Part shown: positions 1 to 44,340 of the stretch, piece after piece
How positions within the stretch are numbered: the first letter of the stretch is position 1
Layout of the letters: the number at the start of each line of letters is the position of its first letter
DNA from: a phage
Strand: one strand, 5' to 3'
DNA: 44,340 nucleotides
Assembly: GCA_030393635.1 (NCBI GenBank)
Contig: GCA_030393635.1_4352.1
Position numbers and translations under genes: made by a program
Notes under the pieces: generated by a model
Told to the model about the DNA's origin: nothing
Databases searched by the model: none
The model's input: the letters and a program-made list of their open reading frames with translations, nothing else

Positions 1-91
1 ATCAGATACTTAAGATATATGCCGCCGATGAGCATAGAGCTTGCCCAGGGCAACTGGAGATACTTAGGAAGGAAAGTTACGATAATTCTCG
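1..91. repeat. Terminal redundancy or circular wrap: 1..91 is repeated at 44250..44340
   Basis: Direct comparison of the first 91 nt with the last 91 nt of the window shows the same sequence. Confidence 0.9.
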
Positions 92-230
92 TGTTCAGTA
101 AGCCTGCTGCTTAACCCTTTGCTTAATGCACGGGTTAAGCATTCTTACAAGGTGAACAGGAATCAAAGTAACTAAGATATAGAAGCACCTTAAACGAAGA
201 TTTTCATAATGTCAATAGGTGCGATTATGT

Positions 231-259
231 TTGATTTCCCATTATTCGCAATGTATACT
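231..259 (+). promoter_or_regulatory. Sigma70-like promoter for the plus-strand early operon
   Basis: TTGATT (231-236), 17-bp spacer, TATACT (254-259), about 33 nt upstream of the ATG at 292. Confidence 0.45.
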
Positions 260-291
260 TGGTTTCGTTAACTGATAATGAGGGTTTGAGA

Positions 292-462
292 ATGACGCAG
301 AATGAAGTGGCTGAGCGTATCGGGGTTACTCGTCGCACGCTGAATAACTGGTTAAAGAGTGGGAAGTTCCCTGATTGCTGTATTCGCATTATGGGCCGCC
401 GTCAGCCGGGTACGTTCGACCCGGAGAAAGTGGAAGCGTGGATTAAGGAGAATGTGAAATGA
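292..462 (+). CDS. Small HTH DNA-binding protein (MerR/AlpA/excisionase-like fold)
   Basis: ORF 259..462 with ATG at 292 preceded by GAGGG; the EVAERIGVTRRTLNNWLKSGKFP segment reads as a helix-turn-helix. Confidence 0.6.
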   Translation: MTQNEVAERIGVTRRTLNNWLKSGKFPDCCIRIMGRRQPGTFDPEKVEAWIKENVK

Positions 463-692
463 CCGAATTTCAGTCACGCGTATTTACGGCAGTCGTTTCG
501 TTAACACGTAAAAAAGGGTCGTGCAGCGTTATCGACTTGCGCCGTAGTTATTTTAAGTACTATAGTTCAGCCATTATTGAAGGGTCGTTGGAGGTACTGG
601 TTAAATCCGGTATCGTGAAAAATGTTGGCGGGAAATATAGCGCCGTTGCTGAAGTTCGCGGAATGACCGCTACTTTAGAAGACCTGGAATAA
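459..692 (+). CDS. Hypothetical protein with acidic C-terminal TLEDLE tail
   Basis: 77-aa ORF; its ATG overlaps the upstream stop (ATGA); C-terminus is TATLEDLE. Confidence 0.5.
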   Translation: MTEFQSRVFTAVVSLTRKKGSCSVIDLRRSYFKYYSSAIIEGSLEVLVKSGIVKNVGGKYSAVAEVRGMTATLEDLE

Positions 693-751
693 AAGAAAGC
701 CCCGACGCGGTGAACGCCGAGGCCAAATTACTTGCTGAAGGAATACACGAT

Positions 752-2992
752 ATGTCCGATGTGATTTTATCCTACTCGTGGTCCCGTCGCAACGCGCGGG
801 CAGAGAAAAAGGATATAAACGTCAGAACCACACACACAGCAACACTTGACGACCTGAAAGAGTTAATTCAGCCGCTAGATGCTGTTCGTGACGGGATTAA
901 CCCTAAGACTGCCCCCGGCTATATCACAGCCGCGTGCGACTCTATGCACAGCACCGTAAAAGACCCGGAAACCGGCGACTTTAAGCAAGCGCGCAAAGGC
1001 TTCTTCTATCGCTGCGACGCGTCTGTAAGCAAATCGTCGCTGGCGTATCTGGACTTCGACAGTGCGACGCCGGAAGAGTATCAGGAAGCTGTGCGTCTGG
1101 TTAAGCGCAGCCGTAAAGCCATGTGCCTCTACACTACGGCATCGCATACCGACGAATCGCCGCGCTTTCGCGTCGTCATGCCGCTGGTGCGCCCGGTTGA
1201 AGGCGGTGACATCATCCGTGTTCGCCATGGATTACTTGAGCACTTCTTCAAAGGCATGGGCGCTGACCGCAGCGGGTTCACTCTTTCGCAACCGATGTAC
1301 CTGCCGCCGGTCGGCTCTACCGTTATCTGGTCGCGCCGCAACGACCTGATTGACCCGGACGAGTTACTGGAAGGCATCCCGACCGTTGACGTTAGCAGCG
1401 CATCGGATTACCAGATACCGGAAGAACTACGCACCGCGTTTACTGACGCGTTCGAAGCACTGGCGTTCGAGTACGGCGGCATCATGACACCGCGTGGCCT
1501 AAAAATGCCAGCCACACCAGAGCATGCAGAAAACTACAGCGACCCGACGCCGCGTCCGGACGACTTCCTGCTGTGTTTCCCGCGTGAAGGATATGAAGCG
1601 CCGAACGTAACCATGATCCACGACACCGACATTACGGCGACCGAAGGCATGTCGCCGAAAGAGGTGTGGAAATACGCGTGCGATGCGACCGGGCTGCCGT
1701 TCAGTGAAGTCGCTGAGGCAATCGGCTGGGGTGCGCGAGAGTCCGTTTCATGCAGCCTTGACGACCTGGAAGACGACGAGGACCCAGAGGAGGACGAGTT
1801 ACCTGAACCGGTAAAGGCTGATTTTGTCGTCGAGGGGTACATGCCGTCGGATTGTATCTGGGACATCGTGGGGGAATCTGGCACGTACAAATCGTTCTAT
1901 ACGCTGGGGATGATGTACCTGAGCGCCGCCGGATACCGGTTTGCGGGTGCGGATACGCAACGTTGCCACCATTTCTATATTGATGGGGAGGGTGGTGCAG
2001 CTACACGCACCCGTATTGATGCGCTCGCAGCTAAGTATGGCGAGGAAGGTAAAGATTATGTACATGTCATCGATATGGGTGAAGTCGGAAAACTGAAAAG
2101 CCTGATTAAGTTGATGCGTGAAACTGCAGGCGACGAACCAATCGGCATGGTCGCATTCGACACCCTCAACCAGACGCTGGCCCTGACGATTGATAAGTTC
2201 GACGAGAACAGTTCATCGACGGCAATCGGCATGGGTAAAGTTATTGCCATCCTGAAAGAAGTACGTGATGCGACTAAAGCCGCGGTAGGCGTTGTCCACC
2301 ATACGCCGAAGGGCGGAAAGAAAGCCCGTGGTAGCGGGGCGCTGTATGCGGGTGTTGACGTGGAACTGACAATTGAACGTGCAACCGACCGTCAAATAAA
2401 CGTATACCACTCAAAATTTAAGCACGGGCCCCAACAGAAGACCGTTGGCATGGTGCTTGAGTCGGTACAGTTCCGTGAAGCGCCGCCGCCGAAAGAGTAC
2501 CGCGCGGTTGAGTTCCTCGGTAGCACAGAGGAATACGGCCCAATCGTAAACCTCGACCTGCCTGAGCCGCACAAGGCGCTTGTGCTGATGCCGTGGGGCT
2601 TCGAGCCGTTCAAAACTGACGAGGAGAAAGAGCGGGAAGAAGGGCTGACAAAGGAAGGTAAAGAAAACGTAAAGAATGCTGTAAAACGCGGGAAGGATGA
2701 AGGGCGTAAGGAATCAATACTCGCCGCACTGGAAGACCTGCAACAGTCCGATGACACCGGACGAGGTTTTACGCAACGGCAGATAGTGGCGAACTCAGGC
2801 GACCACGCCATCACAAACTACCATCTTGAGAAGATGCTGAAAGACGGTGAGTTGATGCTCGGGTGCGATGTTAACGGTGAAGTTATACCAGGCACATACC
2901 GGATACCGGAAAAGATGGGTGACAGATTAAGGCCAAAGACAATATACGAGCCGAATGAAATGCTGACAGTGACAGAGGAGGATTTGGAATAG
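752..2992 (+). CDS. DNA primase/helicase (N-terminal primase-like region plus RecA-fold ATPase)
   Basis: ORF 710..2992 (GTG at 710; ATG at 752 has GAAGGA 9 nt upstream). Walker A GESGTYKS, Walker B-like VAFDTL, VVHHTPKGG motif; acidic linker DDLEDDEDPEEDE; C-terminal TEEDLE. Confidence 0.75.
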   Translation: MSDVILSYSWSRRNARAEKKDINVRTTHTATLDDLKELIQPLDAVRDGINPKTAPGYITAACDSMHSTVKDPETGDFKQARKGFFYRCDASVSKSSLAYLDFDSATPEEYQEAVRLVKRSRKAMCLYTTASHTDESPRFRVVMPLVRPVEGGDIIRVRHGLLEHFFKGMGADRSGFTLSQPMYLPPVGSTVIWSRRNDLIDPDELLEGIPTVDVSSASDYQIPEELRTAFTDAFEALAFEYGGIMTPRGLKMPATPEHAENYSDPTPRPDDFLLCFPREGYEAPNVTMIHDTDITATEGMSPKEVWKYACDATGLPFSEVAEAIGWGARESVSCSLDDLEDDEDPEEDELPEPVKADFVVEGYMPSDCIWDIVGESGTYKSFYTLGMMYLSAAGYRFAGADTQRCHHFYIDGEGGAATRTRIDALAAKYGEEGKDYVHVIDMGEVGKLKSLIKLMRETAGDEPIGMVAFDTLNQTLALTIDKFDENSSSTAIGMGKVIAILKEVRDATKAAVGVVHHTPKGGKKARGSGALYAGVDVELTIERATDRQINVYHSKFKHGPQQKTVGMVLESVQFREAPPPKEYRAVEFLGSTEEYGPIVNLDLPEPHKALVLMPWGFEPFKTDEEKEREEGLTKEGKENVKNAVKRGKDEGRKESILAALEDLQQSDDTGRGFTQRQIVANSGDHAITNYHLEKMLKDGELMLGCDVNGEVIPGTYRIPEKMGDRLRPKTIYEPNEMLTVTEEDLE

Positions 2993-2999
2993 GGAAAAA

Positions 3000-3022
3000 G
3001 AAAGGGGCGTTAAGCCCCTTCA
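3000..3022. terminator. Hairpin between convergent genes
   Basis: GGGGC-gttaa-GCCCC stem-loop with A-run upstream and TT downstream. Confidence 0.5.
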
Positions 3023-3225
3023 CCAAACGCCAGCCACTTGGCGTCTACTTGCAGCACTTCTGCCAGTCTAAACAGCGTCGCAGGGCGGACGTCCTGAGTT
3101 ACTCCGAGCGCAAGCTGGTTAATTGCGCCCTGGGAAACGCCGGCCAGAACAGCCAGACGGCGCTGGGAGATTCCGAGTTCTTTACGGCGTTGTTCTACAC
3201 GGATGCCTAGTTCAGATGGTTGCAT
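3010..3225 (-). CDS. XRE-family (Cro/CI-type) HTH transcriptional regulator
   Basis: 71-aa ORF; ISQRRLAVLAGVSQGAINQL is a typical XRE HTH; AAGGAG RBS 7 nt upstream of the ATG on the minus strand. Confidence 0.8.
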   Translation of the reverse strand: MQPSELGIRVEQRRKELGISQRRLAVLAGVSQGAINQLALGVTQDVRPATLFRLAEVLQVDAKWLAFGEGA

Positions 3226-3256
3226 GTCAATTACTCCTTAGTTAGTTTATATGTGA

Positions 3257-3318
3257 ATAGTACCATATTAATTATTTTAGAAAAGCCCATTGACATCATG
3301 AATAGTTCGCTATTATAG
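3257..3318. promoter_or_regulatory. Divergent promoter/operator region between the XRE regulator and the small ORF at 3352
   Basis: Minus strand: TACTAT -10 overlapping palindrome AATAG-TACC-ATATT (3256-3269). Plus strand: TTGACA (3290-3295), palindrome AATAG-TTCG-CTATT (3301-3314), -10-like TATAGT. Confidence 0.55.
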
Positions 3319-3351
3319 TGAGCCTATACTAAACGAGAGGAGAGAAGCAAA

Positions 3352-3501
3352 ATGACCAATAACCGCAAAGCAAAGATTCTGTTAGGCCTTGATGTCGCAT
3401 TTGGAACTAAAGAAACCGCGCGCTATCGCGTAAGCAACAATCGTGTTGGCTTCTTCGACAAAGTGACAGGCCAGTTAGTTAAAACCGTTAAATATAAATA
3501 A
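3352..3501 (+). CDS. Small hypothetical protein (49 aa)
   Basis: ATG at 3352 preceded by strong SD GAGAGGAGAG; not in the ORF track because it is under 60 aa. Confidence 0.5.
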   Translation: MTNNRKAKILLGLDVAFGTKETARYRVSNNRVGFFDKVTGQLVKTVKYK

Positions 3502-3516
3502 ACAGGAGAACAAATA

Positions 3517-4008
3517 ATGTTAGAGAAATTCTTAGTATTAATTGAGCGTGGTGTAGTTGCACTTGAACTGATTGCCGCGAACAGTGTGAAACAACCGGTG
3601 TATGAACTTAAGGCAGAGGCAAAAGTAGCCGATAAGGTTCGTGATGTTGTTGTAAAAGAAGCAACAAAAGAAGTCCCGGTCGAAGGTGAAGACATCGTTG
3701 ACACTAAACCGGCAGAAGAAGAAGAGAAGCCAAAACGCAAGCCGCGTAAAGCTAAAGTAGAGGAGCCAACGCCAGAGCCGGAGGAAGAGAAAGAAGAGGT
3801 CGATTACCAGTCTCTTCGTGACCAGATTCAGGCTATCGACGATGCGATTAACGAAGGTCCGAGCGATGCCGCGTGCGATGATTCCGATGAACTGCTGGAA
3901 GAGTTCACCGGTAAGAAAATGAAGATTGCCGCGATTAAAGACGAAGACCTGGCTGAATATCTGGAACGCCTGACTGCAATCAAGAACAAGTATTTCGAAG
4001 AAGAATGA
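3517..4008 (+). CDS. Acidic K/E-rich hypothetical protein
   Basis: 163-aa ORF with RBS AACAGGAGAA; long acidic/lysine-rich low-complexity segment. Confidence 0.6.
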   Translation: MLEKFLVLIERGVVALELIAANSVKQPVYELKAEAKVADKVRDVVVKEATKEVPVEGEDIVDTKPAEEEEKPKRKPRKAKVEEPTPEPEEEKEEVDYQSLRDQIQAIDDAINEGPSDAACDDSDELLEEFTGKKMKIAAIKDEDLAEYLERLTAIKNKYFEEE

Positions 4009-4023
4009 TTTATCAGCGGCCTT

Positions 4024-4046
4024 CGGGCCGCTTTAACTGAGGGTAA
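4024..4046 (+). terminator. Intrinsic terminator
   Basis: GCGGCC-ttcg-GGCCGC stem followed by TTT. Confidence 0.55.
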
Positions 4047-4050
4047 AGAA

Positions 4051-4323
4051 ATGATTTACCAACTCTACCGCGCCGTAGATAGGCGGGATAGCACAGAGGC
4101 GTTGTGGCTATTACGTGCGCCGTCTGGTGCGCACCTGATGGAAGAGATGGCGTACTTAGGCAAAGTGCCACGGCCTAAAGATATAGGCCGTCACGTGTCG
4201 CAGATTAAGCGCACGACTTTCGCAAAACCAGACTTTTATGTCTTCGAGTTGATGTATGGGTGGGCGATGCACTGCCATCACCAGACGCGACATTTAATCG
4301 ACCAGTGGGAGAACAGGGTATGA
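4051..4323 (+). CDS. Hypothetical protein
   Basis: 90-aa ORF with upstream GAGGG. Confidence 0.5.
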   Translation: MIYQLYRAVDRRDSTEALWLLRAPSGAHLMEEMAYLGKVPRPKDIGRHVSQIKRTTFAKPDFYVFELMYGWAMHCHHQTRHLIDQWENRV

Positions 4324-4469
4324 CAAGGTACGCGATAATCGTAGAAATAGACGGTAAAGACCAGGAGCATAGTCGCTACGCCCGTTTGGATGAAGCTAGG
4401 TATGTCTTCTATACATTCGGATTCGAACGCAGTTTCAATAATGCGCGTATTGTGGAGATTACGAAATGA
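4320..4469 (+). CDS. Small hypothetical protein
   Basis: In-frame ATG at 4320 with GGGAGAACAGGG upstream; overlaps the upstream stop and is coupled to the next gene. Confidence 0.45.
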   Translation: MTRYAIIVEIDGKDQEHSRYARLDEARYVFYTFGFERSFNNARIVEITK

Positions 4470-5707
4470 TTTTAAAAGAACGCGGTGGCAATAACGATGT
4501 TCACGCCCTACTGTCACCGTCAGGCGCTAAAAAGTGGCTAAGCTGCGCCGCATCACTGGCCTGTGAAAAAGATATTCCTAACACGTCCGGCAAAGCTGCC
4601 GTATTAGGCACAGCTATGCACACCATAGCTGAGATGCACCTTAACCAGTACATCAAAGGTACTGCGTTGCCGTTAGAGCGTGAAGTCGGCGCTTACGTGC
4701 TGGATGAGGGCAAGGGCCAGATTAAGGCGCTAATCAGCCCAATTAAAGACGCGGTACTCATTACGGCGGACATGATTGAGCAGGTGCGCAAGTACACCGA
4801 CTACTGCAAAGCGATTATAGACGTGGCGACTTACGCCAAGCTGGAGATGCGCGTCAATCTTACTGAGGTATTGCATCCGGGGTATGAAGGCGTTGAGACG
4901 TTCGGAACCGCTGACCTTGTTGCCGTTCAGGAACTGGCAAACACCGACGGGCACATGCTCATTATTGGCGACCTGAAAACTGGACGGCATCGTGTCGAAG
5001 CGAAAGAAAACAAGCAGCTTATGCTTTATGCTCTCGGTGTTTATCGCCGACTCAAGAGACGCTATAACATAACAGTTGTTCGTCTGGTTATATTCCAGCC
5101 GTATGCTGGCGGTGCGTCGGAGTGGGACATCTCGGTTGAAGGTCTGGAACTGTTCGCTAAGTTCGCACGGAAACGTGCACTGTTAGCCCTTGATGCATAT
5201 TTCCGGGGCAAGAAGAACCTGAAAGCGTCGGACTTCAGGCCGTCGGTCGATGGTTGTCAGTGGTGTCGGTTCTCTGAGCAATGCGCCGTGCGTACAAAAA
5301 CCGTTAACGCGATACTGGCGGAAGAACTGGAGGGCGGCTTTGCACTCGAACTGACGCCTGAGCAACTCGTAGCTGAGTACGAGAAGTTGCCGCTGTTGCG
5401 ACAGCACATCGACAAGGTTGAAAAAGCTATGGCTGCCGCGCTGCATTCCGGTAAGAAAGTGCCTGGGTACAAACTCGTTGAGGGTAAGATGGGCAACCGT
5501 GCGTGGAAAGATTCCGATGCGGTATTCGAGAAGTACGGCGCTATGTTGCAAAAGGTAGTTCTCATGACGCCGACCGAAGCGGTTAAAGTGATACCGGAAG
5601 AAGAACTGAAAAACTTCATTACCCGTAAGCCGAGCGCACCATGTGTCGCAACGGCAGACGACAAACGTCCTGAGTGGAATCAGGTAACAGAGGAGGATTT
5701 AGAATAA
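4466..5707 (+). CDS. PD-(D/E)XK exonuclease, Cas4/RecB-like with putative Fe-S cysteines
   Basis: 413-aa ORF; N-terminal Cys (WLSCAASLAC) plus C-terminal C-x2-C-x5-C (GCQWCRFSEQC) as in Cas4-type nucleases; C-terminal TEEDLE. Confidence 0.65.
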   Translation: MILKERGGNNDVHALLSPSGAKKWLSCAASLACEKDIPNTSGKAAVLGTAMHTIAEMHLNQYIKGTALPLEREVGAYVLDEGKGQIKALISPIKDAVLITADMIEQVRKYTDYCKAIIDVATYAKLEMRVNLTEVLHPGYEGVETFGTADLVAVQELANTDGHMLIIGDLKTGRHRVEAKENKQLMLYALGVYRRLKRRYNITVVRLVIFQPYAGGASEWDISVEGLELFAKFARKRALLALDAYFRGKKNLKASDFRPSVDGCQWCRFSEQCAVRTKTVNAILAEELEGGFALELTPEQLVAEYEKLPLLRQHIDKVEKAMAAALHSGKKVPGYKLVEGKMGNRAWKDSDAVFEKYGAMLQKVVLMTPTEAVKVIPEEELKNFITRKPSAPCVATADDKRPEWNQVTEEDLE

Positions 5708-5711
5708 AGTG

Positions 5712-5740
5712 TTGACACCTGAATAGTTAGCTATTATATT
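5712..5740 (+). promoter_or_regulatory. Sigma70-like promoter with embedded palindrome, upstream of the SSB gene
   Basis: TTGACA (5712-5717), 17-bp spacer containing AATAG-TTAG-CTATT (5722-5735), TATATT (5735-5740). Confidence 0.6.
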
Positions 5741-5798
5741 TCTAACCACTGGCCGGGCAGTTCCCGGAGTAAACGAAACTTAAAAGCGAGAAATCAAG

Positions 5799-6425
5799 AT
5801 GGGACTGAAACTGAATCTGCGTAAAGTAAACACTGCATGGGTTAACGTATTCGAACGCGAAAAAGACCGCGAAAACGATGATGGCTCAATCACTAAAGGC
5901 CAGTACAGCGCAACGATTATCCTGCCGCCGGACCATGCTCAAATCGACGCGCTCTACGACACTGTTTACGCTGTAGTTGAGGGAGCGTTAGGCGCAGCCG
6001 CCGCCGAGAAATGGATGAAGTCCAACTACGGCGAAGGTAAGCACATGGATAAATGCGCGATTAAAGACATTGCCGAGCGCGACAATCCGTTTGAAGACTT
6101 CCCGGAAGGCTTCTACTTCAAAGCGAAAGCACAGAAACAGCCGCTGATTGTAACCTCTAAAAAAGGCGAGGCTCAGGTAGAGCAGGACTTCAATGTAGAC
6201 GGCGAACAGATTGAAGGTGAACAGGTTTACAGCGGCTGTGTTGCCAACGTAAGCGTTGAAATCTGGTTCAGCCAGAAATACAAAGTCCTCGGTGTTAACC
6301 TGCTGGCAATTAAATATGTTGGCGAGGGTAAAGCGTTCGGTGGTTCTAAAGTCGCCGCAAGTGTCGACGACCTCGAAGACGACGAAGATGATGAAGCACC
6401 GCGCCGCGAACGTCGTCGCCGTTAA
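5799..6425 (+). CDS. Single-stranded DNA-binding protein (T7 gp2.5-like)
   Basis: 208-aa ORF with acidic DDLEDDEDDE segment near the C-terminus, resembling the gp2.5 tail, followed by a basic RRERRRR terminus. Confidence 0.55.
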   Translation: MGLKLNLRKVNTAWVNVFEREKDRENDDGSITKGQYSATIILPPDHAQIDALYDTVYAVVEGALGAAAAEKWMKSNYGEGKHMDKCAIKDIAERDNPFEDFPEGFYFKAKAQKQPLIVTSKKGEAQVEQDFNVDGEQIEGEQVYSGCVANVSVEIWFSQKYKVLGVNLLAIKYVGEGKAFGGSKVAASVDDLEDDEDDEAPRRERRRR

Positions 6426-6443
6426 TATCTGAATCAATTTAAC

Positions 6444-6468
6444 TGAGGCCCTTTATTGGGCCTTTTTA
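6444..6468 (+). terminator. Intrinsic terminator after the SSB gene
   Basis: AGGCCC-tttatt-GGGCCT stem followed by TTTTT. Confidence 0.6.
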
Positions 6469-6636
6469 CTAAGGGTCGAAAATAATGTTTTTCTGTAAGC
6501 ACGTTTATCGCTATATGAAACCGCTTCCGTGGTACGCGGATAAGTACCGGGCCGGATACCGGCATGTGTGGATTTGCCGTGATTGTATGAAAATAAGATT
6601 AAGCGAAACGAAGGCACTGGATTTAAGGAAAAAGAA

Positions 6637-8838
6637 ATGAGCTACTTATACCTGGACTTTGAAACATTCTCCGAAGCCGATTTAAAGAAAGTCGGTTCCT
6701 ACGCTTACGCCGAACATCCAACTACCGAAGTGCTTATCTGTACCTATGCTTTCGATGACGAGCCTGTGCAGGTATGGGATTGCACCGACGGCAGCGACAT
6801 GCCGGGCGATTTGCACCGCGCGTTACGCCGTCTGGTTAAGCCAAACAGCCGCATCAAGATGGTGTGGCACAACGGCTCAATGTTCGATCGCCTCATCATG
6901 AAGCACTGCTGGGGTTTTGGTATTCCGGTAAGCAACACCATTGATACTATGATTTGGGCGTTTCGTCACGCGCTGCCGGGTTCACTTGATGCGTTATGTG
7001 AAGTGCTGGGTGTATCCGCGGACAATGCAAAAGATAAACGCGGTAAGGCACTGATTCAACGTTTTTCTAAACCGACACCGAAGAACTACAAAATCCGCCG
7101 CTACACCGCCGAAACACACCCGGACGAGTGGGCGCTGTTCATCAAGTACGCCGTGAGCGACATCACTGCTATGCGTGAGGTCTTCCATAAGCTGCCGCGG
7201 TGGGGTAACTCCGAGTTCGAAGACCGTGTACTGGAACTTGACCAGTTAATCAATGACCGTGGGTTTAAGGTTGACGTTGCGCTGGCAGAAGCCGCTATTG
7301 AAGCCGTGGAGAAACACAAAGCGCAGTTACAGGAAGAAGCCCAACGCAAATACGGCGGCTCGCTTACCGGTAAGGACTTTCTGCCGATTCTGCGTGAACT
7401 CGCACCCGCGCACCGCATCCACAACGCGCAGAAGTCAACGCTTAACGACCTGCTGGCAGATGATGACTTACCAGACGACGCCCGCACGATTATCGAAATG
7501 CGCCTCGGGGCTGCGTCAACAGCGTCCACGAAATATAACCCGCTGCTGTTGGGCCGCTCGTCTGACGACCGTCGCCGCGGCTGCTTGCAGTACGGTGGGG
7601 CGAAACGGACTCTGCGATGGGCGGGTAAAGGCTTTCAGCCGCAGAACCTGGCGCGCGGGTACTATCACGATGATGAACTGGATAAAGGCATTTCTGCGCT
7701 ACTTAAAGGTCGTGCTCATCGCCGTTTTGACGTAGCCAAGCTGACGGCATCGACGGTTCGTAGCTGCATTATCCCAGAGGCAGGGCATAAGTTTGTCGTC
7801 GCCGATTACTCTAACGTTGAAGGCCGTGGGCTTGCGTGGCTGTCGGGCGAAGAAACCGCGCTTGATACGTTCCGCGCCGGACTGGATATTTACTGTGTAA
7901 CCGCGGGCAAGATGTTCGGTATGGACCCTGATGACATTAAGAAAAACTTCAAGGAAATCAGACAGATAGGCAAGGCCTGCGAGCTTGGCCTCGGCTATGA
8001 GGGAGGCGTCGGAGCATTCGTTACGTTCGCTAAAAACTTAGGTCTTGACCTTATTGAGATGGCAAAAACAATGGACGGTACTTTTCCTGATCATATATGG
8101 GCGGCTACCGCACGTGGTTATGAATGGGCGCGTATCCAGGAAGCAAAGCGACCCCCGCATCCTGGTGAAAAGGACGACAGACCATCGTATATTCTGGACA
8201 AGAAAGTGTGGCGCACATGCGACGCAATCAAGCGTATGTGGCGTGAGTCTCATCCGGAAACAGTAGCTTTCTGGTGTGACCTTAAAGACGGAATTTTAGC
8301 CGCTGTTCGTAATCCTGGTCGTGAATTTTGGGCAGGGGCACACTTGCGCAGGAATGGGGAAAGGGCTATCCGCATATGGCGCACCGTAGAAAACGATTCA
8401 TCCGGTAGGAAAGTTCCAGGTTGGTGGCTGTGTATGGAGTTGCCGTCAGGCCGTATCCTTTCGTATCCGGGAATCGGAGTTAGCGTGACAAAGGAAACAG
8501 ACGAAGACGGACGGGTAAACACGAATGTGCGAATCAAGTATCAGGGTGAAAACCAGTTAACCCGCCAATGGACTACCCTGTACACACACGGCGGCAAAGC
8601 CTGTGAAAACATTGTTCAGGCGCTGTGCCGTGATTTGCTGGCTAATGCCCTGCTGAACGTAGAAGCAAACGGCTACCCGATTGTGCTTCATGTTCACGAT
8701 GAAATTATCTGCGAGACGCCAGATTTACCGGAATACAATGTCGCAGAGCTTGAGCGATTGATGTGCGAATTACCGGAATGGGCTGAGGGGTTCCCTCTTG
8801 TGGCAGAAGGTGCGGAGATGAAGCGTTATGCCAAGTAA
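6637..8838 (+). CDS. Family-A DNA polymerase with N-terminal 3'-5' exonuclease
   Basis: ORF 6583..8838; ATG at 6637 after AAGGAAAAAG; Exo I-like LDFETFS; typical Pol I length and layout. Confidence 0.85.
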   Translation: MSYLYLDFETFSEADLKKVGSYAYAEHPTTEVLICTYAFDDEPVQVWDCTDGSDMPGDLHRALRRLVKPNSRIKMVWHNGSMFDRLIMKHCWGFGIPVSNTIDTMIWAFRHALPGSLDALCEVLGVSADNAKDKRGKALIQRFSKPTPKNYKIRRYTAETHPDEWALFIKYAVSDITAMREVFHKLPRWGNSEFEDRVLELDQLINDRGFKVDVALAEAAIEAVEKHKAQLQEEAQRKYGGSLTGKDFLPILRELAPAHRIHNAQKSTLNDLLADDDLPDDARTIIEMRLGAASTASTKYNPLLLGRSSDDRRRGCLQYGGAKRTLRWAGKGFQPQNLARGYYHDDELDKGISALLKGRAHRRFDVAKLTASTVRSCIIPEAGHKFVVADYSNVEGRGLAWLSGEETALDTFRAGLDIYCVTAGKMFGMDPDDIKKNFKEIRQIGKACELGLGYEGGVGAFVTFAKNLGLDLIEMAKTMDGTFPDHIWAATARGYEWARIQEAKRPPHPGEKDDRPSYILDKKVWRTCDAIKRMWRESHPETVAFWCDLKDGILAAVRNPGREFWAGAHLRRNGERAIRIWRTVENDSSGRKVPGWWLCMELPSGRILSYPGIGVSVTKETDEDGRVNTNVRIKYQGENQLTRQWTTLYTHGGKACENIVQALCRDLLANALLNVEANGYPIVLHVHDEIICETPDLPEYNVAELERLMCELPEWAEGFPLVAEGAEMKRYAK

Positions 8839-8977
8839 ACTGATTATCGCGGTACTGGCGGGATTCGCCGCCGGTGTCTACTGTCACGAGGGCCAATACG
8901 GCATGATTGTCGCCGTATTGGGTATGTTCATAGCAATTTATCTGTGGGTGCTGGAATGAAAATTTACTGGTTTTATG
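8828..8977 (+). CDS. Small membrane protein (49 aa)
   Basis: ORF overlapping the polymerase 3' end; hydrophobic IIAVLAGFAAGV and IVAVLGMFIAIY segments. Confidence 0.35.
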
Positions 8978-9041
8978 AAGAAGACTGTAGAATCTGTCCG
9001 CGCTGTGGGATTGAGCATACGAAACGGGAGGGATGCGTATT

Positions 9042-9194
9042 ATGACAATGTTTGTATTCTGGACAATCGTAACCCTGCTCGCACTGTTACTCGGTGCGGG
9101 AGTAGCCGCGGTGTTCTGTTACGACCTGTTCTTTAAGTTTGTCGGTGTTGCCGTTCTAAGCGGAGCTTTCCTTACTTGGGTTCTACGCTCATGA
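9042..9194 (+). CDS. Small membrane protein (50 aa)
   Basis: Hydrophobic MTMFVFWTIVTLLALLLGAGVAAV; stop overlaps the next start as ATGA. Confidence 0.4.
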   Translation: MTMFVFWTIVTLLALLLGAGVAAVFCYDLFFKFVGVAVLSGAFLTWVLRS

Positions 9195-9475
9195 CTAAAG
9201 AGGGCCGCATACAGAAATACGCAAAAGACCGATTCGAGGCCATCGGCGGCCTCGTTCGTAAGTTATCGTACGAGGGGCGCTCCGGCGCTCCCGACCTGCT
9301 GGTAATTCTCCCCGGCAGCATAGTCTGGTTCGTCGAGGTTAAGAAAGACGAAAACACGAAGCCAGACCCGCACCAGCTACGGGAACATGAGCGGATGCGC
9401 AAACGTGGCGCGAATGTTTTTGTCGTCGGTTCGTTTAAACAGGTTGACGACCTAATAGCGAACTATTATAGTTAG
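9191..9475 (+). CDS. VRR-NUC domain nuclease (PD-(D/E)XK)
   Basis: ORF 9176..9475 with ATG at 9191; GAPDLLVI...VEVKK matches the VRR-NUC catalytic core. Confidence 0.65.
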   Translation: MTKEGRIQKYAKDRFEAIGGLVRKLSYEGRSGAPDLLVILPGSIVWFVEVKKDENTKPDPHQLREHERMRKRGANVFVVGSFKQVDDLIANYYS

Positions 9476-9505
9476 TCCTACACCAACAATATAAGGAATT
9501 GAGAA

Positions 9506-9697
9506 ATGAAACACGAATATGACCGAAAACCAGCACGTGACATCGTACCGGGCGACATGATTTTCAACGTTAAGACACGCCAGCCTGTTGCCGTTGATAC
9601 GGTGTTCGTCGAGTCGAACGGTAAACTGGTTATCGAAGATGTAACGGGTAACGTTACCGCGTTTGGACGTAAAGAGTTAGTTCTGGTGGCTAAATGA
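9506..9697 (+). CDS. Hypothetical protein
   Basis: 63-aa ORF with AAGGAATTGAG RBS. Confidence 0.5.
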   Translation: MKHEYDRKPARDIVPGDMIFNVKTRQPVAVDTVFVESNGKLVIEDVTGNVTAFGRKELVLVAK

Positions 9698-10716
9698 ACT
9701 ATTACAACGAATGGGATAAAGGCGCAGCCGCGTGGCTGCGTGAGTTGATAAAACAGGGTCACATACCTTTTGGAGTTGTAGATGAAAGAAGCATTACCGA
9801 AGTTAAGCCAGAAGACCTTGACGGGTTCACCCAGTGTCATTTTTTCGCTGGTATCGGCGGCTGGCCTCTCGCGCTCAGACTTGCGGGAGTTTCGGAAGAT
9901 ACGCCTCTCTGGACGGGAAGCCCGCCTTGCCAACCGTTTAGCGCGGCAGGAAAGCAACTCGGACAGTTCGACCCAAGACACCTCGCGCCTGTATTCCTCG
10001 ACCTCATCAGCGAGTGCCGCCCTCCAGTCCTCTTTGGGGAACAGGTTGCGCCAGCAATTGCAAAATCGTGGATGTGCGATTTACAAACTCACCTGGAAGG
10101 AGAAGACTACGCCGTCGGGTTTGCCGTACTCCCAGCTTGTAGCGTCGGCGCACCGCACAAGCGCGACAGATTGTTCTTTGGAGCGCATAGACTGGCCCAC
10201 ACCCGCAGTATCACCGATAACAAACGATGTGAATATGCGCAGTACAGACGGCAGAACGAAACCGAACAAACTGGGTTGGGCCGCTGCGATGGCGGCATGG
10301 CCCACTCCGACGACACGCGACCACAAGGACGGGAAAGAGTGCCTGAACGTGCCAACGAACAGTCTGCTGGGGCGGGAAGTGTGGAAAGCAAGTTGGCCGA
10401 CGCCACGAAGCGCCGACGGGGAGAAGAATGTCCGGACACTGAACGGCGCGTTGTCCGAGATTCAGAGGAAGGGTGGGCCCCAGGACGTGGCACAAGCGGC
10501 GGCTATAACACAACCAATACGCATAACGGCTTCTGGTCAGATGCTGACTGGCTCGGATGCCGGGATGGAAAATTCAGGCCAGTTGAATCCGGAACATTCC
10601 CGCTGGCTAATGGGATACCCGCCAGAGTGGGACGATTGCGCGGTTACGGCAATGCCATCGTCCCGCAAGTAGCCGCTGAATTTATAAAGGCATTCATGGG
10701 GGCGGTAAATGAGTAA
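9694..10716 (+). CDS. DNA cytosine-5 methyltransferase-like gene with apparent frame disruption (see finding)
   Basis: Frame 1 carries FFAGIGG, PCQPFSAAGK, FGEQV, GAPHKRDRLFFG and the C-terminal GNAIVPQVA; the overlapping frame 2 (9782..10672) carries three WPTP motifs and RWLMGYPPEW. Confidence 0.6.
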   Translation: MNYYNEWDKGAAAWLRELIKQGHIPFGVVDERSITEVKPEDLDGFTQCHFFAGIGGWPLALRLAGVSEDTPLWTGSPPCQPFSAAGKQLGQFDPRHLAPVFLDLISECRPPVLFGEQVAPAIAKSWMCDLQTHLEGEDYAVGFAVLPACSVGAPHKRDRLFFGAHRLAHTRSITDNKRCEYAQYRRQNETEQTGLGRCDGGMAHSDDTRPQGRERVPERANEQSAGAGSVESKLADATKRRRGEECPDTERRVVRDSEEGWAPGRGTSGGYNTTNTHNGFWSDADWLGCRDGKFRPVESGTFPLANGIPARVGRLRGYGNAIVPQVAAEFIKAFMGAVNE

Positions 10717-12133
10717 GTTCCAAAGGCGCGAGTACCAAAAGCTCATGACTTCGTTCATGTTGCAACACCCGCGCTGTAATATCTGGGCTAGCATGGGTGC
10801 AGGGAAGACGGGCAGCGTATTGTGGGCATTAAACCGCCTGTTCCGCAACGGCCAACTTAATGACGACGACCGTGTGTTAATCCTTGCCCCGTTACGAGTT
10901 GCATCCTGTACGTGGCCTGCAGAGCAAGAGAAATGGCGGTTCCCGTGTCTGAGTGTCGTCGATGCAACTGGTTCAGAGAAGCGCCGTATCGCGGCGCTGG
11001 AGTCAGACGCTAACGTGGTCTGTACAAACTACGAAGTTATCGAGTGGCTGATTGACTACTACGGCAAAGACGACTGGCCTTTTACGGTTATCGTTGCCGA
11101 TGAAAGCACGAAGCTGAAGTCATTCCGTAGTCGTTCTGGCGGGAGTAAGCGAGCGAAGGCGCTAAGTAAGGTGGCGTTCGGAAAGGTTAAGCGTTTCATC
11201 AACCTGACAGGTACACCATCACCAAACGGCCTCAAAGACTTGTGGGGCCAGAACTGGTTTATCGACGCTGGCGAGCGCCTGGGTTCTTCATACACCGCGT
11301 TCACCGACCGATGGTTTAACTCTGTGCAGAAAGGCAAATCAGCGATGGCGCGTGAGTATCATGCGCGACCGGGTGCGGATAATGAGATTCACCAGAAGAT
11401 GAAGGACATTAGTCTCACGATTGACGCCGCCGAGTGGTTCGGGTGTGAAGCGCCGATTATCGTACCGGTTGAAATAGACCTGCCTAAGAAAGCGCGCCAG
11501 GCGTACATAGATATGGAGGAGAAGCTATTCGCAGAACTGGAGAGCGGGGAAGTTGAAGCGGCTAACGCCGCGGCGAAGACGTCAAAGTGTCTGCAGATTG
11601 CATCCGGTGCTGTATATGTATCGGGGCCAGACGGAGAAGCAACGAAAGACTGGGAGAAAGTGCATGACACGAAACTTGATGCGCTGGAGTCAATTGTGGA
11701 GGAGTTACAGGGCGCGCCGTTGCTTGTGGCCTATCAGTTCAAGCACGAACTGGAGCGCATCCTTAAGCGATTCCCGCAGGCGCAGGCGTTCGCCAAAGGT
11801 GCTAAGGGCAATAAGCAGATGGAAGCGTGGAACCGCGGTGAAATCGAAATCTTATGCGTCCACCCAGCGTCAGCCGGGCATGGTTTGAATTTACAGGACG
11901 GCGGCCATCATCTGGCGTTCATCTCGCAAGGGTGGAACCTTGAGCACTATTTGCAGGTTGTCGAGCGTATAGGCCCTGTCCGCCAGAAACAGGCGGGCCA
12001 CGAGCGCCCGGTGTTCCTCTACCACATCGTTGCTAAAGACACGCTGGACGAGGTTGTTGCCGCCCGTACCGACGAGAAGAAATCGGTACAGGAAGAATTG
12101 CTTAATTACATGAAGAGACGAGGTAAGAAATGA
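10709..12133 (+). CDS. SNF2/DEAD-like ATP-dependent helicase
   Basis: 474-aa ORF; motif I GAGKTG, motif II ADESTKLK, helicase C-terminal region. Confidence 0.75.
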   Translation: MSKFQRREYQKLMTSFMLQHPRCNIWASMGAGKTGSVLWALNRLFRNGQLNDDDRVLILAPLRVASCTWPAEQEKWRFPCLSVVDATGSEKRRIAALESDANVVCTNYEVIEWLIDYYGKDDWPFTVIVADESTKLKSFRSRSGGSKRAKALSKVAFGKVKRFINLTGTPSPNGLKDLWGQNWFIDAGERLGSSYTAFTDRWFNSVQKGKSAMAREYHARPGADNEIHQKMKDISLTIDAAEWFGCEAPIIVPVEIDLPKKARQAYIDMEEKLFAELESGEVEAANAAAKTSKCLQIASGAVYVSGPDGEATKDWEKVHDTKLDALESIVEELQGAPLLVAYQFKHELERILKRFPQAQAFAKGAKGNKQMEAWNRGEIEILCVHPASAGHGLNLQDGGHHLAFISQGWNLEHYLQVVERIGPVRQKQAGHERPVFLYHIVAKDTLDEVVAARTDEKKSVQEELLNYMKRRGKK

Positions 12134-12309
12134 AACTTAATACAGCGTTAACAGTTTTGTGGCTATTCTGCCGAGTGGGGCCTGGGTCCGTATTATTATT
12201 GTGCGGTATCTTGGCCGAAAAAACATTTGATGCGGGCTTGATGGTGGGTGCAGGAATGATGTTGTTGGCTGCGGGCATTGCAGAATTGTATAAGGATTTT
12301 AAGAAATGA
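12130..12309 (+). CDS. Small membrane protein (59 aa)
   Basis: ATGA overlap with the helicase stop; two hydrophobic segments. Confidence 0.4.
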   Translation: MKLNTALTVLWLFCRVGPGSVLLLCGILAEKTFDAGLMVGAGMMLLAAGIAELYKDFKK

Positions 12310-12443
12310 ACATCATAGCCCCGATTCCGGCATTGCAAAAACGTATCAAGGAACTCGAAGAAGAGGTTCTACGACTACGGCAGCAAAGAGACGCAGCTAA
12401 TGCGCAACTGGCGTTTGTGCTGGAGAAGTTATCAGAAGAGTAG
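12306..12443 (+). CDS. Small coiled-coil protein (45 aa)
   Basis: ATGA overlap with the previous ORF; KELEEEVLRLRQQRDAANAQL. Confidence 0.35.
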   Translation: MNIIAPIPALQKRIKELEEEVLRLRQQRDAANAQLAFVLEKLSEE

Positions 12444-12445
12444 AG

Positions 12446-12474
12446 AAAAGGCCCCGAAAGGGGCCTTAGTTTTA
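12446..12474. terminator. Bidirectional intrinsic terminator between convergent operons
   Basis: AGGCCCC-gaaa-GGGGCCT stem flanked by A-run and T-run. Confidence 0.7.
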
Positions 12475-12475
12475 T

Positions 12476-14509
12476 TTAAATCAAACCGTATATGACGTTA
12501 TGTAAAGAGAAACTACCAGCTGACCCCCCTATCGCAAAATTTATTTCAGCGGTTAAGGCCCCAGGAGGGACGGTGTCCACGAAAGCAAAGAAAGCATAAG
12601 TAGAGGATTGCGGGATAGAGTACCCCGAACTTGACGCTACGGCGTTACCACTTTTATCTAAAAACCTAATGCTTGCAAGCACAGGCACTAACCCTTTAGC
12701 CCAAAATCCTAACTGGAAATATCGACCCGGCTCGCAATCTTCACAAGTCTGTGTGAAGTTGGCGCTCGCAGATGACGCCGGGGTAGTGACTGAAAACGCT
12801 GTCGTAAACATTTGAGTATTCGGTACGTCATTGTTTACAGATACAGTTACCGTGCCTGTACCAGTTTGCGATAGCGTCCAGTTTGAAATTGATAAGAACT
12901 GTCCTGAGCCATTGCTTAGACTGTTTATGTATGGGCTTACTATGGCCCCTAAATTCCAGTTGCTAGATATAAAACCAGCTCTAGGGTAGCATCCGCGTGA
13001 CATAACTTTTTTGCTCAAGCCGCCTACCAACTGCCGGGTAGGGAACCCGGTGGCGATGAGGGTGCTGCCGTATAACGGCAAAGAGCAATTGCTAAGACTG
13101 ACAACCCCGTCGCCATTACATACAATAGGAGCCGAAGCGTAATCAGACGGCAGAAAGACAGTCGAGTCTTTTATGCTCAGCCGTGAGCTACCTGCAACCG
13201 TGAATCCGACGAAACTTTGCCCCGGCTGGTACTCTATATTACCGTTGGCGAATACTACGTGGGCGTTATCAGAAAGTGCCAATACAGGGTCAAAGTATCC
13301 CGTTCTCTTACCCGCCGGCAGCGAGCAACCATCAAAGACGAATTGCCCGTTAGTTAACGTAAATGGTCCGCCGTTATCCACCATCCAACAGTGATTAAAC
13401 TTAATAGCCTCACCAGCGTTAGCAGGAGAATTGAAAATAACCGAGTCCGTGAAACTTCTGGACAACGTACATTTATCAAACAATACGCGGTGTGCATTAT
13501 CAAGGAACTCGACTCCGGCTGTTGAAATAAACCCACAATTAGATATTCTTAACTCTGAGACTTCCCCACTGGTAGAACCACCAATCGCCAATTTCCTGGC
13601 CCCTTTTCCAACAAATGACACTCCAGTCATTAACGCAGTTGCGTTAATTACATCTCTATTAGTGTAGTCCGTGTTTGAGTTAATAATGGTTAGGTAGTAG
13701 TCACCAGTTACGGAAGCAGATTCTGTTAAAGTACATTTATTTTTTCCGATAAGTGCGCCTTTTGCTATGTCTAAAACAATCGGTGTTGTTATCTCACCAG
13801 AAACAGGCACCACACAGTCATAACCTGCCAAATTTATTTTATTAATGTACGCGGCTAAATCTCCCGTGCCGTTAAACCCCGCGTCATACACTGTTGCACA
13901 CCCATCGAAGAATTTCCTTTTCCAGACAACACCATCACCGGGAAATGTTACGATATTATCGACATCAACTGTCGACGAAACCGCCACCATAATGCCGCCG
14001 CCTAGGTTACTGCCCGCGTAAGAATCGAGGATAATACTATCCCCCTCCGAAGCACTGACCGTAGCTAACGCCAAGACATCAGGAACGCTACCAATTAAAG
14101 TTAACCCGTCTTGGGCAGACAGGTCATCTCGCAAATTTGGGTCAGTCTGTGGCTTCCAGTTGGCATTACCAACCGGGTTAAATGACGCCGGGATAACAAC
14201 AGGCAGCGTACCTGCATACGAGTACCAAGTCCGGCTAACAGGGTCGTAGACAACTTTGTCACGGTCATTAACTGTTAACGTACCACCAGTGGAGAAGTCC
14301 CATGGCACAGGGGAAAAGCCAGCGGCACGCAACACGGCGGGGAGCGTCTTTTGGGTCTGTCCCGTAACTGCGTTGGTCGCGTAATCAATATCCGCGCCAC
14401 CAGCTACGCCGCCGGATTTACCGGTGATAACCTCAGCTTCGAAAATCTGGTGTTTCTTGGCGGTTTGCAAATCCGCCAGGCTTAAAACGTCACCGCATCC
14501 GCTTGACAT
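12476..14509 (-). CDS. Tail fibre / tailspike protein (probable beta-helix receptor-binding protein)
   Basis: 677-aa ORF immediately downstream of the tail-tip gene; G/S/T/N-rich repeats typical of beta-helix spikes. Confidence 0.65.
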   Translation of the reverse strand: MSSGCGDVLSLADLQTAKKHQIFEAEVITGKSGGVAGGADIDYATNAVTGQTQKTLPAVLRAAGFSPVPWDFSTGGTLTVNDRDKVVYDPVSRTWYSYAGTLPVVIPASFNPVGNANWKPQTDPNLRDDLSAQDGLTLIGSVPDVLALATVSASEGDSIILDSYAGSNLGGGIMVAVSSTVDVDNIVTFPGDGVVWKRKFFDGCATVYDAGFNGTGDLAAYINKINLAGYDCVVPVSGEITTPIVLDIAKGALIGKNKCTLTESASVTGDYYLTIINSNTDYTNRDVINATALMTGVSFVGKGARKLAIGGSTSGEVSELRISNCGFISTAGVEFLDNAHRVLFDKCTLSRSFTDSVIFNSPANAGEAIKFNHCWMVDNGGPFTLTNGQFVFDGCSLPAGKRTGYFDPVLALSDNAHVVFANGNIEYQPGQSFVGFTVAGSSRLSIKDSTVFLPSDYASAPIVCNGDGVVSLSNCSLPLYGSTLIATGFPTRQLVGGLSKKVMSRGCYPRAGFISSNWNLGAIVSPYINSLSNGSGQFLSISNWTLSQTGTGTVTVSVNNDVPNTQMFTTAFSVTTPASSASANFTQTCEDCEPGRYFQLGFWAKGLVPVLASIRFLDKSGNAVASSSGYSIPQSSTYAFFAFVDTVPPGALTAEINFAIGGSAGSFSLHNVIYGLI

Positions 14510-14521
14510 ATAGAGTCCTCT

Positions 14522-17077
14522 TTAATTAAAACCATTGCTGAATCCGTCGGAGAAACCGCGGCCGAAAGGCGCGACGCCGTCGTATTTATAGAATCCGTCG
14601 TCATAGTTGTAGCCTGTAATCTTGACCGTGCGGTCGTCGCCCGGGTCGATTGAAGAAACAACTATCTTCTGAGCATTATGCCTTGCTTCGTTGCCGAATG
14701 AAAACTCAGTTTTTAGTGCGCTATTCCCCGTATAGATTGCCTCCTCCGGCGCGGAGAGCATAATCACTTCGCGGTCGTGGCTTCCTTTGATAACAGAGAT
14801 GCTTTGCACTGAGCCATCGCGCTTCTTGAGGATGATGGAGTGGTCATCGCCGGGGGTAAACGTAACGGGCTGCGACAACGTCAGTGTAAGGCCATTAACG
14901 GCAACAACATAGCCGTCCTGTGGCGCGATGCGTGAACCTTTAACTACGCTGATTACCCCACCGGGCGTAGCCAGCGCACCCTCTTCCGTAGCTTCGAACT
15001 CTACGACAACTTTACTTAACGCGTTGCGCTGATAGCGACGCCACGCCAGCCAGTACGCTTGCTGGTAGTTGCGCACGCCCTTCGATTCATATTCCTCTGT
15101 ATTTACCCCGAGTTCTTCCGGGATATAAATCGTTTCCTGTACGTTAGTATCCGGGTCGATGTATGAGAACGACAGGCTATCGTAGGTAGTAGAATCGTTG
15201 AACGTGCGCGTCCATTTCTCTGTACCGGTAGTTTTGCTGCGGTGGGTGAACACCATCTCAGGCCCCGCAACTGGACGGTCGAAGCGCAACATAATATCCG
15301 CGCCTTTACGGTACGCTGTGCAGAACACGGCTTCCGCTATAGTCTGAACGATGTCCTGCATCGTGGTGTCGTAGTCGTCGAACGTGTAGCAGAACTGCCC
15401 CGCCAATTCACTTCCGAAATAGGACTCAATTTCTTCCTGCACGGATAGTAACTTATCCATGTTTGCCGTTGTGAGTTCCAGATTACCAACCGCCGGGTCA
15501 CGCGCCAGTCGGATTAGAGATTGCACGGCCTGCGTATTCGGCGTCATTACGGTATCGAATACCCCATTGCCGAGGTATTTGTAGCACATCTCGGTTGCAA
15601 TCATGCGCAGTTCCGGGTTGTCGATACTGGCGGCACGCGGCGTCTGTTTACGGGCACAATGTACGGTAGTTCGGTTGCCGTAGTGCGGGGTTGTGTCCAG
15701 AGACTGACCGTACAGGTTGATGAAGGTTATCTCGTCGCTTACCGTACCGTCGTAGTCTTTATCAAAATTCGTTATACGACGCATACGGGCGCGGAAACGC
15801 GATGCAGTAGGCAGTTGACCGTAGATAGACGTGCCGACGTAGTCCGTGTTGTTGCCTGTAATTGTGGCCTGTACCGTGTAAATATCGCTCAACGGGTTAC
15901 GCTGAGAGTCAATCATCTGGTACTGGAGTTCTACGGTTACGCTGGTGCGGTTATATCCGCCGTCGTATTTGTAGAGGCCGTTCTGCCCCGCGATGTTAGC
16001 GAGCACACGGTCAACCTCTCCGCGAACCATGTAATACCAGTCCGTAAGAGATACGTCATAGGTGTTGCTTGGGCCAATGAATGTATCAGAACGCTCTGTA
16101 AGTGCGTAAGTCTCTCCGCTATTAAGGTTGCCCCAGTTACCTATATCCCCGACGTACAACCTAACCTCAAAGTCGTCAACGTATAAAACCTCAAACGAGC
16201 CGTTCAGGTTAGTGACGTCAGCAACATCGAAGTTGCTAAGCACCGCGACATCACCGACGCTAAGAAACTCAGAAAAAGCAGAGTCGCCCGACGGGTCGTA
16301 GATGTAGCCTGTGGTTGAAATACGTTTAGCTGTGCCGCCGGCGCTTGGGTTAGCCCCAATGTCGTTTGGCGCCTTCAGTACAATACCATCAACGTCGTCG
16401 TTGGAGTATGTCACATAGAGTTTCTGGTCAATGACGTCGCCGATTTGTAGTTGAGGCGATGCGGTGTTGTTCGGGGAAGTATACGGCGCATACACGGCAA
16501 CAGAGGAGCCTGTGATGTCGCTTATCAGGGTGTCGCCTTCTGTGACGCCATCCGCCTCAATATGCAGATGTCCGCGCCCTGCGTCGTAGTACGAATACTC
16601 CAGCAACGCACCAGTGGAGTTGAACGCCTTGTACGTCTGCATCAGGTCATTAGGGATTGTCTGCACAGTTCCGCAAATATCGTAGGAACGCTCGTAAGGA
16701 CGCGGCTTGTTGGAGCGGTCTGTGAGGCTGTTATTCGGCGATGTTGTCTGGTTGTTAGTCGCCGTGTAGTTGGCGTTGGCGGCCGTGTTCAGACCAAACA
16801 ACTTGGCAATTGGCTTAAGGATAAAACCGAACACCTTACTAACAGCACCAAGCGCCCCGCTACCGGCGCCCTCAATAATGTGGTACACGGCGTCTTCGTC
16901 TTTAAGCGCATCGAAGTCGTCAGTTACGTCGGTATCATCACCAATCTCACCGAGGTAGACTCGCACAGGCACGCCGTCGGGAATACGGTTAACGACAAAC
17001 TCCATCGGCATCCCGACGTGTTTTGTACGGTCGAAAGCGCCGTCGGCGTTTCGCGTGTAGTGCAGGATTATCGCCAA
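14522..17077 (-). CDS. Tail tip / central fibre protein (lambda gpJ-like)
   Basis: 851-aa ORF at the end of the L/M/K-like minor tail gene series. Confidence 0.6.
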   Translation of the reverse strand: MAIILHYTRNADGAFDRTKHVGMPMEFVVNRIPDGVPVRVYLGEIGDDTDVTDDFDALKDEDAVYHIIEGAGSGALGAVSKVFGFILKPIAKLFGLNTAANANYTATNNQTTSPNNSLTDRSNKPRPYERSYDICGTVQTIPNDLMQTYKAFNSTGALLEYSYYDAGRGHLHIEADGVTEGDTLISDITGSSVAVYAPYTSPNNTASPQLQIGDVIDQKLYVTYSNDDVDGIVLKAPNDIGANPSAGGTAKRISTTGYIYDPSGDSAFSEFLSVGDVAVLSNFDVADVTNLNGSFEVLYVDDFEVRLYVGDIGNWGNLNSGETYALTERSDTFIGPSNTYDVSLTDWYYMVRGEVDRVLANIAGQNGLYKYDGGYNRTSVTVELQYQMIDSQRNPLSDIYTVQATITGNNTDYVGTSIYGQLPTASRFRARMRRITNFDKDYDGTVSDEITFINLYGQSLDTTPHYGNRTTVHCARKQTPRAASIDNPELRMIATEMCYKYLGNGVFDTVMTPNTQAVQSLIRLARDPAVGNLELTTANMDKLLSVQEEIESYFGSELAGQFCYTFDDYDTTMQDIVQTIAEAVFCTAYRKGADIMLRFDRPVAGPEMVFTHRSKTTGTEKWTRTFNDSTTYDSLSFSYIDPDTNVQETIYIPEELGVNTEEYESKGVRNYQQAYWLAWRRYQRNALSKVVVEFEATEEGALATPGGVISVVKGSRIAPQDGYVVAVNGLTLTLSQPVTFTPGDDHSIILKKRDGSVQSISVIKGSHDREVIMLSAPEEAIYTGNSALKTEFSFGNEARHNAQKIVVSSIDPGDDRTVKITGYNYDDGFYKYDGVAPFGRGFSDGFSNGFN

Positions 17078-17433
17078 AATTCAATCTCCGTGTACGTGTC
17101 TTTTAGGTCCGCCAGCCTGTCAAGCCGTACCTGACGGGACGCAAGTTCACAATGACTTACCATTCCGTCGAAGTAAACTCCTGCGTGCCATATGATACGA
17201 CCCCCACGGCGATAGCCCATAAGCACCGCACAGAAGTCTTCAGGCTTATCAATTTTTGTAAGCCCCTTCGTGTTGCGATGCCCTTCGTCAAACGCTTCGT
17301 TAATCGCCGTTGGGCTTGTAACGTCAAACGCAGGGGTTTCTAACCCGGCATCCGCGCGGACAATGCGCACGTGATGCCAGCAATTGCGTTTGCGAAAGTC
17401 GTAAGGTATGCCCGTGTAGTCGTTAATATTCAT
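17068..17433 (-). CDS. Tail assembly protein (lambda gpK-like, NlpC/P60-type Cys/His)
   Basis: 121-aa ORF; RKRNCWHHV motif; position between L-like and J-like genes. Confidence 0.5.
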   Translation of the reverse strand: MNINDYTGIPYDFRKRNCWHHVRIVRADAGLETPAFDVTSPTAINEAFDEGHRNTKGLTKIDKPEDFCAVLMGYRRGGRIIWHAGVYFDGMVSHCELASRQVRLDRLADLKDTYTEIEFWR

Positions 17434-17960
17434 GTGGTCAACAGGCCGCGTAATAACGGTATCTCTTTAGGTGTCATCAGTATACCAGTGCTTCGTTGGT
17501 TCAGCATAGGTGTACCGACATCCGCGGAGAACTCGCCCTTCTCCTGGTTGATGGCCTGTAACTCGTACACGACAGGACCATCTGCGGGGTACGACAGGTC
17601 GGTGCTGACGTAGCGCCGGAAGATGAACTTCGGCAACTCGGTATTACTCATCGGAATTTTGTCCATCTCATCGTCAAGTTGATTTAGGATATCCGGTAAA
17701 GTAAATGTCGTTGTCTGGTCCATGTCACTGTTGTTAGCTGCCCCGGATGCTTCCATCGGGGTAGGTTCAAACGTGATTGTTTCGCCCGTCTCCAGTGTTG
17801 CCGTAAGTTCCTGCAGCCCGCGCACAAGATAGTACGTCTTCGACAGTAACGGGTGACTGATTTGCAACGTGATGTAATCCATCTCGCCGTCGGGGTTTGA
17901 GGCCAGCTTACGGCGATAGGCTGCTTCTACTGATTCCTGACTCATTGCATCGGGTCCCAA
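17430..17960 (-). CDS. Minor tail protein (gpL-like)
   Basis: 176-aa ORF, position-based. Confidence 0.5.
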   Translation of the reverse strand: MGPDAMSQESVEAAYRRKLASNPDGEMDYITLQISHPLLSKTYYLVRGLQELTATLETGETITFEPTPMEASGAANNSDMDQTTTFTLPDILNQLDDEMDKIPMSNTELPKFIFRRYVSTDLSYPADGPVVYELQAINQEKGEFSADVGTPMLNQRSTGILMTPKEIPLLRGLLTT

Positions 17961-18442
17961 ATTCGTGGAAACGTTGATTGCGCGGTTCCATAGGCTTTAA
18001 GGAAACATCCCAGCCCGTCGCCGTAGCAGCCATACAAATCAGGCAGATTGTTAATCAGGCACTGGTTCTCAGGGTCCTGGAACGGGGATTTCTCGGCGGT
18101 TGCCGTGAAAGTAATTGTCCAGTTAATGCCGTCTTCGGTGGACTCAGCGATGGTGGACGTAATGGTTACCTGATAATCCTGAATACCCATGCCGAAGTCA
18201 TGCGCCATCCAGAAACTTGACGCACCGCCATCGACTTTCTCAAGGAACGACAGAAACGCCTGCCGCCCTAGTGCTGAGGTAATCAGGGTTACGCTTATTG
18301 GGAACACGTCGTAATACGTGTCGCGACCCTGACGCACCCCGCCACCGGCTAAATCAACGCTCCAGACGTTGTTACGTCTGGTCATTGAGTAGCCTTTTGA
18401 CACCACCGGCTTAAGGCTACGTGGAAAAAATAAGTCAGTCAT
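17942..18442 (-). CDS. Minor tail protein (gpM-like)
   Basis: 166-aa ORF directly downstream of the tape measure gene. Confidence 0.5.
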   Translation of the reverse strand: MTDLFFPRSLKPVVSKGYSMTRRNNVWSVDLAGGGVRQGRDTYYDVFPISVTLITSALGRQAFLSFLEKVDGGASSFWMAHDFGMGIQDYQVTITSTIAESTEDGINWTITFTATAEKSPFQDPENQCLINNLPDLYGCYGDGLGCFLKAYGTAQSTFPRIWDPMQ

Positions 18443-20730
18443 TATTTGAACCCCGGCGCATTTCTTGTGGCCTTTCGGGCCTTGCTAATCTTACTGTTGC
18501 TGTTCTGCAAAGAGGCCGCCACTTGCTCTTCTATGATGATGCGCAAACGGCCTTCATCATCCTGCTCAGTGGATACGTTGCCGATTTGAGAACTCGTGTT
18601 GTTTACGATGGTAACATTAGACGGTCCAGAAGAAGACCCGTTTTGCCCCATAATTTCTTTCATCTGCTGCGCAGTTCGTACGCGAGATGCGCCTGCTGGC
18701 ATGATAACTTCTGGTTTACCACGTTCGGCGATGGTGGAAGCCTGCCCCGCGGATAACTGACCGCCCTGTTCACGGGCGGACCTGATAGCGGAAATCTGCG
18801 CCATACCCGCCCCAACGGCAGCGGCGGCAGCTACAGGAGCCAGGAACGGACCGACTACAGGGATAGCTGCTGTGGACTTGTACGCCTCAATAGCTGCGGT
18901 GTACGTGGCTATGGTGGCCTGTACGATAGCAAATGCCTTGTACGCACCAGAAGCCTCACCCAACGCAGACCCGATGTTTGAAGCCATGTTACCAAAGGCG
19001 GTTGCCGTTGCGTCGGCACGCTTTGTGGCGTACTGCTCGTTGATGGCGTTAAGCGCAGCCTGATACTGCTTCTCGCTAATCAGACCCTGCTCACGGTACT
19101 TATCGGCTACCGCCAGTTTCTGCTGTTCCTGGATGTCTAGAAGCTCAAGTTCAGTAGCGTTCTGGCCCATAATCTGAGCCATGAAGTCGTCACCTTTCTG
19201 CTGCTTTTCCTGGGCTTCTTTCTGGCGTTTATCCAGTTCATCTTGGCGTTTTTGCCCTGCTTCAAGGACAATAGCCGTTTTTGCTTGCTCGTATTCTTTC
19301 AGAGACAACGCGCCCTGGCTGTAGAACTCTTTTGCCTTAGCAAGTTTCTGCTTTTCCTGCGCGTCAATAGCCTTTATCTCGTCGTTGTTCTGACGGGCCA
19401 AAGTGTCGAGATAATCTTGCGCCTGATTCCGCAACTGCTCAGCTTTCTTAGCGGCTGCTTTTGCCGCTTTATCGTCGGCGTTTCCGGTGTTGCCAGTTCC
19501 GCCTTTTTTATTAACAAGGCTGGCTAAGTCAATTTCTTGCTTCTTGCGCTCGTCGTACTGCTTGCGCTGTTCCTCAATTTCTTTCTTACGCTGTTTAGAC
19601 CTGTTGGTAATGGCCTGTGATTCGGCCTCTGCGCGTTTTATGCTGGCGGCGTATGCGGCGTCGGCTTCTGCGGTCAGGTTTTTAAATGTTAGCGCTGCCG
19701 TTTTGCTCGGGTCGAACACGTCGGCAAGGGTCTGGCCTAACGCTACGGCGTAATCGTCAATGCGCTGGAACCACGCGATAACCTCGTGGAATGTCTGCTG
19801 GATGTCAGGCAGCCACTCTCGGATGGCGTCAGGGATAGTTCCCAGCGAGTCGGACATATCCACGGATTTGTCCTCGGTATCGTATGCCAGGTCGTTTAAG
19901 GCATCAGAAATAAACTTGAACGATTCATTGAACAGTGTCACCCAATCCTGGAGTGTAGCGGCTATCTCATTAGACGCGATGGCGTCGGTAAGCGCCGTGA
20001 TAGCGTCTTCTGCCTTCGCGGCTTGCTCACCTACGGCGTCGCCGAAACCTGATTGCGCCACCGCAAGTACAAGGCCGTCAAAGGAGTCCGCGAGGCTAGA
20101 TAACTGCCCGTCAAGGGTTTTCGAACGCGTTTCCATCGCCCCGGCGAAATCAGTGTTACCGATGTTTAGCAGGTATTTCTGAATCTCTTCGGAGTTCTTC
20201 TTAACGGTAGTCGTTACGCCACGGAACGTGAAAGAAACCGTATCCGCCTGTTGCGACGACTTGATACCAAACTCTTTCAGTCGCTCAAACTCAAAGGTAC
20301 TGGCGTCCGCCACGGCCTCAATCATCTGATTAAGGTCTTTACCCATAGCGGCCGCGGTATTGCCGTAAGAGATTAACGCCTCTTTGCTTGGGTTCAGGCC
20401 GAGGGCCACCAGCTTAGTAAAGCCTTCCACCGCCTGGTTAAGACCATATGGGGTTTCTTTTGCGAACTGTTGCAGGACGCTGAAAGCCTTAGCCGCGTTA
20501 TCAGCGCTCCCGGTCATCGTGATGAGGCCGGAATTCAGCTTATCGAAGTTGCGCTGGGAGTCCACCAGCGCACTGAACACCTGCTTAGCGGTTTCCAGAC
20601 TGACGACGGCAGCAGCAGCGGCCCCAGCCGCCTTAGTAAGCCCGTTCAGTTGTGATGTGGTTTTATCGACGCCGGTCGATGATACTCGTACTATCAAGCT
20701 AGCGGTATCAGCCATGATTTCTACCTTCAA
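18442..20730 (-). CDS. Tail tape measure protein
   Basis: 762-aa ORF, strongly alpha-helical and A/Q/K/E-rich, downstream of the chaperone pair. Confidence 0.85.
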   Translation of the reverse strand: MKVEIMADTASLIVRVSSTGVDKTTSQLNGLTKAAGAAAAAVVSLETAKQVFSALVDSQRNFDKLNSGLITMTGSADNAAKAFSVLQQFAKETPYGLNQAVEGFTKLVALGLNPSKEALISYGNTAAAMGKDLNQMIEAVADASTFEFERLKEFGIKSSQQADTVSFTFRGVTTTVKKNSEEIQKYLLNIGNTDFAGAMETRSKTLDGQLSSLADSFDGLVLAVAQSGFGDAVGEQAAKAEDAITALTDAIASNEIAATLQDWVTLFNESFKFISDALNDLAYDTEDKSVDMSDSLGTIPDAIREWLPDIQQTFHEVIAWFQRIDDYAVALGQTLADVFDPSKTAALTFKNLTAEADAAYAASIKRAEAESQAITNRSKQRKKEIEEQRKQYDERKKQEIDLASLVNKKGGTGNTGNADDKAAKAAAKKAEQLRNQAQDYLDTLARQNNDEIKAIDAQEKQKLAKAKEFYSQGALSLKEYEQAKTAIVLEAGQKRQDELDKRQKEAQEKQQKGDDFMAQIMGQNATELELLDIQEQQKLAVADKYREQGLISEKQYQAALNAINEQYATKRADATATAFGNMASNIGSALGEASGAYKAFAIVQATIATYTAAIEAYKSTAAIPVVGPFLAPVAAAAAVGAGMAQISAIRSAREQGGQLSAGQASTIAERGKPEVIMPAGASRVRTAQQMKEIMGQNGSSSGPSNVTIVNNTSSQIGNVSTEQDDEGRLRIIIEEQVAASLQNSNSKISKARKATRNAPGFK

Positions 20731-21103
20731 AGATTGCTTCTAAGCCCATGATAATGTCTATCTCGAACAGGCTAAGCTGTTTTTGCGTAACATCGAGATA
20801 GGCTTTCAGGTCTTGCCACGTAACGGATTCTCTTGCAAACAATACTACAGCGTCCTCGCGCACGTGTCGCGTAAACTTAATGTCGCAATACGTCTCAAAG
20901 GTGGATATAAAAAGGGGCGGGCATTCCGGCCCACCCCGTCGCGCTGCACGTTTTTTCTTATCGATTACACCCATCGCGATAAGCGCCTGTTCGTGTCCGT
21001 CGGCTATAGAATCAAACTCTCTGATTTTATGCTTATCCACAAACTCGTAGGTGGCGAACCTGTACAGCGCGTCTACTTTTCCTGTAATGCTTTGCGCTCG
21101 GCG
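20708..21103 (-). CDS. Tail assembly chaperone T-frame (possible G-T -1 frameshift extension)
   Basis: ORF 20708..21040 is in the -1 frame relative to the upstream chaperone and stays open upstream to 21103, overlapping its last codons; AGGAAAAG lies in the overlap. Confidence 0.45.
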   Translation of the reverse strand, partial: RRAQSITGKVDALYRFATYEFVDKHKIREFDSIADGHEQALIAMGVIDKKKRAARRGGPECPPLFISTFETYCDIKFTRHVREDAVVLFARESVTWQDLKAYLDVTQKQLSLFEIDIIMGLEAIFEGRNHG

Positions 21104-21489
21104 TTATGGAACGCCGCCACCTGTGTACCCAATGCCTTGAACTGATCCAGCAATTTGTTAAGCGCTTCCTTAGAGAAAGGCTCATCAAAGCTCCAGCCGT
21201 TTACGACTTCCGACGCGAGTTGTCGGTTGAGGTCTTCCGCCAGTTCGTTAACCGCCAGGTTATATTCAGTATAGTCGCCGGATTCTTTGGAGGCTTTTTC
21301 CAGTTCTTCAAAACGCGCCAACCCGCGGCGGTACGCGATAATGAAAGCCCGCCCCGCTTTAACGGCGGCATCCGCATCAGGGCCTACAACATTAAGCCAC
21401 TCACCGGAGTCTTCGCCGTTTGGTAGCAGAATCGGCATCTTCTTGCCTACCAGTGCTTTCTCTTCGAAATAAAAATCAGAAAGTTTCAT
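21073..21489 (-). CDS. Tail assembly chaperone (gpG-like)
   Basis: 138-aa ORF immediately upstream of the T-frame ORF and tape measure gene. Confidence 0.55.
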   Translation of the reverse strand: MKLSDFYFEEKALVGKKMPILLPNGEDSGEWLNVVGPDADAAVKAGRAFIIAYRRGLARFEELEKASKESGDYTEYNLAVNELAEDLNRQLASEVVNGWSFDEPFSKEALNKLLDQFKALGTQVAAFHNAERKALQEK

Positions 21490-21596
21490 TCTTTAATCCT
21501 TTGGTTAAGAGGTTACTGGTTGATGGTGTTGCGCCAGACGGGAACCACCCGCTTTTCGTGTGCGACACTAGGCGCAAAATTATTCTATCACATTAC

Positions 21597-21626
21597 TTGC
21601 GCGCCCCAATATAATAGGGTACTATT
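21597..21626 (+). promoter_or_regulatory. Promoter with embedded palindromic operator, upstream of the Imm-like gene
   Basis: TTGCGC, 17-bp spacer, TACTAT; palindrome AATAG-GGTA-CTATT (21613-21626). Confidence 0.6.
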
Positions 21627-21655
21627 CACTTACACCGACAACGAAGGGGTTTAAA

Positions 21656-21847
21656 ATGTCAAGTTTACCGGTTTCCCTAATTCTATTTGCGCTGCTCGCT
21701 TATTTCGCACCTTTCCTGGTTGCGTATTTCCGCAACCATAAAGCGAAGTTGGCGATATTCATGGCCAATCTGTTTCTTGGTTGGATTCTGCTGCCGTGGG
21801 TCTTTATTTTAATCTGGGCATGCAACTCGAATGTTAACGAGAAGTGA
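21656..21847 (+). CDS. Superinfection-immunity-like small membrane protein
   Basis: 63-aa ORF with two transmembrane segments and NLFLGWILLPW, reminiscent of Imm-type proteins. Confidence 0.5.
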   Translation: MSSLPVSLILFALLAYFAPFLVAYFRNHKAKLAIFMANLFLGWILLPWVFILIWACNSNVNEK

Positions 21848-21885
21848 GCTAGTATAGGACAAATCCTAAACACGAGGAAGTAAGC

Positions 21886-23016
21886 ATGGCCCGGAAGAAA
21901 ATAACCGACGAACAATTACAGGAAGAATTGAACGCCGGAGTTAAAACTATCGATATAGCCCGTAAATATGGCATCTCAGACCGCGTTATTCGTATCCGTA
22001 AAGCGAAGCTGGCTAAGAAAGGCGTAGGCCACGGGCGCGACGTTAGCCACCTTGTCCCGGACGGCTACAAGATTAAAGGAACGTCGTCACTTGTAGACGA
22101 GTTCGGCAACACTAAGTTGCAATGGGTTAAGACCGATACTGACGCCGAACGTCAGGTCGAGTTAATGAAAGCCGTAATTGAGGGCATGAAGTCAGAGATT
22201 ACGCCCGTTGCTCCTGTTAAAGCCACCCGTTCCAAACGCGACGATAAACTACTCAATCTTTACACCGTGTCTGACTTTCATCTCGGTATGCTGGCCTGGG
22301 CCGACGAGAGCGGCGACGACTGGGATATGAAAATCGCGGAGGGCCTGTTCTCCCGATGGTTCGACGAGGCGTTTCAGAAAGCGCCGGACGCTGGGACCGG
22401 AGTTATTAACCTGCTAGGCGACTTCGCGCACTTCGATAGTCTGGTTGCCGTTACACCTGCAAGCGGTCACGCTCTTGACGCCGACACCCGTTATCAGAAA
22501 CTTGTCCGCTACATGATTCGTATGGTCCGCCGTGTTGTCGATATGGCGCTGGTTAAGCATAAAACTGTTCGCTTGCTTATTGTGCAAGGGAACCACGACG
22601 AAAGCGGAATGATTTGGTTAGCTGAGATGTTCAGTACGCTGTACGACAATGAGCCTCGTGTGTTCGTCGATACGTCGCCGGATGTTTACAAGATGGTGCA
22701 ACACGGCAAAACGACGCTGTTCTTTCATCACGGCCATAAGGCGCGATTCGACGCTATCGAACCGGTTATGATTGCCAAGTTCCGCAAAGCGTTCGGCGAG
22801 AGTGTTTACAGCTACGCCCACGTAGGCCACCTGCACCACCAGAAGGTTGTAGAAAGCCGTAACATGATTGTTGAGCAACACCGCACCTTAGCGGCCAAAG
22901 ACGCCTACGCCTCCCGTGGCGGATGGATGTCGGGCCGTAGTGCAAATGTAATTACTTATAGCGCCGAATACGGCGAGGTCGCGCGTTTAACTATTTCACC
23001 GGAGATGCTGGGATGA
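21886..23016 (+). CDS. Calcineurin-like metallophosphoesterase with N-terminal HTH
   Basis: 376-aa ORF; metal-binding GNHDE, FHHGHKA and HVGHLHH motifs; N-terminal IDIARKYGISDRVIRIRK HTH-like segment. Confidence 0.65.
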   Translation: MARKKITDEQLQEELNAGVKTIDIARKYGISDRVIRIRKAKLAKKGVGHGRDVSHLVPDGYKIKGTSSLVDEFGNTKLQWVKTDTDAERQVELMKAVIEGMKSEITPVAPVKATRSKRDDKLLNLYTVSDFHLGMLAWADESGDDWDMKIAEGLFSRWFDEAFQKAPDAGTGVINLLGDFAHFDSLVAVTPASGHALDADTRYQKLVRYMIRMVRRVVDMALVKHKTVRLLIVQGNHDESGMIWLAEMFSTLYDNEPRVFVDTSPDVYKMVQHGKTTLFFHHGHKARFDAIEPVMIAKFRKAFGESVYSYAHVGHLHHQKVVESRNMIVEQHRTLAAKDAYASRGGWMSGRSANVITYSAEYGEVARLTISPEMLG

Positions 23017-23498
23017 AAGATATTGTAATTTTCGATTTAGACGGGACATTAGCAGATGGTACACATCGTTTACACCTGCTGCCGAAAGATAACTACGGTG
23101 AAACATGGGCTTGGAAGCCTTTTAACATGGCGTGCAAAGATGATGAGCCAATTAGAGATAATATCGAACTATGTAACGCCCTTAATCGGCGATACGCCGT
23201 TATTATTTTAACCGGTCGCAGTGATGATGCAGAAAAAGAAACCAGAATGTGGCTGCAGCGCCACCGCGTCGAATTTTATAAGCTAATCATGCGCAGCAAA
23301 CACGACAACAGAAAAGACATCGTAATTAAAGAAGAGGTGTTACGTGCTATCGGGCTGGAAAGAATATTGTGCGCATTCGACGACTCTCCGGCGGTAATAA
23401 AGCATTTCCGCGGACTCGGTATAACCACTCACGCGGTTACTGAATACGACTGTAACGGGAATTCTACACACTTAAAATCACACGGGAGCGATAAATAA
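23013..23498 (+). CDS. HAD-superfamily phosphatase / nucleotidase
   Basis: 161-aa ORF; N-terminal FDLDGTL (DxDGT) catalytic motif. Confidence 0.65.
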   Translation: MKDIVIFDLDGTLADGTHRLHLLPKDNYGETWAWKPFNMACKDDEPIRDNIELCNALNRRYAVIILTGRSDDAEKETRMWLQRHRVEFYKLIMRSKHDNRKDIVIKEEVLRAIGLERILCAFDDSPAVIKHFRGLGITTHAVTEYDCNGNSTHLKSHGSDK

Positions 23499-24052
23499 TG
23501 GCTAAGGTAATTATTCTTAATGGCCCGGCGGGTTGTGGGAAAGACACACTTGCTATGGCGCTGGTAGAAATGGGCTTTGCGAAGGGAACTACCAGTTTCA
23601 AGAATCCAATGTTCAATATCGCTCTGGCGGCGTTAGGCCCGGATGCTTACCACGAGTTTCTCGACGGCTACGACGACCGGGCGCGGAAAGAAAAGCCAGA
23701 AGGTTTCCTTAATGGTTTGTCGCGACGTCAGTTCATGATTGCTATCTCTGAACAGTTCATTAAACCGGTTCTAGGCAGCGATTATTTCGGTAAGTATCTT
23801 GCTGAAAACTTGCCCGACGGCGATGACGTTTTTGTAGTGTCGGATGGCGGGTTCGCCAGCGAAGTAGCCCCTATCGTCGCCGCAGGTCATGATGTAAGAA
23901 TCGTTCGCTTGCACCGAGACGGCTATACGTTTGACGGTGATAGCCGCGGTTACCTGTACGATGTTGGCGGTGATGAAGATTATGATGTATACATCATACC
24001 TGGTGACGTTAAATCTAACGTTATAGACATTGCTTTAAAATTAGGTTTGTAA
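23498..24052 (+). CDS. Deoxynucleoside monophosphate kinase (T4 gp1-like)
   Basis: 184-aa ORF; P-loop GPAGCGKDT and YDVYIIPGD segment resembling T4 dNMP kinase. Confidence 0.6.
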   Translation: MAKVIILNGPAGCGKDTLAMALVEMGFAKGTTSFKNPMFNIALAALGPDAYHEFLDGYDDRARKEKPEGFLNGLSRRQFMIAISEQFIKPVLGSDYFGKYLAENLPDGDDVFVVSDGGFASEVAPIVAAGHDVRIVRLHRDGYTFDGDSRGYLYDVGGDEDYDVYIIPGDVKSNVIDIALKLGL

Positions 24053-24053
24053 G

Positions 24054-24084
24054 AAAAAGGCCCCAAACGGGGCCTTAGTTTTAT
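24054..24084. terminator. Bidirectional intrinsic terminator
   Basis: AGGCCCC-aaac-GGGGCCT stem with flanking A- and T-runs between convergent genes. Confidence 0.7.
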
Positions 24085-25253
24085 GCGTAGGTGATACGCT
24101 GGATGACAATAGACGACTGGTACTGGTTGCCAGTAGCCTGGCCTTCAATGGACTGAGTGATTGACTCAGGTCCGCCAATCTCTGGTGTAACCGCCGTGAG
24201 TTCTGCACGTTTCAAACTGAAAGACATAGCCCCGTTTACCCCCGCCAGAATAGAGTTAATCTCCACCTGTTGCTCGTTGATAAACTTCTGAATCATCGCC
24301 ATGTCGTACAGCTTGCCGGAGATGGAGAAGGTGTTAGCCGCGCGGCTACGCTCCACAAACGCTACGTTAGTGTTGCCGAGTTCGAACTGTGCGGACGCGC
24401 TGTTATCGTTGGTGATGGTCAGGCTGTCGCAACGCAACGGCGTAGACCCATCGAACACAGAAACGTCAACCGAGGAGAACGGCTCATCACCAAACGTAAC
24501 GGAAGAGAAGTCGGAACCAGACGGCGCGGAGGTGAGAATCTCCTGGCTGCGCCCGATGAATGGGAAGCTGCCAGTTACCATCGCATTAACTGCCTGTTCA
24601 ACGGTGAAACCAGAAACTTCCACGCCTTTGGTTAGGGTGTACGCGTCAGTCCCACCACATTGGCCTTTGTACCATGTGAGAATAGAGAACGTCTTACACT
24701 GGCTGCCGGTTTCCAGTTTGTCGCCTGTCTTAGCCTTACTGGTTTTTGTCTCGACGGTCAGGGGGTGTTGGATACCTGCACCAGTAACAACCGTAGCCGT
24801 TACCGCGGTGACGATAAACGGTTTTGCGTTGTCGCCGGTTAAGTCGGTAAACGCAATCAGGTCGCCCACTTCAACGCCGTCGGTAATAAAGCTGCCATCA
24901 GCACGGGTAAACGTCTTACCCGCCGGTGCGACGGTAATAGATAGCCCTGACAGAGAAACACCGGATTGCCACGTAGAGCCTAAAGCACCCGCCAGCCAGT
25001 CGTCCTGGCTTTTCGAGCTAAGCTCAATAGCGTATTCTCCGCTAACCTGCTTGTTGCCGGTGCGGATGGACGTAGTTTCGCGGCTGCCGTCCAGTTCATT
25101 GGAGGTAAGCGTGTCGCGGGTAATGGCAGGAACGCCGCCGGTGTTGCGCAACGGCGACCATACCGGGTTACTTGGTGTTACACCCGGGGTCACTTCCACC
25201 ACATAGAATTGCGCGGTATTCGCGCCCTTAAAAGGAGTTGTTGCCATATTCAC
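24081..25253 (-). CDS. Major tail protein
   Basis: 390-aa ORF upstream of the chaperone genes and downstream of connector-type genes. Confidence 0.55.
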   Translation of the reverse strand: MNMATTPFKGANTAQFYVVEVTPGVTPSNPVWSPLRNTGGVPAITRDTLTSNELDGSRETTSIRTGNKQVSGEYAIELSSKSQDDWLAGALGSTWQSGVSLSGLSITVAPAGKTFTRADGSFITDGVEVGDLIAFTDLTGDNAKPFIVTAVTATVVTGAGIQHPLTVETKTSKAKTGDKLETGSQCKTFSILTWYKGQCGGTDAYTLTKGVEVSGFTVEQAVNAMVTGSFPFIGRSQEILTSAPSGSDFSSVTFGDEPFSSVDVSVFDGSTPLRCDSLTITNDNSASAQFELGNTNVAFVERSRAANTFSISGKLYDMAMIQKFINEQQVEINSILAGVNGAMSFSLKRAELTAVTPEIGGPESITQSIEGQATGNQYQSSIVIQRITYA

Positions 25254-25666
25254 AGCCTCTTGGTGAATGCAATAAAGTTAATTGACAATGGTCGTTTGGC
25301 CCATCCGTTTTCTACAATCAGCGGCCCCAGGCTAACCGATTGAACCTCGGCGCAGATGTCGTTACGCGAAAATGACTTACCTGCTTTAAACGCCGTGTTA
25401 AGTAAGTCTGCCATTTTATTGATCGGCGCGCTACCTTTCACCGATGCGTAGTTAATGTCTACCTGATAAATACCTGCACGTTGCTCGGTGAAGAACAAAT
25501 CGGCCTGCGCGGTATCTGCTAGTAGCATGTAACTCGCAAGGTATGGCGTATCAGTTGACGTCGGCGCGTCGATGTTTTCAAGCGCAACCTTGATGCCGTT
25601 GGTGTTTCCGAAGGCTACCAGCGGCACATCAAATGCTTTGGTTAAGTCCTCAAAGTAGCCCATCAT
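25250..25666 (-). CDS. Tail completion / terminator-like protein
   Basis: 138-aa ORF, position-based. Confidence 0.4.
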   Translation of the reverse strand: MMGYFEDLTKAFDVPLVAFGNTNGIKVALENIDAPTSTDTPYLASYMLLADTAQADLFFTEQRAGIYQVDINYASVKGSAPINKMADLLNTAFKAGKSFSRNDICAEVQSVSLGPLIVENGWAKRPLSINFIAFTKRL

Positions 25667-26058
25667 TTCACCTTATTGGCTTCTTCGTTAATAAGTTGCT
25701 GGAAGCGCGACACGTTAGTCCTGACCATACCTTGTGGGGCCTGTTGCGACCAACCGTACTCAAGAGGTTGAGCGTACGGCAGGTTATTGGTGAGTGTGAA
25801 CTCCTTCCAGTCTGCGGCTTTCAGCACAAAACTTGTAGCGTTTCCGATTGCTATGTTTCCTGATTTATCCGTAGCGTCTGTAGTTCCAGTGGCAGGAGTA
25901 CCGTCAGAGGCCATCCAGTTCATACGCGCTCGGCCGTATTTAACTGGCGTCGCCTTTATAATAGCGGAAAACAGCTTGATAGACACCTGACGCATCACCG
26001 TTTCAGGGTTCTTCTTCGCCTTCTCGACGAACTTAGAGACATCAAGCGCGAAACTCAT
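25663..26058 (-). CDS. Head-tail joining protein
   Basis: 131-aa ORF, position-based. Confidence 0.4.
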   Translation of the reverse strand: MSFALDVSKFVEKAKKNPETVMRQVSIKLFSAIIKATPVKYGRARMNWMASDGTPATGTTDATDKSGNIAIGNATSFVLKAADWKEFTLTNNLPYAQPLEYGWSQQAPQGMVRTNVSRFQQLINEEANKVK

Positions 26059-26414
26059 TTTCTCACCTGAATGAAGTAAGCCACAACGTCATCATTAACC
26101 ATCTTCTTCTCGATGGCTACTACTGACCACTGCTCGCCGCCGAATTTCACCTTGTCTTCCATCTTCGGAACGACGCTGTAATCGGCTTTAACAATCATGT
26201 CACCGGCCTGAATGGTTGTGCCGTTAACTAATCCGGCATTAACCGGAACAGGAACAGCTTTCAACGGCAGCACTTCGTCGGCAGACCAGATGTATTCTCC
26301 GAGAACTTCATCCCACACTTTCGAGCCAGCGCGAACCAGAGATACCGTGCCGCCGAATTTGGTTAGCAGACGTGTACCCACGCCCTGCATACGTTTACTA
26401 AAGGCGGTACTCAT
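26055..26414 (-). CDS. Head-tail adaptor-like protein
   Basis: ORF 26055..26501; ATG at 26414 preceded by GGGGAG. Confidence 0.4.
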   Translation of the reverse strand: MSTAFSKRMQGVGTRLLTKFGGTVSLVRAGSKVWDEVLGEYIWSADEVLPLKAVPVPVNAGLVNGTTIQAGDMIVKADYSVVPKMEDKVKFGGEQWSVVAIEKKMVNDDVVAYFIQVRK

Positions 26415-26541
26415 GTTGGCTCCCCGCAAACCGCTAAAAATATAATTAGAGCTGTTGTTGATACCAGCGCAAACACTGATACCAAAAATTCGTACTTCCA
26501 CAAAAAATCAGAGTTAACCCACATATTAATTATTTTACGCA

Positions 26542-27156
26542 TTACGCAGCCCCCAGTCTCGAGATAACCAGTAACGCAGAAGGCGCTGTACCCCATGCTG
26601 TTACGGTCGCGGCCTGTGGGTATACACCGCCGAAGTTCGTCCCGGCACTGTCGCGCATAATCTGAACGGCAAATGTTTGCCCGGCGGTTGGATTAATCAC
26701 TACACGGGATTCAATCGGGATGGTAGTTTCCGCGCTAACCAGTTTCGTAGCTGCCGGTGAGCCATATTGAGCGCCGTTTACCAGAACGCGTGGCAACAAG
26801 ATAGACGTGCCGCTTGCTCCGGTTCTCCCGGCCTGTAACTTGATACGAACTGCATAATTACCCGCAGTGTTGAAGGTTACCAGACCCGCCGCGTTGATCA
26901 TAACCGGGTCGGAGGCGCTACCTTGCGCGGCACCGAAGGTTAGTTGCAACGCGGTATCGACCGCAGATGGGGCCTGAACGGCAGTAGACGCGGCGCGAAG
27001 CACTTCAACCTCTTTCACGCCGGGGTTGGCATAAATAGGCGAGTCGGCCATTTGGGTTAGCACCCCGCGTAACTTCTCCGGGGTGATTAGCCTGGTTGTG
27101 TTATCCGGTAATTCAGACCCGATTAGTGTAAATATCTCTGTTTTAGTCTTCGCCAT
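26542..27156 (-). CDS. Structural protein of unknown role
   Basis: 204-aa ORF in the structural operon. Confidence 0.4.
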   Translation of the reverse strand: MAKTKTEIFTLIGSELPDNTTRLITPEKLRGVLTQMADSPIYANPGVKEVEVLRAASTAVQAPSAVDTALQLTFGAAQGSASDPVMINAAGLVTFNTAGNYAVRIKLQAGRTGASGTSILLPRVLVNGAQYGSPAATKLVSAETTIPIESRVVINPTAGQTFAVQIMRDSAGTNFGGVYPQAATVTAWGTAPSALLVISRLGAA

Positions 27157-27158
27157 TT

Positions 27159-27671
27159 TTAGCCCCGGTACACGTTAAACGAGAAGCCATTGTTAAGGCC
27201 GCCGCAAAGAAGCGGGCGCAAGGCGTCATCGGCTGCGGTGATTGACGTAGTAGCTCCAGAACTGCCGTTGTTGAAATAGGTGACGGTTACTGCGCCCTCT
27301 ACGCGCTCAGTCTGTACTGAACGCCCGTCTGAGTTGGCGCGCACCTCTGTACCAGCACCGTAGGTTACAGCAGCGATTACCTGAGCAAGAATTACCTGCT
27401 TAGGTATTACATTGTTCGCCACAGGGAAGCCGTTCAGCGTTACCCCGGTTCGCGGGTATGCCAGTGACTGCTCGGCGGACACACGGCGACCGCACATCTG
27501 AGGTTCAGACAGGCCGACGTACGTCGCACCATTTCGCAAGGCTACTTCAGCGTCGGTATCGTCAACAGGTAGCTTAAGACCATAATTAGCCGCTAACGCG
27601 CGGGCGTCAGCCAGGCTAACGTAACTGTCAGCATTCGGGACTATTTCCCCAGTTTCCACGATTAGCGGCAT
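27159..27671 (-). CDS. Head-tail connector-like structural protein
   Basis: 170-aa ORF, position-based. Confidence 0.4.
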   Translation of the reverse strand: MPLIVETGEIVPNADSYVSLADARALAANYGLKLPVDDTDAEVALRNGATYVGLSEPQMCGRRVSAEQSLAYPRTGVTLNGFPVANNVIPKQVILAQVIAAVTYGAGTEVRANSDGRSVQTERVEGAVTVTYFNNGSSGATTSITAADDALRPLLCGGLNNGFSFNVYRG

Positions 27672-27674
27672 AAA

Positions 27675-27854
27675 TTATTCCTCAGACTTACGGCGACGAC
27701 GCTTAGCACCACCGCCGTTGTTGTGCGCTTCTTCGTTGTCCGGTTGAGCCGAAACCAGTTCATCAGCTTCTACAACACCGCGCACCGGCATCACCTGACC
27801 ATCAACCATATCGACGTGGGTGTACTTTTCGCGGATTACATAATTATCTGCCAT
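27675..27854 (-). CDS. Small hypothetical protein (59 aa)
   Basis: ATG at 27854 with GGAAAGG upstream; basic C-terminus; fills the gap between neighbours. Confidence 0.4.
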   Translation of the reverse strand: MADNYVIREKYTHVDMVDGQVMPVRGVVEADELVSAQPDNEEAHNNGGGAKRRRRKSEE

Positions 27855-27890
27855 GACCTTTCCTTATTACGGCCCCGAAGGGCCGTTGTA

Positions 27891-28241
27891 TTAAGACACA
27901 GTTGCTACAGTGCTGCTGGAGATAATATTACCATACACATCGTGAACAACCACTTTATACGTGCCTGAATCTGCGGTAGTAGTGGACGCCTTCGCATAGG
28001 TAGCAGCGTTTGCCTCGGCGATAGCGTTGTTGTTCTTGTACCACTGGTAGGAATATGGCTCCAGACCGCCGGTTACGGCTACGGTAAGAGTCATCGTCTG
28101 CCCCGTAGACTTGGTAGTGGTAGCGGCAAGTGCGGTAGAAAAAGATGCGGGCGAGATGTTTGCCATATCGATTTCAACCTGGCCATCAGCAGGAGAATCA
28201 TCAGAAACACCGGTAATACGACGTTTGATTACATCAACCAT
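27891..28241 (-). CDS. Ig-like domain protein (possible decoration protein)
   Basis: 116-aa ORF; LEPYSYQWYKNN...SGTYKVVV pattern typical of bacterial Ig-like domains. Confidence 0.5.
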   Translation of the reverse strand: MVDVIKRRITGVSDDSPADGQVEIDMANISPASFSTALAATTTKSTGQTMTLTVAVTGGLEPYSYQWYKNNNAIAEANAATYAKASTTTADSGTYKVVVHDVYGNIISSSTVATVS

Positions 28242-28253
28242 TTTTAAGCTCCT

Positions 28254-28553
28254 TTAGCTTACAGTTCCCGCGTTTTTAAGCGCGGTTAACAGGTTCGCTA
28301 CGGTAGTGCGCAGCGCGGTAACATCGGTTCGAAGTTTGTTGTACTCGGTTACAAGGGCATCGAACTCGGTCTTAGTCGGGTCCGCAGCGGACTGCGACCC
28401 GGCGGCAGCGGTAATGGCGGCGGGTGCAGCCACAGTAGCTGACTTTTTAACGCCACCAACTACGCTGGTAGTGGCGGGCGTGACGGGGATATCAAAGTCG
28501 CCGAAGTCGACATTCTGAAGGCTGCGCGGCAAGCCTTTTCCGGTCTTAGCCAT
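28254..28553 (-). CDS. Hypothetical head-associated protein
   Basis: 99-aa ORF directly downstream of the capsid gene. Confidence 0.4.
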   Translation of the reverse strand: MAKTGKGLPRSLQNVDFGDFDIPVTPATTSVVGGVKKSATVAAPAAITAAAGSQSAADPTKTEFDALVTEYNKLRTDVTALRTTVANLLTALKNAGTVS

Positions 28554-28573
28554 AATTTACCTCTTAGTAAATG

Positions 28574-28596
28574 AAAAGAGGGACCGAAGTCCCTCT
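28574..28596 (-). terminator. Hairpin/attenuator after the major capsid gene
   Basis: GAGGGAC-cgaa-GTCCCTC stem followed by a T-run on the minus strand. Confidence 0.5.
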
Positions 28597-28612
28597 CGAT
28601 TATATCTTAACC

Positions 28613-29662
28613 TTAAGCACCGACACCAGTTACCAGGAAGGCAATCGGTACATGCTTACGGTCCACAACGCGGTTCCAGTTGGAGGCGTTAGCCAGGTCC
28701 TGCCAGGAAGCAGAGCGGGCTACAGTCTCGGTGCCGTTGCCAGTAATTACCGCGCTGGTGAAGCTGTAGCCCAGCGGGTGCAGCAACCAGGTCTTACGGG
28801 TCCACAGAGTTTCAACGCCACCGCCGTTACCACGGGACGCTTCGCGTTCGTATTCCAGCGGGTTGGACGGGTTGCCTTCACCATAACCGATAGCACCGTT
28901 GCCGAAGATGATGGAGATGAACTTGCGGCTGCCGCCAGTACCGACTACGGTCATGCTGTCGTCAACAATCACACGGTATCCCTGGTAGGTGGCGAACAAG
29001 GTGTCGTTGTCGGCGTCTTTGATGAAGTCAATAAGCTGCTGCTTACGCGCCTGCGCATAAACGAAGCTGTGCATCGCGATAGCGCCCAGCACCTCACCAC
29101 CGTTACCCATAAGAGCATCGCCCATAGTCTGAGTGGCGTCGATGAACGCACCTGCGTCGAAGCCCAGAGTAGCAGACACGTCGATAACCATGTCGTTCTG
29201 CGTATGGTAAGCATCGGTAGCGGTTACGTTGTCGTTGTACAGACCGAGCGCGGTAGCAATAAGACGGCGTTGTGCCTGACGCTGCCAGAAGTTATCCAGA
29301 CGGGACGCTACGGATTGCAGCGGATTCTGGCCGGTAAGTTCAACGGTGAGGTCTGCCTGACCAAAACCTTCGTTCAGGTATGCAACGCGCGCCATCATTT
29401 CGCCGGTCTGCACGTTACGCGGGGTAGCGATGTCCTGATACACATCGTTCGAGTAGTTCGGCTCGATAGAAGTATCAATCGCTTTCCAGAAAGGGATGTT
29501 GGCGATGTTGGACGGACCGCGAGCAATCTCTGCGGCGTACGGAGTCGGAGTCAGAATACCGGACTGGAAGAACGCGGTTTTTTCTACCGGGTCCTCGGTC
29601 ATATAAGACGCCAGGACCGGGATGTTGCCAGTTACGATATCGCCGATAGTGGTAATTGCCAT
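28613..29662 (-). CDS. Major capsid protein
   Basis: 349-aa ORF downstream of a coiled-coil scaffold gene. Confidence 0.75.
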   Translation of the reverse strand: MAITTIGDIVTGNIPVLASYMTEDPVEKTAFFQSGILTPTPYAAEIARGPSNIANIPFWKAIDTSIEPNYSNDVYQDIATPRNVQTGEMMARVAYLNEGFGQADLTVELTGQNPLQSVASRLDNFWQRQAQRRLIATALGLYNDNVTATDAYHTQNDMVIDVSATLGFDAGAFIDATQTMGDALMGNGGEVLGAIAMHSFVYAQARKQQLIDFIKDADNDTLFATYQGYRVIVDDSMTVVGTGGSRKFISIIFGNGAIGYGEGNPSNPLEYEREASRGNGGGVETLWTRKTWLLHPLGYSFTSAVITGNGTETVARSASWQDLANASNWNRVVDRKHVPIAFLVTGVGA

Positions 29663-29664
29663 TA

Positions 29665-30366
29665 TTATTTCCTCAGGGCTTTAAGTTGCCGTTCAAATTC
29701 GGCAGGGTTCGATTTATACAGAGCTAAACGCTCCGCTTCACTCATGTCTTTAAACGCTGGTGCGGCCCCGCCGCCTTTGCCACCGGAAGCCCCGCCGCCG
29801 GAAGCTGCATTTGCTTTAATCAAATGCGAAAACGCTTTGTGTTCGCGCAGGTATTTGCGAAACTGTTCCGGGTCAGTCGTGATTACGTTGCCATCTGCAC
29901 CGACAAACTTAGTAACCACGTCATCACCTTCGAACTCAGTCTTAACGAACGGAGCAAGAATGTCTACTGCTTCCGGGGTAATAAAGTCACCCGCGAAAGA
30001 GCCTAACACTGCTTTACGTTCGCTGCCGAGGATGCGCTCTGCCATTTTGGAGATGCGACCATCTTTCTCGGCTAACACCGGGTCATACTGGCTACGAATC
30101 GTCTTTTCGAACTCGTCCATCTTACCAGCGGCTTTTAACGCCTCCTGGTGTGCGCGCTGCCGTTCTTCTTCGGCCTCTTTTGCTTTGCGAGCGGCTTCTT
30201 TCTTCTCCGCCAGCAATGCTTCCTGATTGGCCTTAAGACCAGCGACTTCTTTCTCAATCAGCGCCTGAACTTCTTCAGCGGTGAACATTTTTGGCGCGTC
30301 ACCGCCACCAGCTTTATCTTCTGCTCCAGCTTCTTCCTGGAACGGATAACGTAAAAAACGATTCAT
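29665..30366 (-). CDS. Head scaffolding protein
   Basis: ORF 29665..30420 with ATG at 30366; K/E/A-rich coiled-coil, directly upstream of the capsid gene. Confidence 0.6.
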   Translation of the reverse strand: MNRFLRYPFQEEAGAEDKAGGGDAPKMFTAEEVQALIEKEVAGLKANQEALLAEKKEAARKAKEAEEERQRAHQEALKAAGKMDEFEKTIRSQYDPVLAEKDGRISKMAERILGSERKAVLGSFAGDFITPEAVDILAPFVKTEFEGDDVVTKFVGADGNVITTDPEQFRKYLREHKAFSHLIKANAASGGGASGGKGGGAAPAFKDMSEAERLALYKSNPAEFERQLKALRK

Positions 30367-30448
30367 AGTCAGTATGTCCCCTGGACGTTGGAACCCGGGC
30401 CACCCGGATTTACATGTCAAGAATAAATTATTCCAACATGCAAGGCAA

Positions 30449-30712
30449 CTATTCCAGAATATTCCTCACGTAATCCTGCAACATGAACACTTTCAGCCTC
30501 AGCTGCCGTACGCATTCGGCGTTCTTAACATCGATAGCTAAATCTTCGTCAGCGTCGCTACTTGGCAGCGCCAGTTTGCACGGCGGCTGCATCATCGTCG
30601 TATCCGGGGATGGAATTGGCGTTGGCGACGGCGCGGGACTTGAGCAGGACGCGAGCATCGTCGAAAGTGCACACGCTGCGGCCAGGCGTTTTAATGTACT
30701 TAACGACTTCAC
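30449..30712 (-). CDS. Outer-membrane spanin (Rz1-like lipoprotein)
   Basis: Signal peptide with lipobox LASC and Pro-rich SSPAPSPTPIPSPD; starts inside the i-spanin gene in another frame and extends past its end. Confidence 0.55.
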   Translation of the reverse strand: MKSLSTLKRLAAACALSTMLASCSSPAPSPTPIPSPDTTMMQPPCKLALPSSDADEDLAIDVKNAECVRQLRLKVFMLQDYVRNILE

Positions 30713-30944
30713 GGGTAATCACCTCTGATTTCGTCTTGCCTTCGTTATCAGCGGCGGCGGCCTTTGATTCGTCCTGCTGCTGCCGTTGTGTTTTCTTCGC
30801 TAACTCAACCTGTGCTTTCTGCTGTTGCTGCGAAACGAGATTCGCCCGGCCTTCGGTCCAGCCGATGCGGTATTGATAGTATCCGTGTGCGTATAACAGG
30901 ATGATGAAACATGCTCCCGCTACGACAGTTGCTTTAAGATTCAT
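30558..30944 (-). CDS. Inner-membrane spanin (Rz-like)
   Basis: 128-aa ORF; N-terminal TM helix, Q/K/E-rich coiled-coil, C-terminal periplasmic domain. Confidence 0.6.
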   Translation of the reverse strand: MNLKATVVAGACFIILLYAHGYYQYRIGWTEGRANLVSQQQQKAQVELAKKTQRQQQDESKAAAADNEGKTKSEVITREVVKYIKTPGRSVCTFDDARVLLKSRAVANANSIPGYDDDAAAVQTGAAK

Positions 30945-31194
30945 GTTTCTCCTTTCTCGATAAGTAAAGCCCCGCCATAAAGCGGGGCGCTAGTCCTTAT
31001 CATTTAAACATAGAAACGGCGTAATCTCAGTAAACCAGTTACTTTTTACACAAGCAATAGAGTACGGCCCTTCCGAACGCGTCAGCGTAACTACACTCAG
31101 GACTTACGTCCAGCTCCGTTACCTGCCCGCGCCGCGGTCGCTTGTTCATACTTCACAAGCTCAGGTGGAGCTTAGCACATTTTTAGTGAAAAGT

Positions 31195-31210
31195 CAACTA
31201 TTCGAATAGT
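31195..31210. promoter_or_regulatory. Perfect 16-bp palindrome AACTATTCGAATAGTT
   Basis: Read directly; contains the CTATT/AATAG half-sites in everted order, about 55 bp upstream of the -35 of the promoter at 31264. Confidence 0.5.
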
Positions 31211-31297
31211 TTATTCCAACATTTACAATTGAGTGGAATAACCGGAATAGGTGAATAAATAGTTTGCGCACCCCAACATAATAGGGTACTATTCACT
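31209..31297 (+). repeat. Copy A of an ~89-bp direct repeat carrying a promoter/operator
   Basis: Near-identical to 31599..31687; TTATTCCA...TGGAATAA inverted repeat, TTGCGC-17-TACTAT promoter, palindrome AATAG-GGTA-CTATT (31280-31293). Confidence 0.7.
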
Positions 31298-31321
31298 CAC
31301 ACCAACAAGAGGCGAGAAGAA

Positions 31322-31573
31322 ATGATTACGAAACCAGCAAAACATCGTGTACGGGACCTTGGTTCTTTTCTTAAAAAAGAGTATGAACAGGCCGAATTAC
31401 GCGGCGACATTTCGGCGTATATTGAGCTTCAGCAGATGCAACTGGACGCGCAAGAAGACGGGGATATGTCTCTATCCGCCGCGGTCGGCAGAAGTATGCG
31501 CCAGATTCGTGAAAAGTATGACCGAAACGTCTGGAATAGAGAGATTAACTTAACCCAAGAGACAGGGTATTAA
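31322..31573 (+). CDS. Hypothetical protein (83 aa)
   Basis: ORF with GAGGCGAGAAG RBS, flanked by its own promoter copy and terminator. Confidence 0.55.
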   Translation: MITKPAKHRVRDLGSFLKKEYEQAELRGDISAYIELQQMQLDAQEDGDMSLSAAVGRSMRQIREKYDRNVWNREINLTQETGY

Positions 31574-31604
31574 AACTGAGGCCCCTTTCGGGGCCTCAGT
31601 TTAT
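31574..31604 (+). terminator. Intrinsic terminator
   Basis: CTGAGGCCCC-tttc-GGGGCCTCAG stem followed by TTTATT. Confidence 0.7.
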
Positions 31605-31687
31605 TCCAACATTTACAATTCGGTGGAATAACTGGAATACTTAAATAAATAGTTTGCAAACACCAATATAATAGGGCACTATTCACT
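31599..31687 (+). repeat. Copy B of the ~89-bp direct repeat carrying a promoter/operator
   Basis: TTGCAA-17-CACTAT promoter with palindrome AATAG-GGCA-CTATT (31670-31683), upstream of the PAPS-reductase-like gene. Confidence 0.7.
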
Positions 31688-31709
31688 TAACTTGAACAGG
31701 AGGCATTAT

Positions 31710-32522
31710 ATGAAACATGTAATCAGTTTTTCAGGCGGCAGAACATCAGCGTACACAACCCTTGAAGTGCTTAAACTCTACCCCGATGCTGAGGTCATCT
31801 ATATGGATACTGGGGCGGAGCACCCCAAGACATACGAGTTCATCCGCAATTTTGCTAAGCACTTTAATATTGCGGTGACGTGCCTGCGGGTGGTCCCTAA
31901 CCCAGAAATGCGTAAGGCCAGTACCTATGAAGTCCTTAGTGTAGATGAAATAGGTCCTGACCTGGAGCCGTGGCGCAGAATGCTGCGTAAGTATGGGCAC
32001 CCATACGTCGGCGGCGCTTTCTGCACAGACCGGATGAAGACGGTGCCGTTCACCAAATACTGCGACGAGAAATACGGCAAAGGAAAATACGACAGATGGC
32101 TGGGGGTCCGCTGTGACGAACCTAAGCGCCTGGTAAACAGGAAAGATGGGTTCCACTATCTTGCAGACATAAGTGATTTTGAGAAACAGGACATAATCGA
32201 GTGGTGGGCGAAACAGGAATTTGACCTTGGTATAGAAGAACACTTAGGTAACTGTGTTTTTTGTATCAAAAAGAGCCTGCAAAAAGTAGCACTGGCGGCT
32301 AAGGATGAACCTCAGTTAGCCGAACAATTTTGGGGAATGATTCAGGAAGAAGACATAAAGCGGGATAAGGTTATGTATAGGTCGAACAGAACCCTCGGCG
32401 AGGTCATCGCACTGTTTCGGGATGAGCGCCGTGAGGAGCTTGCATCTCGTATACGCTCAATGCGGCAGTACGACACGGGGTCATGCAGTGAAAGCTGTGA
32501 AGCGTTTTCCGTTTCTGAATAA
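31710..32522 (+). CDS. PAPS reductase-like (PP-loop ATP-pyrophosphatase family) protein
   Basis: ORF 31692..32522 with ATG at 31710 after AGGAGG; N-terminal SFSGGRTS PP-loop motif; C-terminal cysteines CVFC and CSESC. Confidence 0.65.
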   Translation: MKHVISFSGGRTSAYTTLEVLKLYPDAEVIYMDTGAEHPKTYEFIRNFAKHFNIAVTCLRVVPNPEMRKASTYEVLSVDEIGPDLEPWRRMLRKYGHPYVGGAFCTDRMKTVPFTKYCDEKYGKGKYDRWLGVRCDEPKRLVNRKDGFHYLADISDFEKQDIIEWWAKQEFDLGIEEHLGNCVFCIKKSLQKVALAAKDEPQLAEQFWGMIQEEDIKRDKVMYRSNRTLGEVIALFRDERREELASRIRSMRQYDTGSCSESCEAFSVSE

Positions 32523-32523
32523 A

Positions 32524-32550
32524 ACTAAGGCCCCGTAATGGGGCCTTTTA
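32524..32550. terminator. Bidirectional intrinsic terminator
   Basis: AGGCCCC-gtaat-GGGGCCT stem with T-run. Confidence 0.7.
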
Positions 32551-33012
32551 TCATTCTGGCTTAGCGACCTTCGCCGCTTTGCTGACAGCCTCTACACCAT
32601 CAGCATCAGTAACTTTGACGAAGTATTCGCCTGCCGCGTTAACCGTCAGAGACAAAGCCTCTTCTGGGGCGTTGACCACTTCCTTCCCGTCTTTGTACCA
32701 TGTCAGCGCATATGGTGCTTTACCCGCTTTAACTTCTACGGTGATAGTTGCGCTGCCGCCCGCCAGTTCCTGGTCCTGCGGTTGCACAGAGAAATACACA
32801 TCGCCCGCGTCCGCCAGATACGGAATCTCATAAAGCATGCTCGCCGCAGGTAGTGCAATACCGGTTTTATCTGCAAACGGCATATCGTCTACCGGGGTAC
32901 CTAGTACACTTTCGTCTTCGATGAATACCACGTTCTCACCAGAACCGGACACTCGGGCGTACTGGACTACGCGACGCGATGGTACATCAGTTACTTTGAA
33001 AAAGCCCATCAT
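32551..33012 (-). CDS. Ig-like domain protein
   Basis: 153-aa ORF; APYALTWYKDGKEV...GEYFVKVTDADG Ig-like pattern similar to 27891..28241. Confidence 0.5.
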   Translation of the reverse strand: MMGFFKVTDVPSRRVVQYARVSGSGENVVFIEDESVLGTPVDDMPFADKTGIALPAASMLYEIPYLADAGDVYFSVQPQDQELAGGSATITVEVKAGKAPYALTWYKDGKEVVNAPEEALSLTVNAAGEYFVKVTDADGVEAVSKAAKVAKPE

Positions 33013-34088
33013 TATTCCCCTTTCAGATAATCAGCAACACGTTTATCGAGTTCCGCCATCTGCTTAAGCGTGAGCGGATTCCCGAAACCATCTACAGATA
33101 TTACGCGAAACTCTTCCGGCGATATACCGCTGTTGCGGAAAATCTTACCGCGAACAGGGCCTAGTGCTTCATCCTGAAACCATGCCGGTTGTTGTTTCAG
33201 GAACTCGTAATAGGTGGTGTCCGCACTTACCTGAGTACCGCCTTCGGCGCCCTTAGCCGCTCGTTTCGCTCCTTTATCGAGGAAGTCGAACTCCGAACTT
33301 ATTACAGGTGCCGTGCACGACCGACAGTTCGGATGGGCCGGAGGCATCGGCCCTTTACCAATTTCCCACGTCATTCCGTCTCTGGCTCTGCAAATCGTAC
33401 TGGTACGGCTGTCCAGCGTTGACACCCATTCGTACTTCTCGATGATGTCGTCGTTCTGACGGTACGTTTCGTTACGTGCTTCGTTGGATACGTGGGACAG
33501 CGCGGTGCGGATTACCGTAGCGGCGTTGCGTTCCGAGATGTCAGCCAGCCCGCCAGCGCCTACGACATTCTTAACAATCTGCCGTGTGGTTTGGCCTTGT
33601 ACAAAGCCCATCTTAACGCCGGTTACCAGGCGCGATACTTCTGTTTCGCCCCAGCCTGACATCAGCTTGGTGAAATCGACAGGCTTGTCGCCCAACGATA
33701 AGGGTTGAAACTCGGCAGCGGCCCACACCTGCTCTGCGGTAGGCGTAACAAATTCCACGTCAACGTTGGCGGTCAGCGTTTTTACGTTCCACTCTGCCTC
33801 ATACGCCGCCAGCTCCTTGAGGTCTTCTGTCAGCTTTGTTTGCCAGTCGCCTGTAAGCCCGGTTAATGCTTCTTCAATGTCGCGTAACAGTTTATTCAGG
33901 CGCGCTGTGCTGCGACCGTCGTCACCGAACAGCAAAACCTGCCATTTGATTTCGTCCCGCATTTCCTGAAGAAACGGCGCAAGGTCTTTCACTTCACCGG
34001 ATGCGGTGCGTTGCAGCCATATCTGGTGGCTGATTAGGGATGTAAGTAAGCTCATAGATAAACCCTGTGGTGCTAAAGTTAATAGCAT
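33012..34088 (-). CDS. Head morphogenesis / minor head protein
   Basis: 358-aa ORF immediately downstream of the portal gene. Confidence 0.55.
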   Translation of the reverse strand: MLLTLAPQGLSMSLLTSLISHQIWLQRTASGEVKDLAPFLQEMRDEIKWQVLLFGDDGRSTARLNKLLRDIEEALTGLTGDWQTKLTEDLKELAAYEAEWNVKTLTANVDVEFVTPTAEQVWAAAEFQPLSLGDKPVDFTKLMSGWGETEVSRLVTGVKMGFVQGQTTRQIVKNVVGAGGLADISERNAATVIRTALSHVSNEARNETYRQNDDIIEKYEWVSTLDSRTSTICRARDGMTWEIGKGPMPPAHPNCRSCTAPVISSEFDFLDKGAKRAAKGAEGGTQVSADTTYYEFLKQQPAWFQDEALGPVRGKIFRNSGISPEEFRVISVDGFGNPLTLKQMAELDKRVADYLKGE

Positions 34089-34124
34089 ACTATAAGAAAG
34101 CCCCTTTCGGGGCTATATGCGAAC

Positions 34125-35606
34125 TTACTGCTGAGCGGTGTCTTGTTGCCGCGCCGACTGCGGAATCTCCCCCGCTACCTGAGTGACAGCACCTAACGGC
34201 AGCGGTGCATCCTCGATTGCGTTCTGAATATCCTCGTCAGTCCAGTCGGTTACACCCGCCTTGCGCAATGCGGCGTAGTAGGCAGTAGCTGGTAACAGGC
34301 CTGCGTTAATGTCCGCCATCCACTGAGCGCGGTCCTGAGCGGTCATCGGTTGCAGGAAGAACTCCATGTTCAGTTTGAATTCAATCTCTGTGCCTTCACG
34401 CAACCCTAGCATTGCAGCTACCCAGCGCAGCGCATCGGTATACGCCATGCTTACGTTACGCGCGATTGTCGCCATAACGGACGTATCAGCGCCGCGTTGC
34501 AGGCGAGCCGATTCCGCGGTGATTTGCTGCGTGGGGGTGATAAGCTGCGCGCCAATCTGGATGGCCTGATTCTCTTTATCCAGCATGTTCTGCTTAGCGA
34601 GGTTGTTCTCTCCTGCCTGAACCAGAAACGCATTGCCGCCGTAACCAATGTTGTGGCCTGAACGCGACCCCATACGCACGCCGTGGGGGTTGGCTTCTTT
34701 CCATTGTTCCATGCTCATATTCTCGCCCGGGGCGATGAACAGAGTGGGCTGGCCTACAACGAAACTGGACTCCTCATTGTCTGCACTGTTGCGGAAATGC
34801 CCAATATTAAGCTCGGCCAACGGCAGCAAAGGTGCATCATCAATGGTTGCGTCATTGTTGCTTGCCCCGATGAACGTGAACGGGATTTTACCGCGCAACT
34901 GTTCGCCAAGTTCCGGGAAGATTTCGATTACTTCATCCTGCGCACCGCCTTCAGCATCGAAGCGGTAAATGCGCTGGCGGTAGCGACCGTCAAGCAGGTC
35001 AAGGACTCGGTATTGCTCACCGAACTTGGTTTCGAACTCTGTGCCAGGTTCTGAGTATTCCCATACCTCACGCAGCACGACCATAGTCACGCAGTTCACT
35101 GAACCGATGCGGGTCAGTCGCCAGTTGATGATGTTCTCTGCGGTGTAGAATGCGATGACCGGGTTTAATAATCCCGCGTTCTGTTCGGCTGCCGTTGCCG
35201 CGGCTGTCTCCGGCGCGTCCACCAGCAACCCGCCACGACCCACCGAGTCAATCTCCATTAACGTATCCTGCGCGTGCTGCCACAGCCCGACACCAGAACC
35301 GTCAGCGTTGCGTAACAGGTATTCCAGTTCAGGTGGGATAATCTGCTCGGGGTCTTTGCGCATCACTGACCCCACCATCCCCGCCAGGGTACGTTTAGTG
35401 AAGTTATAGCAGATAGCGCCGTTCTCGTATTCTTCCTGGCGCTGTGCCGCGTAGGTCGGGTCAGGCTCGTTCTTCCCGACATTGCGCAGATAACGAATAA
35501 GGTCACCCTCCAGTGCGTGGCGCACCTTCTGCCATTTATCGAAGTGATGCAGCCATTCCTGGTGTTTTGTCTTAACACCCTGATTCTGACCGTTCATAGT
35601 TAACAT
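34125..35606 (-). CDS. Portal protein
   Basis: 493-aa ORF immediately downstream of the large terminase gene. Confidence 0.75.
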   Translation of the reverse strand: MLTMNGQNQGVKTKHQEWLHHFDKWQKVRHALEGDLIRYLRNVGKNEPDPTYAAQRQEEYENGAICYNFTKRTLAGMVGSVMRKDPEQIIPPELEYLLRNADGSGVGLWQHAQDTLMEIDSVGRGGLLVDAPETAAATAAEQNAGLLNPVIAFYTAENIINWRLTRIGSVNCVTMVVLREVWEYSEPGTEFETKFGEQYRVLDLLDGRYRQRIYRFDAEGGAQDEVIEIFPELGEQLRGKIPFTFIGASNNDATIDDAPLLPLAELNIGHFRNSADNEESSFVVGQPTLFIAPGENMSMEQWKEANPHGVRMGSRSGHNIGYGGNAFLVQAGENNLAKQNMLDKENQAIQIGAQLITPTQQITAESARLQRGADTSVMATIARNVSMAYTDALRWVAAMLGLREGTEIEFKLNMEFFLQPMTAQDRAQWMADINAGLLPATAYYAALRKAGVTDWTDEDIQNAIEDAPLPLGAVTQVAGEIPQSARQQDTAQQ

Positions 35607-35618
35607 TGAATAATCCTC

Positions 35619-36869
35619 TTAAAGTGCGAAAGTCACCGGGATGTTGATTACGGGTTTAACCACCGGCATCTCGTAAACTACAGGATAACCGAGAGCATCG
35701 GCCATATGGTCAATGATGCCGTCTTTAGCTGGCTCTCCGTTATCGTCATATGCCTGCTGCTCCAGCGTCTTCGCTATCTCAGGGCATAAGTGGTCGTTAA
35801 CCCACAGCTTACCTTTTTCCAGTGCGGTATTCACCGCTAAAACGCGGTCTTTAACCGGAGGGTTGGCAGATTTAGCGCGAACATCGAACCCGGCCTGCTG
35901 GAGTAACGCAATATCAGAGATTGATGCCGAGTTTGTCTTGCGGTTCTTGCCGCTGGCGTCGGGGTAAACGACGATACGGTGGCCTTGCGACTTCCACTTC
36001 TCGGTAATTACGCGCACGGTGTCAGGCGTATCGAACAGTCCTTTCAGTTCTGCTACCGCGTGCCACCCGTTAGGGCGTTGCACATATACGGCGCTGGCGT
36101 TTTTCGTAACGTTGAAGTCCTGCCCGATGTACAGAGTGTCGCCCGGTTCGATTGTCTCTTTGCTGCGGTGCTTACGGCGGTCGTATGCGTAATACACGCT
36201 GCCGGAGGTCAGGTTGACAAACTCACCGTTGAGATACGCGTTAATCAACTGCGCCGGATATGTCTCGGTCAGTGAGCTAATGTAATCTGGTGGCAGGAAC
36301 CGCGCATTCTCATGAGTTGATGCCTGCACCATAGAGTAACTTGGCGTCGGGTTCTCTTTGAACTTGGCATAGACGAACTTGAACCCTTCCGGCGTCGTGG
36401 TGACGGAGATGTGGTTAGTTACACCCGGGATAACAAGACGCATACGGGCAACAATTTTGTTCCATGCCAGTTCAGCTTTCTCGCGACTCAATACGTCCAA
36501 CTCATCGACGACCGCAGCCGCGATTTTGAAGCCGACGATAGAGCCGGGGTTATCCATTGAACGGCAGATAACCGTACCGAGCACCGTCTTGCCTCGCGTA
36601 ACAACGACCTCTTTGTCGCCGGATTTAACAAGCACATCAAGGCCGAGCAGGTTAGCCGCTTCCTCGAATGTCGGGTAGAAGATGTCGCGGATGGCCGGGT
36701 ATGTAGGGCCGAAGTAGCCCAGGCGAGTACCTGGGTGCTTGAGCATAAACGTAAGCAGGTCAAGGCAGCCAACAAATGTCTTGCCGCTGCCGAAACCGCC
36801 GACGTAGGCTTTGTATTTGTTATCGCAATTCAGGAACAGCGCCTGCGGGGCGGATAGCTGAATACTCAT
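35619..36869 (-). CDS. Terminase large subunit
   Basis: 416-aa ORF; Walker A VGGFGSGKT near the N-terminus; nuclease-type acidic residues in the C-terminal half. Confidence 0.85.
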   Translation of the reverse strand: MSIQLSAPQALFLNCDNKYKAYVGGFGSGKTFVGCLDLLTFMLKHPGTRLGYFGPTYPAIRDIFYPTFEEAANLLGLDVLVKSGDKEVVVTRGKTVLGTVICRSMDNPGSIVGFKIAAAVVDELDVLSREKAELAWNKIVARMRLVIPGVTNHISVTTTPEGFKFVYAKFKENPTPSYSMVQASTHENARFLPPDYISSLTETYPAQLINAYLNGEFVNLTSGSVYYAYDRRKHRSKETIEPGDTLYIGQDFNVTKNASAVYVQRPNGWHAVAELKGLFDTPDTVRVITEKWKSQGHRIVVYPDASGKNRKTNSASISDIALLQQAGFDVRAKSANPPVKDRVLAVNTALEKGKLWVNDHLCPEIAKTLEQQAYDDNGEPAKDGIIDHMADALGYPVVYEMPVVKPVINIPVTFAL

Positions 36870-37411
36870 TCCTCTACCTCGCCCATGTTCGTCGTAACGA
36901 TTTTACCTACCGGCTCCGCCACGGTGAACACAATCTCAGTTGGCGCTGTTTCTTCGGTGGATTCAACTGGTTTCTCTTTGCTTAACCCCAGCTTGGCAGC
37001 AGCAAACGTGGCGGAGATACCCGCGGCACCCGTCTCAGTGAAATATGCCTCTTCCAGCGCCTGCGCCGTTTCATAGGCTTCCGCGAAAGCCGGAATCTCA
37101 CGCAGCCACAGCTTAATAATCGGGATAGTGACGCCGATATGTAAGGCGAAGCGGGCTAGTGACGGAGGTTTATCCTGAATAAGCGGGCGTTCGTCGCCCT
37201 TGGACGTAGGTACGAGTTCCCACGACGTTCGGTCAAAGAACCTGATTAACTCGTCGCAATAGTCCGGGTCCCACAATGCCGCGGAATTACGGGATGACTG
37301 GTAAAGGCTCTGTTTACCGCGCGGTCGTTTACGGCGACGGTTGGCGCTAACAGCCTCTTCATGTGCAGCTTGCACCACCTCAGGTGATGGTTGCTTAAGT
37401 GTAAGTTTCAT
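36866..37411 (-). CDS. Terminase small subunit
   Basis: 181-aa ORF overlapping the large terminase start; HTH-like LARFALHIGVTIPIIKLWLREIPAF. Confidence 0.6.
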   Translation of the reverse strand: MKLTLKQPSPEVVQAAHEEAVSANRRRKRPRGKQSLYQSSRNSAALWDPDYCDELIRFFDRTSWELVPTSKGDERPLIQDKPPSLARFALHIGVTIPIIKLWLREIPAFAEAYETAQALEEAYFTETGAAGISATFAAAKLGLSKEKPVESTEETAPTEIVFTVAEPVGKIVTTNMGEVEE

Positions 37412-37504
37412 ATAACCCCCGACATATGCGTCCGACCATCAGAGCGCATCAGACGCGCCCTACGCGTCTAAAGGGATTATATAAGGGGATTGGGCGGGAT
37501 GTAC

Positions 37505-37530
37505 AGAAAAGCCCTCCGTAGAGGGCTTGT
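37505..37530 (-). terminator. Intrinsic terminator between the small-gene block and the terminase operon
   Basis: AGCCCTC-cgta-GAGGGCT stem followed by a T-run on the minus strand. Confidence 0.6.
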
Positions 37531-37629
37531 ATCAGTTGTATAGGCCGTGTCGTGAGGCTCTTTTACCATCGCCGTCGTAATGGTCGTTAGCTACGGCGAT
37601 AGCCCAGGCGTTCGGGATGATTAACAGTC

Positions 37630-37863
37630 TCATTCCTTCTCCCCTCTGGCGATACGTTGCTCTGTTTTAGTGATACCGCGGCGCGTGAATAACACCGGGC
37701 TTGTCTTAACGTGCGTCATGAGACGGTTGTTATAAATTACATGGCGCTCGCAGTTCACGTCTTTGCTGTACTTGGCAATCGTCATCTCGCAGATACCGGT
37801 TTGTCGGCAAGTCTCCGACATATTTCCGTACTCTTCGATCAGTTTAGGGATGCTGGTAATCAA
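37630..37863 (-). CDS. Hypothetical small protein
   Basis: 77-aa ORF, last in a chain of overlapping small ORFs. Confidence 0.4.
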   Translation of the reverse strand: MITSIPKLIEEYGNMSETCRQTGICEMTIAKYSKDVNCERHVIYNNRLMTHVKTSPVLFTRRGITKTEQRIARGEKE

Positions 37864-38141
37864 TTTGTCTCTCCTTTAGTGACGGTAATATCTTTCTTGT
37901 TAAGGTCTACGAAAATCGTATGTGCGCCGCTTGTGTAAATGTGGCACCGCGGGACTAGGCTTTCTGTGGTCCATAAAAACTCGTACGGACGGTCGGCGCG
38001 CACCCTTCTAACCTCAAACTTGCCGTATTTAACAATAACTCCGTAGTTATGTACCGCGGAGGGGTTGCAAAATCTACAATAAACGGCTTCTTCTATAGCG
38101 GATTCAATATCAGTGAATCTCGCGGAAACAGTACGTGCCAC
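37860..38141 (-). CDS. Hypothetical small protein
   Basis: 93-aa ORF with 4-nt overlap to its neighbour. Confidence 0.4.
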   Translation of the reverse strand: MARTVSARFTDIESAIEEAVYCRFCNPSAVHNYGVIVKYGKFEVRRVRADRPYEFLWTTESLVPRCHIYTSGAHTIFVDLNKKDITVTKGETN

Positions 38142-38144
38142 ACA

Positions 38145-38327
38145 TTACCCCACTATCTCATCACCAAGCCACGCCGTTTCTCGTATATCATCGACCACAC
38201 AGGCGGCGTGCTCCCGGCTAATTGCAAAAATGTAGAAGCTAAACTTCTTCCCGTCGGCGTCGATGTGGTTAACCGAGTATGGTTTCCACAGGACGCCGTC
38301 GATAACTACTGGCTCAGGCGCTTTCAT
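38145..38327 (-). CDS. Hypothetical small protein
   Basis: ORF 38145..38375; ATG at 38327 has GGTGG upstream. Confidence 0.35.
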   Translation of the reverse strand: MKAPEPVVIDGVLWKPYSVNHIDADGKKFSFYIFAISREHAACVVDDIRETAWLGDEIVG

Positions 38328-38601
38328 CTGGCGACCACCAAAGACCACTAAGCATGTTAGTAATCTCCGACTCAAGCCGTTTTCCTAACTCCGATTCTGC
38401 GCAATGCTCGCCCCATTCCCCCGACTCTAGAAGGGCGACAATATTTTCTATGTCCGCCGTTAATGTGAGTAACTGCTTAAACGCCTCCAGTTGAAACTCA
38501 CCGTTAATTGACAGTTGCCCGCCTAACGTCTGTTTCTCTGACTCAAGCACCAGGATACGGCGCTCGAGCGATGCGATTGTGATTTTAGGCATTGGTATCA
38601 C
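38314..38601 (-). CDS. Hypothetical small protein
   Basis: 95-aa ORF. Confidence 0.4.
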   Translation of the reverse strand: MIPMPKITIASLERRILVLESEKQTLGGQLSINGEFQLEAFKQLLTLTADIENIVALLESGEWGEHCAESELGKRLESEITNMLSGLWWSPDESA

Positions 38602-38770
38602 CTTTGTTCAGGTTGAAGCGGTTAATCAGTTCACGGCGTGTCTCATAAAGCGACTCAACCATTTGCTCAGCTACAGCAATTTTAGTATTAATGACGTACA
38701 TCACGTGTCCGATGTCTACGCCGCCGTTAACGGCTTCTACCATCATCTTTTCGTATTCACGGTCAGTCAT
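38585..38770 (-). CDS. Hypothetical small protein
   Basis: 61-aa ORF; its start overlaps the upstream stop (ATGA). Confidence 0.4.
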   Translation of the reverse strand: MTDREYEKMMVEAVNGGVDIGHVMYVINTKIAVAEQMVESLYETRRELINRFNLNKGDTNA

Positions 38771-38924
38771 TTTTACGCTCTCCCCACATGCGATTAAGAT
38801 ACTTGTTCTTGTCTGGCCCCGGGAAACTGTTACGTTTCATCAGTTCCTCACGTGTCGGGAACGGGGTGTGACTGACTTTACGGCCTACTCGTAATGGTTG
38901 ACTTACCGGGCCTTGTTCACTCAT
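38763..38924 (-). CDS. Hypothetical small protein (53 aa)
   Basis: Fills the gap between neighbours; ATGA start/stop overlaps on both sides. Confidence 0.35.
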   Translation of the reverse strand: MSEQGPVSQPLRVGRKVSHTPFPTREELMKRNSFPGPDKNKYLNRMWGERKND

Positions 38925-39118
38925 TCTACAACCTCCCATTTAACGCCGTGGAAACCATCACCGTCATCGTTACCAAAGTCTATGAAAATATGGCAGTCGT
39001 CGTCGGAGTCTATATAACCGAAACCAGTAGCTGTCGGGTTGTATACATCATACACTTTACCCTCTGTGACATAGTCAAGGGCGGCTAACCAGAGAATTTT
39101 AGCGGCTTTAACTTTCAT
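38921..39118 (-). CDS. Hypothetical small acidic protein
   Basis: 65-aa ORF. Confidence 0.4.
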   Translation of the reverse strand: MKVKAAKILWLAALDYVTEGKVYDVYNPTATGFGYIDSDDDCHIFIDFGNDDGDGFHGVKWEVVE

Positions 39119-39264
39119 TTCTTCTCTCCTGCATAAGCTGCTTTCAGTGTCTGCATAGCGGCGAACCAGAACGAATCCGCGGGGATGCTTCCACCCAGGT
39201 TACTAACGGCAATACGTGCCATCAGTTGCGCGTCTTCGAATGCCTCGATATCTGTGATTTTCAT
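39115..39264 (-). CDS. Hypothetical small protein (49 aa)
   Basis: ATGA overlaps with both neighbours. Confidence 0.35.
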   Translation of the reverse strand: MKITDIEAFEDAQLMARIAVSNLGGSIPADSFWFAAMQTLKAAYAGEKK

Positions 39265-39458
39265 TCGTATCCCTCAAACTTACGTAAATCGCCTTTAGTG
39301 ATATATTTACGGCGGGCCAATATCGTGTCCACGTCATAATCCATTAGTGCGCCTGTTTCACATCCATCCGGCGTCATACTTGGCCCGTAAACAGAAAGAC
39401 CCATCTCGTTAAGGTACTCCATAAACTGCTCTACCGTTTTCTTCTGGTAACGCTTCAT
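39261..39458 (-). CDS. Hypothetical small protein
   Basis: 65-aa ORF, first gene after the promoter at 39482..39510. Confidence 0.45.
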   Translation of the reverse strand: MKRYQKKTVEQFMEYLNEMGLSVYGPSMTPDGCETGALMDYDVDTILARRKYITKGDLRKFEGYE

Positions 39459-39481
39459 CTTCTCTGCTCCGTTCTCGTTGT

Positions 39482-39510
39482 CGATGAAGTAAATATAATA
39501 GGGTCGAGGG
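39482..39510 (-). promoter_or_regulatory. Sigma70-like promoter (minus strand)
   Basis: TTGACT, 17-bp spacer, TATATT read on the minus strand. Confidence 0.5.
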
Positions 39511-39650
39511 TAATAGTCAACTAGTCATTGCAGAAAATAGATAAAAAAAAAATCCCGGCTGGGTCAGGGCTGGGATAAAACTGGAGAGTAGAGGGATGGA
39601 ACAGGAGGTGATTTAAGTATCGTCGGATTAGTCTTAGGTGTCAATTGGTA

Positions 39651-39682
39651 AAATAAAACCCGGATTCGTGGTCCGGGTTTTG
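39651..39682. terminator. Bidirectional intrinsic terminator
   Basis: AAAA-CCCGGA-ttcgtgg-TCCGGG-TTTT. Confidence 0.7.
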
Positions 39683-39809
39683 GCCATAAGCCTCTGAACC
39701 CTACGCAGTCTCCACCGCTTGGGCTGCTGCTTCAGGTTTACCAAGGCTTAGTATGCAAATACGAAAAACTTGGCTTAACCATAATACTAAACACCTTCGT
39801 ATTCGTCCA

Positions 39810-40310
39810 TCATTTAACAGCCCTCCCGATTGCCTCAGCCTCCCGCCACGGTTTACCGTCGAACAGAGCAAGACGACCGACGGTACGGCGGCGCAGGCCA
39901 AGTAACGGTTTGCCGTGCTGGTTGATGAACAGCGCCAGCTTAGCCCGCAGCGTCGCAGTATCGCCGGAACGCAGCGCCTTACCTGTGCCAGTAGTTGCTG
40001 CAATCACGCCAGCCCCCGCGTTGTAGACCAGGTCGCACACTGCATCAAACTGCGCCTGTGTAAGTGAATGGTGCGCCGCCGCATCAACCGCGGCTACGGC
40101 CTTAGCCATATCGCGATTCAGTAACAGGAGGCCTTGTCCGGGGGTGATGGTCTTACCAGGTGTTACGTCGGGCCCATAGTGCCCATAGCCAATAGTCAGG
40201 TACTTCTCGTTCGGCGTAGCGCGATACGCAGTTCCGCGGAATCCCTCAAACGCAGCGGTGAAATGCAATCCATTATCTGAGATATTTCGAGACACGCTTA
40301 TATCCTCCAT
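39810..40310 (-). CDS. Endolysin, T4 lysozyme-like (GH24)
   Basis: ORF 39810..40346 with ATG at 40310; FEGFRGTAYRATPNEKYLTIGYGHYG matches the T4-lysozyme family core. Confidence 0.8.
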   Translation of the reverse strand: MEDISVSRNISDNGLHFTAAFEGFRGTAYRATPNEKYLTIGYGHYGPDVTPGKTITPGQGLLLLNRDMAKAVAAVDAAAHHSLTQAQFDAVCDLVYNAGAGVIAATTGTGKALRSGDTATLRAKLALFINQHGKPLLGLRRRTVGRLALFDGKPWREAEAIGRAVK

Positions 40311-40545
40311 ATGACATCCACGCCTGACGAATCTGGCGTAGCGCAACTAATGTGATTAATGTCTCTGGCAGAGTAGGTGACATGCTGCCCTGTAACAGGT
40401 GGATACATCCGGCAGCGCAGACGATAGCAGTCAGGATGTAGAGCACCCGACCAAATAGCCCGTCGTCAACGCTGGGATGATACACATTAAACAGCGATGT
40501 GCCCCCGATTGCCAGCATACCGCCGAACCAGAATAACTCATTCAT
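40273..40545 (-). CDS. Holin-like / antiholin-like membrane protein
   Basis: In-frame ATG at 40545 after GAGGAGG; two predicted TM helices; overlaps the endolysin start. Confidence 0.5.
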   Translation of the reverse strand: MNELFWFGGMLAIGGTSLFNVYHPSVDDGLFGRVLYILTAIVCAAGCIHLLQGSMSPTLPETLITLVALRQIRQAWMSYGGYKRVSKYLR

Positions 40546-40846
40546 CTGTGCCTCCTCGACGTGCGATGTATTCTCCGGCGACGATACCGGAGAGGCGGGA
40601 ATAGATGGGCATCCAGAGAATAGCGATAATAAATCCCAGGCCAGCGATTTCACGCTCACCGGTAATGCCAAACCATTGAGCCGCGAGAGGCGCACCAAAT
40701 ACGGCGCAGGTGAAGCCAGTTGCGATAAAGCAGAAGCCATCGATAGGGCCAGAAATAACGGACTTATGTTGTCGTAGTCCGATAACCCCTCCGGCTAGTG
40801 CGGCAGCGAGAAGCCAGCCTGTTACTGTTTCAGTAAATTTATCCAA
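40538..40846 (-). CDS. Holin
   Basis: 102-aa ORF with 2-3 TM helices and charged C-terminus, immediately upstream of the endolysin. Confidence 0.6.
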   Translation of the reverse strand: MDKFTETVTGWLLAAALAGGVIGLRQHKSVISGPIDGFCFIATGFTCAVFGAPLAAQWFGITGEREIAGLGFIIAILWMPIYSRLSGIVAGEYIARRGGTDE

Positions 40847-40921
40847 GATGAATCCTCCAGGTGCGTATTAAGTATGCAGTAACTGGAGGATACCACGGGT
40901 AGGAATTATCTTAATAACGGT

Positions 40922-41215
40922 TTATTTATGGCGCCAGATGTATTGGCGTCTCTGCGGTTTCGTCGGAATATCTTCATATCCCAGCGATTTCCAGTAATTA
41001 AATAACCGATTAGCGATAGCGGCGCGTTCCTTTGTTTTAAACTCACCGAGGTTCACGGCCTTCCCGTTCTGGAATCCGCAGGCGCGGACAGCTTTGCGTC
41101 TGGCCTGAATCTCGGGGAACAGTGCGTTACCCCGACGCTTGTATATCTGTGTTTTAGCTCTCGGTGACAGCGGCGCAAGGCCGCTTCGTTTCAGGATGTC
41201 AGTTGCGAGGCTCAT
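40922..41215 (-). CDS. Possible DNA-binding protein
   Basis: ORF 40922..41260 with ATG at 41215 overlapping the upstream stop; basic segment GKAVNLGEFKTKERAAIANRLF. Confidence 0.35.
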   Translation of the reverse strand: MSLATDILKRSGLAPLSPRAKTQIYKRRGNALFPEIQARRKAVRACGFQNGKAVNLGEFKTKERAAIANRLFNYWKSLGYEDIPTKPQRRQYIWRHK

Positions 41216-41403
41216 ATACCGAGAATCCCGCGGGCCATTTCTTCGGTGGCTTTCGAACACGGCTCATACATTACCTGTTCAGCGAAGTTACGCAGCTTAT
41301 GCTCAAGCGCCGCGTAATCATCGTATGTCACATAGTCGCCGTAGTCCCATTTAGCCATCTCAGGCTGGCCCCATCTATCCGATAGCTCATATCTCTGTAC
41401 CAT
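41212..41403 (-). CDS. Small protein, paralog A of a tandem pair
   Basis: Starts MVQRY; shares the DYVTYDDYAALEHKL-type motif with the upstream gene. Confidence 0.4.
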   Translation of the reverse strand: MVQRYELSDRWGQPEMAKWDYGDYVTYDDYAALEHKLRNFAEQVMYEPCSKATEEMARGILGI

Positions 41404-41579
41404 CACTGCGCCCCTCCCACATGTGTAACTGACCCACAGTTCGCGCACTCGACGTAATCCGGGAACTGGTCTTTGTATTTCTGTAACTCAGCTTCTAGCT
41501 TCACGTAGTCTTCGTATTTGACGTATCTACCGTCGGCATCCGGTACACAAAAACCGTTGTTAGAATATCTCTGCGCCAT
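41403..41579 (-). CDS. Small protein, paralog B (C-terminal CxxC)
   Basis: ATG at 41579 after AGGAG; starts MAQRY; RYVKYEDYVKLEAELQKY motif; C-terminal CANCG. Confidence 0.45.
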   Translation of the reverse strand: MAQRYSNNGFCVPDADGRYVKYEDYVKLEAELQKYKDQFPDYVECANCGSVTHVGGAQ

Positions 41580-41581
41580 AA

Positions 41582-41785
41582 TCACTTCTCCTGTTTACCA
41601 AGTCGCTTAGGTGAGCAGATAGCGCGTACCTCTGAATCGTTGGGCTTGTCGACCTGAAACAGGAAGTGCGCGTTCTCTGCGGCGCGTGCGGCTGACTGGC
41701 ACGCCTCCATCGAGTAAAACGTTTCTGATGCCGCTAGTTGCATCTGGCCTGCGGACAGTACCCAGATAAAGAGGATGCTGGTCAT
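41582..41785 (-). CDS. Small secreted/membrane protein
   Basis: ORF 41582..41806 with ATG at 41785 after GGAGG; N-terminal hydrophobic signal-like segment. Confidence 0.4.
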   Translation of the reverse strand: MTSILFIWVLSAGQMQLAASETFYSMEACQSAARAAENAHFLFQVDKPNDSEVRAICSPKRLGKQEK

Positions 41786-41973
41786 TGCTTCGCCTCCACA
41801 CCGCATTTACGGCAATACGGAACACCAGGTCTATTGCCAAAAACCGTCTTACATCTCCACTCATGCTCACACTCATTACCCATTCTCTTGCGAAGTTTGG
41901 CGTAAGCCGCATCGAATCCTTCCGTACGGGCATTGTGCTGGAAGGCGCACCGTGTGCAAAAACAGTCTGCCAT
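41782..41973 (-). CDS. Small zinc-ribbon protein
   Basis: ORF 41782..41985 with ATG at 41973; ECEHEW...CRKCG module. Confidence 0.45.
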   Translation of the reverse strand: MADCFCTRCAFQHNARTEGFDAAYAKLRKRMGNECEHEWRCKTVFGNRPGVPYCRKCGVEAKQ

Positions 41974-42656
41974 TATGCTAACCACCGTAAATCATAAGGT
42001 AACGTTTCGCTCCGCGCACCGCAAACGTCACATTCATAAAAGCCAGGCCCGTCACCCATGACGTAACTCCACTCATGCTCACATTCCTGAGTATCGTTTT
42101 TCGGTTTATATTCCTTGTCGTCCCACTCACGTTTACCACATTTAGAGCAAAGCTCACTACCAGGAACGTTGTTCGGATTGCCTTCGCTGAGAAACAACCC
42201 AGGCATAATAATCCAAGAGTGCTCGCATTCCTGAACGTCTTCCTTACGGCAACCGGATTGCTCGGGTCCGTGTTCGCCTACTACGTAGCTCTTCCCTTTA
42301 GGCAGTGGGCCGCCGTGGTTGGTTACACGGTCGAAGTCCTCATTCATTAGTTTTATTGTTTCCTGCAACTCAGCCACCAGCGCCGACGCATCCCGTAACT
42401 GATTCTTAAGTGACAGCACCTCATGGGCCAGGTCTTCGCACTGGTTGTTATTTACCTGTTGCCGTAGGGTGTCTTTCAGCACACGTATTTCGTCGTCCCT
42501 ACCAGCGATATGCTGCTGTAGGTTGTGGATTACCTGCTTGACCTCATCAAGGTCGGATATCTGTACAGACACATTGAAAGATGTGACATCTTTCTTATTT
42601 ACCTGCTGCCGTAGTTGGTCAATCAGGTACTCGAATACTTCGTTTTTGTTACTCAT
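41973..42656 (-). CDS. Coiled-coil protein with two tandem zinc-ribbon modules
   Basis: 227-aa ORF; repeated LRQQVN segments; two ECEHxW...CxxCG modules. Confidence 0.55.
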   Translation of the reverse strand: MSNKNEVFEYLIDQLRQQVNKKDVTSFNVSVQISDLDEVKQVIHNLQQHIAGRDDEIRVLKDTLRQQVNNNQCEDLAHEVLSLKNQLRDASALVAELQETIKLMNEDFDRVTNHGGPLPKGKSYVVGEHGPEQSGCRKEDVQECEHSWIIMPGLFLSEGNPNNVPGSELCSKCGKREWDDKEYKPKNDTQECEHEWSYVMGDGPGFYECDVCGARSETLPYDLRWLA

Positions 42657-42687
42657 CTTCTGTCTCTCCTCTCGTTCATGTAAATGA

Positions 42688-42716
42688 ATAGTAGCCTATT
42701 CTATCTTAGTGTGCAA
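42688..42716 (-). promoter_or_regulatory. Promoter with embedded palindromic operator (minus strand)
   Basis: Minus strand: TTGCAC, 17-bp spacer, TACTAT; palindrome AATAG-TAGC-CTATT at 42687-42700. Confidence 0.6.
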
Positions 42717-42723
42717 GTAAATT

Positions 42724-42900
42724 TTATTGGTGCTGAGTATTCACGTGATGGCACTTTCTACACTTGTGAACAACCTGGCCGCCCAGGTACGAGATTAACT
42801 GTACCTGCTCGCCGCCGCAGTTGGCGCATTTACGGTAACTTCGAGCCGCAGCATCTCGCTTTGTAACACACTCCATAAGTTTCTCGGTGAACGTTTTCAT
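42724..42900 (-). CDS. Small zinc-ribbon protein (58 aa)
   Basis: ATG at 42900 after GGAG; CANCGG and CRKCHH pairs. Confidence 0.4.
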   Translation of the reverse strand: MKTFTEKLMECVTKRDAAARSYRKCANCGGEQVQLISYLGGQVVHKCRKCHHVNTQHQ

Positions 42901-43037
42901 TGTTGCATCTCCTGCAATAGTAGCTTCGATTGTTGCGTTTGGTGAAATAGAACAAAAATGAGAAAAATGATACGCTGCTGTGCAGCAGCGTAAGTCACTC
43001 AGTCAATTAGTAACCTTTTGACCTGTTACACCACCTG

Positions 43038-43241
43038 TTATACCGGCACTGGCGGCTCTGGTAACGGCATCCAGTGGGTAGCCGGCACCCCATGGCATCT
43101 GTCAAGCTCGCACACGAAGCACTTACCGCCTATAACATCTACAACCTTACATACGCCCGACCTAACGACACCACGAAACGCTGTAAGGACCATCTCGCCT
43201 TCTTCCGGCATCCGCTCACTACACTTAATCCACTCGCTCAT
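43038..43241 (-). CDS. DUF551-like phage protein
   Basis: 67-aa ORF; C-terminal HWMPLPEPP is the DUF551 signature. Confidence 0.55.
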   Translation of the reverse strand: MSEWIKCSERMPEEGEMVLTAFRGVVRSGVCKVVDVIGGKCFVCELDRCHGVPATHWMPLPEPPVPV

Positions 43242-43244
43242 AAA

Positions 43245-43388
43245 TCACCTCTGATTCGCAATAAACAACACACCAGCTTTCCACGCCCGCCACGCGAGAC
43301 GCGTCTTAACGTTCAGGTACTCTTTCTTTGAACCCTTGTTAACCGGCAGACCCTCGACGACGGCCCACCGTTCGAATGCTTCTCTCAT
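43245..43388 (-). CDS. Small hypothetical protein (47 aa)
   Basis: ORF filling the gap between neighbours. Confidence 0.3.
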   Translation of the reverse strand: MREAFERWAVVEGLPVNKGSKKEYLNVKTRLAWRAWKAGVLFIANQR

Positions 43389-43391
43389 AAC

Positions 43392-43595
43392 TTAGTCCCC
43401 ATCATCTTCTAAGTCAGGGTACACTATGAAACCCCCAAGCCTTTGCAACTCAGCGCCAGCCATAAAATAACCAAGTGCTTCGGCTCTTTCGGAATCGGTT
43501 TTAAACTCAGACAGAGGATATCTTTCGTAGAACTTGTTAATTAATAACGCCTGGTCAAACTTAGTCGCATCATAATTTTTCATACCAACCCCCAC
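43392..43595 (-). CDS. Hypothetical small protein
   Basis: 67-aa ORF. Confidence 0.4.
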   Translation of the reverse strand: MGVGMKNYDATKFDQALLINKFYERYPLSEFKTDSERAEALGYFMAGAELQRLGGFIVYPDLEDDGD

Positions 43596-43694
43596 AATGC
43601 GTGCGTCACATAAACGACGCTGACAATTAAAATATTATTCACGGCAACCCCCCTCAGAGTCGTCGGCACGAGCATCATGATTCGATGCCGTCTG

Positions 43695-43853
43695 TTAGTG
43701 TTCAACTTCCACCCCGTCTTTCGTTACATGGAAATAAATCTTAGGTAAATGCTTGTACTTGCTAATCCACATCTCTGCGCCAGCTAAAGTAGAAAACTCT
43801 TTAGCTAATATCGTCCGCGTCGATTCTTTTGATTTAATCTCAACTCTAAACAT
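43695..43853 (-). CDS. Small hypothetical protein (52 aa)
   Basis: Start overlaps the upstream stop (TGATG). Confidence 0.3.
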   Translation of the reverse strand: MFRVEIKSKESTRTILAKEFSTLAGAEMWISKYKHLPKIYFHVTKDGVEVEH

Positions 43854-44053
43854 CACTTCGCCCCTTTGAATTTAAAATTGTTGCCGATGAGTTTTAAATT
43901 CTCTTCCGCTACGTATACCACCGAATTTACTCCTCTCACCTTTTGCACAGTAACTACGTACTCTCCCGGAAATAAAGCAGATTTTAATTCAATCACACCG
44001 TGTTTACCGTCGGCGCATTTAACCAACTGACCCTTCTTAAACATAACCCTCAC
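43853..44053 (-). CDS. Hypothetical protein, first gene of a minus-strand operon
   Basis: 66-aa ORF with GGAGTGAGGG RBS, directly downstream of the promoter at 44079..44107. Confidence 0.5.
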   Translation of the reverse strand: MRVMFKKGQLVKCADGKHGVIELKSALFPGEYVVTVQKVRGVNSVVYVAEENLKLIGNNFKFKGAK

Positions 44054-44078
44054 TCCTCTGTCTCGTCTCGATAAGTGA

Positions 44079-44107
44079 ATAGTACCCTATTATGTTGGGG
44101 CGTGCAA
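44079..44107 (-). promoter_or_regulatory. Promoter with embedded palindromic operator (minus strand)
   Basis: Minus strand: TTGCAC, 17-bp spacer, TACTAT; palindrome AATAG-TACC-CTATT at 44078-44091. Confidence 0.6.
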
Positions 44108-44249
44108 GAGAATAGTTACGTTGCCGTTGTGATTCTTCAGGCGGGGGTTGTGCCTTTATTCTTATTACTTGGTAACTAAAGGGCAGGCCCTAAGCCTGCC
44201 CAATAATCGTTACATTTTTACGGTTGCGAATCTACGGCACATTAAGAAA

Positions 44250-44340
44250 ATCAGATACTTAAGATATATGCCGCCGATGAGCATAGAGCTTGCCCAGGGC
44301 AACTGGAGATACTTAGGAAGGAAAGTTACGATAATTCTCG
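44250..44340. repeat. Second copy of the 91-bp end repeat
   Basis: Matches 1..91; implies a unit genome of about 44,249 bp. Confidence 0.9.

What the first reader, a model, noticed from the sequence alone, without database searches (positions are those of the whole stretch)
20708..21489. Candidate -1 frameshift joining the tail assembly chaperone to the downstream ORF
The ORF downstream of the gpG-like chaperone is in the -1 frame relative to it and remains open upstream to 21103, overlapping the last nine or so chaperone codons. The overlap contains AGGAAAAG (mRNA CAG GAA AAG UAG), where tRNA-Lys could re-pair AAG to AAA. This matches the conserved G/GT arrangement upstream of tape measure genes, but the heptamer is not the canonical X_XXY_YYZ.
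Basis: partly seen in the sequence, partly recalled or inferred. Interest (0 to 1): 0.45.

Follow-up and report, generated by a model that had tools for sequence, protein, structure and literature searches.

The report
Tail chaperone G/GT frameshift, already annotated
This is the usual two-in-one tail-assembly chaperone gene of a coliphage, where a few ribosomes slip back one base at the last lysine codon to make a longer protein. It is real and strongly conserved, but close relatives already have it annotated.

Summary
On the minus strand, a 138-aa gpG-like chaperone gene (21489..21073) ends CAG GAA AAG UAG. The -1 frame is open from 21103 to 20708 and encodes a T-type chaperone domain just upstream of the tape measure gene. 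The window is a Kagunavirus genome, 99.7% identical to phiWAO78-1.

In 76 distinct relatives whose G proteins are down to about 45% identical, the string A_AAG_UA is invariant. Flanking third codon positions vary freely. The penultimate codon changes among shift-prone types: GAA, GCA, GUA, UCA, GGA (canonical G_GGA_AAG) and AAA (canonical A_AAA_AAG). In some relatives the overlap is only 10 nt, which places the shift in the last two codons.

T codons 5-12 evolve as coding sequence although no start codon is conserved upstream of them. I found no conserved downstream structure and no conserved Shine-Dalgarno (SD) sequence.

The best explanation is a lambda G/GT-type -1 frameshift on a non-canonical NNA_AAG site next to a stop codon. 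It is not new: the identical fusion junction (...LQEK|VDAL...) is deposited for phage K1G (ADA82267.1) and others. No experimental proof was found.

Two side observations seem more interesting: a covarying int-alpA-like structured RNA leader upstream of G, and a terminator-like hairpin inside T.

The parts
21073..21489 (-). Gene G: gpG-like tail assembly chaperone, 138 aa, ATG at 21489, stop TAG at 21075..21073. A Shine-Dalgarno sequence AAGGA lies at 21501..21497.
   Evidence: ORF and translation. Pfam PF08748 Phage_TAC_4 at 29 bits against a 21.1 cut-off. phrog_15027 positions 1-138 and phrog_313. Annotated as tail assembly chaperone in relatives.
21076..21082 (-). Shift site G_GAA_AAG. The core is the tetramer A_AAG at 21079..21076, where tRNA-Lys re-pairs from AAG to AAA. 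The G at 21076 is read twice.
   Evidence: Sequence. A_AAG is invariant in 76/76 stop-anchored distinct relatives and present in 85/87; the two exceptions are explained. A 10-nt minimal overlap in L076/L081 confines the shift to the last two codons. A_AA.G is the most shift-prone tetramer in E. coli (PMC4066793).
21073..21075 (-). G stop codon UAG, immediately 3' of the shift codon. Its U is the 3' context base, and U and A are the last two bases of the first T codon (GUA, Val).
   Evidence: UAG or UAA directly follows AAG in 85 of 86 intact distinct relatives; L020 has A_AAG_UUA_UAG. The Val codon is always GUA in the 76 stop-anchored relatives (GUU in L020, which was left out of that set), although other Val codons nearby vary.
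21073..21103 (-). Overlap of the G frame and the -1 frame. The -1 frame is closed upstream by TAA at 21106..21104.
   Evidence: The overlap contains no ATG/GTG/TTG in the -1 frame (RRAQSITGK).
20708..21076 (-). T segment: 122 codons in the -1 frame (VDALYRFATYEF...FEGRNHG), stop TGA at 20710..20708. It is expressed only as the C-terminal part of the 260-aa GT fusion (21489..21076 joined to 21076..20708).
   Evidence: Pfam PF23812 Phage_TAC_18 at 67.5 bits. phrog_15027 positions 134-259. K138, V139, A141 and L142 are invariant across the junction in a 9-sequence alignment at 45-55% identity. Codon-position entropies are 0.68/0.95/1.39 for T codons 5-12. The identical junction is deposited for relatives.
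18442..20715 (-). Tape measure protein gene. Its ATG at 20715 overlaps the T stop codon (ATGGCTGA).
   Evidence: phrog_1538 E=1e-192. K1G annotation has the same 8-nt overlap. Sequence.
20905..20937 (-). Side feature inside T: a terminator-like hairpin GGGGUGGGC-CGGAAU-GCCCGCCCC (20937..20914) followed by UUUUUAUAU (20913..20905), about 139 nt 3' of the shift site.
   Evidence: Terminator scan. Stem about -19 kcal/mol; the 56-nt context folds at -22.6 kcal/mol. A hairpin plus U-run is at the same place in 44/80 distinct relatives. Covariation score 0.253 against 0.128 in shuffles, 0/500 shuffles as high. More stable than synonymous recodings at p<0.05 in 14 of 47 sequences. Function not shown.
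21514..21578 (-). Side feature: a structured RNA in the leader of G, resembling Rfam int-alpA (RF02996). An outer stem (21575-71 with 21535-31) encloses two hairpins. An extended -10-like TGATAGAAT lies just upstream, at about 21590..21582.
   Evidence: cmscan gives 34.1 bits in the window (gathering 35.8). The same position scores 36.6 and 35.8 bits in L028 and L029, which pass. In RNAalifold, 9 of 11 pairs keep pairing through double changes. The promoter reading is my own inspection, not a tool hit.

Best explanation
Genes G and T form a lambda-type G/GT tail assembly chaperone pair. Most ribosomes translate G (138 aa) and terminate at UAG 21075..21073.

A minority slip one base backwards while decoding the last sense codon. 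tRNA-Lys moves from AAG (21078-76) to AAA (21079-77). tRNA-Glu on GAA may move with it to GGA, which leaves a central G.U pair. The ribosome then reads GUA GAC GCG CUG... and makes a 260-aa GT protein (...ALQEK-VDALYRF...) ending at 20708.

By analogy with lambda, the G part would bind the tape measure protein and the T part would recruit the tail tube protein. Neither product would be in the virion.

Shown here: the frames, the family membership of both halves, the nucleotide-level conservation of A_AAG_UA, the lack of a conserved independent start, and the lack of a conserved RNA stimulator.

Inferred: that slippage happens at all, its efficiency (probably about a few per cent or less, as for stimulator-less X_XXA_AAG sites), the protein functions, and the route of slippage. 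The route could be tandem A/P-site slippage, or P-site slippage of tRNA-Lys while the stop codon waits in the A site.
For: 1. Architecture. G (PF08748) is followed by a -1 ORF (PF23812) and then the tape measure gene. One PHROG profile spans both halves.

2. Site conservation. With anchoring on the G stop codon only, window positions equivalent to 21079..21074 (AAAGUA) have zero entropy in 76 distinct sequences. Elsewhere, 53 third codon positions have a median entropy of 1.52 bits and only 2 are invariant. Lys is always AAG here, although AAA and AAG are used about equally nearby (159 against 160).

3. Penultimate codon. It varies: GAA 52, GCA 16, GUA 4, AAA 2, GGA 1, UCA 1. It always ends in A. 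This includes the canonical G_GGA_AAG in RP180 and A_AAA_AAG in L101/L102.

4. Preceding base. When the penultimate codon is GAA, the base before it is G in 52/52 sequences, across six different codons (CAG, CUG, UCG, AUG, GCG, UUG). This fits P-site re-pairing to GGA.

5. Short overlaps. The overlap is only 10 nt in L076/L081, so the shift must occur within C_GCA_AAG.

6. No independent start. 38/77 sequences have no start codon in the first 15 T codons. The window's GTG is GTC/GTT/GTA/ATA/ATC elsewhere. T codons 5-12 show coding periodicity with synonymous variation.

7. Known biochemistry. A_AA.G is the best -1 tetramer in E. coli, and X_XXA_AAG heptamers are the best heptamers (PMC4066793). 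NNA_AAG sites are used by IS1222 and occur in B. subtilis cdd (PMC5009743). The lambda G/GT mechanism is described.

8. tRNA supply. The phage encodes no tRNA, so the host's single tRNA-Lys decodes the site.

9. Independent annotation. Other annotators deposited exactly this fusion: ADA82267.1/YP_009168804.1 (K1G), QNO11738.1, YP_010749081.1 ('frameshift product'), QZA71161.1.
Against: - No experimental evidence for the fusion protein in this phage family was found in the searchable literature.
- The heptamer is not X_XXY_YYZ. One published annotation of a relative with the identical site states there is 'no canonical slippery sequence' and calls T a separate hypothetical protein (PMC6776780; sequence).
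- Without stimulators, A_AA.G tetramers were barely above background in a reporter (about 0.15%), and the best heptamers gave about 0.3%. No conserved stimulatory structure or SD sequence was found here. Efficiency could therefore be very low.
- The invariant V-x-A-L codons right after the junction are invariant at the nucleotide level. They do not by themselves prove translation. That evidence comes from codons 5-12.
- The relatives are phylogenetically related, so counts of sequences overstate the number of independent events.
Confidence: 0.85

Rival explanations
1. T is an independent gene, translated from its own start. Candidates are GTG 21040, ATG 20974 (as annotated in phiWAO78-1), or a Leu codon 9 nt after the stop, as annotated in SETP7, Jersey, Bas74 and Shashou with AGGA as the ribosome binding site (RBS).
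For: Many records annotate T as a separate CDS. In CAG_GAA-type sites the slippery region contains AGGA, which Shashou's annotators marked as an RBS 12 nt upstream of a TTG.
Against: - Annotated starts disagree between records: +6, +99 and +168 nt after the G stop.
- The TTG is CTG in 65 of 76 distinct sequences, including the window.
- The window's GTG is a non-start codon in 61 of 76.
- No SD sequence precedes the GTG.
- AGGA is lost wherever the preceding codon is CUG, UCG or AUG, or the penultimate codon is GCA or GUA.
- Protein-coding conservation starts upstream of every candidate start.
- The PHROG profile and deposited proteins are fusions.
Confidence: 0.06
2. Termination-reinitiation. 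Ribosomes finish G at UAG and restart a few nucleotides away on a non-canonical codon in the -1 frame, giving a free T protein coupled to G translation.
For: The stop codon abuts the T frame in 85 of 86 relatives. That is also the geometry of coupled restarts.
Against: No start-type codon is conserved within 12 codons of the stop. GUA, RNN and GCG are not starts, and CUG is not a normal bacterial start. The invariance of the A preceding AAG, and of AAG over AAA, has no role in reinitiation but is exactly what slippage needs. Canonical slippery heptamers appear at the same position in some relatives.
Confidence: 0.04
3. The frame change is made by RNA polymerase slippage (transcriptional) rather than by the ribosome.
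For: The site contains a short A run (GGAAAAG). Two relatives have six As (GCAAAAAAG).
Against: Four As is far shorter than the runs known to support productive transcriptional slippage (my knowledge; reviewed in PMC5009743). Relatives with GCA_AAG, GUA_AAG or UCA_AAG have only three As. What is conserved is the frame-specific A_AAG, not the run length.
Confidence: 0.02
4. Within ribosomal frameshifting, the operative event may be single P-site slippage of peptidyl-tRNA-Lys on A_AAG while the slowly decoded stop codon occupies the A site (a 'shifty stop'). This is a sub-mechanism of the best explanation, not an alternative to it, and it contrasts with lambda-like tandem slippage.
For: - The stop codon is adjacent in 85 of 86 relatives, and the Val codon is held at GUA.
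- The penultimate codon is free to be GCA, GUA or UCA, which cannot re-pair in the -1 frame.
- The 'shifty stop' concept is in the literature (Weiss et al. 1987, cited in PMC5009743).
Against: - The G before GAA is conserved in 52/52 sequences, which argues that the P-site tRNA-Glu re-pairs, i.e. tandem slippage.
- L020 keeps A_AAG_U, but its stop codon is one codon later.
- The invariant U could act only as the favourable 3' context base. The order U>C>A>G is from Bertrand et al. 2002, recalled from memory; only the existence of a 3'-context effect is.
Confidence: 0.35

Closest known systems
Phage lambda G/GT tail assembly chaperones (Levin, Hendrix & Casjens 1993; Xu, Hendrix & Duda 2004, 2013, 2014, as summarised in PMC5009743)
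   Same: - Two overlapping ORFs lie just upstream of the tape measure gene, with the second in the -1 frame and lacking its own start.
- The slip involves tRNA-Lys on AAG.
- No RNA stimulator is evident.
- The result is a long fusion protein plus an abundant short product.
   Different: - The heptamer is G_GAA_AAG, not G_GGA_AAG.
- The shift codon is the very last sense codon, abutting the stop.
- G and T belong to other Pfam families (Phage_TAC_4 and Phage_TAC_18).
- The tail tube gene is not adjacent: a block of opposite-strand genes about 2.4 kb long (21656..24052) lies between it and G.
- Neither the G:GT ratio nor the function has been tested.
Escherichia phage K1G ORF22A/ORF22B (ADA82267.1, YP_009168804.1), and the frameshift products annotated in fPoEco01/fKuEco01 and Pantoea phage AH01
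   Same: These are orthologous genes with the same site (CAG GAA AAG UAG). The deposited fusion sequence has the junction ...LQEK|VDAL..., identical to the one I derived for a slip at A_AAG.
   Different: The window's own fusion sequence differs by a few residues in G and is not itself in the protein collection. Its nearest relative, phiWAO78-1, annotates T as a truncated separate ORF.
NNA_AAG hexanucleotide / A_AAG tetranucleotide -1 sites (IS1222 G_CGA_AAG, B. subtilis cdd A_CGA_AAG; Licznar et al. 2003; Sharma et al. 2014)
   Same: Slippage rests on tRNA-Lys moving from AAG to AAA, with a 5' codon that need not re-pair perfectly. The family here uses GAA, GCA, GUA and UCA as the 5' codon.
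   Different: Those cases rely on stimulators: an upstream SD sequence in cdd, and a pseudoknot in the IS3-family reporters (SD detail from my knowledge). None is detectable here. Here a stop codon directly follows the site.
E. coli dnaX and IS911 A_AAA_AAG
   Same: The same A-site codon and host tRNA-Lys are involved. Two relatives (L101, L102) carry exactly A_AAA_AAG at this position.
   Different: dnaX uses an upstream SD sequence and a downstream hairpin and shifts at about 50%. Nothing comparable is present here.

Membership tests
Lambda-like G/GT tail assembly chaperone pair expressed by -1 programmed frameshift (Xu et al. 2004) | Two ORFs immediately upstream of the tape measure gene, on the same strand | tested here: met
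   G is 21489..21073, T is 21076..20708 and the tape measure gene is 20715..18442, all on the minus strand.
Lambda-like G/GT tail assembly chaperone pair expressed by -1 programmed frameshift (Xu et al. 2004) | The pair lies between the major tail (tube) gene and the tape measure gene | tested here: inconclusive
   The gene order is kept: tube gene 25253..24081 (PF18906), then G. However, about 2.4 kb of plus-strand genes (21656..24052: superinfection immunity, exonuclease, kinase and others) is inserted between them, as in all relatives.
Lambda-like G/GT tail assembly chaperone pair expressed by -1 programmed frameshift (Xu et al. 2004) | The second ORF is in the -1 frame, overlaps the end of the first, and has no conserved start or RBS of its own | tested here: met
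   Frame and 31-nt overlap. No conserved start; coding signal begins upstream of the candidate starts.
Lambda-like G/GT tail assembly chaperone pair expressed by -1 programmed frameshift (Xu et al. 2004) | A conserved slippery sequence in the overlap | tested here: met
   NNA_AAG followed by U is invariant in 76/76 sequences. The overlap shrinks to 10 nt in some relatives.
Lambda-like G/GT tail assembly chaperone pair expressed by -1 programmed frameshift (Xu et al. 2004) | Both halves belong to tail assembly chaperone protein families | tested here: met
   PF08748 at 29.0 bits (cut-off 21.1). PF23812 at 67.5 bits (cut-off 27). phrog_15027 covers both halves. No related solved structure and no NCBIfam model.
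Lambda-like G/GT tail assembly chaperone pair expressed by -1 programmed frameshift (Xu et al. 2004) | A fusion protein is made at a low fixed ratio to G and is required for tail assembly | not testable with these tools
   This needs protein detection and genetics. No such data were found for Guernseyvirinae.
Canonical tandem-slippage heptamer X_XXY_YYZ | Both the P-site and A-site tRNAs keep two standard pairs after a -1 shift (XXY to XXX, YYZ to YYY) | tested here: not met
   The window has G_GAA_AAG. The A site fits (AAG to AAA), but in the P site GAA to GGA puts a G.U pair at the middle position. The feature is met in relatives RP180 (G_GGA_AAG) and L101/L102 (A_AAA_AAG).
A_AAG tetramer / NNA_AAG hexamer -1 sites of bacteria | In-frame AAG preceded by A, decoded by a single tRNA-Lys (UUU-type anticodon) in the host | tested here: met
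   A_AAG is in the G frame. The phage has no tRNA gene. That E. coli has a single tRNA-Lys is stated in PMC5009743.
A_AAG tetramer / NNA_AAG hexamer -1 sites of bacteria | An accompanying stimulator (upstream SD-like sequence or downstream structure) | tested here: not met
   Downstream 60-nt folds have a mean z-score of +0.06 over 77 sequences. The consensus structure energy is -0.06 kcal/mol. The window's 81-nt fold has z = +0.10. No conserved SD sequence lies upstream. Only the adjacent stop codon and the 3' U are conserved.
Rfam RF02996 int-alpA RNA (side feature, leader of G) | Score at or above the family's gathering threshold, with the consensus three-helix fold | tested here: inconclusive
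   The window scores 34.1 bits against 35.8 (below threshold). Relatives L028 (36.6) and L029 (35.8) pass at the same position. The fold is supported by covariation in 9 of 11 pairs. The genomic context (upstream of a tail chaperone gene) is not the int/alpA context of the family name.

The most novel reading that the evidence does not exclude
The G-GT-tape measure unit may be an RNA-level control cassette rather than only a frameshift site. It would have three parts:
- a covarying int-alpA-like structured RNA at the very 5' end of the transcript (21578..21514);
- the A_AAG/stop shift site;
- a GC-rich hairpin plus U-run (20937..20905) about 139 nt further on, inside the T segment, which most ribosomes never translate.

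If that hairpin is a working intrinsic terminator, read-through into the tape measure and distal tail genes would depend on one of two things. Either a frameshifted ribosome follows the polymerase and melts the hairpin, or the leader RNA modifies the polymerase. That would tie tape measure dosage to GT synthesis.

A more modest reading is also open. This phage family may use stop-codon-assisted single-tRNA slippage rather than lambda-type tandem slippage.
Probability: 0.07. Interest if true: 0.75.

Novelty: already known. Interest (0 to 1): 0.2.

Why it matters
For annotation, it settles an inconsistency. Records of this phage subfamily variously call T a truncated hypothetical protein, a second chaperone with an invented start, or a frameshift product. 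One paper states that no slippery sequence exists. The comparative data show a single conserved NNA_AAG_UAR site, so the joined CDS (21489..21076, 21076..20708) is the right model for this genome.

For recoding biology, it is a clean natural series. At one homologous position, evolution swaps between canonical heptamers and A_AAG hexamers, always next to a stop codon and without an RNA stimulator. That makes it useful material for testing how much a stop codon and a 3' U contribute to -1 slippage.

The frameshift itself is expected and would not surprise a specialist.

Tried and rejected
- **Downstream stimulatory structure: rejected.** Per-sequence folds of the 60 nt after the site have a mean z-score of +0.06. 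RNAalifold on 23 diverse sequences gives -0.06 kcal/mol with 3 trivial pairs. The window's 81-nt fold has z = +0.10.
- **Upstream SD-like stimulator: rejected.** AGGA occurs only where the codons are CAG_GAA, and nothing is conserved 10-14 nt upstream.
- **Independent start for T: rejected**.
- **Transcriptional slippage:** judged unlikely because of the run length.
- **My first entropy analysis was circular.** It selected loci with a regex that contained the motif. I repeated it with anchoring on the G stop codon only and report that version.
- **Searches that added little or nothing.**
  - The large protein search with the fused sequence gave only 7 hits.
  - The PDB profile search found no relative.
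  - NCBIfam has no model.
  - The papers most likely to discuss the site in this family or motif class (Anany et al. 2015, PMID 25663216; Licznar et al. 2003, PMID 12970189) are not held. What I say about them beyond the cited reviews is from memory and marked as such.
- **The distant homolog in Pseudomonas phage Almagne (L032)** has no A_AAG at the end of its G gene. I did not pursue it.


Full report
**What is there**

The genes in question lie on the minus strand. An ORF of 138 codons runs from ATG 21489 to TAG 21075..21073. Its last codons read CAG GAA AAG UAG.

The frame that is -1 relative to it is closed by TAA at 21106..21104. It is open from 21103 and runs to TGA 20710..20708. The tape measure gene follows. 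Its ATG at 20715 overlaps that stop codon as ATGGCTGA.

The first ORF matches Pfam Phage_TAC_4 above threshold, and the -1 ORF matches Phage_TAC_18 well above threshold. A single PHROG profile of 259 positions is covered by the first ORF at positions 1-138 and by the second at positions 134-259. The profile itself was therefore built from fused proteins.

**Where the window comes from**

The 1-kb region is 99.7% identical to Escherichia phage phiWAO78-1 and 93-96% identical to many Kagunavirus genomes (K1G, K1ind1-3, RP180 and others; subfamily Guernseyvirinae). The G protein finds more than 500 phage records by tblastn. Most are Salmonella Jerseyvirus genomes at about 50-56% identity.

**Is it already known?**

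Yes, at the level of annotation.
- RefSeq and GenBank K1G carry a two-piece CDS (ORF22B) alongside ORF22A.
- fPoEco01 carries a CDS noted as 'putative tail assembly chaperone frameshift product'.
- Pantoea phage AH01 also has a joined CDS.

I built the fusions that a -1 slip at A_AAG would give for these three phages. All three exact sequences are in the public collection under ADA82267.1/YP_009168804.1, YP_010749081.1 and QZA71161.1. The depositors therefore chose the same junction (...QEK|V...).

Annotation is inconsistent, however. phiWAO78-1, Otaku, EcoPhCCP1 and VSiP annotate a truncated separate ORF. SETP7, Jersey, Bas70, Bas74 and Shashou annotate a separate ORF starting 6 nt after the stop codon. 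37P2 annotates nothing.

[quoted passage not shown] Yet Shashou has the identical CAG GAA AAG UAG.

**Comparative test of the site**

I collected 112 related loci from annotated phage records and IMG/VR contigs. I located the end of G in each by protein alignment, without using the motif.

Of 87 distinct sequences, 85 end NNA AAG UAR. The two exceptions are explained:
- L020 has GCA AAG UUA UAG, so the same A_AAG_U sits one codon earlier. Its -1 frame still reads K-V-I-A-L-Y.
- L049 has an indel upstream in G, so the anchor was wrong. Its site is present.

In 76 distinct stop-anchored 170-mers, the six bases AAAGUA have zero entropy. The 53 third codon positions around them have a median entropy of 1.52 bits. 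Lys is always AAG at the site, while AAA and AAG are used equally nearby.

The penultimate codon varies but always ends in A: GAA 52, GCA 16, GUA 4, AAA 2, GGA 1, UCA 1. RP180 thereby has the lambda heptamer G_GGA_AAG, and two metagenomic phages have the dnaX heptamer A_AAA_AAG.

Where the codon is GAA, the preceding base is G in 52 of 52 sequences, although the preceding codon is any of CAG, CUG, UCG, AUG, GCG or UUG. This is what is expected if tRNA-Glu re-pairs on GGA.

The overlap of the two frames ranges from 208 nt down to 10 nt. In L076 and L081 the -1 frame opens only two codons before the stop, so the shift must occur on C_GCA_AAG.

A first version of the entropy analysis used a motif-containing regex to pick loci and was circular. 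The figures quoted for invariance come from the motif-independent repeat.

**Does T have its own start?**

No conserved one.
- 38 of 77 distinct sequences have no ATG, GTG or TTG in the first 15 T codons.
- The window's only candidate, GTG 21040 (T codon 13), is GTG in 15 of 76 sequences and GTC, GTT, GTA, ATA, ATC or ATT in the rest. It has no SD sequence.
- The TTG used by several annotators (codon 4) is CTG in 65 of 76, including the window.

Upstream of all these candidates, T codons 5-12 (Y-x-F-A-x-W-x-F) show the signature of a translated sequence. Mean entropy by codon position is 0.68, 0.95 and 1.39, with synonymous alternation such as TAC/TAT, TTC/TTT and GCC/GCG/GCT/GCA.

In a nine-sequence alignment at 45-55% identity, K138, V139, A141 and L142 across the junction are invariant.

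**Stimulators**

None was found.
- The 60 nt after the site fold no better than shuffles (mean z +0.06 over 77 sequences).
- The consensus structure of 23 diverse sequences has essentially no energy (-0.06 kcal/mol).
- The window's own 81 nt give z = +0.10.
- Nothing SD-like is conserved upstream.

What is conserved beyond A_AAG is the adjacent stop codon UAR and the bases GCG YUG that follow.

**How it most likely works**

In E. coli, A_AA.G is by far the most shift-prone -1 tetramer, and X_XXA_AAG heptamers are the most shift-prone heptamers. This is because the single tRNA-Lys pairs weakly with AAG (PMC4066793; PMC5009743). NNA_AAG sites are used naturally: IS1222 uses one, and one occurs in B. 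subtilis cdd. Their efficiency depends on the 5' codon. The phage supplies no tRNA of its own.

I therefore conclude that a small fraction of ribosomes slip -1 on (G_GA)A_AAG and continue with GUA GAC GCG CUG... to make a 260-aa GT protein. The rest terminate and make G.

By analogy with lambda, G and the G part of GT would coat the tape measure protein, and T would recruit the tube protein.

Efficiency cannot be computed. Reporter values for stimulator-less sites of this kind are 0.15-0.3%, rising to a few per cent in the best 3' context. Lambda's natural ratio is about 1 in 30.

Two sub-mechanisms remain open. The conserved G before GAA favours tandem slippage. The freedom of the penultimate codon and the near-universal adjacent stop codon favour P-site slippage of tRNA-Lys while the stop codon awaits release factor. 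From memory, Bertrand et al. (2002) found U to be the best base 3' of X_XXA_AAG. If so, the conserved U would be explained without invoking the stop codon.

**Rivals**

Independent initiation, termination-reinitiation and transcriptional slippage are each contradicted by the pattern of conservation. Details are under the rival explanations. What would overturn the main conclusion is failure to detect a G-T fusion protein.

**Side observations within or next to the finding**

*1. A terminator-like hairpin inside T.* The minus strand carries a 9-bp GC-rich hairpin followed by UUUUUAUAU at 20937..20905.
- A hairpin plus U-run sits at the same place in 44 of 80 distinct relatives from several clades. 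The outer pairs change together: AAGGGGC/GCCCCUU, GAGGGGC/GCCCCUC, ACGGGGC/GCCCCGU.
- On a 24-sequence alignment the named helix has more pairing and covariation than 500 of 500 shuffles and than slid controls.
- It is more stable than synonymous recodings at p<0.05 in 14 of 47 distinct sequences.
- It is absent from the SETP7/Shashou-like and Jersey-like clades.
- Part of the stem is forced by the conserved G-P-E-C-P peptide.

The evidence is therefore suggestive rather than strong. Because most ribosomes leave the mRNA at the G stop codon, a terminator here could act on transcription into the tape measure gene. I did not test this.

*2. A structured leader RNA upstream of G.* The leader matches Rfam int-alpA RNA over the full model at 21578..21514. 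The window is just below the gathering score. Two relatives are at or above it, and the element is in the same position in Kagunavirus, Jerseyvirus and Pantoea phage loci. RNAalifold on 19 diverse leaders recovers three helices, and 9 of 11 pairs are kept through double substitutions. An extended -10-like TGATAGAAT just upstream suggests that the element forms the 5' end of the transcript. This is my reading, not a tool result. Its function is unknown.

*3. Split tail genes.* The tail tube gene and G are separated by a block of opposite-strand genes in this whole subfamily.

**Verdict**

Its residual value is twofold. It corrects inconsistent annotation, and it offers a natural allelic series of A_AAG-type sites abutting a stop codon. 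The two RNA elements noticed in passing are less expected than the frameshift itself.

Noticed in passing
window 20905..20937, minus strand (inside the T segment): There is an intrinsic-terminator-like element: a 9-bp GC-rich hairpin (about -19 kcal/mol) followed by UUUUUAUAU, about 139 nt 3' of the frameshift site. It lies in mRNA that most ribosomes never translate. A hairpin plus U-run occurs at the same position in 44/80 distinct relatives, with apparently compensatory outer-stem changes. It is absent from the SETP7/Shashou-like and Jersey-like clades. It could attenuate transcription into the tape measure gene; this was not tested.
   Followed up: partly
window 21514..21578, minus strand (leader of gene G); same position in L001, L022-L024, L027-L029: A conserved structured RNA resembles Rfam int-alpA (RF02996). 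It scores 34.1 bits here against a gathering score of 35.8, and 36.6 and 35.8 bits in two relatives. It has three helices, and 9 of 11 pairs covary across 19 diverse leaders. The context, upstream of a tail chaperone gene in lytic siphophages, is not the int/alpA context of the family name. Function unknown.
   Followed up: partly
window about 21582..21615, both strands: This looks like a divergent promoter region. A plus-strand sigma-70-like site (ATCACA-17-TATAAT, 10 of 12 matches, 21587..21615) faces the superinfection-immunity gene. A minus-strand extended -10-like TGATAGAAT (about 21590..21582) lies just upstream of the structured leader. It is conserved as TGNTAGAAT in several relatives. 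That part is by eye; the promoter scan did not call it.
   Followed up: no
window 21656..24052, plus strand: A block of opposite-strand genes separates the tail tube gene (25253..24081) from G-GT-tape measure. It includes a 63-aa superinfection immunity-like protein, a DNA repair exonuclease/metallophosphoesterase, a polynucleotide kinase-like protein and others. The tail genes are therefore split into at least two transcription units, in this phage and in all relatives inspected.
   Followed up: no
window 21067..21062 (GCGCUG, the T codons Ala-Leu that follow the variable codon after the G stop): The bases GCG YUG, starting 6 nt after the first base of the stop codon, are invariant at their synonymous positions in 76/76 relatives; only C/U varies at the first Leu position. 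This could be a preference for common codons, or part of the 3' context of the shift site. Unexplained.
   Followed up: no
L049 (IMGVR_UViG_638275545_000001): The G gene of this relative is interrupted by a frame-breaking indel around ...NGWSLDDEF..., while the shift site and T are intact. It is probably a sequencing error in an old assembly.
   Followed up: no
L032 (Pseudomonas phage Almagne, OM982619): This distant G homolog (about 30% identity) also has a -1 ORF of about 94 codons before its tape measure gene, but no A_AAG at the end of G (the end reads ...CCC GGG CCG AAU UCC AAC UAG). Its shift site, if any, is of a different kind.
   Followed up: no

Follow-up and report, generated by a model that had tools for sequence, protein, structure and literature searches.

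The two overlapping minus-strand genes found at 30449..30944 very likely encode a two-component spanin of the Jersey family, a function that we assign from the anatomy of the two products, from the architecture of their genes and from the protein families into which they fall; most likely the phage uses this pair to disrupt the outer membrane of its host at lysis. The window, by which we mean the whole stretch of 44,340 nucleotides that was analysed, is nearly genome-length, and over 29600..32600 its identity to phiWAO78-1, to Kagunavirus NRG857CP3 and to many others is about 95%. The source phage is a Kagunavirus (Guernseyvirinae), a virulent siphophage of E. coli. The features of the spanin locus are the following:

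30558..30944, minus strand: i-spanin gene (ATG start, 387 nt, 128 aa), with a predicted N-terminal membrane helix and a helical, charged, predicted periplasmic domain that includes Cys92
30876..30932, minus strand: i-spanin transmembrane segment TVVAGACFIILLYAHGYYQ, codons about 5-23, from hydropathy
30949..30954, minus strand: i-spanin Shine-Dalgarno AAGGAG, read from the sequence; a ribosome-binding site is annotated in Shashou too
30449..30712, minus strand: o-spanin gene (GTG start, 264 nt), with an 87-aa precursor and a predicted 65-aa mature lipoprotein
30644..30712, minus strand: o-spanin signal peptide and lipobox (MKSLSTLKRLAAACALSTMLAS-C23), by the lipobox rule, wholly within the i-spanin gene
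30718..30725, minus strand: o-spanin Shine-Dalgarno GAGGTGAT, 5 nt before the GTG; Shashou has a ribosome-binding site at the equivalent place
30558..30712, minus strand: dual-coding overlap of 155 nt, made of i-spanin codons 78-128 plus stop and of o-spanin codons 1-52 in the +1 frame

Family assignment and previous knowledge

The i-spanin matched phrog_2536, 'Rz-like spanin', over its full length (5.9e-55), and the o-spanin matched phrog_1267 over residues 8-86 (4.4e-18) and phrog_5672 over residues 41-87 (3e-30); weaker matches of the pair to two further spanin PHROGs were also found. In Pfam neither protein reached threshold, the best hit being DUF2514 (E 0.037, 14.5 bits vs a cutoff of 26), and the o-spanin had no Pfam match at all, so none to the lambda Rz1 family; searches of NCBIfam and of PDB sequences gave no significant match for either protein. 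Thus, the pair appears to be a functional analogue of lambda Rz/Rz1 and not a member of its sequence family. The sequence-only reading, which had called the two products Rz-like and Rz1-like, holds in the functional sense, as the PHROG spanin families indicate, but the relationship that these names might suggest found no match in Pfam, NCBIfam or PDB.

The Jersey family is the largest overlapped spanin family in the census of Kongari et al. 2018 (BMC Bioinformatics 19:326; PMC6139136), with Jersey, SETP3, SE2, K1G, K1H, K1ind1-3 and others as members. An overlap of 155 bp and the o-spanin residues Cys45 and Cys67 are constant in it, and the FSL SP-031 type, with an overlap of 8 bp, is its separated branch (PMC6139136). 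The spanin locus studied here shows 91.9-92.6% nucleotide identity to K1H and K1ind2, and 73% to SETP3. Judged on its sequence, namely on this similarity, on the 155-nt overlap and on Cys45 and Cys67, the pair is a direct member of the Jersey overlapped family, with which it has in common an i-spanin of 128 aa, an o-spanin of 87 aa and the two helices with a linker in the i-spanin. The signal peptide of the source phage is the 'STMLAS-C23' variant, whereas K1ind2 and many others have 'LLTLSA-C22'.

For the Kagunavirus group, the literature already records the gene pair, its 155-base overlap and its distance from the holin and endolysin genes. In the K1ind2 record (GU196280, 2010), the 387-nt and 264-nt ORFs are annotated 'putative spanin; overlapping gene', and the Shashou record gives 'i-spanin' and 'o-spanin, contains N-terminal lipobox'. 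That the spanins of close relatives lie apart from the holin/endolysin genes was stated in print in the Schulenberg announcement (2019), and Golestan has its spanins at ORF7/8 and its lysis genes at ORF66-68 (PMC7203180).

Anatomy of the i-spanin

Only one stretch of the i-spanin is hydrophobic, residues about 1-23 (Kyte-Doolittle, 19-residue mean 1.76, best window from residue 1), and beyond residue 30 no 19-residue window on the same scale exceeded 0.41. From this hydropathy profile, and from the start of the first AF2 helix at residue 3, we infer a type II topology, in which the remainder of the protein would be periplasmic. Residues 30-128 are 29% charged (D/E/K/R). The AF2 model, obtained in single-sequence mode, consists of helices 3-84 and 94-107; its pLDDT was 81-94 over residues 1-30 and about 80-94 over the first 60, and confidence was low past residue 85, including the C-terminal 40 residues and helix 94-107. 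Because of the single-sequence input and of the too uncertain C-terminus, this model is unfit for a fold search. In an alignment of 9 diverse homologues, Cys92 and a NAN-I-GYD motif were invariant.

Anatomy of the o-spanin

The N-terminus of the o-spanin reads MKSLSTLKRLAAACALSTMLAS-C23-SSPAPSPTPIPSP. Its n-region is basic, with K2, K8 and R9, and is followed by a hydrophobic core and by the lipobox L-A-S-C, which ends in Cys23; the residue at +2 is Ser, not Asp. The signal was judged by hydropathy and by a PROSITE-type pattern rule, {DERK}(6)-[LIVMFWSTAG](2)-[LIVMFYSTAGCQ]-[AGS]-C, with K or R within the first 7 residues. A scan of the whole window with this rule, over six frames and every start codon, gave the 87-aa ORF as the only credible match; the six others, at four loci, are short ORFs antisense to large genes and without a hydrophobic core. 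According to established rules, the lipobox predicts cleavage by signal peptidase II and lipidation of Cys23, and the absence of Asp at +2 predicts sorting by Lol to the inner leaflet of the outer membrane. The anatomy that had been read from the letters, an Rz-like inner-membrane protein next to an Rz1-like lipoprotein whose signal should be recognisable on the 87-aa ORF, is in agreement with the one N-terminal hydrophobic segment of the i-spanin and with the lipobox LASC and Cys23 found here by rule and hydropathy.

The mature o-spanin has nine Pro, a proline-rich linker and two more Cys, Cys45 and Cys67. Its C-terminus (…QLRLKVFMLQDYVRNILE) is amphipathic and charged, and the best hydrophobic window of the precursor is found only in the signal peptide. 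A unimolecular spanin of the T1 gp11 type was also considered and was ruled out, as the o-spanin has no C-terminal membrane segment.

The overlap and the evidence for coding in two frames

The two ORFs, 30558..30944 and 30449..30712, are exact and overlap in different frames, as first described: the o-spanin frame is +1 relative to that of the i-spanin, 155 nt are shared and, in line with the claim that the o-spanin extends beyond the i-spanin stop, its ORF runs 109 nt past it. The architecture of the pair is overlapped, not embedded.

In a single sequence an open second frame is weak evidence, since about 5% of 20,000 synonymous versions of the i-spanin, generated with the codon usage of the phage, kept the +1 frame free of stops over the shared stretch, and it is for the comparative data to decide. 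On this expectation for one sequence, and on the fact that the annotators of buks, pink and NTEC3 missed the ORF altogether, one could argue that the frame is open by chance and that the locus encodes the 128-aa membrane protein alone. To this explanation, which the comparative data refute, we attribute next to no probability. An o-spanin ORF with a lipobox was present in 58 of the 58 IMG/VR loci collected with the i-spanin alignment, always in the +1 frame and adjoining the i-spanin, and in 13/13 GenBank relatives, which include Kagunavirus, Jerseyvirus, Serratia phage Smarc3 and Salmonella phage St162, the second frame was open and had a start codon, an N-terminus resembling a signal sequence and a lipobox Cys. 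The presence of this ORF in related phages, on which the sequence-only reading had made its interpretation depend, thus extends to all the relatives examined (71/71), down to about 50% protein identity and with nucleotide divergences that reach about 30% and more.

The length of the overlap is 155 nt in most of the IMG/VR loci and 152, 158, 173, 194, 41, 35, 14 or 8 nt elsewhere. The lipoprotein character is maintained even where signal peptides differ entirely in sequence, of which the St162 type, the pink type and VIPECOMC04 are examples, and Cys45 and Cys67 are conserved among the relatives; a subset of Jerseyviruses has Asn at lipobox position -2 (LLNGC), which is outside the PROSITE rule.

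To analyse substitutions by codon phase, the locus was compared without gaps with Jerseyviruses whose nucleotide divergence is 23-31%. In the 109-nt segment past the i-spanin stop, which belongs to the o-spanin only, changes fall mainly at o-spanin third codon positions (15/8/2 and 17/8/2 by phase; 17/8/2 vs f2SE), and 29/35 residues are identical at 23-25% nucleotide divergence, which again argues against a frame open by chance. In the overlap, substitutions favour the third position of the i-spanin; this bias suggests that the i-spanin dominates the constraint there, and that the signal and the linker of the o-spanin absorb the changes.

A different arrangement was observed in vB_VIPECOMC04, in which an HNH endonuclease gene lies between the i-spanin and the o-spanin genes. 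The C-terminus of the i-spanin is replaced, the signal peptide of the o-spanin is new (MRLPILLLVIGC...), and what is left of the former i-spanin tail can still be read in its original frame. This phage is a live example of the transition from overlapped to separated architecture, which was discussed for T5 and Shivani (Kongari 2018, PMC6139136).

The start codon of the o-spanin in deposited annotations

In many GenBank records the o-spanin is called from an internal ATG, as a product of 41-48 aa, with the loss of signal and lipobox, and PHROG 5672 is based on the shortened form. If these gene models were correct, only the 41-48-aa product (MMQPPCKL... or MQPPCKL...) would be made, and the 'signal peptide' upstream would be an accident of the alternative frame. 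CDSs of 126-147 nt are in fact annotated in Bas76, Ro145c2YLVW, fEg-Eco06, f2SE and S100, PHROG 5672 is a 47-position family of the short form, and the chance openness of about 5% calculated above would leave room for such an accident. However, a product without a signal sequence could not exit the cytoplasm, and the long frame, with its start, basic n-region, hydrophobic core and lipobox Cys, is found in 71/71 relatives. Moreover, the Shine-Dalgarno ahead of the GTG is strong, near-perfect, the phrog_1267 alignment begins already at residue 8, and wrong start codons are a common cause of missed spanins (Kongari 2018, PMC6139136). We consider it very improbable that the short form is the only product.

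The value of the spanin finding lies, therefore, in correct annotation and not in discovery: the gene model of the o-spanin, an 87-aa lipoprotein precursor, has to start at GTG 30712. Since the deposited 41-48-aa 'spanin' has no export and lipidation signal, automated pipelines propagate a non-functional gene model.

Genome context and the distant lysis cassette

The genes that define the context of the spanins are listed below:

29665..30420, minus strand: head scaffolding gene (phrog_206 at 6.5e-56; likely start ATG 30366), immediately downstream of the spanins
39810..40310, minus strand: endolysin (PF00959 at 4.6e-26), ORF open to 40346
40273..40545, minus strand: second holin/antiholin (phrog_2508 at 1.5e-32)
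40538..40846, minus strand: holin (phrog_2359 at 3.4e-29)

The position upstream of the scaffold gene, and the distance of about 9 kb from the holin/endolysin cassette at 39810..40846, had both been pointed out from the sequence and were found to be correct. The scaffold CDS, annotated as 702 nt in relatives, is followed by the major capsid gene. From the end of the endolysin to the start of the i-spanin there are 8,865 nt, and the spanins lie downstream of the lysis cassette on the same strand; the stretch in between includes several genes named in relatives (head morphogenesis, Hoc-like decoration) and, in the source phage, also two plus-strand genes. With two holins, an endolysin and a two-component spanin, the lysis set of the source phage is complete.

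As the genes are unlinked to holin and endolysin, the contextual support on which the recognition of spanins usually relies is missing. The distance of 8.9 kb would fit a different function, in which the pair, like T5 Llp or the Cor proteins, modifies the envelope or excludes superinfecting phages and does not serve lysis, and this would explain its location among head genes; in the same direction point the Pfam search, in which no sequence homology to lambda Rz/Rz1 was found, and our literature search, which retrieved neither a published experiment on the Jersey spanin family nor an experimental lysis function for it. We regard such a role as improbable. A lipoprotein gene in the +1 frame that starts inside, or at the end of, the gene of a type II membrane protein is the signature of a two-component spanin; the architecture of the partners co-varies, with overlaps from 8 to 194 nt and the genes always adjacent in the 58 IMG/VR loci, and a periplasmic Cys is conserved in both proteins. 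In addition, the window contains no other spanin candidate, and near the endolysin no lipoprotein with a C-terminal membrane segment, and unlinked spanins are established in T4 (PMC6139136). Lysis thus seems to us by far the better explanation of the pair; its arrangement leaves the understanding of lysis unchanged, since unlinked spanins were already known both in T4 and in Guernseyvirinae.

Comparison with known spanins

Like lambda Rz/Rz1, the pair joins an inner-membrane protein of type II topology, whose periplasmic domain is helical, to a small outer-membrane lipoprotein that is rich in proline and has its gene in the +1 frame, and both partners have periplasmic Cys. By contrast, sequence homology between the two systems is not detectable, lambda Rz1 is wholly embedded in Rz whereas the o-spanin of the source phage exceeds the i-spanin stop by 109 nt, and the lambda pair ends the S-R-Rz/Rz1 cassette whereas the pair described here is 8.9 kb from holins and endolysin. 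The o-spanin is also longer than lambda Rz1 (65 aa when mature), and the Jersey o-spanin has predicted C-terminal helices, unlike lambda Rz1 (PMC6139136).

P2 LysB/LysC, the prototype of the overlapped architecture, is similar in that the o-spanin gene begins inside the i-spanin gene and extends past its end. The P2 spanin pair adjoins the P2 holin and endolysin. It belongs to another sequence family, and is a separate overlapped family in the census (PMC6139136). T4 PseT.3/PseT.2 shares a comparatively large o-spanin with a predicted C-terminal helix, but its architecture is separated and its sequence family is again a different one. The proteins of the FSL SP-031 / St162 type (Guernseyvirinae) are homologous and occupy the same genomic position; their genes overlap by 8-41 nt only and are 'separated' according to Kongari 2018 (PMC6139136), the i-spanin is without the C-terminal tail of roughly 10 residues, and the signal peptide of the o-spanin is unrelated.

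Proposed mechanism of lysis

The sequence supports a translation of the o-spanin independent of the i-spanin, from the GTG inside the i-spanin gene and from its own strong ribosome-binding site. From their place as the opening genes of the scaffold/capsid block, the spanins are expected to be expressed late, together with the head proteins, and they would build up without harm until holin triggering. If lambda Rz/Rz1 and T4 PseT.3/PseT.2 are taken as a guide, the i-spanin and the o-spanin would bind each other in the periplasm through their C-terminal parts, each partner may form disulfide-linked homodimers through its conserved Cys (Cys92 in the i-spanin, Cys45 and Cys67 in the o-spanin), and the complex would bridge the periplasm through the meshwork of the murein. 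At lysis, the holins (40273..40846) would release the endolysin (39810..40310) and the wall would be degraded; the spanin complexes could then fuse the inner and the outer membrane, removing the last barrier to the release of the phage.

A conserved leader and hairpin upstream of the spanins

Upstream of the i-spanin, the following elements were recognised:

30989..31197, minus strand: promoter-like site and conserved leader of about 170 nt, containing a doubtful 36-aa ORF (31039..31149)
31197..31169, minus strand: sigma-70-like site, with TTGACT at 31197..31192, a 17-nt spacer and TG-n-TAAGCT
30969..30988, minus strand: GC-rich hairpin GCCCCGC-TTTATG-GCGGGGC, then TTTACTTATC, from the terminator scan, directly before the spanin ribosome-binding site

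Judging from its motifs, the sigma-70-like site is the presumed start of transcription, and the hairpin is terminator-like, with a modest T-tract. The leader is 95-99% identical in 180 phage records from two genera, whereas the adjacent spanin genes are about 75-79% identical in the Salmonella Jerseyviruses that share it; in VSt10, for example, identity is 97.3% in the leader and 75.0% in the spanin locus. Over 27 colinear loci, 14.8% of the columns were variable in the leader vs 61.3% in the spanin genes.

The leader folds more stably than shuffled sequence (z = -3.07), and so does a divergent version from a Jerseyvirus (-2.57). A stem-loop is found at the position of the hairpin in all three leader types compared. 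As a joint MAFFT alignment misaligned the hairpins of the three types and gave no consensus structure, they were aligned by type: in leaders of the Kagunavirus/Jerseyvirus type the pairing of the stem is kept by compensatory changes (CG/GC/AU/UA at one pair), and the same is true of the pink/St162 type (GC/AU). In the consensus structure of the leader, which was derived from the same alignment on which it was evaluated, compensatory changes were observed in 8/35 pairs, mostly separating just two clades, and 99% of cells were paired vs 30-51% in slid controls. A scan of 30800..31400 against Rfam, with E up to 10, returned only chance-level matches. The 36-aa ORF at 31039..31149, which the records of some relatives annotate, was discarded as a gene: its variation has no codon phase and it is absent from leaders of the Jerseyvirus type, so that it is probably non-coding.

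The spanins could be the first cistrons of the head-gene block, and the leader an undescribed cis-acting RNA that times the expression of spanins and head genes in Guernseyvirinae; we put this forward as a tentative proposal, more doubtful than probable. As to its action, the leader may be a regulated terminator, an antitermination site, or an element for RNA processing or stability of the late head operon. A second copy next to the holin/endolysin genes would have suggested co-regulation; over the whole window, including the region upstream of that cassette, no further copies of the leader motif (TTCGGAAGGGCC) or of the promoter-like site were found beyond chance.

A repeated promoter-like element

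Further upstream, a direct repeat of 90 nt is present at 31208-31297 and 31598-31687, with 88% identity between the copies. One copy precedes each of two plus-strand genes, 31322..31573 and the PAPS-reductase-like gene 31692..32522, and in each the 8-mer TTATTCCA is present as two inverted copies that flank a TTTACA hexamer. From its sequence, this element looks like a putative operator. The 8-mer TTATTCCA occurs 6 times in the window vs 1.2 expected, and one of these occurrences is in the intergenic region between the o-spanin and the scaffold gene.

A Conserved Leader Precedes the i-Spanin Gene

Upstream of the i-spanin gene (30558..30944, minus strand) we observed, in order toward its ribosome-binding site (RBS), first a promoter-like site, then a leader some 170 nt long and, last, a GC hairpin:

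30989..31197, minus strand: promoter-like site (TTGACT, 17-nt spacer, TG-n-TAAGCT) and leader
30969..30988, minus strand: GC hairpin, directly 5' of the i-spanin RBS
31039..31149, minus strand: 36-aa ORF within the leader

Across 180 phage records the leader was 95–99% identical, including in Jerseyviruses whose neighbouring spanin genes are just ~75–79% identical; variable columns made up 14.8% of the leader versus 61.3% of the spanin genes. The predicted fold was more stable than that of shuffled sequences (z = −3.07), and compensatory changes preserve pairing in the hairpin and in several predicted helices. Rfam gave no match for the leader. This element could be a regulatory leader or a terminator for the late head operon.

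As for a coding function, the 36-aa ORF is carried as a ‘hypothetical protein’ by several relatives, in the records of Bas76, Shashou and fEg-Eco06. Variation within it falls evenly on the three codon positions (6/4/3 sites) and the Jerseyvirus-type leader does not contain it; on these two grounds it is probably not a gene.

A Plus-Strand Insert and Its Repeats

Between a Hoc-like head gene, located upstream, and the minus-strand spanins downstream, two genes are inserted in reverse orientation:

32551..33012, minus strand: Hoc-like head gene
32527..32547: bidirectional terminator-like hairpin, bounding the insert
31692..32522, plus strand: PAPS-reductase-like gene (PF01507 at 1.7e-08; phrog_33262 at 4.4e-103)
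31322..31573, plus strand: 83-aa ORF, with no match in the family search
31208..31297 and 31598..31687, plus strand: 90-nt direct repeat, two copies, 88% identical

The insert is missing from most close relatives (query coverage 59–71%). One repeat copy lies directly 5' of each plus-strand gene and, in each copy, a TTTACA hexamer is flanked on both sides by an inverted pair of the 8-mer TTATTCCA, an arrangement that resembles a promoter carrying an operator. The 8-mer occurs 6 times in the window versus 1.2 expected (685..692, minus strand; 30428..30435, plus strand; 31211, 31234, 31601 and 31624), and the 12-mer TTATTCCAACAT occurs 3 times versus 0.21 expected. One copy of TTATTCCA sits in the 82-nt gap from the o-spanin stop to the scaffold start, as part of the palindrome GAATAA-A-TTATTC.

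Annotation and Variation of the o-Spanin

In the window, GTG 30712 is the correct initiation codon of the o-spanin. In many deposited genomes the protein is called from an internal ATG as a product of 41–48 aa, with neither signal peptide nor lipobox (for example PQ850632, MH051334, PQ141284, NC_073200 and KU951146; loci L001, L002, L004, L007 and L008 among the relatives compared), matching window positions 30449..30595. PHROG 5672 (47 positions) is a family made from this truncated form, and the gene is unannotated in the buks, pink and NTEC3 records.

A subset of Jerseyvirus o-spanins (L007, L009 and the IMG/VR loci L047, L049, L054–L060 and L063) reads FLLNGC, with Asn at lipobox position −2, a residue that the PROSITE lipoprotein rule does not allow for there; in close relatives the equivalent stretch is LLSGC.

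In Escherichia phage vB_VIPECOMC04 (PQ423993), the i- and o-spanin genes are parted by an inserted HNH homing endonuclease gene:

529..1593 of locus L013: region of the interrupted spanin pair

Its i-spanin, of 119 aa, differs at the C-terminus, the signal peptide of its o-spanin is new (MRLPILLLVIGC...), and a remnant of the old i-spanin tail is still readable in the former frame. The spanin pair has been changed from overlapped to separated.

Follow-up and report, generated by a model that had tools for sequence, protein, structure and literature searches.

Among known systems, the locus analysed here comes closest to the morons of lambdoid phages and the PeSL cassettes of T4-like phages. 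Morons, reportedly described by Juhala et al. and by Hendrix et al. in 2000, share several traits with it: one accessory gene, equipped with a promoter and terminator of its own, sits between conserved late-operon genes, occurs in some genomes while missing from close relatives, and represents cargo from other phages. In T4-like phages, PeSL cassettes consist of a repeated sigma-70-type early promoter and a stem-loop terminator that flank ORFans in hyperplastic regions (PMC2839356, PMC4122927); breakpoints of insertion, deletion and replacement fall at these motifs, and inter-motif recombination shuffles the genes (Arbiol et al. 2010, PMC2839356; Comeau et al. 2014, PMC4122927). For the phages fBC-Eco01 (PMC9825357) and Golestan (PMC7203180), PHIRE-predicted phage promoters contain the same ~20-nt motif as the present locus, in about seven copies per genome. 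The repeated motif is already known as a predicted promoter, although both papers attribute it to an RNA polymerase of the phage itself, and the operator, cassette structure and slots are absent from them (PMC9825357, PMC7203180). As far as the searched literature shows, there is no description of how slots and cassettes are organised, of the operator regulon or of a stacked arrangement.

The window (the whole 44,340-nt stretch of DNA that was analysed) is a Kagunavirus (Guernseyvirinae) genome with a gene order matching those of the phages phiWAO78-1 and Schulenburg; around the slot (query 30900-31750), it is ~95% identical to NRG857CP3 and phiWAO78-1. Its late genes follow the minus-strand order portal, head-morphogenesis, Hoc-like, spanins, scaffold, capsid, and both cargo genes run antisense to this series, in the interval that separates the Hoc-like stop from the i-spanin start. 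The repeated ~90-bp unit at this place serves two small accessory-gene cassettes as their common control region, and comparison with 53 slot loci (48 from IMG/VR and five from GenBank) makes it look as if the cassettes were stacked by recombination between related Kagunavirus phages in a hypervariable late-region slot. The features of the locus are the following:

30427-30465, minus strand: GGAATA boxes GGAATAT, TGGAATAG and TGGAATAAT, upstream of the scaffold gene
30969-30988, minus strand: intrinsic terminator, 25 nt upstream of the i-spanin start
31072-31138, minus strand: 67-nt irregular RNA hairpin, conserved, with compensatory changes
31169-31197, minus strand: candidate promoter P_L (TTGACT, 17-bp spacer, TGcTAAGCT)
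31196-31211, no strand assigned: 16-bp perfect palindrome AACTATTCGAATAGTT, between divergent promoters
31208-31297, plus strand: repeat copy A, with a P1/inverted-repeat part (31208-31253) and the cassette promoter P2-A (31254-31297)
31222-31251, plus strand: putative promoter P1-A (TTTACA, 18-bp spacer, AATAGG), within TTATTCCA (31211-31218) and TGGAATAA (31234-31241)
31264-31293, plus strand: putative promoter P2-A (-35 TTGCGC at 31264-31269, 17-bp spacer, -10 TACTAT at 31287-31292)
31322-31573, plus strand: orf83 (cargo 1), an 83-aa conserved three-helix protein
31573-31602, plus strand: cassette 1 intrinsic terminator (13-bp perfect stem, dG -25.6 kcal/mol, z -7.4)
31598-31607, plus strand: 10-nt junction microhomology AGTTTATTCC, where the terminator-flank end in orf83-only phages equals the P1-unit start
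31598-31687, plus strand: repeat copy B, with a P1/inverted-repeat part (31598-31643) and the cassette promoter P2-B (31644-31687)
31612-31641, plus strand: putative promoter P1-B (TTTACA, 18-bp spacer, TGgAATACT, extended -10 intact)
31654-31683, plus strand: putative promoter P2-B (-35 TTGCAA, 17-bp spacer, -10 CACTAT), with the operator-like AATAGGGCACTATT at 31670-31683
31710-32522, plus strand: NinC-like gene of the PAPS-reductase family (cargo 2), 270 aa, PF01507
32527-32547, no strand assigned: bidirectional terminator common to cassette 2 and the convergent Hoc-like gene

Both cassettes resemble morons in that each pairs a promoter with a factor-independent terminator, as judged by sequence (P2-A with 31573-31602, P2-B with 32527-32547), and in that insertion between conserved genes varies among relatives, about 20 of the 53 loci being empty. 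Unlike lambdoid morons, they are carried by a virulent siphovirus, Guernseyvirinae being virulent and Schulenburg's deposited annotation having neither an integrase nor a repressor module, so that there is no prophage expression to benefit a lysogen; they occupy two or three fixed slots with shared flanks; and their promoters bear the phage's own putative operator, with two units stacked. The cassettes would therefore work like morons, but in a lytic context. The likeness to PeSL lies in the repeated sigma-70-like promoter and the stable intergenic stem-loop, and in breakpoints of gene gain, loss and replacement that coincide with these motifs. In contrast to PeSL, with its ~50 copies per genome and a stem-loop combined with the promoter, promoter and terminator form opposite cassette ends here, and the cassettes are antisense inside a late operon; limited to two or three slots, and differing from PeSL in both sequence and phage family, they do not belong to the T4-like PeSL family.

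The direct repeat comprises 90 nt, with copies A and B identical at 79 of 90 positions (88%) and spaced 390 bp apart; for its 31-nt and for its 44-nt sub-pattern, the window has exactly two occurrences, versus 0.00 expected. Each copy has a plus-strand gene downstream that closes in a strong terminator, and each contains the inverted repeat TTATTCCA-N15-TGGAATAA (31211-31241 and 31601-31631), which encloses the -35 hexamer TTTACA. The arms of the cassette 1 terminator lie at 31573-31585 and 31590-31602, and copy B starts 5 nt inside the 3′ arm. An earlier note on this DNA had described two near-identical copies with an inverted repeat in each, an 83-aa ORF closing in a strong terminator, and a second copy starting inside that terminator ahead of a PAPS-reductase-like gene, all of which holds at the coordinates given here. 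The unit is composite: the 5′ 46 nt (the inverted repeat around TTTACA, then TGGAATAAY) are the slot's own, and the 3′ 44 nt belong to the mobile cassette.

Promoter activity of P1 and P2 is predicted from their sequence. P2 represents a sigma-70-type family, TTGCRC-N17-TACTAT with the spacer CCCCAAYATAATAGGG, of which the window has five further copies beyond the repeat, near 21597 (plus strand) and near 44107, 42716, 3262 and 3307 (all minus strand). The P2 hexamers are moderate matches (3-4 of 6 each) and were unflagged in a consensus scan; the true P2 start site could differ, as there is another -10-like hexamer, (C/T)ATAAT, 10 nt ahead of TACTAT. P1-B was the sole promoter of the unit flagged in that scan. 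P1-A is probably inactive, its -10 being degenerate (AATAGG) and the TG missing. Empty slots retain P1 as TGnAATAAT or TGnAATAGT in 20 of 20 cases, both in Kagunavirus and in Jerseyvirus, in the form TTTACA-N18-TGgAATAAT (or AATAGT) with a terminator within ~20 nt (20/20). Filled slots have the P1 -10 broken at its fourth or fifth base, with the final T kept in just 2 of 33 copies. On the minus strand, a promoter-like CTGAAA-N18-TATAAT (10/12 matches) at 31705-31734 lies antisense over the NinC start codon. A plus-strand P2-like promoter, TAGCAC-N17-AACTAT (31173-31201), was set aside because conservation there fits the minus-strand extended -10 better, and a DnaA-box reading was considered and rejected.

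The 14-bp palindrome AATAG-N4-CTATT occurs at 13 sites in the window (allowing one mismatch), versus 0.98 expected, and sits at no fewer than 10 promoters of the genome, including the control region of a cro-like gene. Two layouts are seen: the palindrome either lies over the -10 of P2 (in P2-A as the operator-like AATAGGGTACTATT, 31280-31293), or falls in the spacer of TTGACA-type promoters, as in the canonical TTGACA-N17-TATAGT/TATATT promoters at 3301, 5722 and 9454. The second class can be written TTGACA/TTGACG-N4-AATAGNNNNCTATT-ATAGT/ATATT (3290-3325, 5705-5745 and 9440-9480, plus strand), and its members lie upstream of replication-side operons. The cro-like gene (3010-3225, minus strand) encodes a 71-aa protein matching HTH_3, and two copies of the palindrome occupy the 125-bp divergent region between this gene and the divergent operon. 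As in the Cro/CI control of lambda, 434 and P22, a small HTH_3 protein is thus found beside a divergent region with two 14-bp palindromes, and the same palindrome overlaps the core promoter elsewhere, including other early promoters, and recurs at the regulator's own divergent promoter. Unlike those systems, the phage is virulent, no CI partner was found, and at least 10 operator-like sites are predicted over the genome. This arrangement suggests that AATAG-N4-CTATT is an operator, with the cro-like protein as its most likely ligand. The left part of AACTATTCGAATAGTT is a one-mismatch operator-like site (31189-31202) overlapping the -35 of the minus-strand promoter. This 16-bp palindrome, which the earlier note had placed at 31195-31210, is real but 1 nt further on; it is retained in 37 of 40 Kagunavirus loci, and in Jerseyvirus the sequence is not palindromic. 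Perfect 16-bp palindromes are not rare as such (two in the window versus 0.68 expected), the only other one being at 23982-23997.

Across the relatives, slot 1 separates the i-spanin gene from the Hoc-like gene. About 20 of the 53 loci have it empty, with a length of 320-346 bp, and the filled slots of other surveyed loci have exactly one plus-strand cargo of 57-242 aa; among surveyed loci, two cargos in slot 1 were found in the window only. Similar variation is seen in slot 2, which is flanked by the head-morphogenesis and portal genes and has a P2 promoter but no inverted repeat. Over both slots, at least 24 cargo families were counted, three of which occur in both. The cargos that could be identified comprise, among others, an N6/N4 DNA methyltransferase, a KilA-N protein, a lipoprotein, a clamp-like fragment and NinC; many further cargos are ORFans. 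One Vut/YhhQ-type cargo, possibly a 7-deazaguanine-type (queuosine-precursor) transporter, is co-located with a 244-aa ORF without a Pfam match that may, as a conjecture, be DpdA-like. Unrelated cargos have in common the promoter, the 5′ UTR down to the Shine-Dalgarno sequence, and a terminator starting at or inside the stop codon. When slot-1 and slot-2 copies of the same cargo are compared, the mobile unit is seen to start with AAATAAATAG, ahead of the -35, and to reach as far as the terminator's 3′ arm; every cassette is bounded by P2 and a conserved GGCCCC-loop-GGGGCC hairpin, which in the window abuts the next promoter unit. Slot 2 of the window (34081-34125) is empty, with an operator-like remnant AATAGCATACTATA and a terminator hairpin remaining, and sister phages carry NinC and a 113-aa ORF in slot 2.

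Other variable points were seen in the same region. Seven loci (L002, L012, L015, L021, L030, L039 and L088) have 0.7-1.3 kb extra between the Hoc-like and head-morphogenesis genes or within the latter, where L088 has an intein; Schulenburg has an HNH endonuclease gene at the Hoc-like/head-morphogenesis point. The tail gene region of the window contains a third counter-oriented block (21597-24052, plus strand) with a P2-type promoter (-35 at 21597-21602) and ORFs of 63, 376, 161 and 184 aa, the 376-aa ORF being phosphoesterase-like in Schulenburg. For one surveyed locus, Salmonella phage S4lw (L003, OQ660438.1), the deposited product names look one gene out of register, with the PAPS-reductase ORF named portal protein and the portal named terminase.

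No family was found for orf83 in Pfam or PHROGs, and a Foldseek search of its AlphaFold model (pLDDT 87, three helices) against the PDB returned nothing at E <= 0.001. An exact look-up of the window's NinC protein gave no record. Outside Guernseyvirinae, homologues of NinC and orf83 reside in ordinary operons without cassette flanks; therefore, these genes appear to have been captured into the cassette format.

How the two units came together is best judged from phages that carry them singly. In a sister lineage, orf83 is alone in slot 1 and NinC is in slot 2, a layout found in at least three (L085-L087) among the four distinct places listed from 24 contigs; in a second type (L089, L091), NinC is alone in slot 1, behind a normal palindrome-P1-P2 region. 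Past the terminator, orf83-only phages have CAGTTTATTCC and next the Hoc-like stop codon, and the P1 unit begins with TAGTTTATTCC; the window junction is exactly the AGTTTATTCC common to the CAGTTTATTCC flank and the TAGTTTATTCC start, a 10-nt match that could be a coincidence. Two direct repeats in the same orientation, 390 bp apart, would most simply be read from the raw sequence as a promoter region duplicated in place, with a gene later inserted or diverged between the copies, and the earlier note had spoken of modular duplication of a regulated cassette. Its modular part stands, in that promoter-gene-terminator cassettes and an over-represented palindromic site are present. Local duplication, however, is unlikely: A and B agree with each other at fewer positions (79/90) than either does with the orthologous single units of other phages (84-85/90), both single-cargo configurations exist, and identity to orf83-only relatives drops at the junction, from 95-98% left of 31597 to 84-93% right of it. 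The flank past the window's second terminator is also of the TTTTATCATTC type, where orf83-only phages have CAGTTTATTC. The identity drop is no more than supportive, since mosaicism is common in these genomes and identity to relatives also dips at 28.8-29.4 kb. No close (>95%) right-hand parent was found: at the protein level, the NinC-only phages reach 86-94% identity. Both variants circulate in similar samples, so that an assembler might have collapsed two co-occurring forms into a tandem, but such an artefact is extremely unlikely because the same junction occurs in three independent metagenome assemblies from different projects, one of them identical to the window at 6247 of 6252 positions, and a full-length 44.8-kb contig with the tandem is virtually identical to the window. 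The tandem was located only via an orf83 protein look-up: when IMG/VR and JGI metagenome contigs were scanned for the exact pattern of a terminator with P1 after it, nothing matched, and a junction BLAST against 50,697 phage records gave no colinear match. Together, the lower similarity of A to B than to orthologues, the existence of both parents and the identity drop make it look as if the two copies were joined by recombination between two genomes with alternative cargos. The longest perfect stretch common to A and B is 23 nt; therefore, pop-out of the 390-bp unit is predicted.

Other readings concern what the unit is and how cassettes move. Sharp cargo boundaries, and a core site AGTTTATTC that stands at the P1 start and again just past the terminator in empty and orf83-type slots, would suit integron-like, site-specific recombination. 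Against this, slot-2 cassettes have no AGTTTATTC, the conserved flanks (~60 nt on the 5′ side and ~30 nt on the 3′ side) suffice for homologous exchange, and no integrase or recombinase is present in Schulenburg's deposited annotation. Integrons are marked by IntI, attI/attC sites and promoterless cassettes; since no integrase is annotated in Schulenburg and the cassettes carry their own promoter, the integron reading was rejected, and movement at AGTTTATTC is regarded as very improbable. The conserved 3′ half of the unit has been ascribed, in PHIRE-based work on Kagunavirus, to a phage-encoded RNA polymerase (PMC9825357): fBC-Eco01 has seven copies of tgAATAGTa-ccTATTat-T so ascribed (PMC9825357), a motif that is the P2 core in reverse complement. 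However, the cognate RNA polymerase gene that marks T7/SP6-type systems was found neither in Schulenburg's deposited annotation nor among those window ORFs examined (not all ORFs were systematically domain-scanned), the motif has TTG 17 bp from a TAnnAT hexamer, and the same palindrome is found within the canonical TTGACA-N17-TATAGT/TATATT promoters. This reading was considered and rejected as having hardly any likelihood. A role of TTATTCCA-N15-TGGAATAA as an RNA stem-loop (attenuator or stabiliser) in place of a DNA operator draws on its retention in both genera and on a compensatory change in the top pair (A-T to T-A or G-C). The fold is weak, though (-7.0 kcal/mol, z -1.3 for copy A; -10.3 kcal/mol, z -2.7 for copy B), pairs are broken in several loci, and the loop contains the conserved TTTACA hexamer; owing to the weak fold, this improbable reading was rejected.

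The preferred explanation, in which a slot receives cassettes, the tandem arose by unequal crossover and the promoters are operator-controlled, is considered probable as a whole. The slot is a hypervariable plus-strand site, predicted to be expressed, between the minus-strand late genes for i-spanin and the Hoc-like decoration protein, with a resident candidate minus-strand promoter, the palindrome, P1 within TTATTCCA-N15-TGGAATAA, and a bidirectional terminator. Each cassette consists of an AT-rich upstream element, P2, a conserved 5′ UTR with ribosome-binding site, the cargo ORF and the GGCCCC/GGGGCC terminator, and conserved flanks would allow homologous exchange of cargo between co-infecting phages and between the two slots. 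Parents of the types [P1-P2-orf83-terminator] and [P1-P2-NinC-terminator] may have been joined in tandem by unequal crossover in AGTTTATTCC, which lies after the orf83 terminator and at the P1-unit start, yielding the 390-bp-spaced repeat. Host sigma-70 RNA polymerase would start at P2 and at P1-B; the operator over the -10, most likely bound by the 71-aa cro-like HTH protein, would allow early expression followed by shut-off, and the terminators would insulate the antisense late operon.

The region upstream of copy A contains further signals. The sole ORF of the gap 30945-31320 is a 36-aa minus-strand frame (31039-31149) overlapping the structured RNA, which the annotations of phiWAO78-1 and Schulenburg list as encoding a hypothetical protein. 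It is absent or unrecovered in eight Kagunavirus loci, frameshifted in one more and without a Jerseyvirus counterpart; it is probably not a gene and was rejected as one, being not conserved in Kagunavirus and absent from Jerseyvirus. For this reason the gap is effectively ORF-free, as the earlier note had stated, and the hairpin noted there is the intrinsic terminator at 30969-30988; the three TATTCC repeats that had also been reported were found at 30429, 30450 and 30460. The corresponding GGAATA boxes are conserved in Kagunavirus and Jerseyvirus, and of 16 near-matches to TGGAATAAT genome-wide, seven fall between 30427 and 31641.

Read on the minus strand, the gap contains P_L (31197-31169), a small hairpin, the 67-nt hairpin and the intrinsic terminator (30988-30969), followed by the spanin, scaffold and capsid genes. 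The extended -10 of P_L is conserved in Kagunavirus and Jerseyvirus, and P_L was unflagged in the consensus scan. Sixteen sequence variants of the 67-nt hairpin, each folded alone, gave the same shape at about -30 kcal/mol, and a covariance model found one copy per genome in 52 related loci and the window. In its alignment, 94.3% of cells pair and compensatory double changes occur in 10 of 23 pairs, numbers that are somewhat inflated because the alignment was fitted to the covariance model; shuffled controls gave 5.7 +/- 1.2 (0/500 reached 10) and slid controls <=3. Two conserved G-U pairs place the RNA on the minus strand. An Rfam scan of 30300-32700 at E <= 1 returned terminator-like noise only and no family for this hairpin, for which an antitermination leader, an RNase III site and a stable small RNA are candidate roles. 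The anatomy alone agrees with a put/Q-type arrangement, as in HK022 put or lambda PR'-6S-tR', of promoter, structured leader and terminator upstream of late genes, and no Q homologue is present in Schulenburg's deposited annotation; that the promoter, two-hairpin leader RNA and terminator form a put- or Q-like antitermination device or an RNase III processing signal is a rather doubtful proposal. If it were true, late transcription could, by antitermination, read past the several bidirectional terminators imposed by the antisense cassettes, and the cassette slot and late control hub would be one co-evolved module.

The stacked cassettes illustrate well a type of phage gene shuffling that is already known. 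Within the late operon of a small virulent coliphage, a fixed socket for gene expression is maintained, made up of a resident control region, a terminator, and a promoter and 5′ UTR that are portable; through this socket the phage would swap accessory genes with relatives and occasionally stack them. The recurring annotation of the motif to a phage RNA polymerase would thereby be corrected, and a testable regulon is offered for the cro-like protein. Kagunaviruses are in development as chassis for synthetic biology and therapy and are very sensitive to restriction-modification systems (PMC11990801); for these reasons, the slots may serve as natural, pre-insulated payload landing pads and are likely sites of anti-defence variation.

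Follow-up and report, generated by a model that had tools for sequence, protein, structure and literature searches.

A terminator-bracketed accessory cassette in the head-gene region of a Kagunavirus-like phage carries a lambda ninC-like gene with a possible role in counter-defence

The window, by which we mean the whole stretch of DNA analysed (44.3 kb), amounts in essence to a complete Kagunavirus-like siphophage genome (Guernseyvirinae). Over its right half it shares ~90% nucleotide identity with the E. coli phages BUCT825, GZMU_E2010 and EM1, and altogether ~520 records of Escherichia and Salmonella phages match it. The packaging, head and tail genes, for which the annotation of phage Bas75 was also used, lie on the − strand from ~37.4 kb down to ~12.5 kb. 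Inside this block, a ninC-like gene for a 270-aa PP-loop/PAPS-reductase-fold protein (31.5 kDa, pI 6.4) occupies positions 31710-32522 of the + strand, with its ATG at 31710 and its stop codon at 32520-32522. To its right are the Hoc-like (32551-33012), MuF-like (33012-34088), portal and TerL genes and to its left the spanin, scaffold and major capsid genes, all on the − strand. The program-made list of open reading frames opens the ninC-like frame at TTG 31692; because all homologues begin at an ATG (MKxV...), we place the start at ATG 31710 instead. A Shine-Dalgarno sequence, AGGAGG (+ strand, 31698-31703), read directly from the DNA, lies 6 nt before this ATG and is kept in the cassettes of related phages. 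A neighbouring cargo gene in the same hotspot, orf83 (+ strand, 31322-31573), gave no family match in Pfam and PHROG searches. The GC content of the cassette is 48.8%, compared with 51.2% genome-wide and 52.6-56% in the adjoining head genes, and this mild AT shift is weak evidence for a foreign origin. The sole methyltransferase in the window is a distant C5-cytosine enzyme (9694-10716).

Two strong hairpins bracket the ninC-like gene. The upstream hairpin (31573-31602) has a 13-bp stem, folding energies of −25.6 and −26.0 kcal/mol on the two strands and T-rich tails on both, with TTTATT directly after it, and it is predicted to end orf83 on the + strand and to insulate the cassette on the − strand. 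The downstream hairpin (32527-32547; −15.4 and −16.1 kcal/mol), also detected on both strands, is followed directly by TTTTATCATT and is predicted to end ninC on the + strand and the Hoc-like/head transcript on the − strand; it is, moreover, the 3′ limit of homology with Salmonella phage S4lw. Because both hairpins carry T-rich tails on both strands, the head transcript on the − strand would be kept from antisense read-through of the cassette.

A generic sigma-70 scan of positions 30400-33200 returned three matches where 3.1 were expected, which is the chance level. A different picture emerged from a sequence that recurs in this phage: the 17-nt motif TATAATAGGGTACTATT, 27 nt upstream of the ninC-like ATG, is present in eight copies in the window against 0.09 expected, well above chance, and the copy in front of the gene (+ strand, 31667-31683) represents a putative recurrent phage promoter motif, TATAATAGGGCACTATT. 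This copy is embedded in a 90-nt module (+ strand, 31598-31687) that is 88% identical to a first copy of the module before orf83 (+ strand, 31208-31297; motif at 31277-31293) and 94% identical to the region upstream of a + strand gene for a 67-aa protein in Bas75. The second module contains a −35-like TTGCAA (31655-31660), a TATAAT (31667-31672) and a −10-like CACTAT (31677-31682). The extended consensus of the motif, cTTGCRCnCCCCAA-TATAAT-AGGG-TACTATT-CACTTA, can be read as a −35 element TTGCRC, a 17-nt spacer and a −10 element TACTAT (TTGCRC-N17-TACTAT). The motif copies examined lie ~25-45 nt before the start codons of non-structural transcription units, except for the copy at 5722, which points towards the 3′ end of a gene on the + strand, and in an alignment the S4lw copy of the ninC-like gene carries the same promoter-like element. 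Because of the repeated module and the enrichment of the motif, we consider that the ninC-like gene is probably driven by this recurrent promoter class of the phage and not by the late head operon; the recurrence is observed and the promoter activity predicted. We further infer that the gene is expressed early.

Every Guernseyvirinae relative examined carries one or two + strand genes between the spanin genes and the Hoc-like gene, and the cargo differs from phage to phage: a 67-aa protein in Bas75, 33- and 114-aa proteins in phiEc4, a 173-aa protein in both XY2 and VIPECOMC04, and a 179-aa protein in Salmonella phage L223. None of these cargo genes had a significant family match in Pfam, and for the cargo of four relatives a PHROG search gave no family either. 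In the window this slot contains first orf83 and then the ninC-like gene, each as a promoter-gene-terminator unit of its own. This hotspot with its duplicated promoter module, like the lambda NinC family membership and the curated CysH and DndC thresholds described below, had been missed in an earlier note made from the sequence alone.

The ninC-like gene itself is missing from nearly all of the ~520 related phages, Bas75 included. Among the phage records, a close copy was found only in Salmonella phage S4lw (85% nucleotide and 91% amino acid identity), where it has another location, with the MuF-like gene on one side and the portal gene on the other, and where the homology to the window is confined to 31665-32547, that is, from the promoter core to the terminator. 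A metagenomic contig carries a 94%-identical copy in the same slot as the window, and an unrelated phage of ~45 kb carries an 81%-identical, co-directional copy between the genes for DNA polymerase A and an SNF2 helicase. Compared with the S4lw copy the gene has a dN/dS ratio of 0.067, and compared with the metagenomic copy one of 0.077; values of ~0.07 indicate that the gene is under strong purifying selection. Because the cassette changes slots, shows homology limited to its own extent and is scattered among phages, we conclude, as far as sequence comparison allows, that it is a horizontally exchanged accessory cassette (moron). The moron-like layout put forward in the earlier note is borne out: the gene runs opposite to both flanks, it has a promoter (predicted from a motif enriched eight copies to 0.09) and a terminator of its own, terminators lie on both sides, and the whole, absent from nearly all relatives, sits inside another transcription unit.

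The encoded protein is 47% identical to lambda Nin290 (NinC) over aa 1-267 (E 6e-91; tblastn/BLASTP) and matches PHROGs 33262 (E 4e-103) and 424 (E 1e-62), from which we regard its membership in the lambda NinC family as almost certain. Homologues of NinC were found in 543 of the 50,697 phage records searched, among them Vibrio, lambdoid, P22-like, Chi-like and Klebsiella phages, and form ~750 clusters at 50% identity in a library of 1.8 billion proteins (E ≤ 1e-10). The Pfam search that the earlier note had proposed places PAPS_reduct (PF01507) above its gathering score (35.2 versus 22.5 bits), with a match restricted to aa 3-64 (profile positions 2-63 of 175), and a profile search of the PDB likewise covers only aa 4-70. 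The AF2 model has a pLDDT of 86, falling below 50 in the tail at aa 255-263, and its predicted fold is that of the adenine-nucleotide alpha-hydrolases. In Foldseek the best match of the model is the APS reductase 2goy, and APS/PAPS reductases and other PP-loop enzymes also match, with only ~160 of 270 residues superposing on known PP-loop enzymes; a fold search of BFVD returned only phage proteins that are unannotated or labelled 'PAPS reductase', and QueC. The PP-loop fold on which the earlier reading depended is thus present in the model.

Conservation was assessed in 150 representatives at ≤50% mutual identity, reaching down to ~30% identity. Invariant or near-invariant positions are S8-G9-G10-x-[T/S]12-S13, T34-G35-x-E37, C105, K110, G132-x-R134-x-D136-E137-x-x-R140, G180-N181-C182-x-x-C185-x-x-K188, R224 and C259-x-x-x-C263; nearly all are conserved at 97-100% (93-94% for G9, G35 and R224), and all are present in the window protein, whereas C118 is not conserved across the family. 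The cysteines therefore fall into three internal residues (C105, C182, C185) and a pair on the disordered tail (C259, C263). C105xxxxK110xxP and GNCxxC may correspond to the APS reductase motifs CCxxRKxxPL and GCxPC, which they resemble. In active PP-loop enzymes the canonical motif is SGGxDS, with an Asp; the window protein has SGGRTS, and across the NinC family the Asp is replaced by Thr (88%) or Ser (11%), which means that ATP pyrophosphatase activity is not assured. By its modelled fold and its motifs, we conclude that the window protein is a PP-loop enzyme on the PAPS-reductase/SspD/DndC branch, although by family it belongs to NinC only. The features that had been noticed by eye, namely the PP-loop-like SFSGGRTS (aa 6-13) and the C-terminal cysteine pairs (C182xxC185 and C259xxxC263), are all there, and the proposed relationship to PAPS reductases and DndC holds at the level of fold and motifs.

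Two specific identities within this branch were rejected. The curated NCBIfam models for CysH/APS reductase (NF002537, TIGR00434, TIGR02055 and TIGR02057) score 17-24 bits against cutoffs of 154-254, and the ECGLH motif is absent, the C-terminus of the window protein being GSCSESCEAFSVSE as compared with KRECGLHEG in E. coli CysH; when the NinC profile is aligned with E. coli CysH, the alignment ends after 66 columns, short of C105, C182 and C185. For DndC, no model in NCBIfam or PADLOC matched at E ≤ 1, and there is no dnd operon, the neighbours being orf83, the spanin genes and the Hoc-like and MuF-like head genes in place of dndD/dndE (or dndA/dndB). The best PADLOC match is to SspD (E 1e-11; aa 2-142 on model positions 1-125 of 277) and covers only the generic N-terminal core; the next is BrxP (2e-5), and lambda NinC weakly matches DndC (E 0.004). 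A search of the window found no desulfurase, DndD/E or SspB/C partner encoded near the ninC-like gene, and no DNA-binding domain was found in the protein. The anti-Dnd protein JSS1_004 was also considered as a relative and was rejected, being a T7 gp0.7-like kinase.

The only experimental evidence found for the family is a genetic result from Vibrio. In podophages of Vibrio crassostreae, transfer of the two genes p0018 and p0019 let a phage grow on a Dnd+ host, and p0018 of phage 44E38.1 encodes a 479-aa NinC-Dam protein (Piel et al.; bioRxiv 10.1101/2021.05.05.442762); the phenotype was thus obtained by a two-gene swap and not with the NinC domain alone (bioRxiv 10.1101/2021.05.05.442762). 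We found the identical p0018 gene in the database record of 44E38.1, and its N-terminal 278 aa are 55% identical to all 270 aa of the window protein, the five cysteines included. An anti-Dnd role for the 55%-identical NinC domain is, at the sequence level, supported by homology. A 2026 paper cites the Vibrio work as showing evasion of Dnd by phage PAPS reductases and remarks in addition on the clustering of these genes in variable regions, and another paper remarks that phage proteins of the NinC/PAPS-reductase type 'deserve further investigation'. Lambda ninC is described as nonessential, and on the mechanism of NinC or phage PAPS reductases our literature searches gave only the words 'nonessential' or 'poorly understood', the genetics of Piel et al. 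and speculative remarks.

The gene neighbourhoods and fusions of the family point to DNA. Six of the 150 representatives are fused, at the N- or C-terminus, to a DNA N6-adenine methyltransferase (Dam, PF05869, in five; D12 class, PF02086, in one), and no other recurrent fusion partner was seen among the 150. In the lambdoid phage Oslo the Dam gene overlaps the start of ninC by 4 nt. Other NinC genes lie among replication, recombination and nucleotide-metabolism genes or in packaging-module hotspots, and no sulfur-assimilation gene was found beside any homologue examined. The suggestion in the earlier note of a role in DNA modification or anti-defence gains support both from the likeness to the domain implicated in anti-Dnd activity in 44E38.1 and from the fact that a DNA adenine methyltransferase is the only recurrent fusion or neighbour partner.

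Taken together, these observations lead us to propose that the NinC protein is a sulfur-handling enzyme of counter-defence, directed at DNA, and does not serve sulfate assimilation, an explanation to which, taken as a whole, we give an even chance. Of its parts, a counter-defence or otherwise DNA-directed role seems on balance probable, and a phosphorothioate-linked mechanism is tentative and would not be our expectation. In such a mechanism, C105, C182 and C185 would coordinate an Fe-S cluster like those of APS reductase, DndC, TtuA and LarE, and the tail pair C259/C263 would receive sulfur as persulfide from IscS, the cysteine desulfurase of the host; the PP-loop site would bind ATP or use it for adenylation. 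NinC might then act on phage DNA together with, or instead of, the host DndC/SspD step, or alternatively it might titrate the host DndC/SspD machinery. The outcome would be that phosphorothioate-dependent restriction (Dnd, Ssp, BREX type 4) stops treating the phage as foreign. Fe-S binding, sulfur relay and DNA as the substrate are steps that we infer. Several observations count against this reading: enterobacteria carry Dnd and Ssp only sporadically, whereas NinC is widespread among enterobacterial phages; a DNA-binding domain is missing from the protein, its pI is 6.4, and the window encodes no DndD/E or SspB/C; the PP-loop Asp is replaced throughout the family, the superposition on PP-loop enzymes is limited to ~160 residues and the SspD match to the N-terminal core; and the Vibrio protein has a Dam domain and was transferred together with a second gene.

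Four rival explanations were weighed, which we rank as autonomous DNA modification, an RNA or nucleotide enzyme, a decoy and, least likely, sulfate assimilation. One possibility is that NinC works on its own with host IscS, activating a site in phage DNA by adenylation and exchanging oxygen there for nitrogen or for sulfur (giving a thio-base or a phosphorothioate made without partners), which would give general protection against classical restriction enzymes. The fold and cysteine pattern resemble those of the [4Fe-4S] nucleic-acid thiolases TtuA and NcsA, ninC stands alone in many unrelated phage contexts, and DNA methyltransferases are its fusion partners or neighbours, all of which would fit. 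However, the DNA of ninC+ lambda is a standard 'unmodified' substrate that is not known to carry sulfur or an unusual base, and this argues against an autonomous, dense modification of DNA by NinC. The known DNA phosphorothioation systems, moreover, depend on an ATPase together with a partner that recognises or nicks DNA. Because lambda DNA is not known to be modified and phosphorothioation systems need such partners, we prefer an action that is conditional on the host; given also the lack of a DNA-binding domain and the near-neutral pI, we judge autonomous modification unlikely.

If the substrate were RNA or a nucleotide, NinC could be a PP-loop enzyme for tRNA thiolation or amination or for the modification of free nucleotides, tuning translation, repairing tRNA damaged by defence systems or altering the nucleotide pool. 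The copy in phage Chi, which lies beside a nucleoside 2-deoxyribosyltransferase gene and near ThyX, is consistent with this idea. Yet no RNA-binding domain (THUMP, PUA or TilS C-terminal domain) is present, the recurrent fusions are to DNA methyltransferases and not to RNA enzymes, and the sole genetic phenotype of the family concerns a DNA-restriction system, and we therefore find an RNA- or nucleotide-directed enzyme improbable.

The family-wide loss of the PP-loop Asp would suit a non-catalytic decoy that mimics DndC or SspD and, by binding IscS, DndDE, SspBC or the DndFGH effector, poisons the defence without any chemistry of its own; SspD is the closest match in the defence library, and both SspD and DndC bind their desulfurases in complexes. 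Against this idea, SGG, TGxE, K110, GxRxDExxR, GNCxxCxxK and CxxxC are invariant down to ~30% identity, which is conservation of the active-site type and not that of a surface, and we consider a decoy quite improbable. Finally, that NinC is an auxiliary metabolic gene, encoding an assimilatory PAPS/APS reductase to raise the supply of sulfite and cysteine during infection, is very improbable, since the PAPS_reduct score above threshold, the APS and PAPS reductases as closest structural neighbours and the flexible cysteine-bearing tail that recalls the CysH tail are outweighed by a Pfam match limited to aa 3-64, CysH model scores far below their cutoffs, an alignment with CysH that stops at 66 columns, the absence of ECGLH, an SGG loop in place of the SSSFG of CysH, the lack of sulfur-assimilation neighbours, the fusions to DNA methyltransferases and a host that already encodes CysH.

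To return to the proposed counter-defence enzyme, its consequences extend beyond this phage. If the counter-defence reading is true, the NinC family would be a new enzymatic type of anti-restriction, and the gene would be a portable module with which therapeutic phages could be given a wider host range where defences are phosphorothioate-based. A bolder version, which we regard as doubtful, is that the family represents phage-encoded, sulfur-based self-marking of DNA or hijacking of host machinery, in which a single 31-kDa PP-loop/Fe-S protein with host IscS would put a phosphorothioate or thio-base on phage DNA or plug into Dnd/Ssp complexes; if true, anti-restriction would gain a new class of mechanism, and a function would at last be assigned to lambda ninC, which has been unexplained since the genome was sequenced. 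The evidence also argues that the database label 'auxiliary metabolic gene' (sulfur metabolism) for NinC homologues is misleading. The copy in the window offers a clean experimental handle, as it is a methyltransferase-free version in a virulent, tractable E. coli phage whose relatives lack it or carry other cargo.

Among known systems, CysH (PDB 2goy, 1sur, 6vpu) shares with NinC the DTG..PET-like and G.R.[DE]..R motifs and a mobile, cysteine-bearing C-terminal tail; in contrast, the C-terminal 100 residues differ, and NinC keeps an ATP-type SGG loop where CysH has SSSFG. The [4Fe-4S] PP-loop sulfurtransferases TtuA, NcsA and LarE keep the Asp of SGGxDS and act on RNA or cofactor substrates, whereas NinC has Thr or Ser at the Asp position. 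SspD, DndC and BrxP belong to the same Pfam superfamily and have the same fold as NinC, and the SspD model, at 277 positions, is of similar length. DndC has been described with a 4Fe-4S cluster on three cysteines and, apart from these, a cysteine dyad with a presumed role in carrying sulfur, and the three plus two invariant cysteines of NinC parallel this cluster and dyad. The likeness to SspD, DndC and BrxP is nevertheless limited to the N-terminal core, and NinC is phage-borne and solitary.

Within the family, p0018 of Vibrio phage 44E38.1 resembles the window gene in being accessory and variable among phages that are otherwise close relatives, but its product has a C-terminal Dam domain, whereas the window protein ends at aa 270 without one. 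Lambda NinC (Nin290, AAA96588.1; J02459 41081-41953) is of the same length class as the window protein and has SFSGGRTS, TGxEHP, FCTDR.K, GIRxDEPKR, LGNCxFCIKK and GSCSESCE in common with it, and both genes are dispensable accessory genes. The ninC-like gene thus joins a long-known, biochemically uncharacterised family and is not a new kind of element. What sets it apart is its setting: lambda ninC is flanked by ninB and ninD in the nin region, runs in the same direction as these neighbours and is under PR/N antitermination, whereas the window gene is antiparallel, insulated by terminators and provided with its own predicted promoter within the head operon of a virulent Guernseyvirinae phage.

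The interval between the spanin genes and the Hoc-like gene, in which plus-strand cargo lies among minus-strand head genes, held different plus-strand cargo in every Guernseyvirinae relative examined: a product of 67 aa in Bas75 (L002, 4113-4316), 33+114 aa in phiEc4 (L008, 1613-2055), 173 aa in XY2 and VIPECOMC04 (L009/L010, 1984-2505), and 179 aa in Salmonella phage L223 (L011, 1962-2501). All of these genes either lack annotation or are dubiously labelled 'RusA-like' or 'sliding clamp'. Phage L223 has a further plus-strand gene (5028-5380) in the slot between the MuF-like and portal genes, which is where Salmonella phage S4lw carries ninC. In the S4lw record (L001, OQ660438.1), GenBank product names appear to be off by one gene: 'portal protein' is the name given to the ninC CDS, 'PAPS_reduct domain-containing protein' to the MuF-like CDS and 'terminase' to the portal gene, with the same pattern continuing in further genes.

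In the window, a second cargo gene, orf83 (31322-31573, plus strand), shares the hotspot with ninC; it encodes an 83-aa protein for which no Pfam or PHROG family was found, and is flanked by a promoter copy of its own and by a terminator that is very strong. A 90-nt direct repeat (31208-31297 and 31598-31687; 88% identical, 390 nt apart) doubles the promoter module ahead of these two successive cargo genes, and this duplication suggests that promoter and terminator sequences serve as sites of recombination through which cassettes are gained or exchanged. The hotspot is separated from the spanin genes by a 377-bp spacer, which contains a GC-rich hairpin resembling a terminator, followed by a T-rich tail (30969-30988, minus strand), a short distance upstream of where the i-spanin gene starts (30944).

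The 17-nt motif TATAATAGGGTACTATT, with the extended consensus TTGCRC-N17-TACTAT, occurs 8 times in the window versus 0.09 expected, on the plus strand at 21610-21626, 31277-31293 and 31667-31683 and on the minus strand at 3256-3272, 3301-3317, 5722-5738, 42687-42703 and 44078-44094. Because start codons of non-structural units lie 25-45 nt downstream of most copies, the motif is probably the main early or middle promoter class of this phage. The copy at 5722, which points at the 3′ end of a plus-strand gene, may be inactive or act in antisense.

The same motif precedes a second antiparallel unit (21656-24052, plus strand) within the minus-strand tail/structural region. This unit consists of a 63-aa ORF, genes for a DNA repair exonuclease of the SbcD-like kind (21886-23016) and for a phosphatase of the HAD/PNKP type (23013-23498), and a gene whose 184-aa product had no Pfam hit. 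Elsewhere, an internal segment (aa 463-555) of the DNA polymerase ORF (6583-8838, plus strand) matches an endonuclease PHROG (phrog_93); this segment may represent an insertion of a homing endonuclease or of an intein-like element.

Many NinC homologues (P0026, P0087 and many two-stretch matches) contain a variable subdomain, an insertion of ∼60-70 aa that follows the GxRxDExxR motif; in the window protein, the corresponding point comes after residue 143 or so. The replication module of the phage encodes a C5-cytosine DNA methyltransferase (9694-10716, plus strand; PF00145, PHROG 363); this gene is separate from ninC, and its class differs from that of the Dam enzymes that are fused to NinC elsewhere.

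Follow-up and report, generated by a model that had tools for sequence, protein, structure and literature searches.

Recombining zinc-ribbon-like modules on a coiled coil in an accessory protein of Guernseyvirinae phages

A hypervariable accessory protein of Guernseyvirinae phages combines a coiled coil with a shuffled array of CHCC cassettes, which presumably bind zinc. The allele studied here is encoded by a 227-aa gene (41973..42656, minus strand) in a phage contig of 44,340 nt, hereafter the window, and consists of the coiled coil, a linker, and two zinc-ribbon-like modules. Our joint explanation is that these cassettes, carried on the coiled coil, engage host proteins, a reading that we put forward tentatively and to which we give slightly less than an even chance.

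The protein belongs to PHROG 6094, as indicated by a significant match to most of the family profile (E=6e-57; residues 60-219, profile positions 11-141 of 142). The coiled-coil, linker, and module regions each match this profile on their own. There are 1042 homologues in the protein database, and the 327 phage records with a homologue belong, except for a few, to Salmonella or Escherichia Guernseyvirinae. No function is assigned to the family. Some records, for example that of Salmonella phage 5sent1, are labeled “putative TolA-binding protein”, a name which seems to be given by the source without experimental basis. Pfam, NCBIfam, and PDB sequence searches with the whole protein, each module, and the family profile returned only sub-threshold matches to coiled coils and generic zinc ribbons. 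Searches of the literature on Guernseyvirinae, Kagunavirus, and Jerseyvirus covering zinc, early genes, hypervariability, and anti-defence turned up no account of the 227-aa protein, and the one transcriptome paper offers no usable per-gene assignment. In Jerseyvirus and Kagunavirus genomes, as at the present locus, the gene lies upstream of the lysis genes, here in an accessory small-gene block between these and the replication/regulator genes. What sets the present allele apart within PHROG 6094 is that a 49-aa coiled-coil insert, a long module, and an RWLA terminal cassette occur together. Among the sequences examined, its module combination is shared only with BPS11Q3-type Salmonella phages, which lack the insert.

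The modules follow the pattern C-x-H-x-W, a putative hairpin of 10-23 residues, and C-x-x-C-G. Two of them in the 227-aa ORF and a third in an overlapping 63-aa ORF had been pointed out in the first-pass annotation, and all three are present in the minus-strand translation. A six-frame regular-expression scan of the whole window found exactly these three, and the same expression found none in 200 shuffled windows. Module 1, the “long” CHCC module (ECEHSW-x23-CSKCG; CEHSWIIMPGLFLSEGNPNNVPGSELCSKCG; 42135..42227, minus strand), belongs to the most frequent type, which accounts for 99 of 265 modules, and nearly always stands first in the array. Module 2 (ECEHEW-x14-CDVCG; CEHEWSYVMGDGPGFYECDVCG; 42018..42083, minus strand) is followed by the tail ARSETLPYDLRWLA. 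It is terminal in 14 of 14 cases and occurs in 19 phage records, which are Salmonella phages without exception.

Comparison across relatives, proposed in that same annotation, found the modules conserved. The 121 proteins analyzed hold 265 intact modules of ~30 sequence types, with 0-4 modules per protein. The C, H, C, and C ligands are invariant among 38 short modules of divergent sequence that were aligned, and over the full set the tryptophan is kept in 259/265 modules and the glycine after CxxC in 258/265. Alleles differ by whole modules, and there is an order in the array, which opens with the long module, confines one type to internal positions, and is highly variable at its end. The same modules also occur joined to other partners, namely a DUF551 domain, further small N-termini, and a MADCFC leader. 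The expansion of zinc-ribbon-like modules claimed earlier is thus real, conserved, and variable in copy number, except that the module of the 63-aa ORF does not represent an independent expansion, as described below.

The sequence pattern agrees with the zinc-ribbon class, in which two knuckles with four Cys/His ligands surround a hairpin. Generic zinc ribbons and knuckles (Rpb12/ABC10-alpha, TFIIS, TFIIB) are similar in having two knuckles, here CxH and CxxCG, on either side of a beta hairpin, which in the modules is putative, and the likeness extends to a predicted strand at each knuckle and to weak profile and fold matches. The modules differ from them by their C-H-C-C ligands, the tryptophan two residues past the histidine, and an acidic D-T-Q-E junction before the first cysteine. 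A classical C2H2 zinc finger was rejected, as the ligands read CxH...CxxC and not CxxC...HxxxH, and the zf-H2C2_2 matches (E=0.065-0.68) stayed below the cut-off. AF2 places short strands at each knuckle, but both the full-length model and a model of the C-terminal part (pLDDT 58.5) are of low confidence in the module region. Foldseek searches found nothing with E<0.3 in the PDB, where the matches were generic hairpins without significance, and only uncharacterised family members in BFVD, a collection of predicted viral protein structures. Similar arrays are present in small proteins with 5-6 CxHxW...CxxCG units (P0224, P0226) and in large secreted bacterial proteins with 5-10 “GHxW..ATC..P.TC..CG” repeats (P0193, P0195, P0211). 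These HxW and CxxCG arrays have a period of ~24-30 residues and match the full-family profile with E-values of 1e-10 to 1e-5. Their homology is nevertheless uncertain, because the summation over repeats inflates the scores. The bacterial repeats differ from the phage modules in ligand order (H...C...CxxC), in having signal peptides, and in lacking a coiled coil, and a Pfam search with them matched no family.

A frequent layout among nucleic acid-binding proteins is a dimerising helix that carries small zinc modules in tandem. The protein could accordingly bind DNA or RNA and regulate transcription, of the phage or of the host, with modules that read nucleic acid in the manner of zinc-finger arrays or Ogr/Delta-type activators. 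Two observations would fit such a regulator: the product of the 63-aa ORF is basic (computed pI 9.0), and Kaiso zinc fingers as well as the zinc ribbons of TFIIS/RNA polymerase gave weak, local fold matches. The fold matches are however insignificant (E above 0.3), and the module region of the 227-aa protein is acidic (pI 4.5, net charge −9), in line with a family mean net charge of −7.5, or about −0.03 per residue. Moreover, the alleles of the supposed reading heads turn over to an extreme degree, and their DNA targets would have to co-vary. We consider a nucleic acid-binding regulator improbable, and the acidity of the module region suggests that the array binds protein rather than DNA.

The third module (ECEHEW-x16-CRKCG; CEHEWRCKTVFGNRPGVPYCRKCG; 41800..41871, minus strand) lies in the 63-aa ORF (41782..41973, minus strand), behind the leader MADCFCTRC...KRMGN. 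This ORF has 63 residues counted from its ATG, or 67 from an upstream GTG at 41985, and its start codon and the upstream stop share the sequence TAATG. Module 3 has the same residues as the terminal module of two fused alleles (P0003 and P0062), and in a further protein (P0122) it is fused to the DUF551 domain. A 17-nt direct repeat encoding CEHEW (TGTGAGCATGAGTGGAG) is found at the beginning of both module 2 (42067..42083, minus strand) and module 3 (41855..41871, minus strand). The corresponding locus of a metagenomic relative (L004) equals the window minus exactly the 212 nt between these repeats, with near-identical flanks, and as a result of this deletion the module of the 63-aa ORF is fused in frame to the large protein. 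In the window, the 212-nt segment carries a stop and a new start. The 63-aa ORF therefore looks like the last cassette of the array in the 227-aa protein, severed from the rest by the 212-nt segment. One event at the CEHEW repeat has here set the former terminal module apart in an ORF of its own, which is translationally coupled.

The displaced cassette also looks to be under relaxed constraint. Its dN/dS is ~0.5, compared with ~0.1 for its neighbours, its first cysteine is lost in F12013, and SE-W109 has an in/out frameshift. The ORF is unannotated in phi135, F12013, and SE-W109, and its relatives form only 2 clusters in a large protein database. Loss of ligands is not restricted to this ORF. 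In viable, deeply sequenced phages, Bas75 has a module with CAKFG, Bas73 and Bas74 have lost the first knuckle, and in the set of 121 proteins about eight more first knuckles are degenerate. Because viable phages carry modules with such ligand losses, terminal modules may be nearly neutral. It could be that the coiled coil, the linker, and the first long module are all that matters, and that short-repeat recombination produced the 63-aa ORF and the varying terminal modules as near-neutral by-products, whose frames are kept open mainly because translation must run into the downstream coupled gene. Such neutrality would account for the elevated dN/dS of the 63-aa ORF relative to the downstream gene, for ligand losses and frameshifts that introduce no stop codons, for the degenerate modules of Bas73, Bas74, and Bas75, for the first long module being by far the most conserved, and for the ORF overlaps TAATG and ATGA. 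On the other hand, the four ligands, the tryptophan, and the glycine are retained in the great majority of the ~30 divergent terminal types, and the CDVCG terminal module (module 2) has a dN/dS of 0.09. This retention and the low dN/dS point to purifying selection on the fold and the metal site in most lineages, and we regard near-neutrality of the terminal modules as unlikely.

The N-terminal part of the protein is a predicted alpha-helical coiled-coil region (residues 1-112; 42321..42656, minus strand). In the full-length AF2 model (pLDDT 68, pTM 0.27) helices span residues 3-20, 32-69, and 72-111, with a pLDDT of 76-95 at residues 31-110. A Pfam search of this region gave sub-threshold coiled-coil matches only. 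The repeated LRQQVN units noted earlier were found again at residues 15-20 and 64-69. Their coding DNA is a direct repeat of 20 nt with a spacing of 147 nt, and its two copies form the upstream (CTACGGCAGCAGGTAAATAA; 42595..42614) and downstream (CTACGGCAACAGGTAAATAA; 42448..42467) edges of the 49-aa insert on the minus strand. Exactly the 147 nt between the repeats are missing in BPS11Q3 and many homologues, so that this indel corresponds to 49 aa, or seven heptads. The most conserved helix follows at residues 72-100 (42357..42443, minus strand), where the columns of CEDLAHEVxSLKNQLRDASALVAELQETI are nearly invariant. The conserved linker (residues 113-142, ending in YVVGEHGPEQSGCRKEDVQE; 42231..42320, minus strand) has the consensus YVVGEHGPEQSGCRKEDxQE, with P130-E142 being near-invariant, and is the joint to alternative N-terminal domains. 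Other N-termini are joined at EQSGCRK in four cases (SE-W109, P0175, P0192, P0194), and P0107 is joined at GCRK.

Long helices followed by a Cys-rich zinc motif recall DksA/TraR-like factors, which reach into the RNA polymerase secondary channel with a coiled-coil hairpin and a zinc finger, and the two long AF2 helices at 32-69 and 72-111 are similar to each other in length. But the DksA/TraR Pfam family was not matched even at E-values up to 1-10, the ligand order is CHCC in 0-4 modules, and the coiled coil varies in 49-residue steps and can be replaced by other N-terminal domains, which is incompatible with a hairpin matched to the length of the channel. With neither a zinc-finger family match nor a coiled-coil hairpin of fixed length, a DksA/TraR-like factor is disfavored and very improbable.

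The conserved helix also has a weak similarity to gp5.9 of phage T7, an inhibitor of RecBCD and MukBEF (PDB 8B1R, 9GMB; PMC9836394, PMC7617805), whose matching segment is a parallel dimeric coiled coil. By analogy, the 227-aa protein could be a DNA mimic, a dimeric acidic coiled coil that protects the linear phage genome by filling the site at which RecBCD (or MukBEF) binds DNA. Residues 72-100 share 14/29 identities (48%) with gp5.9 residues 20-48, among them polar positions including SLKNQL and VAEL. Gp5.9 is the best PDB match of the family profile (E=0.02), with an hhalign probability of 82%, and its family, phrog_9014, is matched with E=0.004. Both proteins are acidic (pI 4.8 for the 227-aa protein, as expected of such a mimic) and come from enterobacterial phages. 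The activity of Old is linked to RecBCD inhibition. Variable sensitivity to Old has been described for small siphoviruses, Kagunavirus among them (PMC11990801), which would fit such an inhibitor.

The similarity, though, covers only ~29 residues, is borderline after database correction, and in the reciprocal direction, from gp5.9 to phrog_6094, has an E-value of 0.13. Gp5.9 has 52 aa, is far more acidic (net −8 over its 52 residues against −7 over the 112 of our coiled-coil region), and lacks zinc modules. Residues 1-19 of gp5.9, with D4, D11, and D15, and its N-terminal beta brace have no counterpart in the 227-aa protein. The acidic residues by which gp5.9 contacts RecB include D21, E24, E36, D38, E39, and E45 (PMC9836394), and at the six aligned positions only two are still acidic (E73, D88). 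As neither a full-length match nor the RecB/RecC contact residues were found, the assignment as a phrog_9014-type inhibitor was rejected. The sensitivity of Bas70-76 to Old, an indirect proxy for RecBCD inhibition, does not follow allele type either. A gp5.9-like function thus appears decidedly improbable. Other matches to the same part of the protein were discarded as well: N.BspD6I (E=0.012) spans helix and linker and has no conserved features; a Mu Gam/Sipho_Gp157-TOTE domain match of one homologue (E=0.004) lies on the same helix and was taken as coiled-coil noise; and an Rz-like spanin (phrog_6197, E=0.003) matches on the coiled coil only, the protein having no transmembrane segment.

Lateral exchange of the cassettes is seen at this locus. 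The segment 41690..42410 (minus strand) is 99.6% identical to the Salmonella Jerseyvirus BPS11Q3, yet sits in the backbone of an E. coli Kagunavirus, whose closest Kagunavirus relative cannot be aligned to the window from ~42380 to ~41790. A Salmonella Jerseyvirus lineage and the present E. coli Kagunavirus have recently exchanged the whole of this cassette block. Judging from the aligned sequences, both CEHEW and LRQQVN are recombination joints, with breakpoints in the short DNA repeats that encode these motifs.

T-even phages reportedly swap segments of their tail-fibre adhesins by recombination at conserved His-box/glycine motifs (Tetart and colleagues, 1998). The two systems are alike in that short motif-coding sequences inside a gene, here 17-20-nt repeats encoding CEHEW and LRQQVN, serve as joints for exchanging variable segments between phages. 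They differ in the protein: the T-even adhesin is a receptor-binding protein of the virion with host range as the known selective driver, whereas the 227-aa protein is non-structural. The array might be a cassette-switching effector, with the D-T-Q-E-C-x-H-x-W junction and its DNA as built-in recombination joints and with each head recognising a different host protein. Co-infecting Guernseyvirinae would then swap, add, and drop zinc-ribbon heads, even across the boundary between Salmonella and E. coli phages, and a variable component of a defence system is one conceivable target of a head. Tail-fibre tip swapping would then have its counterpart in a non-structural protein. We judge a dedicated switch of this kind to be unlikely.

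The immediate surroundings of the array contain two further CxxC proteins, which the first-pass annotation had counted with it. One of them, a 58-aa protein (42724..42900, minus strand), is indeed of the C4 zinc-ribbon type, with the motif CxxCG-x17-CxxC and four cysteines invariant in 13 sequences, and belongs to phrog_1474. The other, a 60-aa ORF (41403..41585), has a single CxxC within ECANCGSxTHVxG. Two relatives keep this motif but not the N-terminal cysteine, so that the ORF is at best a half-site. Both families are unrelated to the module array. A match of the 60-aa ORF to the restriction-alleviation protein Lar (PF14354) was rejected, its 13.2 bits (E=0.11) lying below the gathering score of 28.6. 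Upstream of the 227-aa gene, a weak, putative promoter (TTGCAC-17 nt-TACTAT; 42688..42716, minus strand) aligns with an annotated promoter of phage phi135 and was sub-threshold in a consensus scan. A terminator-like hairpin with a T-run lies upstream of the 58-aa gene (42971..42992, minus strand).

Returning to our joint explanation, the most likely role of the 227-aa protein is that of a dimeric adaptor which binds host proteins. The coiled coil would dimerise, each module would hold one zinc ion, and the mildly acidic module array may form a protein-binding head. Swapping of cassettes would retarget or diversify this head, and single terminal modules could be redundant or dispensable. Its targets might be host-takeover targets or components of defence systems. 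The host-takeover or anti-defence role suggested in the first-pass annotation is plausible on indirect grounds, because the gene is hypervariable and lies in a block of small accessory genes ahead of the lysis genes. The efficiency of plating data for BASEL phages Bas70-76, compared with their alleles, speak against it: all seven Kagunaviruses were fully sensitive to the restriction systems tested, and, as mentioned, sensitivity to Old does not track allele type.

Small cysteine-rich proteins are common in the accessory regions of phages and mostly unexplained. PHROG 6094 is a data-rich case, with more than 1000 alleles, ~30 module types, exactly defined joints, a documented gene split and fusion, and a recent transfer between phage genera. 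The family shows how small cysteine-rich phage proteins diversify. It also offers a natural allele series in cultured and phenotyped phages (BASEL Bas70-76), which could be used for finding the target. If the heads bind neither host defence components nor takeover targets, the family would serve well to illustrate modular churn close to neutrality, and the open 63-aa ORF should then not be taken as a strongly selected gene. If they do bind such targets, it would represent a ready-made library of small zinc-stabilised binders.

The window is an E. coli Kagunavirus (Guernseyvirinae), since its first 25 kb matches Escherichia phage phiWAO78-1 at 92% identity across 92% of that length, and K1G/K1ind-type phages are the next-best matches. 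The module locus sits within a minus-strand block of small genes, which in annotated relatives is flanked by divergent regulator/helicase-primase genes and by holin/endolysin genes. Upstream of the 227-aa ORF, the same block encodes a DUF551 protein (43038..43241, minus strand; PF04448, E=5e-15). A terminator-like hairpin (42971..42992, minus strand) precedes the 58-aa gene, and a weak promoter-like element, TTGCAC-17-TACTAT (42688..42716, minus strand), lies just 5' of the 227-aa gene. The element aligns with an annotated promoter of phage phi135, and other alleles have an overlapping upstream ORF in its place. From the gene position, early expression of the 227-aa gene is assumed.

Translation recovered all three modules described in the first-pass annotation: ECEHSW...CSKCG and ECEHEW...CDVCG in the 227-aa ORF (41973..42656, minus strand), and ECEHEW...CRKCG in the overlapping 63-aa ORF (41782..41973, minus strand; length from the ATG), whose start overlaps the 227-aa stop as TAATG. 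A six-frame scan of the 44 kb with the pattern C-x-H-x-[WFY]-x(5-40)-C-x-x-C-G found exactly these three sites, and none in 200 shuffled windows. The LRQQVN unit, also described as repeated, is present twice in the 227-aa protein, at residues 15 and 64. Two neighboring proteins grouped with the cluster do carry CxxC, yet belong to different families from the 227-aa protein. The 58-aa ORF (42724..42900, minus strand) encodes a C4 ribbon-type protein (phrog_1474) with all four cysteines invariant in 13 sequences, while the ORF at 41403..41585 retains just ECANCGSxTHVxG, its N-terminal cysteine being unconserved in two relatives.

The 227-aa protein matches PHROG 6094 (E=6e-57), a family already catalogued but undescribed, and no Pfam or NCBIfam family at curated thresholds. 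By tblastn it occurs in 327 phage records, nearly all Guernseyvirinae of Salmonella or Escherichia. A large protein database holds 1042 homologues, and on clustering at 50% about 70 representatives have scores <1e-10. Alignment and an AF2 model divide the protein into helices up to residue 111, a linker, and the module array. Linker residues P130-E142 are nearly invariant, inside YVVGEHGPEQSGCRKEDxQE. The stretch YVVGEHGPE (residues 122-130; linker 42231..42320, minus strand) resembles a siphovirus tape-measure motif (phrog_1538 positions 711-729, E=0.037, non-significant), a likeness that recurs with phrog_30701.

The modules are conserved across relatives, a comparison that the first-pass annotation had proposed. 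We counted 265 intact modules in 121 proteins, ranging from zero to four per protein (two in 66, three in 36, one in 15, four in 2 and none in 1) and forming about 30 types at 60% identity. When 38 divergent short modules are aligned, the sole invariant positions are C, H, C and C. A Trp comes after the His in 259/265 modules, a Gly after CxxC in 258/265, and a Glu before the first Cys in 219/265. The arrays are ordered: a 30-residue long module nearly always comes first, the CxHNWRFVNGKAPAVCxNCG type is internal in every case, and the last position is occupied by more than 20 types. Two ligand knuckles around a hairpin are the signature of a zinc ribbon, although both fold and metal are putative. 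The AF2 model of the module region reached a pLDDT of about 58, and fold searches gave no significant match; no curated family exists for the CHCC module. The alleles of Bas71, Bas75 and Bas76 (loci L011, L016 and L017), as well as the homologues P0065 and P0088, have an extra domain of about 60 aa between coiled coil and modules (...WIEHAGAACPVPDDTVVDIKFRN...LWWSWGLNGGPYEIVAYRV), which is a further inserted cassette.

A few small proteins have similar motif arrays, as do large secreted repeat proteins of bacteria. Three of the latter (P0193, P0195 and P0211; 329-699 aa, with signal peptide) carry 5-10 tandem repeats of about 24 aa, LGHxWxxATCTxPKTCxRCGATxG, and are hit by the module portion of the phage profile (E 1e-10 to 1e-6). 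This repeat is not covered by any Pfam family, the sole match being a summed C1_1 with no single stretch above threshold. P0224 (188 aa) and P0226 (140 aa) are made entirely of 5-6 tandem CxHxW...CxxCG modules, so the module can also form an array by itself, with no coiled coil.

The DNA repeats that encode the CEHEW and LRQQVN motifs are recombination joints. In module 2 and in the 63-aa ORF, CEHEW is encoded by copies of a perfect 17-nt direct repeat (TGTGAGCATGAGTGGAG), located at 42067 and 41855. A 41.7-kb metagenomic phage contig with the gene for homologue P0003 has the sequence of the window less precisely the 212 nt between these copies, and its flanks are nearly identical. Because the two ORFs are offset by one nucleotide, this difference yields an in-frame protein, in which the module of the 63-aa ORF serves as terminal module (...KPKNDTQECEHEWRCKTVFGNRPGVPYCRKCGVEAKQ, in both P0003 and P0062). 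LRQQVN is encoded by 20-nt repeats bounding a 147-nt segment (49 codons, seven heptads). The window and P0003 carry this segment, whereas it is missing from Salmonella Jerseyvirus BPS11Q3 and from many further alleles. Joins seen in the proteins at other conserved strings point the same way: at GCRK in P0107; at EQSGCRK behind differing N-terminal domains in SE-W109, P0175, P0192 and P0194; and at EYKPKNDTQ or KCGKREWDD in P0239 and P0185, small proteins with one acquired terminal module. P0122, a DUF551 domain followed by an identical CRKCG cassette, is tentative, as its only source is one metagenomic contig of low coverage, possibly chimeric.

Exchange also reaches across phage genera. The window is 97-100% identical to its closest genome relative down to ~42385 and again from ~41750, with roughly 70% identity from ~41810 to 41750. 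In between, the two cannot be aligned, and this stretch of the window is 99.6% identical (717/720 nt) to BPS11Q3. The left breakpoint lies inside the most conserved helix of the 227-aa protein. In the relative, the allele is gp65, with a pair of different short modules, and the 63-aa ORF is missing. This comparison shows the exchange of a cassette block between genera.

The simplest reading of the 63-aa ORF is a displaced cassette, apparently under relaxed constraint, as suggested by its dN/dS, ligand loss or frameshift, absent annotation and few clusters. Its dN/dS is about 0.5 against phi135 and F12013 (leader 0.66, module 0.32-0.37), compared with 0.09 for the CDVCG module and 0.10 for the downstream 67-aa gene, all from small counts. 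The F12013 copy has lost the first Cys and an in/out frameshift wrecks the first knuckle in SE-W109, neither gaining a stop codon. The ORF is unannotated in three GenBank records, and a large protein database has just two clusters for it. Its leader, MADCFC...KRMGN, co-occurs with the RWLA-ending terminal cassette, which is found in 19 phage records, all Salmonella phages, 16 of them with the 63-aa ORF; in one contig the leader precedes two modules. Leader and preceding stop therefore behave as an array-splitting insert. Continued translation into the coupled 67-aa gene (41582..41785, minus strand; ATGA overlap) may be what keeps the frame open. This downstream gene is strongly conserved and occurs in all relatives examined. 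Its product, with two Cys and an N-terminus resembling a signal peptide (MTSILFIWVLSAGQMQLAAS), may be secreted or periplasmic. The adjacent ORFs 41403..41585 and 41212..41448 (both minus strand) are paralogues matching phrog_29624 and sharing M-x-QRY...DG-x-YV-x-YEDY. In phiWAO78-1 both parts form one protein, gp67 (97 aa), which suggests another split/fusion polymorphism. In L007 (Escherichia phage BEU33, record UNVERIFIED_ORG), the fused allele has a frameshift within its terminal CRKCG module (...CEHEWRCKTVFWQ*), which reflects either a sequencing error or one more case of terminal-module decay.

The best PDB match of the family profile is T7 gp5.9 (E=0.02). That protein mimics DNA with a parallel coiled coil and blocks both RecBCD (PMC9836394) and MukBEF (PMC7617805). 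Residues 72-100 share 14/29 identities with gp5.9 residues 20-48, hhalign gave 82% probability, and phrog_9014 matched at E=0.004 (reciprocal E 0.13). However, nothing in the 227-aa protein corresponds to the N-terminal half of gp5.9, just two of six aligned RecB-contacting acidic residues are kept, and net charge is -7 over the 112 residues of the coiled-coil region, against -8 over 52 in gp5.9. We rejected family membership, and read the likeness as that of a dimerisation helix, whether shared or convergent.

A role in host takeover or anti-defence, as previously suggested for such clusters, found no direct support. The seven BASEL Kagunaviruses Bas70-76 carry alleles of the 227-aa gene (one type in Bas73 and Bas74, another in Bas71, Bas75 and Bas76), plate at 1e-3 to 1e-6 on tested restriction systems, and range from no to complete sensitivity to the Old defence system (PMC11990801 S1 Data). 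Old sensitivity did not track allele type among them. These data thus give no hint of anti-restriction activity, and no correlation with Old that could be used. Direct DNA binding is argued against by the acidic module region (pI 4.5) and the mildly acidic family.

Bas75 (CAKFG) and Bas73/74 (first knuckle lost) are viable, so degenerate modules are tolerated. The main rival explanation holds that repeat-mediated recombination carries the terminal modules along as largely neutral passengers. The comparisons show the 227-aa protein to be a modular, recombination-shuffled CHCC array on a coiled coil of variable length, encoded upstream of the lysis genes in the accessory block of small genes. 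Mosaic accessory genes are a familiar theme in phages, to which the defined joints, the split/fusion event and the transfer between genera add new details. In the mechanism we favour, each module would bind one zinc, the coiled coil would dimerise, the acidic heads would bind host proteins, and cassette exchange would alter or diversify their targets.
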